Positions 1 through 34,041 are shown, counted from the first letter of the stretch. The stretch: DNA of 34,041 nt from Catajapyx aquilonaris (GCA_000934665.2 JYFJ02004280.1:1-34041), one strand, 5' to 3'. Translations and numbers: made by a program. Notes: generated from the letters alone by a model not told the origin.

Positions 1-507
1 AGTCACTCCACCGCGTGCCGCACGCCTCTTCCGCACTGCCTGCCGCAAACTTGAAACGGGGTAACTCGGTGAAGGTGCGTTTCCGACCCCTAGTTCCTTA
101 TGCAAAAATGCTCACACCTGCGCCCTCTACCACCACCTTTTCTGGTGACACGCTTAGGATTAACACCCTGTATTCGCATTCAGGCGAATGGTGGGCGAAT
201 CTACGAACGAGGTCTGAATGTTGATATAGGTTCAGAACGGTTCAGAAGTCGTCCGCCCGAATACGATTTGGTACATTGACCTATAAGTACCTAATCTATT
301 ATTAGGAGAAACTTAAACCAAAAATGTATCGATACACAGATATTCGATACTGGAAGGCATCCTTTTGAAAGTGGCTAGGCACATTCACAACTTTAATGGC
401 TCCATGGATTCTTCCTCTATGTAATCTCTGTAAAGGCACCCTCTTGGCTCCATGTACACAATGGAATTCCGGTACATCATAGCAGCATTATCACACTGTT
501 AGTTCGG

Positions 508-1095
508 GTGCATACTCGACAAGACAATATATTGACTACACTTGGGCCGCCTACTGTTACAGGGCGTTACCTCTTCATGAAATCAATCAGACCACACAGG
601 CCTTGTTTTGCGTCACAGTATGGCACGACTTACGACGATGTTCACGTTAGGAATTTTGGTCTCAACTTTTCTGGTGGTCAACTCTCAAGTTGTGGTCAAG
701 ATCGGTTCGTGTTTTGGACTAGAGACTCCAACAATCCCAGTTTCTTGCTAGAAAAACCTGTTTCAACAATAAGACTTAAAATTTCACTCGGGGTCAAAGG
801 TCATGCACCGATTGTCCACAACGCCTGCTTCTTTTGCGACAATGGCAAGCCTAAACTGATACCGTATGACAATGGACAGGTTTTTATTGATACACTTTCG
901 GATTTTAATGGAGGTAAATTCGATAGCAAGTACTTGCAACAATTGAATGATGTCGATTGTTCGCCCACTGTTGAGCACATTCATCTTTGCTTTTTGGGGC
1001 AAGCTCTAAACTTCAGGTGGAATACCAGGCGTGCAAAAAGTAGCTTGCTATTACAGGTTTATGCTACGACCAATGTTTCACCTATGTGTTCTTGA
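508..1095 (+). other. 195-codon open frame of unknown origin, possibly a decayed transposon/viral coding fragment
   Basis: Longest ORF in the window, in more GC-balanced sequence. GKPKLIPYDNGQVF weakly resembles the integrase GxPxxIxxDNGxxF motif, and FNGGKFDSKYL weakly resembles a 3'-5' exonuclease ExoII motif. No convincing full domain. Confidence 0.2.
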
Positions 1096-2430
1096 TCCAA
1101 ATATGTCACTGTCTATCACAAGTTACACCCACTTTTTCCCGGAACATGTCTCAACAATTCAGCAGATATTGTAAACAATAAAGATACACTACGACAATGT
1201 GCTAATAATTGTTCATGACAGCCACACTAATTTTTCCATATTTTTTTTGAAAAAAAAACATTCCGATATTTGTAGTGGATCTGACTTTTGGCGAAACCGG
1301 TTCTGCACAATTATTGCTTGCTTTTTTTTTGTTAACAATGCGCTAGATTCATTATCCACACGGTTCAGCAGATTTTCGCCCGAAAAATATTGATCCTGAT
1401 TCTGCAGACAGGTGAGTTTAGCATTCAGATTTACACGTACTCTGTTTGAACACGTTTTATTTTATTTATTTTTTTACAAATGTGAAAAATTGATTAAGAC
1501 ATAAATTATTTGCATCAGTCATGTGAATTTTTGGATCATTTTAGATATGAAAAATATTAGCTAGGTGCAACATATTTTTAAATACATATTATGTTTAGAA
1601 TTTTGTGCGATATTTTTATGCTGATTAACAATACTTTTCAAGCTCATTAAATTTATTCAACCATAAAAATTTGACGTGAGATTAGATTTTTTTAAATATT
1701 TTTTGAGCAATTTTGATGTCAAACTTATTAGCTACTACTATTAGGTCCAACATAATTTGATGTGATATTTTAATGCTGATTTACGATATTTTTTTCAACC
1801 ATAAAAATTTGATGGCATCTAACAATTCCTGTGGAAAAAAACCCTCCTATCGAAAGCGGATAATTTTCTCTTACGTGGTTGCTGACCATACATCACACCT
1901 AATTGCCAAAATTATATCCGCGCCGTCTAGCCGCAGCCTCGCCATCAATTTTGCAAAAAAGGAGAAAAAAAACTTGTTAGACTCCGCCCCAGAAGCTCAG
2001 ACCTTAAGAGAAAAAATCTACCATTTTTTTTTTTGGAAGAGTCGCATTTCAGCATTTTCAACTCCATGTGTTACACTCCCAGAGAAAAGGAATATTATCC
2101 TCCTTCAGACACCTCCGTAAAAGTAATGTCTTCGTAAATAATTTTTTTTTCTATGGAAGAAGGCCCCTCCCACTCGATGCCGATTTTCAAAACTCGTTTG
2201 TCTTTTTTTTCGTCGATTAGAGCTCATTGTCCCGGACCCCTCCCTAAAGTCTTCTGATCGGTATTACTTCGCTTTATATCATTGTGATTAATGCTTGCTG
2301 CATTTGCAAGGGGGCAAAAGGCGTATAGGAATCTCTAATTAATCTTGAAAGCCTAAATTAATGGCGCTATTATTGTTCTGTTTTAAGGGATTTTTTTTTC
2401 CTGAGCAAAGGGCATTTTTTTTGTAATTTT

Positions 2431-2536
2431 CTGTTGACTTAAATGGATGGCAATTTTTTTTGCCATCCATTTAAGTCAACAGAGTGTTGAAAAATTCGTA
2501 GATGACATTTAATGTCATCTACGAATTTTTCAGCAC
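2431..2536. repeat. two adjacent perfect palindromes (23-bp and 22-bp arms)
   Basis: ctgttgacttaaatggatggcaa (2431-2453) pairs with ttgccatccatttaagtcaacag (2460-2482); tgaaaaattcgtagatgacatt (2488-2509) pairs with aatgtcatctacgaatttttca (2511-2532). Confidence 0.95.
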
Positions 2537-3349
2537 AAAAAGAAGCTTCAGATCCAACGTTCCTTCCAAGAAATATAATTATATTTAAAATAATTTTATC
2601 CAACAAAAATTGTCATATCCAATTTTTTAGCACAAAATGAAGCTCATCTCCAATTTTCCTTCCAAGAAACATGTATTAAAAATTATATTTAAAAAAATTC
2701 TTCAACAACTTGATTGCTAATTACATTATTTATCGAAAGTGTGACAAATTCACCTGAAACGTGTGTCTCCAAAATCCAAATGGAAATCAATCCAATCCTC
2801 CAGATGTGTCTTTTCAATTGGCAGTAATTTCACTTCTAATACTGTTTCCGGATATTTCCGGGATCAAAAGAAGAGTTTCTCTCTTCTTTTCTTCTTTTTC
2901 CCCCCCATTATTTCGTACCTACCTTCCTGACTTTCCACTGGGTTCACCCGGAAAATGAAAATTAACCTTGTCCCAAAGAAAAGGAATGTGATTAAAGGAT
3001 TCTTTCGTATCGTTGAGAAACTTTTTTGCTAATTAAATTTTGCCGCTTTTACTTTTATACGAACAGCCATGGAAGCTCTTTGAAGCAAAGAGCTGGATGC
3101 ATTAGTAGCATTGTTGCGCACGTTTTATTACCAGTTGTAAGGTAGTTTTGCCCACAAAAAAATGCCATTTCTCTAGCCAATATATGTCAAAATGGATTCA
3201 AATCAACCCATATAAATATATTAAAAATTAAAACTAAGTATGTACAATTAGCTATAATTTTGTCGATTTTTTTAAAAAATAATTATAGACCCCGTGATAG
3301 GGCCCGAGGCGCTCTTATGGGGCTGTACGGTAGTCATTTCAGACATTCT

Positions 3350-3701
3350 TTAACACCAGGACTTTTCTCCTAGCCCTGGGCAGAGTAGGGAGTGCAATCT
3401 GCCCTGGCATGTCGGGTGAAAAGCGGAAAAAGACCAGGCCACCATGGCTCCCTAATTTTGTCGCAGTTATAAGGACTTTAATTTGATTTTGGCCGAATTT
3501 TGAACGCACTGTTAAACCTAAACACACAATTTAAACACCGGGCCTTTTCTCCTGGCCCTGAGCAGAGTAGGGAGTGCAATTCGGCCCTGGCATGTCGGGT
3601 GAAAAGCGTAAAAAGACCATGGCTCCCTCATTTTGTCGCAGTTAAGGGGCTTTAATTTAATTTTGGCCGAATTTTGAACGCACCAAACCAAAACACACAA
3701 T
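3350..3701. repeat. tandem duplication, two copies of ~175-180 bp
   Basis: Both copies carry cagagtagggagtgcaat...ccctggcatgtcgggtgaaaagcg...ttttggccgaattttgaacgcac...aaacacacaat. Confidence 0.9.
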
Positions 3702-4433
3702 GGCATGAAATATTATAATATTCGCCACAAATCCTTTATTAACTGCTGTTGAATAGTTCATTAATGTTTGACATGCAGTACTTTCAATGGCCATTCAATG
3801 TATTATGTACACACATGTAATATAATATGATTGTACCGCCGCATGCAAGGCAGCAGAATTATTGTATAATTATTGTAATAAAACACCCACAAAATGAGGG
3901 CTCAATTTTTGGCGACCGTATATTTTGCGAGTGTCATTAAAAGTGGGGCTTAATGTCTCAGCCGAAAATTTCTGCGAGCCATAAATTCGCGTCACCTGCA
4001 AGCTTATGAAGAATTGCTTCCCTTTTCATCTCTTGAGTCTTATAGAGGTATAGTGATGCTGGTAATTTCACGCCTAAGACTAGATCAATAGATGTTCAAT
4101 TATTCAGTGGGTGTGTTGCACCACAGCAAGTGCCCGGGTCACAGTTTAGGGCCATGCATTTACATGAATTAGGAATGTGGAGCACTTATAAGGTGGTTCT
4201 GTGGTGGTGTAGCTCAAGACACCTGAAGCATTGTTGCTCTTTATTATTTAATGAGGTTTATTTTCGTGAGAGGTGTAGCAGGTGACAACACCGTTCATAT
4301 TTGGCGAGAAGCACGTGATGAGATCACACAAAAATTTAAAGAGTGTCTGACCCACCTTGTACTTGCTGGACATTGCATGGCGCCACAAGCCCTGGCGGCA
4401 AATAAAAATGGCCAATCGAAAGAGTCGATGTGT

Positions 4434-5077
4434 AGCATCCCGGGTAATACATCTTAACAGCGACTGCGACTTGATATAGCCGTTATACAAGCAGCTATTT
4501 TCGGCCCAAGAGCTATTTTAACCTCCATATAGGCTCCCTTGGAGGACGGTCTTACCCGATTTATTTTCACCGCTTTCCGGACAGTAACGGCTCCGAGCAT
4601 CCCGGGTATCTTAACAGCAACTGCGACTTGATATAGCCGTTACATAAGCAGCTATTTTCGGCCCAATAGCAATGTTAACCTCCATATTGGCGCCCTTGGC
4701 GGACGGTCTAAACCGCTATTGACTTTCAACGCTTTCCGGGCAGTAACGGCTCCGAGCATCCCGGGTAATACATCTTAACAGCGACTGCGACTTGATATAG
4801 CCATTATATAAGCAGCTATTTTCGGCCCAATAGCAATTTTAAGAATTTTAACCTCCATATTGGCTCCCTTAAAGGACGGTCTTACCCGATTTATTTTCAC
4901 CGCTTTCCGGGCAGTAACGGCTCCGAGCGATCTTAACAGCGACTGCGACTTGTTATAACAGTTATATAAGCAGCTATTTTCCGCCCAATAGCAATTTTAA
5001 CCTCCATATTGGCTCCCTTGGAGGACGGTCTTAACCGCTATTTATTTTCACCGCTTTCCGGGCAGTAACGGCTCCGA
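4434..5077. repeat. tandem repeat, four copies of ~150-170 bp
   Basis: Recurrent unit tcttaacagcgactgcgacttgatatagc...aagcagctattttcggcccaa...ctccatattggctccctt...ggacggtctt...cgctttccgggcagtaacggctccgag. Confidence 0.93.
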
Positions 5078-5121
5078 GAATCTCGTTACGACTACCTTCT
5101 ACTCTTTCGATATCGTCCAAG

Positions 5122-5204
5122 TTAAGGTGGCATATTTTAATTCGTTATTTTTCCACCAGCGGCTCGTGGCGTCACAAGTACGACACCATTAATATCCAGG
5201 ACTG
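5122..5204. mobile_element. solo terminal inverted repeat of the same MITE family as 10140-10403
   Basis: ccagcggctcgtggcgtcacaagtacgacaccattaatatccaggactg followed by TA aligns with the right end of the 10.1-kb MITE (ccagcggctcgtggcgccacaagtacagtaccattaatgtccagcactg|ta). Confidence 0.75.
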
Positions 5205-6349
5205 TACAATCTAAAAAGCTGAGGTATTCTCAGAAGTGGTGTTATATGAATTCATAATGAAATTCATACATAATTCGCATATCGCTTATCCTGCACCTGT
5301 GTCCAACCTTTATAATTCATCTTTCCAATCTTATTCAGCCAATTTTTTTAAACCAAAAAGCGACACTTGCCACGAGGCATTTTACTGTGACAAAAGCATG
5401 CCCATGACACTATTACAGTCCAGACATTTTAAACGACGTGTCCAGAAGAAAGAAAAAAAAAACCAAAAAGGATTCTGGCAGATCAATTTGTAACTCTGTC
5501 ACTCTTACTCGTCATAATTCAAAGTGATATTTTTGTGCTTGTTTCTTCACAACCGTCACATCCGTCCCCTCTGAGATGGACAGACTCTTTTTCTTAAACG
5601 TCTGGGATATCTTAAGACTTTTGTCCTTGGCTTATAAAAATGGTGAAAAAAAAGAGAACTTCATTTTTCTGAAAGGCTTTGTGGTGAAACACTGCGGATA
5701 TCTCACACGAAGGTTTTAGAAGTTCGATATTTATGTAGGACAGTCGACAATAGGCGAGTGGGACACCAGAGAAAATCGTAAATGGCAGTTGTTGGAAGTT
5801 TCTTTTCCCAATTTTTTGGGAGATGCAGGCGCCAACTGGTCCAAAGTTTTTTCGAGTTTTCTGAAAAATACGTTTTCCTTATAGAGACGTATAAATATTT
5901 GCGTTTAAATCATATTTTTTCGAATTGCGATAGGTACTTCAAGGAATGATTCGTACGGTATCCTTGGAGGCTTGTAATTTGCCATCTAAAGGACCGGTTA
6001 TACCCAACGGAACCAACTTTTTTTGGGAATATATAAAACTTGACGCTTTTCTAAACACATAGGAAAAACCTAGAGGACAAAAAAAAAACACCCTGCTCAT
6101 ATTCGAGTCTATGTGGGCAGAGTCGTTAATGGAATCCGTTTAGGCATGTCGGCCAACGAAATCGGCTTAAAACCTCCCACGGTTGTAACTCAATATTTTA
6201 AACTCCATGGAATGAGTCCTGTCGTGCTTCTAACAGTAAGAGTTGGTCTTACACTCTTTTGGTAAAAGAGGCCTCTTCATTTAGTGAACGGAAAAAAGTT
6301 TAGGCTCTTTGTTCAGTATATGATTGTGGGCACACGCACAGTATTTTAT

Positions 6350-6950
6350 CAATATCGAGTAATCAATCACAGTCGGTGATTTTCGGCCCTGATTTTTAGA
6401 AATCGTGGAAGATATTAGTTACTATTATTAGGTATTAAATTGTCGTAAATTTTACAGATCCTTTAATAATCTTCAATATTTCATCAATCAAGTTGGCGAT
6501 TTTTGGCCCTACTCTTAGAAGTTGTGAAAATATTAGTTGCTAATATTAGGCTGAGTATTCACTCAGCTATTAATTTACCTGATCTTTCAATAATCATCAA
6601 TATTTTTCATTATTGAGTAATCGATCACCGTTGGCGATTTTTGGTCCTGCTTTTAGCAAACTGTGAAAAGTATTAGTTTCTAATATTGTGTTGAAAATTC
6701 ACTCACGTATTAAATTGCTGTTAAACATTGAGCATTCACTCACGTATTAAATTGAAGTTAAATATTAGGGCGAGGTTTTACATATTAAAATGTAGTTAAG
6801 ATACCAGATCCTTCAATAACCTCCAATTTTTTTTACCAATACCTGTATCGAGAAATAACGATATTTGACCCTGCTTTTAGAAACTGTGGAAAATAGTTAT
6901 TTCTAATATTAGGTTGAGTGTTCGCTCTCGTTGCAATTAATTTACCAGAT
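6350..6950. repeat. degenerate AT-rich tandem repeat, about four copies
   Basis: Recurrent gcgatttttggccct...ttttagaaa..gtgaaaatattagtt.ctaatattagg...agatc.ttcaataa motif. Confidence 0.75.
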
Positions 6951-9900
6951 AAATTATAACCAATTCTATTCACATTATGTTGAACTCTTCATGGTACTCT
7001 CATGCATTTAAAATTCTACATAATATAATAAGCTAATTTAAAAAAATCATAGTCAACTGGTGCAAATATCAATAATTGTAACAAACTGTGCTATAATGCA
7101 ATTAATTTACTGTGCAGTGATAATAGTTGAACAAGAAATCTGATACATTGGTATTGATAACATGTAAATTTTGTAATTATTAATTATGTAGCTATGATTT
7201 GTTATATTTAAATTAATATATATTAATATAAATTCTATAAAATTTTATATTTGACGTCATATTGCGATATTTATCCTATTTGAAGAATGGAAAATCTGAT
7301 ACCGCACTTTTCAAGCGACACAGTAGCCAAGCCTTGATCCTTAGAGCTTGTCCGCAACTTTACTGGATATACCTTGAGGATAAACGTTCCGTTCCTTTTT
7401 CAAGACATCTAGAATCCAATAATCCCCACCTTTTTTCTCTCGCTCTCTCTCTCTAAGTACATGTATTTTCCTTCCACCCACCCACACCATCCTTCCTCGC
7501 ACTTGATCTGCCAGGACATTCACATAATCCAGGGAGAAGTGTTGAATAATTCAGACCCTTTCTCTCCCGGAAAGCGCTTCTTTTCGGCCAGAAACTTGAC
7601 CGGTTTCCCCTGGCGTCCAGTGATCTGATGGAAGATCCTCCTGGGACGCAAATGGTGTGAGATTGTACTCGGTAAATCAACCTCCTTAAAATAATAAAAA
7701 AAAGAGTCCTCAACATTGAAATGGTAAATAAATGGCGTGGAAATGTGGGTCTCTAGAGAAGCTATATGGCAACCCTGGAGAGAAAACTGGGTTAAATGTT
7801 AACTATTAACTCTGAAGGCAAAAGGCTCATGTTTTAATGAGTAGTTTATGAGCGGGGGGTGCTAAGATTTACGCCCGTTTAACCCACCGGATCGTATTAA
7901 ATTGCTTAGGGTGCCCCCTGATGTTTACTGTGTCAAGTGAACGTCTAATTAGCGGATTACTGGTCAAAAGGTCGCAATTGCATCGTAAACATACTTAGAA
8001 ACAAGTTACTTACTCTTACGTGCAATTTGACACCTTAATTAACTGAACGATTAACCCTTTTCCAGCCGCGATTTTTTTCTGTAGCCAAAATGGCTACACT
8101 TTTCAAACTGAGCTGCTGGGTGTTTTAACTCAAATTGAGTCTAATTTGACTCATAAAACTGCTACGTGGATTTTAAAATGCAATTTGCACTTTTTGGGGG
8201 GGTCAAAAAGTGTCATTAATTTTGGTCCTTTTTTCTCGATTTTTTTTGTGTGGCGTCTGATTGAGTTAGCCATCTTTTCCGGAGGTTCCTTCATCAGTCA
8301 ACGTAACCACTCTATCCCACCTGCCAGACTTTACTAGGAGGAGGAAAAAAAAAGAGTTGAACTTTCTGTTCATAGAGAGGGTTGAGAAGACCATTCCCAA
8401 ATAGAAAAGAAAAAAATAAAGTTGGAAGAACTAGGAAACGAAAATCGTTAGTGAGGTCTGGAGGCTGGAAGTCTTCGATGGCTTCTGAGCAAACGAAGCA
8501 ATTGATTTCGTTTGCAATTTTTTTTTTCGTTTTTGCAACCTCCAGATTGCGCTGGAAGCACAGAAATTCGGATGGGGATTGTTAGCCGAAATTTAATCTG
8601 AACCAATCTAGCATTTTAAATAGAGTTCAGCAAATTTTGATATTGTAATAATATCGATATATCAACATTTAAGAAAATTTATATATATTTTTTCGTCTAT
8701 TTGGAGACGCTGACTAGAGAGGATTGCAAGACTGTCTCTAAAGCTTAGAGACCTGTATCAGCAAATGGAGCCTAGAATCCTGCGTGTGAGGCTCTTTCCT
8801 TTGAATTATGGTCTTCTTGGATTTGCTGTGGTTTCGCTCCCGGATTATTCTTTGGACCCTGGTGTCTCTGGTTCCATTTTTTTTTTGCAAGGGAAGCCTC
8901 GAGATAAGCCTGGATAGAGGTTATGACCATGATCACTAAAAAGTCTAAGTGCCTTCTATAGTTTCAGGTCTTTTGAACATTGTGCATTTTTGTGCACTAA
9001 TGCGATTAAGTTGTTGAGATATCACTTTTAAGCGCCTTACTCGCTAATGATGTTTTATTTCATTTATGGTAGGAAATTCTGGACTAAGTCCATTGACGTA
9101 CAGGCTGCTAATAGCATTACGTTTTGATGTCTCGTGTTTGCACAAAATAAGCTCATGTTTGTAGGGCAAACTTTTTAATATATAAAAGGCGTATTAGTGT
9201 GATTCATTAGTTTGCTGAGCTTTCAATTTCAAATTTTGTAATTCCACTATTCATAGTGTTGAAACGGTTGCTATACAAATAGATCTAAAGGTTCCAAAAA
9301 CGCCCCATTTTTTCAAGCAGATTTCTAGTCTAAGCGTGCATGCAAATCCTTGATGAACGACACCCTTTTGTCACACGTCTCTAACGGTAAGTTGCCTATA
9401 TCCTTCCCTAGACAGATTCTCCTGAGCTTCCAGTCAGGACCAAATCCCTCCCATCAATCCTATAGAGACCTTCTGAAACCAGCTTCAATTTGACATTGTC
9501 GCCTTACCAAATTTTTTTCTTATTCTCTTATTCCTCTGTACATATAACGTGTTTAATCATTTCCGCAACAATCTACTATACGAAGCTGGTGTTACGAGCT
9601 TCCCATGCAAAGTAAACCCTAGGTCCCTGAAATATTCCGTCACAATCTCCCCCCGCAGCACAGTTGATCCCTGCAAACCACCACGGATCTTCAAAGCACA
9701 CCAAGCTTCCTACCCTGGTTAAGAAGCCGATTTTCCAAGGCTTTGCCTTGGGGACGAACTTTGTTTTTCCACTAATTTTAACATAGGGGGATTCTGACCC
9801 CACAGCTTTTGGCTTTTAGTTAGGGGACGCCATCGGTCGGGGGCGCCACCACAGGCTTCAAAAGTTTACATGTCTGGATATTGGGTCTGTTTCCATTGTG

Positions 9901-10139
9901 TGGTGTTTTTTTATAATTCATCATGAGCTTCCGATTTCCCGAGAGTGTCAAACGCTCTTTTCCACGAGACAAAATTTTGTCGCAATCCAAAGAGACAAGC
10001 TGGGAGTGCTGGGGTCAATTCTTTCATCGTCACTGCGTCTGGTTGTAAATTATGCACGGGTTGTAAGTGAATTTCAGTCGGTTCAGTGTGTGCGAAGGAA
10101 ATTGGTTCGGGGTTTTTTTTTTCAGACTGGGGAATAGTA

Positions 10140-10403
10140 TAGTGATGGACATTAATGGTGTGTTACTTGTGGCGCCACGAGTCGATGGTGGCAAAAGAAC
10201 GAATCGAAATTTGCCTCCGAATGACCACCTTAATTTGATCATACAAGCGAAGGAAGTCAAACGGACGGCAAATTTTGATTAGCTGAAGATCGACCACCTT
10301 TGCATCAGGTGAAGGTGGTCATCCGGAGGCAAATTTCGATTCGTTCTTTTTCAGCCAGCGGCTCGTGGCGCCACAAGTACAGTACCATTAATGTCCAGCA
10401 CTG
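10140..10403. mobile_element. Tc1/mariner-type MITE (264 bp) with ~100-bp TIRs and TA target-site duplication
   Basis: Left end TA|tagtgatggacattaatgg...acttgtggcgccacgag...aaagaacgaatcgaaatttgcctccgaatgaccacctt is the imperfect reverse complement of the right end aaggtggtcatccggaggcaaatttcgattcgttcttt...ctcgtggcgccacaagt...ccattaatgtccagcactg|TA. CAGTG-like termini. Confidence 0.88.
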
Positions 10404-12049
10404 TACTAGAGCAATAGGCACAAATCAAATTAACAGAAAGTCTGTCAACATTTGGTCCTCACATAAAATCATCTGCCTTTAGGACACTTCATTGTTAGCA
10501 AAATATTGTGAAAATTTGCCAGGTATTTCAGAGATATGTAGATGGAACAATAACAAGCTCAAGCAACATAAATGGTATGTGGTGTGGACTTAACTGAACC
10601 GTTAAAAATTTCTCCAGCAAGATGTAGGCTCCACCGAAATGGAAACCAAATATTTTGCATACCTCTCAGTTCACCGAGTATGTCAGTCAAAATGCTGAAT
10701 TTTTTTAGCAACAAACCTTTGGGGCATTTTTGCAAAAATATTTGACGAATATTTGAGCACAAAAATTTTTGCTGAACTTTTACAGACTAAAAGACAAACA
10801 CGGTGCACCACCATTGATCTTCTGGAGGAATCATCACATTGTAGTTCTTAGACGGAGTTTTGGGTGTGCGCAGACTGTTATAGGTGGTGGTGGTGGTGGA
10901 AAAGGGAGGGTAGGGGGGAGGGGGGGATCAATAGAAATGGGGGAAGGAGGAGAGATGCTGCGGCGGCCTCCAGGTCTCCCAAGATCTCATTCCGCATCGA
11001 GTTCCGGCATCAATGGGACTCGATCAACTGCTGTTGGCCTTCTGGAAATGGAGTTTCCGGAAAGTGTGGGAACACTCGTTGACAAAAAATTTGCGCCCAA
11101 TTTTATTTTGTAATGAATTTCAAATTTTATCTTTAAAAATGGCACACATGTTGGCAACCTGCGGTTGAGATAATCGTTCAAACGGGTTTTTCCCCGCAAA
11201 AATATTTCGGTCGTAAATTAAGCTCGCAGCTGTTTCGTTCGTAGGAGAGATACGACGAAAATAAAAATGACGCGAGTTATAAATTTAAAAACCGCTGTCG
11301 TCAATATTAATTTTTTGCACTTGTTTTCACCATTCTCTCCTATATGGTATGCGGTTGTCTGGAGTGATAAAACGAGGTCATTTGCACTGTCTCGGGAGAA
11401 GGTTTGGAGCCAAAAAGTCTCCAGCAGGTCATTATCGCAGCGTCTAAAGTGTCTTGGAGAGAAAATGTCCACCTGAGGGATTCAGATTTCCCTTTGACCT
11501 GACTGGAGCTCCATCCTTCTGCTTCAACTCTTCACGCCCCATTTCCGACCTTCCACCCTTCCTTTTGTCCCTTTGTGACCAACTTCGGGTCATGCCTCTT
11601 AGGAAGGGGATGGGTGGGAAAAGGAGGGGATATTCTGATGGGAGGCATTAGTTTCGCTGATTTTCCGGAGAGCGACTGAGGCCAAAGTGTCCCCCGGAAA
11701 CGCCTCAAAGTCTGGGACCGAAAAACAGATGATTATATATAGACTGTAGAGCATGTTCATGTAGAGCATGTTCTAATTGAAGCGTCCGTTTAAGTTTGAC
11801 ATTTTGACCTCTGATAGTAGAGGTTGTCAAATAATTATATTAGATGATAATACATTAGCTCAAGTTTAATCAGCCAATCAAACTCTATTTTGCAATTAAT
11901 AGGCTACATTGTCTTTATTTATTATAATTGAAGCTAATATTTGTGTAATGCATTTTAAATATTTTAATTCATGTAGAACTTTGATTTATATTTATTACAT
12001 AATATATACTGTTATTTATTACAAATTGTGCATTTAGTTTATTTAATTA

Positions 12050-12454
12050 CATGTTTATTTTATTTTATTTTATTGCATGTTTATTTTATTTTATTTTATT
12101 GCATGTTTATTTTATTTTATATTAGTGCTCGTTATTAAATAATAACGAGTACCATACTAAAATTTAATAGAATGAAATAAAATAAATAGTAAATAATAAC
12201 AAAATTGTAATAGCTAACAATAACAAACATAAAATTTTAAATACAGCTGAATACAATATTAAAATTTGAATGCTGCTGAATACAATGTTAAAATATTCAA
12301 TTGCAAAATAATTTATCAATGAATCGTGCAATTAATTAAATGGATAAAATATAGCACCGGTAATGCATATAATAAATTCAGCCGTATTTAAATTTTAATG
12401 ATTGACCGATTAATTTTATGTACTATTAATATTATTGTTAGCTATTACAATTTT
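12050..12454. repeat. AT-rich low-complexity/foldback region
   Basis: 26-bp unit catgtttattttattttattttattg about x3 (12050-12121); perfect 23-bp inverted repeat 12201-12223 / 12432-12454; nested inverted pair near 12232 / 12376. Confidence 0.8.
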
Positions 12455-14039
12455 CTTGTTATTTATTTCCAACGACGGGTTTAATTGGAGTCATTTGTTG
12501 CTATCATTAAAACAACTAGGTAATAACCTAATACTATCAGTTAATCATTTTATAATATCCATAACCGTTTTAAAGGAAAGTAAATCAACATCTTAAGAGT
12601 TAGTAATTCGCTAATTGAACGTGACACTTCAATTCGTATGTCTTCTCTGACTTATTAGTGTTGTAGATACGAAGCAGCACACAATCCATATAACCTGACG
12701 AAATTTAATTACACCATTTACACATAAAATATATCTCACGTGTTGTAAAAGTAACTGATATTTCTCCAACCAACAGCTACAAACGCTGCAATTTCCCAAC
12801 AAAAAAAAATCGCAGGCACTTCCTGATAGCTCCCTCCTCAAATCAGGCCATAACAATGCAATTTCCTCCCCAATTACTGTTGTCACAATCGCGTTTTTTT
12901 TTCCACCTCGTCGGTTGTTATGAGATAATTACAGATTCCGGCTCCCTAAGGTCGGAAAAAAGTGCCTTTTTGGCGGCAGCCGCTAATGAAACTGAAATAT
13001 TGAAAGGTTTTCGCGCAAGCATCCCATTAGTGCTTGCGGTGGGTAGGTGGAGGGGAATTCAACCACCCCCCCCAAAAAAGGTTCCATGTAATTGACTCCC
13101 TTGGAATGTAGTTGGTTCTATGAAGGTCTAGTATTCTGGGAAGGGGGTCCTCTGGGTGGGAGGGACCTGGCTCAATCAACGCAGCCCAATTTTCTCCATA
13201 TCTCCAGTTTTATGGAGCCCTAGGCTCTCTCTCTATGGCTGGATGGGAAAAAAAGAGAGGAGTAATATGGAGGCTTGAGATGAAAGCACTCCTTTTGGGT
13301 GGGCGCAAAGGTGCGATTTTTGCATTTGGATCTGGATCCAACCCATGGCTTCCGGGGACGACCAAGGGCTGTTGCCAAATTTATGGAGCTCAGACTGAAG
13401 CGCCAACAATTTTATAGCAAAGTTCAGTGGCTTTAGGGCCAGTTTATGGGGGCCGAGATCCGTCTCGATTAATATTAAAGAGGATATACCTAATATTAAT
13501 AGCTAATGTTATAAGAGTAGCCTTCCAAAAGTAACTGCTTAATCCAGTATATATTAATCCCCTAGACGAGGATGTAGGAGGAGGAGAATGGAAAATAGTT
13601 CGCACTTCCAGGGTCGTCGCAGAGAGCTCGTAGTAGGCTCATTGGAAAGCTGAACCAGACATTAGTGTAGCCAAAAATTCTCATAATTGCGAATTTCTAA
13701 GCCGTTTTCGAGATATTGCCAAAAAAAAACTGATTTTCCACCTTCCCCCTGAGCCAGATGGGCCCGTTTAAGCCGGAAGAACAATGGCCCATCCCCCACT
13801 CACATCTGTTTCCACGTGCCATCCCAACCTCTCTTTTCTACGATACGTCAGAGCGGGCACGTTCGGATACGCCTCATCGCTAGCGGTGACGTCACTGGTG
13901 GATGTTATGTAACCGGATGGATTACGTCAACTGCGCCTAAAGCGTGCAAGTGGGGCACATCCCCACGGGGGGGCGGGGGGCGGAAAGCTCGTAATAAGCA
14001 TAAGAATGCTAATAGTAGCAACTGTGAGTATTTCAGGTC

Positions 14040-15035
14040 AATCTCGATATATCTACATATCAAGACAATATCGACATCTAAATGCTTGTAAGATAATATC
14101 GATACATCTATATTCTTGTAAGATATTATCGATACATCATTCTATATTCTTGTAAGATATTATCGATACATCTATATTCTTGTAAGATATTATCGATACA
14201 TCTATATTCTTGTAAGATATTATCGATACATCTATATTCTTGTAAGATATTATCGATACATCTATATTTCTGCGATATAATATCGATTCAGCTGCTTTTC
14301 TGCGATATAATATCGATTCAGCTGCTTTTCTGCGATATAATATCGATTCAGCTGTATTTCTGCGATATAATATCTATATACTGTATAAAAATTATTGCAA
14401 GATAATATCGACATATCTGAATACTTTTTGATTTAATATCGATGTGGTATTTCAGTCAATAGCTATAATAATGAGTGTCTTTTAATTTAGTATCGATATA
14501 ATGAGTGTATTTTAATTTAGTATCGATATAACAACAACACCATCACGACATTTCCCTGTAAAGGGGTAGTCAGCGATGACGAGAANCCCCCCCCCCCCGG
14601 CCCTGACCATCTCAGAAAACAAACTCTCAATATTATATTTTACCGCCTTGCATAGTCGTGTAATATTTATATTTAAAATATAATATTGAGTATCGATATA
14701 ATGAGTGTATTTTAATTTAGTATCGATATAATGAGTGTATTTTAATTTAGTATCGATATAATGAGTGTATTTTAATTAAGTACGGTATCGAATATGGAGA
14801 TTTTGTCATATCGATATATCAGAGTAGCTTATGGTTTAATATCGATAAGTCTCAGTATTTTAATTATGGAGACAATATCGATATAACGAATACTGTTCGA
14901 GTTCTTATCGATATAACGAATACTGTTCGAGTTCTTATCGATATAACTAAAATACTGTTCGAGTTTTTATCAATATAACGAATGCTGTTCGAGTTTTTAT
15001 CGATATAACTAATACTGTTCGAGTTTTTATCGATA
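14040..15035. repeat. series of ~30-bp minisatellites sharing a TATCGAT core
   Basis: tatcgatacatctatattcttgtaagatat x5; tatcgattcagctgcttttctgcgatataa x3; tatcgatataatgagtgtattttaatttag about x5 (interrupted at 14531-14690); tatcgatataacgaatactgttcgagttct about x5. Confidence 0.93.
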
Positions 15036-15914
15036 CTTAAGGAGAGTCCCCGGTTGTAAATACGTGATAGTCGCCCACCCTCGGCTGTACTTCTGCTTCT
15101 AGTAGTCCTATGGGTAGAAAATTGATTCTCCGGTTCTCCGACTGGGTAGAAGAGTGTTTCCGTGTGCATGAGGAACTTCAGGTGGGAGAGGAACCGGTGT
15201 AGAGAGAACCTCTCGCCGTCTGTATGCGGCTTCATCCGTACGGTTCGTTAGCTGCCAAGCTTTTCCCGTAAATGAGCAAATAAAAGGCAGTGCGGCGTGG
15301 GAACGGTCTCAACCATGGGAGGTGCCGCTCTGGTTATACTCTCGTAGCGTACGGTATTTTTTCCCCCCATGGAACGATATGGGTTATTTCAAGTGTGTGT
15401 GCTCGCACCAGGGCCCATGTCTTGAATATAACACACTAGGAGAGTAATTAAGGTTTCGAGCACCAAGAGTGTTAATGAGTTGGGCTAATAGGAGATGGGT
15501 TGGTGTGAGAGAGAATCTAATTAAACGCGATGGGTCTTGTGACAGAGTGACAATCTGGGGGAGAAAAAATGAGATTGGTTTTTATCAAAAATGCAAATGT
15601 GGCGTGTTTTGATTGGATCCCCGGATGATTTAATTGCGGTGTAGGAGGATCCGGTTTAATTAGCGAGAGACATGAACGTTTAATGGCGGTTGACAGCGAC
15701 TTTTATTATAATAAGCGCGCCATGTAAAGCCCGATACATGATACAGGATGAGTTAAAAACCACTTACCAGCTAAATGTTCACTTCCAAGCTTGAATTATG
15801 AAGTTATAGGATAGGGTTATCATTATTTTCTTAATTAATTTTAAAGGTCCGTAATTACAAACCTACCTTGTCTAACCGAACCGAACCTAAACTGACCGAA
15901 CCGAACCAAGTGAA

Positions 15915-16380
15915 TATCATCATATCAAAACATGTATCGATACTATATCGATATTTATGTATGTATTGAGCATAATTATATCGATACTTTTATACAGATT
16001 GAGACGATATCAATATTTCTCTCTTAAGACGATATCGATATTTCTATAACTTATATAATATCAGATATAATATCGATATTTTTATAAATGTCGAGACGAT
16101 TTTGGCATTGCCATATATTGAATATACAGTATACTGTACAGATATATGTAGCCTATAAATTTCGAGACTATATAAATATTTCTAGACATTATCGAGTCGA
16201 TATAGATATTTATATACCTATTGAGTCGATATAGATATTTATATAACTTTATGTAATATCGAATAAATATCTATATTTTTATAATGCAGTATAATATCGA
16301 GATAAAATATCGACATTTTTATAAATATTTAGACCATATCGATATTTCTATATATCTGGAGACAATATTGATATTTCTAA
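15915..16380. repeat. degenerate ATCGAT-containing AT-rich repeat, bounded by ctaaccgaac motifs
   Basis: Many atcgatatt/atcgag variants; ctaaccgaac occurs at ~15873 and ~16377. Confidence 0.7.
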
Positions 16381-18769
16381 CCGAACACAACCGAACAACA
16401 TTTTCTCAGAACAATCCAGCTCTACTAGTCGTAATTACTCTTCGCAATCTAGGCACCTGTGTTCTCCACTACTTCTACAATACCTATAAAGTATAAACCT
16501 CCCTGGCCCTCATTTGTAAAGTAGAGGCGTGTCGTCCTGTCTGAGCACAGTCCTTGTCAAGCTTGTCCAGGCAGAGCCGCAACAAAGGAGCCCGGAGGAA
16601 CATGCAACAATTACGACGCTTCTCTCTCTCTAAAGCCGTTTCCTTGAGAAACACATCAGTCTTAACAGCTCTGCTATTTGGAGTATTAACCCGGACGGAA
16701 GCTGATTTTGCAAAATAGCTTGGTTATAAATCGCGGAGTAGTTTGCACTCTGGGGAGGCCTTGTGGGGAATCCCCGGAAACTCCGGGAGAGTGTAGGATC
16801 CGGAAGAGCAATGGAGCGGGAAGTTGCCTGATACACGGGCCCGTAGGATTTTGGCCAGCGATTTTGTGCGAGTTTACCAAAAAAAAAAAGCCGTTACTGT
16901 ATTTTGAAGGGGGTGGTTTTGAGCATCGCTTGCTTCCAGGTTTGTTTTCGAAAATGTAAACAAATGTCACAAACTGTTTGGTTATTTATGACATGAGGGT
17001 TCATTCACACTGGTGAGGCGTGAATGAGCTGGAGATGGACCTAAGCGAATTTAACTGCTCTTTAAAACTGATAATTCAATTTAACAGATACTTTTTTGAA
17101 TTAGCAGCTAAATCAGAAAATAACTGCTAGCTCCGTTTTTTCGAGCATATTATAAACATTATCAAGCTATATTATCAATTCAAATATTAATTAAAAATCG
17201 ATATTAATTTTTACAGACCCATACTTAGACGAGTTTTATACCATAGCTAGTTCTGTTTTGATATTAAAATGTTAATATGAAAAACCAATGGAAATGATCA
17301 AGACTGGAAAATTGGCTATGAAAATTTGATATTTGCGGAATTGTAAATCGGAAAAACTGTTGAATTTTTTATGCAATTTTCAGTGTGCTTCAGAAGTTAG
17401 CTCACGTCTCAGCAAATATTTTGCGTGCTTTAATTTATTTGTTCTATTTAAATTTCTCTCTTCGATGAATTTTTTACTTTTACAAAAACAAACTAATAAT
17501 ATTACAAGCAAATCACAATTTTGCATTGCTGATCCGACAACACTAGATAATATCAGTTATCACTGCTTTAGTTAAAACTGCGCATATTAACCATCGTTAA
17601 CTTCAGTAGAGTGGCATATGCAATTTGGCAGTATAATATATGTGCTTTTGCTGCTGCATGCTGGCGAAATGGGCTTTAATGGGGTCTTGTTATGGGAGCG
17701 GTATCCCATTTTTATGGCTTCCATATACTGAACGAGGATATGCTCTCTCTCTTTGATGAATATTGTTCATTAGGTCACATGAAAACAATGATGGCGGTAG
17801 TTTCGTTTAGAAATTAAAGCCTACATAGCTTTTTGCGCTTTCAAAATTACATGGATTTTTTAAGGGGCGAAAAAAGCATATTGTTTCTTTTGCCTAATTA
17901 GACTCGTTATCTTTTCCAAGCGCAGTTATCTCTGCTAAGAATTTGTAAAAAAAAGTGAGGGCCAGATAGAGATGTGATATGGTGCTCAAAGTTTTAAATG
18001 GAAGTTTTGGACTTGCTTTAATTGCGTTAGTTTCTCAACCAGGTTCGAGAGATAAAATTACTACATGCACGACTTCTGTTATCTCTAAGGTACGTCTCTC
18101 TCTTTTGCTTGCAAATTTTGGGCAAAATTGCGGGTTTTCTAAGCGGTCACGTAACCGTTTAGATGTTAACTGCTGATCAGAGCAAGAGAAATTTAGCTTT
18201 AACGTGGCCAGATTTTAATTTAAATTTTTTTATCATATTTTACTGTTCATTGTCCTTCCTCAAAGAGACTGAAATCATTTCCAGGCAATTCAAGCATTCA
18301 ATTTTTCCCCCCCTCTGGTGGTCATTTAATGGCAGCTTTTTATGGGTTAGAACTCAGTTAACTAGCAGGACCGTAATCATCTTAATTAAAATCGGTAAAT
18401 TTTGTGGGGCCAACCTACTGGGTGCTTCAAGCCTTTGAGTTTTACAGTCCCGGATTGTTCCTGAAGAGTGACCACTAATGAAATGATCTCTGTCCTGGGG
18501 AAAAGCAAGGGAACATGGACAGTGTCAGGGGCTCTAAAGTCAAGAGCTTTTATCAAACGGACTCTCCAACAAGGCTCGTAAATGGAGGACGCTTGCTTTT
18601 TCCTCCTCCCCCCTCCCCCCTCTAAAAGAGACTTTGTGTTATCAACCCTCCCAGGATTTTAATGCGAGTAGAGTGAAAAGAATTTATTAGTACATGTTGC
18701 GGTGCTTGGTTTGCAACGTGGTTTAACTCCCTTAGGACAATGTGTTTTACATGTACCGTATTCTTGCAC

Positions 18770-19047
18770 TGGTTCATTTTACGAGCAAATGTTCAAAGAG
18801 CTGTTTGTTAGCAGCAGCTCGTTAAAAGTACAAAATTGGGCGCTTTTTTTTTCAAAAAAAATCCATATACAAGTACCAGGTAGCAGATAGCAGGTAGCTA
18901 ATCCGTATTGGTTCATTTTAAGAGAAAATGTCCAAAGAGCTGTTTGTTAGTAACAGTTCATTAAAATTACAAAATTTAAAGCTGTTGTTCAAAAAAAATC
19001 ACATACAAATAGCATATAGCGGATAGCATATAGCGTATAGCAAACCC
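18770..19047. repeat. tandem duplication, two copies of ~140 bp
   Basis: tggttcatttta.gag.aaatgt.caaagagctgtttgttag...ttcaaaaaaaatc occurs twice. Confidence 0.85.
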
Positions 19048-19089
19048 GCCATATTGCCATCAGATGTATAATTATAGTGTCGCACTATA

Positions 19090-19960
19090 AATGTGGGAGC
19101 GGCTATTTTGACAGTTACAATATTATTTGAATAGTTTCTAATAGTTTGAATCACTGCGTTTTCAGCTCAACACGAGTAACAATTAGTTGCTATTTTAATA
19201 GTTACAAATAGCTAATATTACCTGCTGGTTTGAACATCTGCTTTTTCCGACCGCACAACTAGGCAAGTGAGCGGTTATATTTCACGCTACAAATAACAAT
19301 ATTTGTTATCATGTTGAATCACTGCTTTTTTGGTCCCGACAAGAGAAATCTTAAGCAGTTATTTCTAGCATAAAATATAGCTTCATATTTCGCTACTTTG
19401 AACAACTGCGTTTTTCGACTCAACAACAGGACAAGCAGTTATATTTCACGGCTACAAATTACAATATTTTTGTCACGCTGAATCACCGCTTTTTTGGGCC
19501 CGACAAGAGAAAGCTTAAGCAGTTATTTCTAGCATAAAATAGAGTTTCATATTTCACTACGTTGAACAACTGCGGTTTTCCACCCAACAACAGGACCAGT
19601 AAGCAGTTATATTTCACTGCTACAAATTGGAGTATTGTCAGGTTGAATCACCGCTTTTTTGGGCCCGACAAGAGAAAGCTTAAGCCAAGGCTTAAGCAGT
19701 TACTTCTAGCATAAAATATAGCTTAATATTTCACTACTTTGAACAACTGCGGTTTTCGACCCAACAACAGGACGAGTAAGAAGTTGTTGTCATTCACAGC
19801 TACAGACTACTACCTTTTTCCGCTAGTTGGCTGGGCTGACAAAAGGAGTGGCTTTTGACAGCCCAGGACGAGTGTGTGTAAGCAGTTATTTTAAACTGCT
19901 ACAAATAACCGGACATTTTCTGTTGGTTTCAACTGCTGCTTTTTTCTGCCCTTCCACATA
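19090..19960 (-). repeat. ~82-bp satellite array, inverted relative to the 23232-24300 array
   Basis: Units tgaa(t/c)cactgc.tttt...cgac.caaca...aagcagttat.tttca.gctacaaat are reverse complements of the units at 23.2-24.3 kb. Confidence 0.88.
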
Positions 19961-21183
19961 AGCTACCTGTATGTGTCGCAAAAAATTCTATGGGCACTGT
20001 CCTGATCATTATTAATAGACACATATGGGCTGATACATTTTTAATTAAACCAAAAATGTGCGCGATCTTATTACCCTCTTAAGAGGACCAAGTGCCTAGT
20101 AGCAGTGATTTGTGGGCCTGTTAAAATAACAGCAGCGTTCAGCCCAACATATGGCAGCGTAATTAACGCGGCATCAGGCATATAGAGATAAAAACTCTAT
20201 ATAGGGGTTCAAGCTTTATGAGGTCATTTCGGAAAAGGTGGACTAACTTAGGCTGGAAAGACATCAAAAGGCCTACCCTCCTCCCAACCCTTAAATTATT
20301 GCCTCTACTCTCTCTCTCTCTCTAGGACTTCCATAACCAAACGAGCCTTTCTCTCAAGACATCAAGGCATATTAGCATAATTTCACCTTTATTTTCTGAG
20401 CGAAAATAAGGAAGTTTATGGCCAAATGTGAAGCGTTTGCGCTTTCTGTCAAGTAACATTGAGGCGCCATTTTTGGTCCATTGTTTATCAACAAAAATGA
20501 CAGATCAGAACTGGATTAATTTTTTACAAATTTACCTATACTTGCACATTGTCTATTTCTACATTAACAATCACATTAAGTAGTGTCATAAGCTCAGAAC
20601 CTTCAAATGTTGGCGAATGAGGTTATCTTGAGGGATTTATTAAATTATGCAAATATTGCCCCACCTGTCCAGTCACGCATTAGATCGTTTGTGGAATATT
20701 TAAGTAGTCACACTCGTCGAATTAAGACTGAGCGGGCATACCCCACTGAAGTAGGGTATGCCCGCTCATTTGGTATTAAACGGTGTTTAAACTCCCTCCA
20801 ACTATGCCTAAAATTAATTTTAAGCAAAGTTGGTCATGATTGGCAACGCTAATAAGCCACTCTGTATGGAAATATAAGAAACGACATTTTGGGGGGGGGG
20901 TGGGTGGAGAGGGGTAGAGGACCCCNCCCCCCAGCGGCATTGAGGTTCATCAAAATGCAGATCGCTTGCTCTTCTCCTGATCTGTATGCACCCTGAAGTG
21001 CATTCCCATAATCTCATCCCGCAGGATTTTCCTCTCCCTCTAAAAAAAACCAGGCCCTGAAAAACACCAGAACCTGAACACAGAATTTTTAGCTGTAGAT
21101 TCCACCTTCTAATCTGAATATTTTACTATCCTTTTGAAGGTATGTCACTCACTAGTCATTTTTTTGTCTTTTTTTTTTTACAG

Positions 21184-21228
21184 AATCTCAAGGACCAGAT
21201 TCTGACTACCAACGTTTGGCTAGAACAT
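21184..21228 (+). CDS. nAChRalpha2: nicotinic acetylcholine receptor alpha2-like subunit, internal 45-nt exon (NLKDQILTTNVWLEH; loop D region)
   Basis: Long T tract then tacag acceptor ending 21183; donor gtaagt at 21229; phase 0/0. The peptide matches the remembered insect alpha2 segment NLKDQILTTNVWLEH, and 45 nt is the typical size of this nAChR exon. Confidence 0.95.
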
Positions 21229-21956
21229 GTAAGTAAACCAGGTTTTTTTTTTCTCTCGCAAAATTTTTTGGCTAGAACCCTAAAGGACATAAATATTCAA
21301 CAGCAGGGAAAAGTGGCAGCGATTTTTTTTTTCCGCGAATGCCAAGTGTGCTGGATGGGCACACACTTTGTGAAGCGAGATAACCGAATCGTGTAGTTGA
21401 CAATTTGGAAGCGAGGCTACATTGTGATTTGATCAACACACAATACCCTGTGGGCTAGTTTCGGGTTGGAGGTACTCTGAAATGTTAATGCCACGCAGTC
21501 CGCTGAAATTCGACACCAACTTGAATCCATCGTTTTCGAGTCCAGCGAATTTTTTTTTTCCTCGTAATTTGGCGACAATGACATGCCAATAAGTTTAACA
21601 CCTTTCAGTAGTGTATATGCCATGTTCAAACTGTGGCACATCACTTTGTCATATGCAGGAAAAAAATAAATTGCTATACTTTATTTGGTCGCTGGCTTTT
21701 GTATGGACGGAGATGGTTGTGATAGTTCGATATCGCATACAAAAGATATATGGCGACGGACGCCACAGGTGATCAGGAGAAAGTGCTGATCGAATGCCCC
21801 TGCTGTGAAGGAACTTCATTGCATCAGATGCTCAAGCGTTCCATTTTGGAAAATTGCAATCATGTTGTAGGTAGATAGAGAAATACACAGGAATACAGGG
21901 AAGGTTTCGCGTTTTCTAATGTAGGTGATAACCCAAGCCGGTACAATAACAGGTAT

Positions 21957-22518
21957 AACAGCTCTTAAAAGTAGTGACAATAACGAAAAAAGGAGTTCTT
22001 GACATATAAACCAGAATAGCAACTGTTAAAACTAGTGACAAATACAAAGAGCGGTTATACTGAAAAATAGCATAATATGCTATTTCTTCAGTAACTGCTT
22101 ATCGTATTTGTCACTGCTTTTAGACAGACAGACAGCCATTACGGCATTGCCCCATGATAGGGTAGCCAGCGAGCTGCTTTTAACAGCTGCTAGTCTGCTA
22201 TTTCCCTTACCAAAATCTTGGCTACCTAGTGGCTAGCTCGCAGGATGACCTCGTTGGCAAGGTAGAGGCGAGCTAGTTGCTTGCCTTCTGTCAAGAACTC
22301 CCTTTTCGTTACTGTCACCACTTTTAAGAGCTGCTGTTCTGTTATATTCTGTTATGTTAGCACTTAGCATATTAAAGCAGTGACAGGTGCGGAGAACCAG
22401 TTCTTGACAGAAATAGAATAACTGCTACTAAAAGTAGTGACAATTACGAAAAACTTGTTGACAGAAATAGCTATTTCTGTCAATGATTAATTGCACCTAC
22501 TACTGTAGTAGGCAATTA
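21957..22518. repeat. foldback region with nested inverted repeats
   Basis: 21960-22004 is the inverse of ~22289-22332; internal hairpin centred ~22073 (agtgacaaatac / gtatttgtcact); perfect 26-bp palindrome ttgacagaaatagctatttctgtcaa at 22458-22483; hairpin ~22489-22517. Confidence 0.85.
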
Positions 22519-23097
22519 GTCACAGCTCCTCAAAACAGTTACAGTTAGAAAGTAACGTATATGCGTAAATTCTTTCAAGCATCATCAAGGTGGCTACAAT
22601 TGAGGTGAGGTTTAACACAGCTCTACACCTACACAGTGCCCCCACTCACAATTGGAAAATGGCTGCCCAAAATATGTCGAAATCGCTCTCTACCACAAAC
22701 GAATCCAATCGAGAGCATGTATTACTTCTCGCAATTAGCTTATTACGTCCCCGAAGCCCTGAGCGATGAATTATTCCGCAACTTATTCAGCACTTTGCCA
22801 GGTTCGAATATTGTTACCCCCCTCCCCCCACTCAGTATTGAAACCCACCCCCACCCCCATCCTATCCCCACATGTGGGGGGTCCCCATCCAAACGCATGA
22901 TTGAACATTGAACCCCGCGTTGGTGTGAACCCACGCGCGATCAGTGCATTACCAGGCACATAATGGGTTTATATCTGCCCTCTCGCCAATTTCAGACCAT
23001 AAATGCATCGCCGCATGCCATCACCCCACCCCACTGCTACCCTACACCCACCCCCACTCCCTGTGCAACACTGTCCAAATTAACGATCTCGTTGCAG

Positions 23098-23207
23098 GAA
23101 TGGCAGGACCACAAGTTCCGTTGGGATCCGGCCGAGTACGGAGGCGTCACAGAGTTATACGTCCCTTCTGAACACATCTGGCTGCCCGACATCGTGCTGT
23201 ACAACAA
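23098..23207 (+). CDS. nAChRalpha2: nAChR alpha2-like subunit, internal 110-nt exon ([37 protein letters not shown]; loop A)
   Basis: ttgcag acceptor ending 23097; donor gtgagt at 23208. Contains the WLPDIVLYN loop A motif. Ends in phase 2 (AA), completed by the T of the next exon to give Asn. Confidence 0.96.
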
Positions 23208-23231
23208 GTGAGTGCCTGCCAGTCATGCCAG

Positions 23232-24300
23232 GGTCGAAAAATATGACGTTATTATTAGCTGTGAAAAATCACTGCTTATCCGTCTTGGAGAGTCGAAAAA
23301 AGCAGTGAAACGATGCAAAAATATGACGTTATTTGTAGCTGCGAAAAATCACTGCTTACCCACACTCGTGTTGGGCTGAAAAGCAGTGAAACTATGCGAA
23401 AATATTACGTTATTTGTAGCTGTGAAAAATCACTGCTTACCCACATTCGTGTTGGGCTGAAAAAGCAGTGAAACTGTGCTAAAATATTACGTTATTTGTA
23501 GCTGTGAAAAATCACTGCTTACCCACATTCGTGTTGGGCTGAAAAAGCAGTGAAACTGTGCTAAAATATTACGTTGTTTGTTGCTGTGAAAAATCACTGC
23601 TTACCCACACTCGTGTTGGGCTGAAAAAAGCAGTGGTTCAAACTAGCAGAAATGTTAGGTTATTTTAAGCTGTTAAAATTAACCGCGGACTCGTCCCGTA
23701 GGGCCGAAAAAAGCAGTGGTTCAAACTAACAGAAAATATTAGGTTATTTGTAGGTGTTAAAAATAACTAGTTACACGTCTTGTTGTATGGCCCGAAATAG
23801 CAGTTGTTCAAACTAGCAGCTAATATTGAGTAATTTGCAGCTGTGAAAAATAGCTGCATGCCATATTAGTGTTGAGCTGAAAAAAAAGCAGAAGTTCAAA
23901 CTAGCAGAAATGTTAGGCTATCTGTAGCAGTCAAAAACAACGGCTTGCTCATCTTGTTGTTGGGTCGAAAAGCACAGTTGTTCAAACTAGTGAAATATTA
24001 AGCTATTTGAACTATTAGAAATAACTTGCCGGGCAGGAAAAAAGCAATGGCTAATACTGGCAGTAAATATTACGTTATTTTCAGCCGTGAAAAATAACTC
24101 CTTACTTGGCTAGTTTTGGGGTCGAAAGAAGTTGTTCAAACTAGCAGGAAATATTCGCTGTTTGTAACTTTAACAGTTGCTAATTGTTACTCGCGTTGTT
24201 CTGAAAAACCAATGGTCAAACTGGCAGAAAATATTCAGTTATATGTAGCCGTGAATAATAGCTGCTTACTCGTCCTGGTGTTGGGTCGAAAAGAGCAGCG
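23232..24300 (+). repeat. ~82-bp satellite array, about 13 units
   Basis: Unit aatattacgttatttgtagctgtgaaaaatcactgcttacccacattcgtgttgggctgaaaaagcagtgaaactgtgctaa starts at 23401, 23483 and 23565; units diverge distally. Confidence 0.92.
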
Positions 24301-26500
24301 TTCGATCGCTATTTACTTCGATTCGTCATTAAACATTACATTGAATATTGACACTGAATGATCATTACCTGTTCATTCATTCAACCCAGCCTTATGACAG
24401 TAATACTGATTAACTTGAAATTAGCTAACTGGCGTCACTGTAATCATTGTTGGAACACCCTGTATTTTTTTAAGGAATTGGAGTGCGATGTGAATTATGT
24501 CGTAAAGTGACCCGAGGGAAGAGTAGGAGAGCCTCGAAAAAAAAATATTTTTTTGAAGGGTTGGAGTTAGAGCAATTAAAAGTTGGTGAGAACAATGGAT
24601 GGCGAAAAAAAAAGTTCAGATATTCAGGGGTAGTTAGCTGCGTTTTTCTGGACTGAGGACAAAAGAACTGGTCTTGCACACACACACCCACGACTGGAAG
24701 GCAGCCAGTGTAATTGAAGGGGGAGCTTTTTTTAACTCACTAAATGTGGCTGCCGAATTATTTTTTTCACAAGATCCCTTTTTGTGTAAGTCCAGTCCAT
24801 TATGGTCTATGAAAGCATGAAAGTCTATCAAAAAAAATCCGCACTTTCCATCACTATATGACTTGTAACAATTCTTAATGACACCACTGTAATTGCCACT
24901 TGGTAGTAAACAACAAAAAATGACGCCATTATAAATATTTTAGAAGCCAGAAATTGCGATGAAAGTAATAAAATATGTAAATGCCATGAAAATTAACTAA
25001 ATAATAAAATAATTGTTGGGTATGATTGTTGTTGATTACCATGGAAGGTTGGTGCAGGTAAATGGACAATGCGTGTACGTAGATACAACAGGAGTGGCAA
25101 TCGGCAAGGTCAAATGTAATCCAACCAATAACTTGTAAGAAAATCAACAATGGGCAATAACAATTGGACACAAAAATAATGCACTAAGTATCGAAACACA
25201 TGCCACTAATCACGGAGAAATAAACAACGTTAGCTAATGTGAATCAAAAGGGGTTGATACTCACAAAATCCAGTTTGACTCCAACGGAACAGCAACAATC
25301 ACGTAGAACCCAGTCACTCAGTAGGAATGAATCTTCTTGTAATTAGTTGAAACGCTAATTAGAGTATCCAAACAAAACGTATGGTTACGACTCAAAAAAT
25401 GAAGTTACGTACCGGTATCCAAAAAGAGCTGCGTATACTGTAGAGATACGTGCGAGGTGAATGGCTTCCCTTCACATAGTATATTTCAAGGATGCGCAAC
25501 TGATAAAAACGCTGGTGCGTCGAATATGACCATATGACTGTAAAATGGTTACTAAATCAATGACATGGAAGGCAATGTAATCAACTTAAAATATTTTTAA
25601 CAAATTAATGATAACAGAAGGTCCAAACACAAACCGAATTACAATTATTTACATAACGTTGACTCCATGCACATACGTTATATTGCAAAAAAATCGGACA
25701 TTTTTTTTGGCGAGCTATATTGGCAATTTGGTCCAGCTTATTGAGTATATAAATGGAAGCTGAGAGGTTATTGGAAGCTTCTGTCTCTCTGGCGTCTTCT
25801 GGAGAAATTGACTTCAGACCTGATTGACTGGACAAAGCCCAACAATATATCGAGGAAAGGCGGGAAAAAAACTCAATTTCCAGTTATGAGAATAGTCGCC
25901 ATTGCTTAGTTTTTTCTGCTAAAAGTTCCCAGCTTGTTTACTGAAATCCACATTCACAAGCTGACTGCACAAGTTTAATGTAAAAATAATGTGTGAATGG
26001 CCCATAGGGTGATCAATATGGGGTTGGCCACACTCTCGAATTATGGGTTTTTTTACAGGGTGGTTTTTTTTAAAGCGATAAATGACTCGCTCTTAATTGG
26101 CTGTATTTGTACTAGCGGAATAGTGTTTACGAAGCAATGAAGATCAGGAAGGCATTTTAGAGCAAGTCACCCCCGTGAATGATTTGCATAACGAGCTTCA
26201 GTGTTTGTTGCGACTAAAGTGATGTATTTACATCCTAAGTGAATTCTACATGGGACAGTAAGTTTGTTCCGGACACTGAGTTAGCGTCCCATACATCAGT
26301 CCCTTTTGTTTTAGTCCGCTGCATTTGTGTCAAACCAACTTTCGCCATTTAACATTTTCAGCATCACTATAACAATACAGGCTGTTAAGCACAGCAAGAT
26401 TTATTGCATTAGTATCAATTGTAGTGCTCACATTTGTTTAAAATACTAAATCGTTTGTTTGAGGTACAATCTGGGTCTCACAAAGTGTGAAACTCTGTGT

Positions 26501-26801
26501 CCCGGTCTCGCATAGGGGCTGAGGACCAAGGTTGGTGTTTTGACTGTAGCTCTGGGGACATTCTCCAAATTGTGGGGACATTTCGAGTCCCCACAGCATA
26601 TACGCCTGGTGGGGTACTGCTTCAGTGGGGACATGTCCCCACAATTCCGTTATGTAGGGTTTGCAAAAGTCCATTTTTCTCAGCCTAGGTTAGGTAGGTT
26701 AGGTTAGGTTAGGTTAGGTTAGGTTAGGTTAGGTTAGATTGGTTTACACTCGTTTCGAAAATGTCTGTTGTCCTTGCCCCCACAGCCTATGGCGCGCAAG
26801 A
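26501..26801. mobile_element. probable non-autonomous element containing an interstitial (TTAGG)n tract
   Basis: Interrupts one copy of a short tandem duplication and is flanked by GTGT on both sides. Imperfect subterminal inverted repeats (catagg...caagg / ccttg...cctatg), internal gtggggac/gtccccac motifs, and a TTAGG run at 26686-26744. Confidence 0.55.
26686..26744 (+). repeat. interstitial arthropod telomeric-type repeat (TTAGG)n
   Basis: Seven perfect TTAGG units at 26699-26733 with degenerate flanks. Confidence 0.9.
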
Positions 26802-27537
26802 GTGTGTGAACTTGAGTTAAAACATTTTTGATTGAAAAATTTAAATCGTTTGTTTGAGGTACAATATGCGTCTCACAGAGTGTGAAGCTGTCTGTGAACC
26901 TGAGTTAACAAAAAGTGAAGTGGCGGCAATAATTAAACATCCAGCGTCAACTACCTTTTTCCGATAATGATCATTACTAGCAGATTAGCCCAGGCTTTGT
27001 GCCTGCTCATTGTTGCGCGAAACTTGCTTCGCCATGTCTCTCACACCCCCACCTTTTTGTTGAAACATTTCTACCCNNCCCCCCCCCCCCCCCCCTTATA
27101 ACATTGCAGGTGGGACACAAAGTTTCGGGGCAAACGCAATTAGGATCACGGGTAGGGTCCCGGGCAAGGTAGATTGTTAGGCTCCCAGGCATCTGTTGTG
27201 CCAAAATGCTGTTTTAATATGATTCAAGCAGGAAAGGCTGGAGCACTTGAAAGCGCTACTTCCGCCTTGTGGTCACCGGACCGTTCAAAAAGTGGTGTAG
27301 AAAGGGGTCAGGTCCACTAATATTGTTTGAAAATTTTTCTGACCCCGAGTTCAGAACTGTTGGGACACGGTTGGAAGCGAGGTCAGAGGGTAACATAGGT
27401 CACAGAGTCGTGAACTAGCACAATGCAATCAGGCAGCCGGATAAGCTCGTAAGCCCCAGATATTCGTGTCAGACCGCTAATGGGATTGACTTATGTGCTA
27501 ATTGCATTGTAATTAGAGTTTGCATTGTGCATGATAG

Positions 27538-28230
27538 AACCAATCAGCATAACTCGTGAGAAAACCAATCACCTTTCTCGATATTGAAGCTGGAGTCAAT
27601 CATCTCGCTCGTGATGGAAGAACCAATCACGTTACGCCACGTCACTGGCTGTTGACGAGGTTATTGGTTCTACCGTCACGAGCGACGTGATTGGTTGCCG
27701 CGTCAACAGCCAGTGACGTGGAGCAACGTGATTGGTTACTGGGGGTTGAAGCGGCAACCAATCAGATCGCTCGTGATGAAAGAACCCACCACGTTAAGCC
27801 ACGTCACTGGCTGTTAAAGTGAGAGCCAATAACATCTCTCGTAAGTGAAGAACCAATCACGTTACTCCACGTCACTGGCTGTTGACGCGGCAACCAATCA
27901 CGTCGCTCGTGACGTGGCGTAACGTGATTGAATCTACCGTCACGAGCGACGTGATTGGTTGCCGCGTCAACAGCTAGTGACGTGGAGTAACATGATTGGT
28001 TACTGGGGGTTGAAGCGGCAACCAATCAAATCGTTCGTGATGAAAGAACCAACCACGTTACGCCACGTCACTGGCTTCTGACGCGGCAACCAATCAGATC
28101 GTTCATGATGAAAGAACCAACCACGTTAAGCCACGTCACTGGGTTTTGAAGTGGGAGCCAATCACATCGCTCGTAAGTGAAGAACCAATCCGATTACGGA
28201 ACGTCACGCATGGCAGAACCAATCACAGGA
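27538..28230. repeat. CCAAT/CCACGTCA-rich direct and inverted repeat cluster
   Basis: Repeated aaccaatca, ccacgtcactgg and cgctcgt modules in both orientations; ~140-bp direct duplication (from ~27670 and ~27934); 64-bp inverted arms 27851-27914 / 27938-28001. Confidence 0.92.
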
Positions 28231-29003
28231 CTTGGCAGTTGTCGCTCGTAGCGTGGGCTGAGACTCGCTGCCGAAAAAGCGTGGCGAGTGTTTCAAGTAT
28301 TAAATGTTATAATTGCGCATCTCCTTAATTGCACTAACGTAACTAGTTGATTAACCCAACCCTGTTTTAACTACACACAGCCTTAATCCCTATCGCAGAT
28401 TGGTATATATCCCGGTCCACGTCAGTCAGGCTCACCAGATGGCAGGTAATTCTGTAGGCCTGGGACTGGCACGTGGATTTTTATTAATAACACCTGCCAT
28501 TTAAACCAGACGCCAAACACACGCAAATGAGACTTTGCCTGTGGTTATACAATCCCATGCTTTAAACACTTAATTAACTCGCACGTCAAGCCCACCGAAC
28601 TTATTACGACAATCCTCTAAGCCTCAATTTGCTTGGGTTGACGTCTCCCAAAATCCTCTCTCAAAATGCGAAGTCACCCCCTTCTAACAATGCGACACAA
28701 CAATGGCAGCCACAATACTTCCTGGAATTAATATTTTTGGTTAAATTTGGATTTAAAAAAAAAAAATCCTGATTCTGATTATGATCTTGAACATCAGCCA
28801 ATATAGGATCTTCTGAAGTTCCTTCTGCTCTCTTATGCATTCAGCTCACAAGTCAGTCGAAGGCAAAAAAAGTATGAAGGAAAATATTCTTGAAGCAGTA
28901 TCTCGGTATTCTCATAGGTCCAATACATGAATATTCCAGCCGATACCTTCCAAATCCGACGCTGGGTTGTGTAAACGTGGCCTTTTTTGTGATCATCTTT
29001 CAG

Positions 29004-29184
29004 TGCTGATGGAGAGTATGTGGTGACCACGATGACCAAGGCGGTGCTACACTTCACTGGAAAGGTGCTGTGGACACCACCCGCCATCTTCAAGTCATCA
29101 TGTGAGATTGACGTCGAGTACTTTCCATTCGATCAGCAAACGTGCTTTATGAAGTTTGGTTCCTGGACCTACGACGGATATCAG
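29004..29184 (+). CDS. nAChRalpha2: nAChR alpha2-like subunit, internal 181-nt exon ([60 protein letters not shown]; loop E, Cys-loop, loop B)
   Basis: tttcag acceptor ending 29003; donor gtaatt at 29185. Read by hand because the ORF track shows only its antisense frame. Contains the C-x13-C Cys-loop ([15 protein letters not shown]) and FGSWTYDG. Phase is compatible with both neighbours. Confidence 0.97.
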
Positions 29185-29224
29185 GTAATTAATTAATTAA
29201 TATAATTATTATTTATTAATTCGT

Positions 29225-29850
29225 TAAATTACTGCTGTACTGCATTAAACTATTTATTTGTTAAATTACAGTACTGTATTAAACTATTTATTTGTTAAAT
29301 TACAGTACTGTATTAAACTATTTATTTGTTAAATTACAGTACTGTATTAAACTATTTATTTGTTAAATTACAGTACTGTATTAAACTATTTATTTGTTAA
29401 ATTACAGTACTGTATTAAACGATTTATTTGTTAAATTACAGTACTGTATTAAACTATTTATTTGTTAAAGTATTAATTATTTATTTGTGAAAGTATTAAT
29501 TATTTAATTATTTATTTGTGAAAGTATTAATTATTTAATTATTTATTTGTTGAAGTATTAATTACCGGGGTTTAATTATTTATTTGTTAAAGTATTAATT
29601 ACCGGGGTTTAATTATTTATTTGTTAAAGTATTAATTACCGGGATTTAATTATTTATTTGTTAAAGTATTAATTACCGGTATTTAATAAGTTATATATTA
29701 AATTATTAAATTATTTACATGTCAAATTATTAAAATATTTACATGTCAAATTATTAAATTATTTACATGTTAAATTATTAAATTATTAACATGTTAAATT
29801 ATTAAATTATTAGCATGTTAAATTATTAAATTATTAATCATCTATTAAAC
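29225..29850. repeat. AT-rich minisatellite series (34-bp, ~37-bp and 24-bp units)
   Basis: tattaaactatttatttgttaaattacagtactg about x7, then aaagtattaattaccggggtttaattatttatttgtt about x4, then aaattattaaattatttacatgt about x5. Confidence 0.92.
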
Positions 29851-31386
29851 TATTGTTTATGTAACTATTAATCTGTTTCATTTCTTTACTATTTGTTTAT
29901 TTTTTATTTATTTATTTATTTATTGTTTGTTTGTCTGTCCGTCTGTGTATTTGTTTATTAAGAAGTGTTCTAGGCAATAATTATCAGGTATTGCCAACCC
30001 TGACTGTGACGTCACACGACATAGGACCGACGTGGCACAAACATTGGCGCGCTTTTTGAATTGTGGTCACTTCCGAATTTTCGCAAGTATTTAATCACCA
30101 TGCTAAAAATTTCGGGCCAAAAAAAACTGGACAAAATTTTTGGCATGCTTCAAATGCCTAGCTCTATTTATACCTAGAGCTATGTACACCACAGGATTCC
30201 GATTTCACCTAGGGCAGCGGACGCACCGAAGGGGGGGTTTGCTTGGCTCCGGTCTGTGGTCAAACTGATGAAATTTTCCGGGGTATTACCCCCCACGGGT
30301 TTTGGGCTAAAGTGAAGCATGGCTCTTGGATATTAAGCCTGCGGCTGACTTTGGCATTGCAAACATTTTTCCAACCAAAAAAAATTGAGCTTTGTTTTAC
30401 TTGACCCTGCAGGGGGCTTAAGACCCAATCACAGCTGGCTGGTTATAGTAACGACAGTAAAAACTAACCCTTGACTTTTGAAGCACAAACTAACCCTTGT
30501 TTATCTGGCGCATCTGCCGACAAGTCTTTTAAGACCTGTAATTTTTATTGGACCCTTTAGCCAGAATAGGGGGGTGTTTCAGGGGCTAATGCTTTTACCT
30601 CATTACGGCTCCTACTGTTTACCAAGCAGCCCGTTAATGTTACTGTGGCGCCTCTCTCGTGGGCTGCTTGGAAATAATTTGCAGTAATGTATCTCCTCAT
30701 GTGTAGCTCTTGGGCTGGAAGTGGGGAATTAGGAAGAAATTTAGATTGCCATTCATTTGTAGTCAAGGGGCCGTGTATAAGCCCCTGGAGGCCGAATGTT
30801 AATAACGAACCCGGTTTTAAGTGACAATTTGGTGAATCTGGAAGCCGGAAAATGTAACATTTAGGGGCTCGTATGCAGATTAAATGAGAGTAGAAATTTT
30901 GATATAAGATCTACACATTACCATAGAGCAACTTCATTTTGTCCTTCTTCCAACCCTATCTACCCCCAACTTGACCCCCGGAGTGAGGGACTTGGGAACT
31001 CTCTACTTTTCATTACCATTTCTCATGTACAGACCACTGGCGGTTAACATATTTTCTAGTAACTCCTACATACGTGCATAGTCCTGCAAAGTACGGTTTT
31101 TTCTATTGTTGTCGAGGGAATTTTCTGGTGAAAATTTTAGCCTGGTGACTGGGTCTAGACGGAAAACATATTGGCTGCAATCCGAACACTTCCCTTGGGG
31201 CGATGTCCCATTGGGGACCTGTTCAAACTGGGCTGAGGATTCCGTCAATGGATTCCGTCTCTCCGTCGGATCTTATGAGGATCTGATGATTGAACCTGGT
31301 CAAAAAAAAAACTTTTCCACGGATTTTTTTTTCGTATTTTTATATTGAAACTCGCAGGAGACCCGTTCTTCGCACGGTGATTGATA

Positions 31387-31448
31387 AATAAAAGAAATAT
31401 ATGCCACAATGACCACAAATAAAAGAAATATATGCCACAATGACCACA
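31387..31448. repeat. 31-bp perfect tandem duplication
   Basis: aaataaaagaaatatatgccacaatgaccac occurs twice in tandem. Confidence 0.9.
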
Positions 31449-31489
31449 TATGAAACACCAAACATCTATAATATTAAAATCCTTGCGGG

Positions 31490-31685
31490 AGTTGGCCGAG
31501 CCCTCTGATTGGTCCGTCGCATATTGTTACCGCCACCTCCCCATTGGCCCGCGTTCTACTCATGCGCAATGGGGTTGTAAACAACTCCTGTTGGGTTGCC
31601 GGGGAAACTGTCCATTCCCCGGCGTATGGTGCGCCGAATAGGTACCCCAGGCCGTAGGCCTAGAAAAGAGCGAGCGTTTTCCTAG
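31490..31685 (+). mobile_element. possible Helitron-like 3' end
   Basis: GC-rich hairpins (gccggggaa...ttccccggc; aggccgtaggcct) followed by CTAG|T at 31682-31686. No 5' end identified. Confidence 0.35.
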
Positions 31686-33310
31686 TCATACAAAACCAAA
31701 AACCCTAAATTTTGGGTATGTACTATGCAGACTCAAAAAATTGCAGTTTTCGGACTTTTCCCGGAATCAGCAACACGTAAGACGTCAATGTGCCAAGTTT
31801 CAGCACTCTCAGGACTCTGAAAGTAGGTTTGGTAGCCGTGACATACCAACGAACTTTCCGCATTATTTTTCTAACACTTATGCCAAATCACTTTTTTTGC
31901 AATCCAAAAAATTTTGTGCAATTTATTATATTTTTCATGCATATCCGCATTTTTTTATAGTACCTGACACTCCATATTGACAGAGCGCCGCGCCGGTCTT
32001 TCTTAAATTGCGCTCTCAAAAAGTTAAACCCGATTTTAAAACCCTTCATTAAGCGCGATATACATGCAAAGTGAAGTGTGGGTACGTGCAGGATATGGCA
32101 TTCATTACTGGGTGTGGTGGGTCCAATTACGTTCCCTTTTTTTATCGGCAAAGTGTGGTTGAGAGCCCTTGAAAGCGGCTGAAATGCATTCTGGTATAGT
32201 CCAAGAGGTCAATCGCCTCATAATTTTTTTTTTGCGAATTTTTGAGAATGAACTTAACCTATCGTCAGTCCGATTAAAGTCTGGACATACTGGTTTAAAA
32301 TATTTTTTTAAAAAATTAAGAAAATAAAATAAGCCACGTTGCATGGCACTATTTAAAAGCGCTATGGAAAAGAGCGCTCCATTTCTGCGGTGTAAAGTGT
32401 GATAACTTGTTGTCAAAATTTAAATCGTGTTGAGATGCCTCTCTCCGTTACATGCGTGTCTGCTGCCTTGTAACTCCCTACCGAAAGCGGCCCATATCAA
32501 TACGTTTTTGAAAGGAAGCGCTGCAACAGTTCCATGTAACGTGACTCAAAGAGCTTGTTTACATGCCACTAATTTAAATCTCTATCAACAAACGCGATGT
32601 AGTATAAACCGCTTCATTTTTGCCACCTAGACGTGTCTAAACCGACGTATGCTTAAATCGCTTCCAGGTTTCAACCGAATCGTCCAACTCATGCCATATC
32701 TCTTTTGAAAGCACCATATTAGTCATATACATTATCTCACGGCTGGGTTTTATCGATTCGCTTTCAAACCTGGTTCCATGGAAACAGCGAAACAAGCACT
32801 GCAATCTAGGACTATAGACAGTCCATAGGAAGCACCTCAGGAGCCCGTATTTCCTATCCTCTATCGCAAGCCTCGCAGGAAGACCCTTGCAATATTTAAA
32901 TGTAACGGCTACCATCCGACTATTGGTCCACATTCTCAACCTCTGTAATATCCGACAACTGCGCAACTAGAAAATAAACCATAAAAACAAGTCCATGCCC
33001 CGAAGCTCCAACCAGACATTCCTATTTTGGCCCAACAGAGCAATATTAGACTCCAGCTCTACCAACATAAAATTTTCCATGGCGACATTACCCTATCTAT
33101 TTGGTCTAAATAGGTGGGGGGCGCCTCACGACCTGTAATGGGTGCAGCTGCGATAATAACCGCGACCCAACCCTAAGTTCATTCCACGTTTCAAGTGCTC
33201 GAAATGAGTAATAATACTAGCACCACATGATAGCCTAATGTTGGCAGGGCATTAAATTTTCTGGAGGTAGTGTTGGTATTAAGCATTGTTCTTTTTTTCC
33301 CCCCCTTCAG

Positions 33311-33467
33311 ATCGACCTGAAGCATATAAATCAGAAGCAGGGAGAGGACATGGTGCAGATAGGGATAGACCTCAGGGAGTATTACCCGAGTGTGGAATGG
33401 GACATTCTCAAAGTACCGGCTGAGAGACATGAGAAGTTCTACCCATGCTGTATGGAGCCATACCCAG
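33311..33467 (+). CDS. nAChRalpha2: nAChR alpha2-like subunit, internal 157-nt exon (IDLKHINQKQGEDMVQIGIDLREYYPSVEWDILKVPAERHEKFYPCCMEPYP; loops F and C)
   Basis: Polypyrimidine tract plus ttcag acceptor ending 33310; donor gtcagt at 33468. The vicinal cysteines in YPCC define an alpha subunit, and GIDLREYYPSVEWDIL..PAERHEK is characteristic of alpha2. Confidence 0.96.
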
Positions 33468-33611
33468 GTCAGTATTTCAAACCCTGTAATCATTCAAAAA
33501 AAATCGCTGAAGAAAAAGAAGAATGTCTTTTATCAGATTCCTCAGATGTCAAATATCCGGAAGATTCTCCGAACTGGAATACTATATATGCTTGAACATT
33601 CTTCGTAGAGA

Positions 33612-33873
33612 AGAATTCTCTGTACAACGTCAAAGATTTTTCAAATATGGAAAATTCTTTGTACAACGTCAGAGAATTCTTTTCTATGGGGAATTCTCTG
33701 TACTACGTCAGATAATTATTTTTTAGGCGAATTATCTGTACAACGTCAGAGAACTCTTTTCTATAGCGAATTCTGTGTACAACGTCAGAGAATTCTTTTC
33801 TATGGCGAATTCCCTATACAGCGTCATATACTATGTATAATTCTTTCTATGGAGAATTCTCTGTACAACGTCA
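33612..33873. repeat. ~39-bp minisatellite, about 7 units
   Basis: Recurrent gaattctctgtacaacgtcagagaattcttttctatgg. Confidence 0.88.
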
Positions 33874-34041
33874 TGCTTGACTGACGCTATAGCTAACAGT
33901 TTCGATCGCAAAATGCGAGGTCGTATAATTTGATAAGAAGCAATGGGGGGTAGTCAATAAATCGCAAAGTTGCGATCTTTGGACTCTCTAAAATGGAAAT
34001 CCGGTAGATCATTCCCCTTGAAATAGGTGGGGGGAATGGAA

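What the first reader, a model, noticed from the sequence alone, without database searches (positions are those of the whole stretch)
19090..24300. Inverted ~82-bp satellite arrays bracket two nAChR alpha2 exons: candidate long-range dsRNA switch (circRNA, exon skipping or ADAR)
Seen in sequence: the array at 19.09-19.96 kb is the reverse complement of the array at 23.23-24.30 kb. For example, the reverse complement of ~19148-19286 (cgtgaaatataaccgctcacttgcctagttgtgcggtcgg...gttcaaaccagcaggtaatattagctatttgtaact...ctaattgttactcgtgttgagctgaaaa) aligns colinearly with ~24087-24207. The two arrays enclose the 45-nt and 110-nt exons, and the downstream array begins ~25 nt after the donor. Established: inverted intronic repeats promote back-splicing and ADAR editing, and arthropod nAChR transcripts are frequently edited and alternatively spliced. 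Inference: the pre-mRNA may form hundreds of bp of imperfect duplex that loops out 155 nt of coding sequence, giving a circRNA and/or a frameshifted skipped mRNA.
Basis: partly seen in the sequence, partly recalled or inferred. Interest (0 to 1): 0.7.

Follow-up and report, generated by a model that had tools for sequence, protein, structure and literature searches.

The report
Mirror-image repeat arrays flank receptor exons
Two old, mirror-image copies of the same tandem repeat sit in the introns on either side of two small exons of an insect nicotinic receptor gene and could zip together in the RNA, an arrangement known to favour circular RNAs, but nothing yet shows that it does so here or that it was selected.

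Summary
Array 19090-19960 (84/164-bp period) and array 23222-24300 (82-87-bp period) belong to one family. They lie strictly inverted to each other and occur nowhere else in the 34-kb window. They bracket the canonical 45-nt and 110-nt exons of an insect nAChR alpha2 gene. Identity between the arrays is only 66-69% over 500-840 nt. Even so, ViennaRNA predicts about 540 inter-array base pairs in the 5.3-kb pre-mRNA. That prediction is about 190 kcal/mol more stable than a control with one array flipped. Variant monomers lie in mirror order, so both arrays descend from one ancestral ordered array and were later amplified separately. Divergence looks neutral: wobble-preserving and wobble-breaking transitions number 46 and 37, with many transversions and indels. 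The one RNA-like run shows normal exon 4-5-6 splicing and an unedited 248-nt piece of the downstream array. Its depth is about 2, so it cannot detect back-splicing or exon skipping. The arrangement matches a known kind: reverse-complementary repeats flanking circularising exons, as at Drosophila laccase2. My reading is a repeat pair of neutral origin that plausibly causes some exon 3-4 back-splicing. A regulated switch is not supported. Interest is modest.

The parts
19090..19960 (-). Upstream array in the intron before exon 3. About 10 monomers of about 84 bp, in minus orientation relative to the downstream array. On the sense RNA it carries U-runs.
   Evidence: TRF; blastn; nhmmer; 8 T-runs of 5 or more
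19270..19773 (-). Locally amplified 164-bp higher-order unit (two monomer types, 3.0 copies, 85% matches) inside the upstream array
   Evidence: TRF; monomer identities U19406/U19569/U19748 at 94% and U19486/U19654 at 89%
21184..21228 (+). nAChR alpha2 45-nt exon (aa about 62-76 of insect orthologues)
21946..22345 (.). Separate palindromic (MITE-like) inverted repeat inside the intron between the two exons. Not related to the arrays.
   Evidence: I17, 31 nt at 94%; 59 nt at 86%
23098..23207 (+). nAChR alpha2 110-nt exon (aa about 77-113), followed by donor GTGAGT
   Evidence: spliced 23207->29004 in run X5
23222..24300 (+). Downstream array, 13 monomers of 81-87 bp, starting 14-30 nt after the exon-4 donor. 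On the sense RNA it carries A-runs.
   Evidence: TRF; blastn; nhmmer; monomer alignment; 19 A-runs of 5 or more
23238..23635 (+). Young homogeneous block of 82-bp monomers (4.9 copies, 90% matches; neighbouring copies 94-98% identical)
   Evidence: TRF
19410..19431 (+). Upstream half of the longest uninterrupted predicted inter-array helix (22 bp, three of them G-U). Its partner is 23952-23973.
   Evidence: bases read
29004..29184 (+). Next alpha2 exon (181 nt)
33311..33467 (+). Following alpha2 exon (157 nt)
   Evidence: loose end of the X5 contig at 29184 equals its first 30 nt

Best explanation
The two arrays are mirror-image descendants of a single ancestral tandem array that already had an ordered set of variant monomers. 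It was copied either by a local inverted duplication or by two opposite insertions of a repeat-carrying mobile element. One copy lies in the intron of more than 21 kb upstream of exon 3. The other lies in the 5.8-kb intron directly downstream of exon 4 of an insect nAChR alpha2 gene. Each copy then diverged to 66-83% identity and amplified its own sub-block. Their origin and decay look neutral.

Both arrays lie on one pre-mRNA and are the only copies within 34 kb. They therefore form a reverse-complementary-match pair. Almost any monomer of one can nucleate pairing with almost any monomer of the other, and the pairing can zip into an imperfect duplex of about 850 nt. That would bring the exon-4 donor (23208) close to the exon-3 acceptor (21183).

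The most likely RNA consequence is some back-splicing into a 155-nt exon 3-4 circle that competes with linear splicing. I see it as a by-product, as at Drosophila laccase2, and not as a tuned switch.

Shown: the repeats, their orientation, their common origin, the predicted duplex and canonical exon 4-5-6 splicing. Inferred: pairing in vivo and any circle.

My odds: common origin 0.95; thermodynamically able to pair 0.9; a detectable circle in deep neural total RNA about 0.45; a selected regulatory role about 0.1.
For: Same family, strictly inverted, absent elsewhere in the window.

Mirror order of variant monomers from the outer to the inner end: U19237~D24132 at 83%, U19325~D24048 at 74%, U19406~D23976 at 77-80%, and the innermost U19935 closest to the D23302-23547 type at 69-73%. 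Each array also has its own internal amplification at 94-98% identity.

Duplex potential. RNAduplex gives -665 kcal/mol, against -332 +/- 11 for 40 dinucleotide shuffles and -398 for the direct-orientation control. Cofolding gains -214.6 kcal/mol and has 529 inter-array pairs. The MFE of 19050-24330 has 544 inter-array pairs. Flipping the upstream array leaves 120 such pairs and costs 189 kcal/mol. 103 of 117 monomer pairs score below the 1st percentile of shuffled controls.

Neutral-looking divergence: 46 wobble-preserving against 37 wobble-breaking transitions (p = 0.38), 107 transversions and 92 gap columns in 840.

Both flanking introns are long (more than 21 kb and 5.8 kb).

Precedent. 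[quoted passage not shown] Neuronal circRNA-flanking matches are enriched in Helitron repeats and bound by ELAV, and a fly nAChRalpha4 back-splice is shown in a figure legend (PMC12404201, passages).
Against: No back-splice junction was seen. The only RNA-like run (X5) gave 5 contigs at depth about 2, with canonical 23207->29004 splicing and no read over exon 3, so it has no power either way.

The duplex is heavily interrupted: 87 helices, the longest 22 bp with 3 G-U pairs, and 64-67% of positions paired.

Each monomer has an internal palindrome, so local hairpins form first. The arrays alone fold to -228 and -303 kcal/mol.

The upstream array ends 1.2 kb before exon 3. It is removed if that intron is spliced before the downstream array is transcribed.

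Kramer et al. state that many exons flanked by complementary repeats do not circularise.

MFE folds of 5-kb RNAs are poor guides to structure in vivo.
Confidence: 0.5

Rival explanations
1. Inert intronic junk. The arrays are real inverted repeats but never pair to any effect in vivo. The upstream intron is spliced, or each array is locked in its own hairpins and coated by proteins, before the downstream array is made. No circle, skipping or editing results.
For: Neutral-looking divergence. Strong consensus splice sites at both exons. Internal palindromes and substantial self-folding of each array. A control with direct orientation still gives 120 inter-array pairs, which shows how promiscuous these sequences are. 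An unedited intronic array contig was found in RNA. The array is polymorphic within the DNA sample at 23832-23935. Many repeat-flanked exons do not circularise (PMC4617980).
Against: The gain from pairing is large: -215 kcal/mol in the cofold and -189 kcal/mol against the flipped control. Weaker repeats suffice at laccase2. The pair has no competitor copy within 34 kb. Both flanking introns are long.
Confidence: 0.33
2. The duplex is a selected, regulated device that sets alpha2 receptor dosage by diverting pre-mRNA into a circle or into a frameshifted mRNA that skips exons 3-4.
For: Geometry. The downstream array abuts the donor (14-30 nt). It is the only pair in the window. Both flanking introns are long. 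The U-rich strand of the repeat lies in the upstream intron, where ELAV binding is reported to matter (8 U-runs; PMC12404201). Skipping 155 nt would shift the frame.
Against: There is no wobble bias or other sign of selection for pairing. The arms have decayed to 66-69% identity with 92 gap columns. Each arm re-amplified independently, which creates unpaired surplus. The array is polymorphic. No RNA evidence exists. Given two nearby copies, inverted orientation has a prior of one half.
Confidence: 0.1
3. A double-stranded RNA substrate. The intronic duplex is mainly a target of ADAR hyper-editing or of Dicer-2 (endo-siRNAs), with effects on nuclear retention or silencing and not on splice choice.
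For: About 540 predicted pairs, including an 80-bp block interrupted only by bulges of 2 nt or less.
Against: The longest uninterrupted helix is 22 bp and contains G-U pairs, far from the near-perfect hairpins of hpRNA loci. The one RNA contig over 23546-23793 has 0 differences from the DNA. This evidence is weak because contigs drop rare variants.
Confidence: 0.07

Closest known systems
Drosophila laccase2 (and PlexA) circular RNA loci: inverted DNAREP1_DM transposon repeats in the flanking introns (Kramer et al. 2015, PMC4617980; passages read)
   Same: An insect gene with imperfect inverted repeats of similar quality: 75% over 106 nt and 69% over 272 nt there; 78% over 107 nt, 82% over 91 nt and 66-69% over 500-840 nt here. 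In both cases the repeats lie in long introns close to the bracketed exon(s), are derived from repetitive DNA and are lineage-specific.
   Different: Here the arms are about 0.9-1.1-kb tandem arrays that can pair in many registers. Two exons (155 nt after intron removal) are bracketed instead of one large exon. The upstream arm lies 1.2 kb from the acceptor. No circle has been observed.
ELAV-bound reverse complementary matches flanking neuronal circRNAs in Drosophila, including a back-splice in nAChRalpha4 (Alfonso-Gonzalez et al. 2025, PMC12404201; passages and one figure legend read)
   Same: A neuronal receptor gene with AU-rich complementary matches of repeat origin in long flanking introns. 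The U-rich strand is in the upstream intron.
   Different: ELAV binding, neuronal expression and back-splicing are all untested here. The gene is alpha2, not alpha4. The species is different and unnamed.
Inverted Alu pairs flanking human circRNA exons and acting as ADAR substrates (named from recall and as cited within PMC4617980)
   Same: Dispersed-repeat arms in opposite orientation loop out exons. Competition between alternative pairings decides the outcome.
   Different: Alu pairs are abundant genome-wide and usually more similar to each other. Here the family shows no excess read depth at 90% likeness, and the pair has no competitor within 34 kb.
Foldback (FB) transposons of Drosophila, whose long inverted termini are built of tandem repeats (recalled, not checked in a paper)
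   Same: Two inverted arms, each a tandem array with a gradient of monomer variants from the outer to the inner end.
   Different: Conserved host exons and an ancient intron lie between the arms, so this cannot be one inserted element.
Exon skipping in the nAChR alpha6 gene of Tuta absoluta associated with spinosad resistance (PMC5111602; search listing and start of abstract only)
   Same: Loss of a small N-terminal ligand-binding-domain exon of an insect nAChR subunit has a phenotype.
   Different: A different subunit, involving mutually exclusive exon 3 versions. No role of inverted repeats is known to me.

Membership tests
Reverse-complementary-match (inverted-repeat) circRNA locus, laccase2 type | Complementary repeats in both introns flanking the circularising exon(s) | tested here: met
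   Predicted 544 inter-array pairs, orientation-dependent.
Reverse-complementary-match (inverted-repeat) circRNA locus, laccase2 type | Canonical acceptor and donor on the bracketed exons | tested here: met
   AG at 21182-21183 and GT at 23208-23209. The donor is used in RNA: joint 23207->29004.
Reverse-complementary-match (inverted-repeat) circRNA locus, laccase2 type | A back-splice junction (23207->21184) present in RNA | tested here: inconclusive
   None among the 5 contigs of run X5, at depth about 2 and with no cover of exon 3. No other RNA run was offered.
Reverse-complementary-match (inverted-repeat) circRNA locus, laccase2 type | Circularisation depends on pairing (lost by mutating one arm, restored by a compensatory change) | not testable with these tools
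   Needs a minigene or genome editing.
ADAR hyper-editing substrate (long intronic dsRNA) | Long, nearly uninterrupted duplex | tested here: inconclusive
   87 helices, the longest 22 bp. The best block has 80 bp with bulges of 2 nt or less. 64-67% of positions are paired.
ADAR hyper-editing substrate (long intronic dsRNA) | Clustered A>G differences between RNA and DNA | tested here: inconclusive
   0 differences in the one 248-nt RNA contig on 23546-23793. One contig at depth 2 cannot exclude editing.
Genomic satellite DNA / high-copy tandem-repeat family | Head-to-tail monomers | tested here: met
   TRF; monomer alignment.
Genomic satellite DNA / high-copy tandem-repeat family | High copy number in the genome | tested here: inconclusive
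   Summed contig depth on the arrays (X1 19-29) is like the flanks (16-22), whereas 26534-26880 reaches 311-648 (likeness 90 or more). More diverged copies would not be counted. No genome is held.
hpRNA / endo-siRNA hairpin locus | Long near-perfect inverted repeat | tested here: not met
   66-69% identity with 92 gap columns in 840.
Foldback-type transposon | A single mobile unit: two tandem-repeat arms around a short non-host loop | tested here: not met
   The 3.3-kb 'loop' holds two conserved alpha2 exons in gene orientation.
Insect nAChR alpha2 (alpha-like 2 / alpha-L1) orthologue | Exon translations closest to alpha2-named subunits | tested here: met
   The 181-nt exon is 90-97% identical to proteins named alpha2 / alpha-like 2 / alpha-L1, against 63-71% to proteins named alpha4 or alpha-like. 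Four exons are colinear with 5 of 5 alpha2-type proteins tested. The names are the sources' own.

The most novel reading that the evidence does not exclude
The tandem arrays act as a multi-register RNA zipper. Because 103 of 117 monomer pairs can nucleate, pairing would be fast and tolerant of decay. The U-rich upstream arm would be held by a neuronal RNA-binding protein such as ELAV until the A-rich downstream arm is transcribed. Neurons could then divert a controlled share of alpha2 pre-mRNA into a 155-nt exon 3-4 circle (or a frameshifted skipped mRNA) and so set receptor dosage. Copy-number polymorphism of the arrays would make that dosage heritable and variable. This could matter for sensitivity to nicotinic insecticides.
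Probability: 0.08. Interest if true: 0.65.

Novelty: new member of a known kind. Interest (0 to 1): 0.3.

Why it matters
If the arrays do drive back-splicing, this would be a clean natural case outside Drosophila in which repeat arms set how much functional mRNA an insecticide-target receptor gene yields. It would be testable by deleting one array. It would also show that tandem arrays, which offer many pairing registers, can serve as circularisation arms even after heavy decay. As it stands, it is one more long-intron inverted repeat pair in a repeat-rich insect genome. It is useful mainly as a well-defined candidate for anyone with neural total RNA from this species.

Tried and rejected
1. 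Whole-genome census of the repeat: no genome is held for this window.

I used the 181-nt exon instead.

3. RNA evidence: no RNA holder was listed. The four DNA runs come from one sample and are probably the assembly's own source. Run X5 is of unknown kind, but it behaves as RNA because it carries the GT..AG joint 23207->29004 that the DNA runs lack. It gave only 5 contigs at depth about 2, with no cover of exon 3 or of the upstream array. It therefore says nothing about back-splicing, skipping or editing of the upstream arm.

4. Earlier notes of this scan, searched by place, by sequence, by relatives and by words: nothing on this locus or repeat. The genome-wide word search gave only general context.

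5. Rfam at gathering thresholds and a tRNA scan of the whole window: 0 and 0. The arrays are not a known structured RNA or a tRNA-derived SINE.

6. Transposon ends. I read the array flanks and saw no shared unique flank, terminal repeat or target duplication. The two outer ends stop at different monomer phases. I ran no systematic test and no repeat library was available.

7. Assembly artefact: rejected. All 30 bins are covered in X1, X2 and X4. Contigs with 0 differences run into both arrays from the unique flanks (18900-19508, 19656-20454, 20922-23372, 23936-26552). No listed contig bridges 19508-19656 or 23372-23936, as expected for internally repeated sequence, so the exact copy numbers there rest on the assembly.

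8. Split of one array by an inversion: rejected. The exons between the arrays keep gene orientation, and the two arrays carry the same variant monomers in mirror order, not complementary halves.

9. Literature. Three searches found no paper on an alpha2 circRNA or on satellite arrays as circularisation arms. The listings were read only as titles and abstract starts. PMC11257933 passages held nothing on nAChR circles. No supplementary files were opened. The circRNA tables of PMC12404201 might list nAChR loci.

10. I did not scan the metagenome or prokaryote collections for the monomer. They do not hold insect genomes, and the monomers are too divergent for exact patterns.


Full report
**What is there**

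The window holds four consecutive coding exons of an insect nicotinic acetylcholine receptor gene on the plus strand:
- 21184-21228 (45 nt)
- 23098-23207 (110 nt)
- 29004-29184 (181 nt)
- 33311-33467 (157 nt)

All four have AG/GT boundaries. They are colinear with residues of about 62-227 of five of five insect alpha2 / alpha-L1 proteins tested by tblastn. The 181-nt exon is 90-97% identical to proteins that their sources name alpha2, alpha-like 2 or alpha-L1. It is 63-71% identical to proteins named alpha4 or alpha-like. The exons for residues 1-61 were not found in the 21 kb upstream, so the intron before the 45-nt exon is longer than 21 kb. Earlier notes of this scan treat the genome as an insect.

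Tandem Repeats Finder reports several arrays:

| Region | Period (bp) | Copies | Matches |
|---|---|---|---|
| 19270-19773 | 164 (also read as 84) | 3.0 | 85% |
| 23238-23635 | 82 | 4.9 | 90% |
| 23389-24009 | 82 | 7.3 | 75% |

- blastn of each array against the whole window finds the other array only on the opposite strand and nothing else. The best alignment is 19098-19909 against 24266-23491, with 66.4% identity over 840 columns and E about 1e-52.
- A profile of the monomer finds 9 copies upstream, all in minus orientation, and 13 downstream, all in plus orientation. Outside the arrays no hit has E below 0.7.
- Ungapped complementary arms reach 107 nt at 78%, 91 nt at 82%, 77 nt at 83% and 42 nt at 86%.
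- In a self-comparison of the window, the only other repeat pair more than 1 kb apart is a short one at 5.1 and 10.1 kb. This pair is therefore not one of many.
- The downstream array begins 14-30 nt after the donor of the 110-nt exon.
- The upstream array ends 1.2 kb before the acceptor of the 45-nt exon.

**Assembly check**

Contigs of three DNA runs from one sample cover all 30 bins. They run from unique flanks into both arrays without a difference. No listed contig bridges the internally repeated cores (19508-19656 and 23372-23936), so exact copy numbers rest on the assembly. Summed contig depth on the arrays resembles the flanks (X1: 19-29 against 16-22). A dispersed repeat at 26534-26880 reaches 311-648. 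At 90% likeness or more the family is thus not visibly high-copy. More diverged copies would escape this measure, and the tool warns that such depth is not a copy number.

**Origin**

I cut the monomers in one phase and aligned them.
- Identity between arrays averages 65% (maximum 83%). Within arrays the average is 64-69% (maximum 94-98%).
- Variant monomers correspond in mirror order from the outer to the inner ends:
  - U19237~D24132 at 83%. Both carry the odd CTAATTGTTACTCG variant.
  - U19325~D24048 at 74%.
  - U19406~D23976 at 77-80%.
  - The innermost U19935 is closest to the D23302-23547 type at 69-73%.
- The correspondence is not perfect. U19486, U19654 and U19836 are closest to the outermost D24212.
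- Each array then amplified a block of its own: a 164-bp two-monomer unit upstream, and five 82-bp copies next to the exon downstream.

This is what one expects if a single ordered array was copied once in inverted orientation, or if two copies of an element with that internal order inserted in opposite directions, and both copies then decayed. I could not separate these two origins. I saw no shared unique flank or terminal structure when reading the flanks, and the outer ends stop at different monomer phases. One foldback-type element is excluded because conserved host exons lie between the arms. A split of one array by an inversion is excluded because the exons keep gene orientation and the arms share the same variants.

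**Can the RNA pair?**

On thermodynamics, yes.

| Test | Result |
|---|---|
| RNAduplex, upstream x downstream | -665 kcal/mol |
| RNAduplex, 40 dinucleotide shuffles | -332 +/- 11 kcal/mol |
| RNAduplex, upstream array reverse-complemented | -398 kcal/mol |
| Arrays folded alone | -227.7 and -303.4 kcal/mol |
| Arrays cofolded | -745.7 kcal/mol (gain -214.6), 529 inter-array pairs |
| MFE of 19050-24330 (5281 nt) | 544 inter-array pairs |
| Same, upstream array flipped in place | 120 inter-array pairs, 189 kcal/mol less stable |

In the MFE of the 5281-nt segment the pairs run from 19097/24267 to 19951/23454. They enclose both exons in a loop of about 3.5 kb.

The duplex is rough:
- 87 helices, the longest 22 bp including three G-U pairs;
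- 47 G-U pairs among the 544;
- 64-67% of positions paired;
- a best near-continuous block of 80 bp.

Because the arms are arrays, 103 of 117 monomer pairs have a duplex energy below the 1st percentile of shuffled controls, against 20 of 117 in the direct-orientation control. Pairing can therefore start in almost any register. MFE folds of 5-kb RNAs do not show what happens in a nucleus.

**Is pairing selected?**

I found no sign of it. In the main alignment, 46 transitions would keep a G-U wobble on the sense RNA and 37 would give A-C (binomial p = 0.38). There are also 107 transversions and 92 gap columns. Seven other registers give similarly balanced counts. The DNA sample carries a second haplotype inside the downstream array: 11 substitutions and a 2-nt deletion within 23832-23935, at about a third of the depth. 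Given two nearby copies, inverted orientation has a prior of one half.

**RNA evidence**

No RNA run was listed. One run of unknown kind from the same species label (X5) behaves as RNA:
- A 155-nt contig joins 23207 to 29004 across GT..AG. None of the three DNA runs has this joint.
- A contig ending at 29184 continues with the first 30 nt of the exon at 33311.

Canonical splicing of exons 4, 5 and 6 is therefore shown. A 248-nt contig lies on 23546-23793 inside the downstream array with no difference from the DNA. The array is thus present in RNA, most simply as pre-mRNA, and those molecules are not hyper-edited. Depth is about 2. Exon 3 and the upstream array are not covered. The data cannot speak to back-splicing, skipping or editing of the other arm.

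**Comparison with what is known**

- Kramer et al. 2015 (PMC4617980, passages) showed that circularisation of Drosophila laccase2 exon 2 needs base-pairing between inverted DNAREP1_DM repeats. [quoted passage not shown] About 40 nt can suffice. (CA)n simple repeats serve at Semaphorin-2b. Many repeat-flanked exons nevertheless do not circularise.
- Alfonso-Gonzalez et al. 2025 (PMC12404201, passages) report three things. Reverse complementary matches flank most neuronal circRNAs in fly. They overlap repeats, with Helitron enrichment. They are bound by ELAV, especially in the upstream intron. A figure legend shows a back-splice in nAChRalpha4.

The present pair fits this known kind in arm quality, long flanking introns and a neuronal gene. 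By chance or not, its U-rich strand (8 runs of five or more U) lies upstream and its A-rich strand (19 runs) downstream. It differs in having kilobase tandem arrays as arms and in bracketing two small exons (155 nt). It fails the near-perfect-duplex criterion of hpRNA loci. The long-duplex criterion for ADAR hyper-editing substrates was inconclusive.

**Verdict**

The repeats are real, share one origin, and are able to pair on paper. Their history looks neutral. The most likely effect is some back-splicing of exons 3-4 as a by-product. I put a detectable circle at about 0.45 and a selected switch at about 0.1. This is a new member of a known kind, not shown to act. Interest 0.3.

Noticed in passing
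window 26187-26880: A high-copy dispersed repeat in the intron after exon 4. Summed DNA contig depth is 97-648, against about 20-40 around it. Many loose ends occur there, and pieces of it are also present in the RNA-like run X5. It includes a (TAGGT)n run at 26686-26737.
   Followed up: no
window 4434-5094, 14062-15035, 16162-16379, 27669-28207, 29237-29837, 33613-33826: At least six further unrelated tandem arrays lie in the same 34 kb (periods 157/322, 30, 29, 68/264, 24-37 and 39/77 bp). Several have internal palindromes. For example, 27674-27737 against 27851-27914 is 98% complementary. The introns of this gene are unusually rich in tandem repeats.
   Followed up: partly
window 21946-22345: A palindromic, MITE-like element lies in the intron between the 45-nt and 110-nt exons (arms 31 nt at 94%, or 59 nt at 86%). 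It would fold locally and shorten the effective distance between the two exons.
   Followed up: no
window 20891-20932 and 22818-22870 / 23031-23060: A G-rich tract lies about 260 nt upstream of the 45-nt exon. C-rich tracts lie 40-280 nt upstream of the 110-nt exon and are partly complementary to it (30 nt at 73%, I21). As RNA they could loop out the 45-nt exon alone. Not tested.
   Followed up: no
window 14586, 20926, 27077-27078: All four N's of the window sit inside long C homopolymer runs. These are probably base-calling gaps and not real features. One DNA contig inserts a C at 20921.
   Followed up: partly
window 20455-20607 and 23832-23935: Two short stretches show a second haplotype in the DNA runs, at about a third to a half of the depth: 14 and 11 substitutions plus small indels. 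The second lies inside the downstream array, so the array is polymorphic in the sequenced sample.
   Followed up: no
window 5126-5210 and 10134-10218: An 85-nt repeat occurs at 5.1 and 10.1 kb and matches in both orientations (81%). It is a short palindromic dispersed element in the long upstream intron.
   Followed up: no
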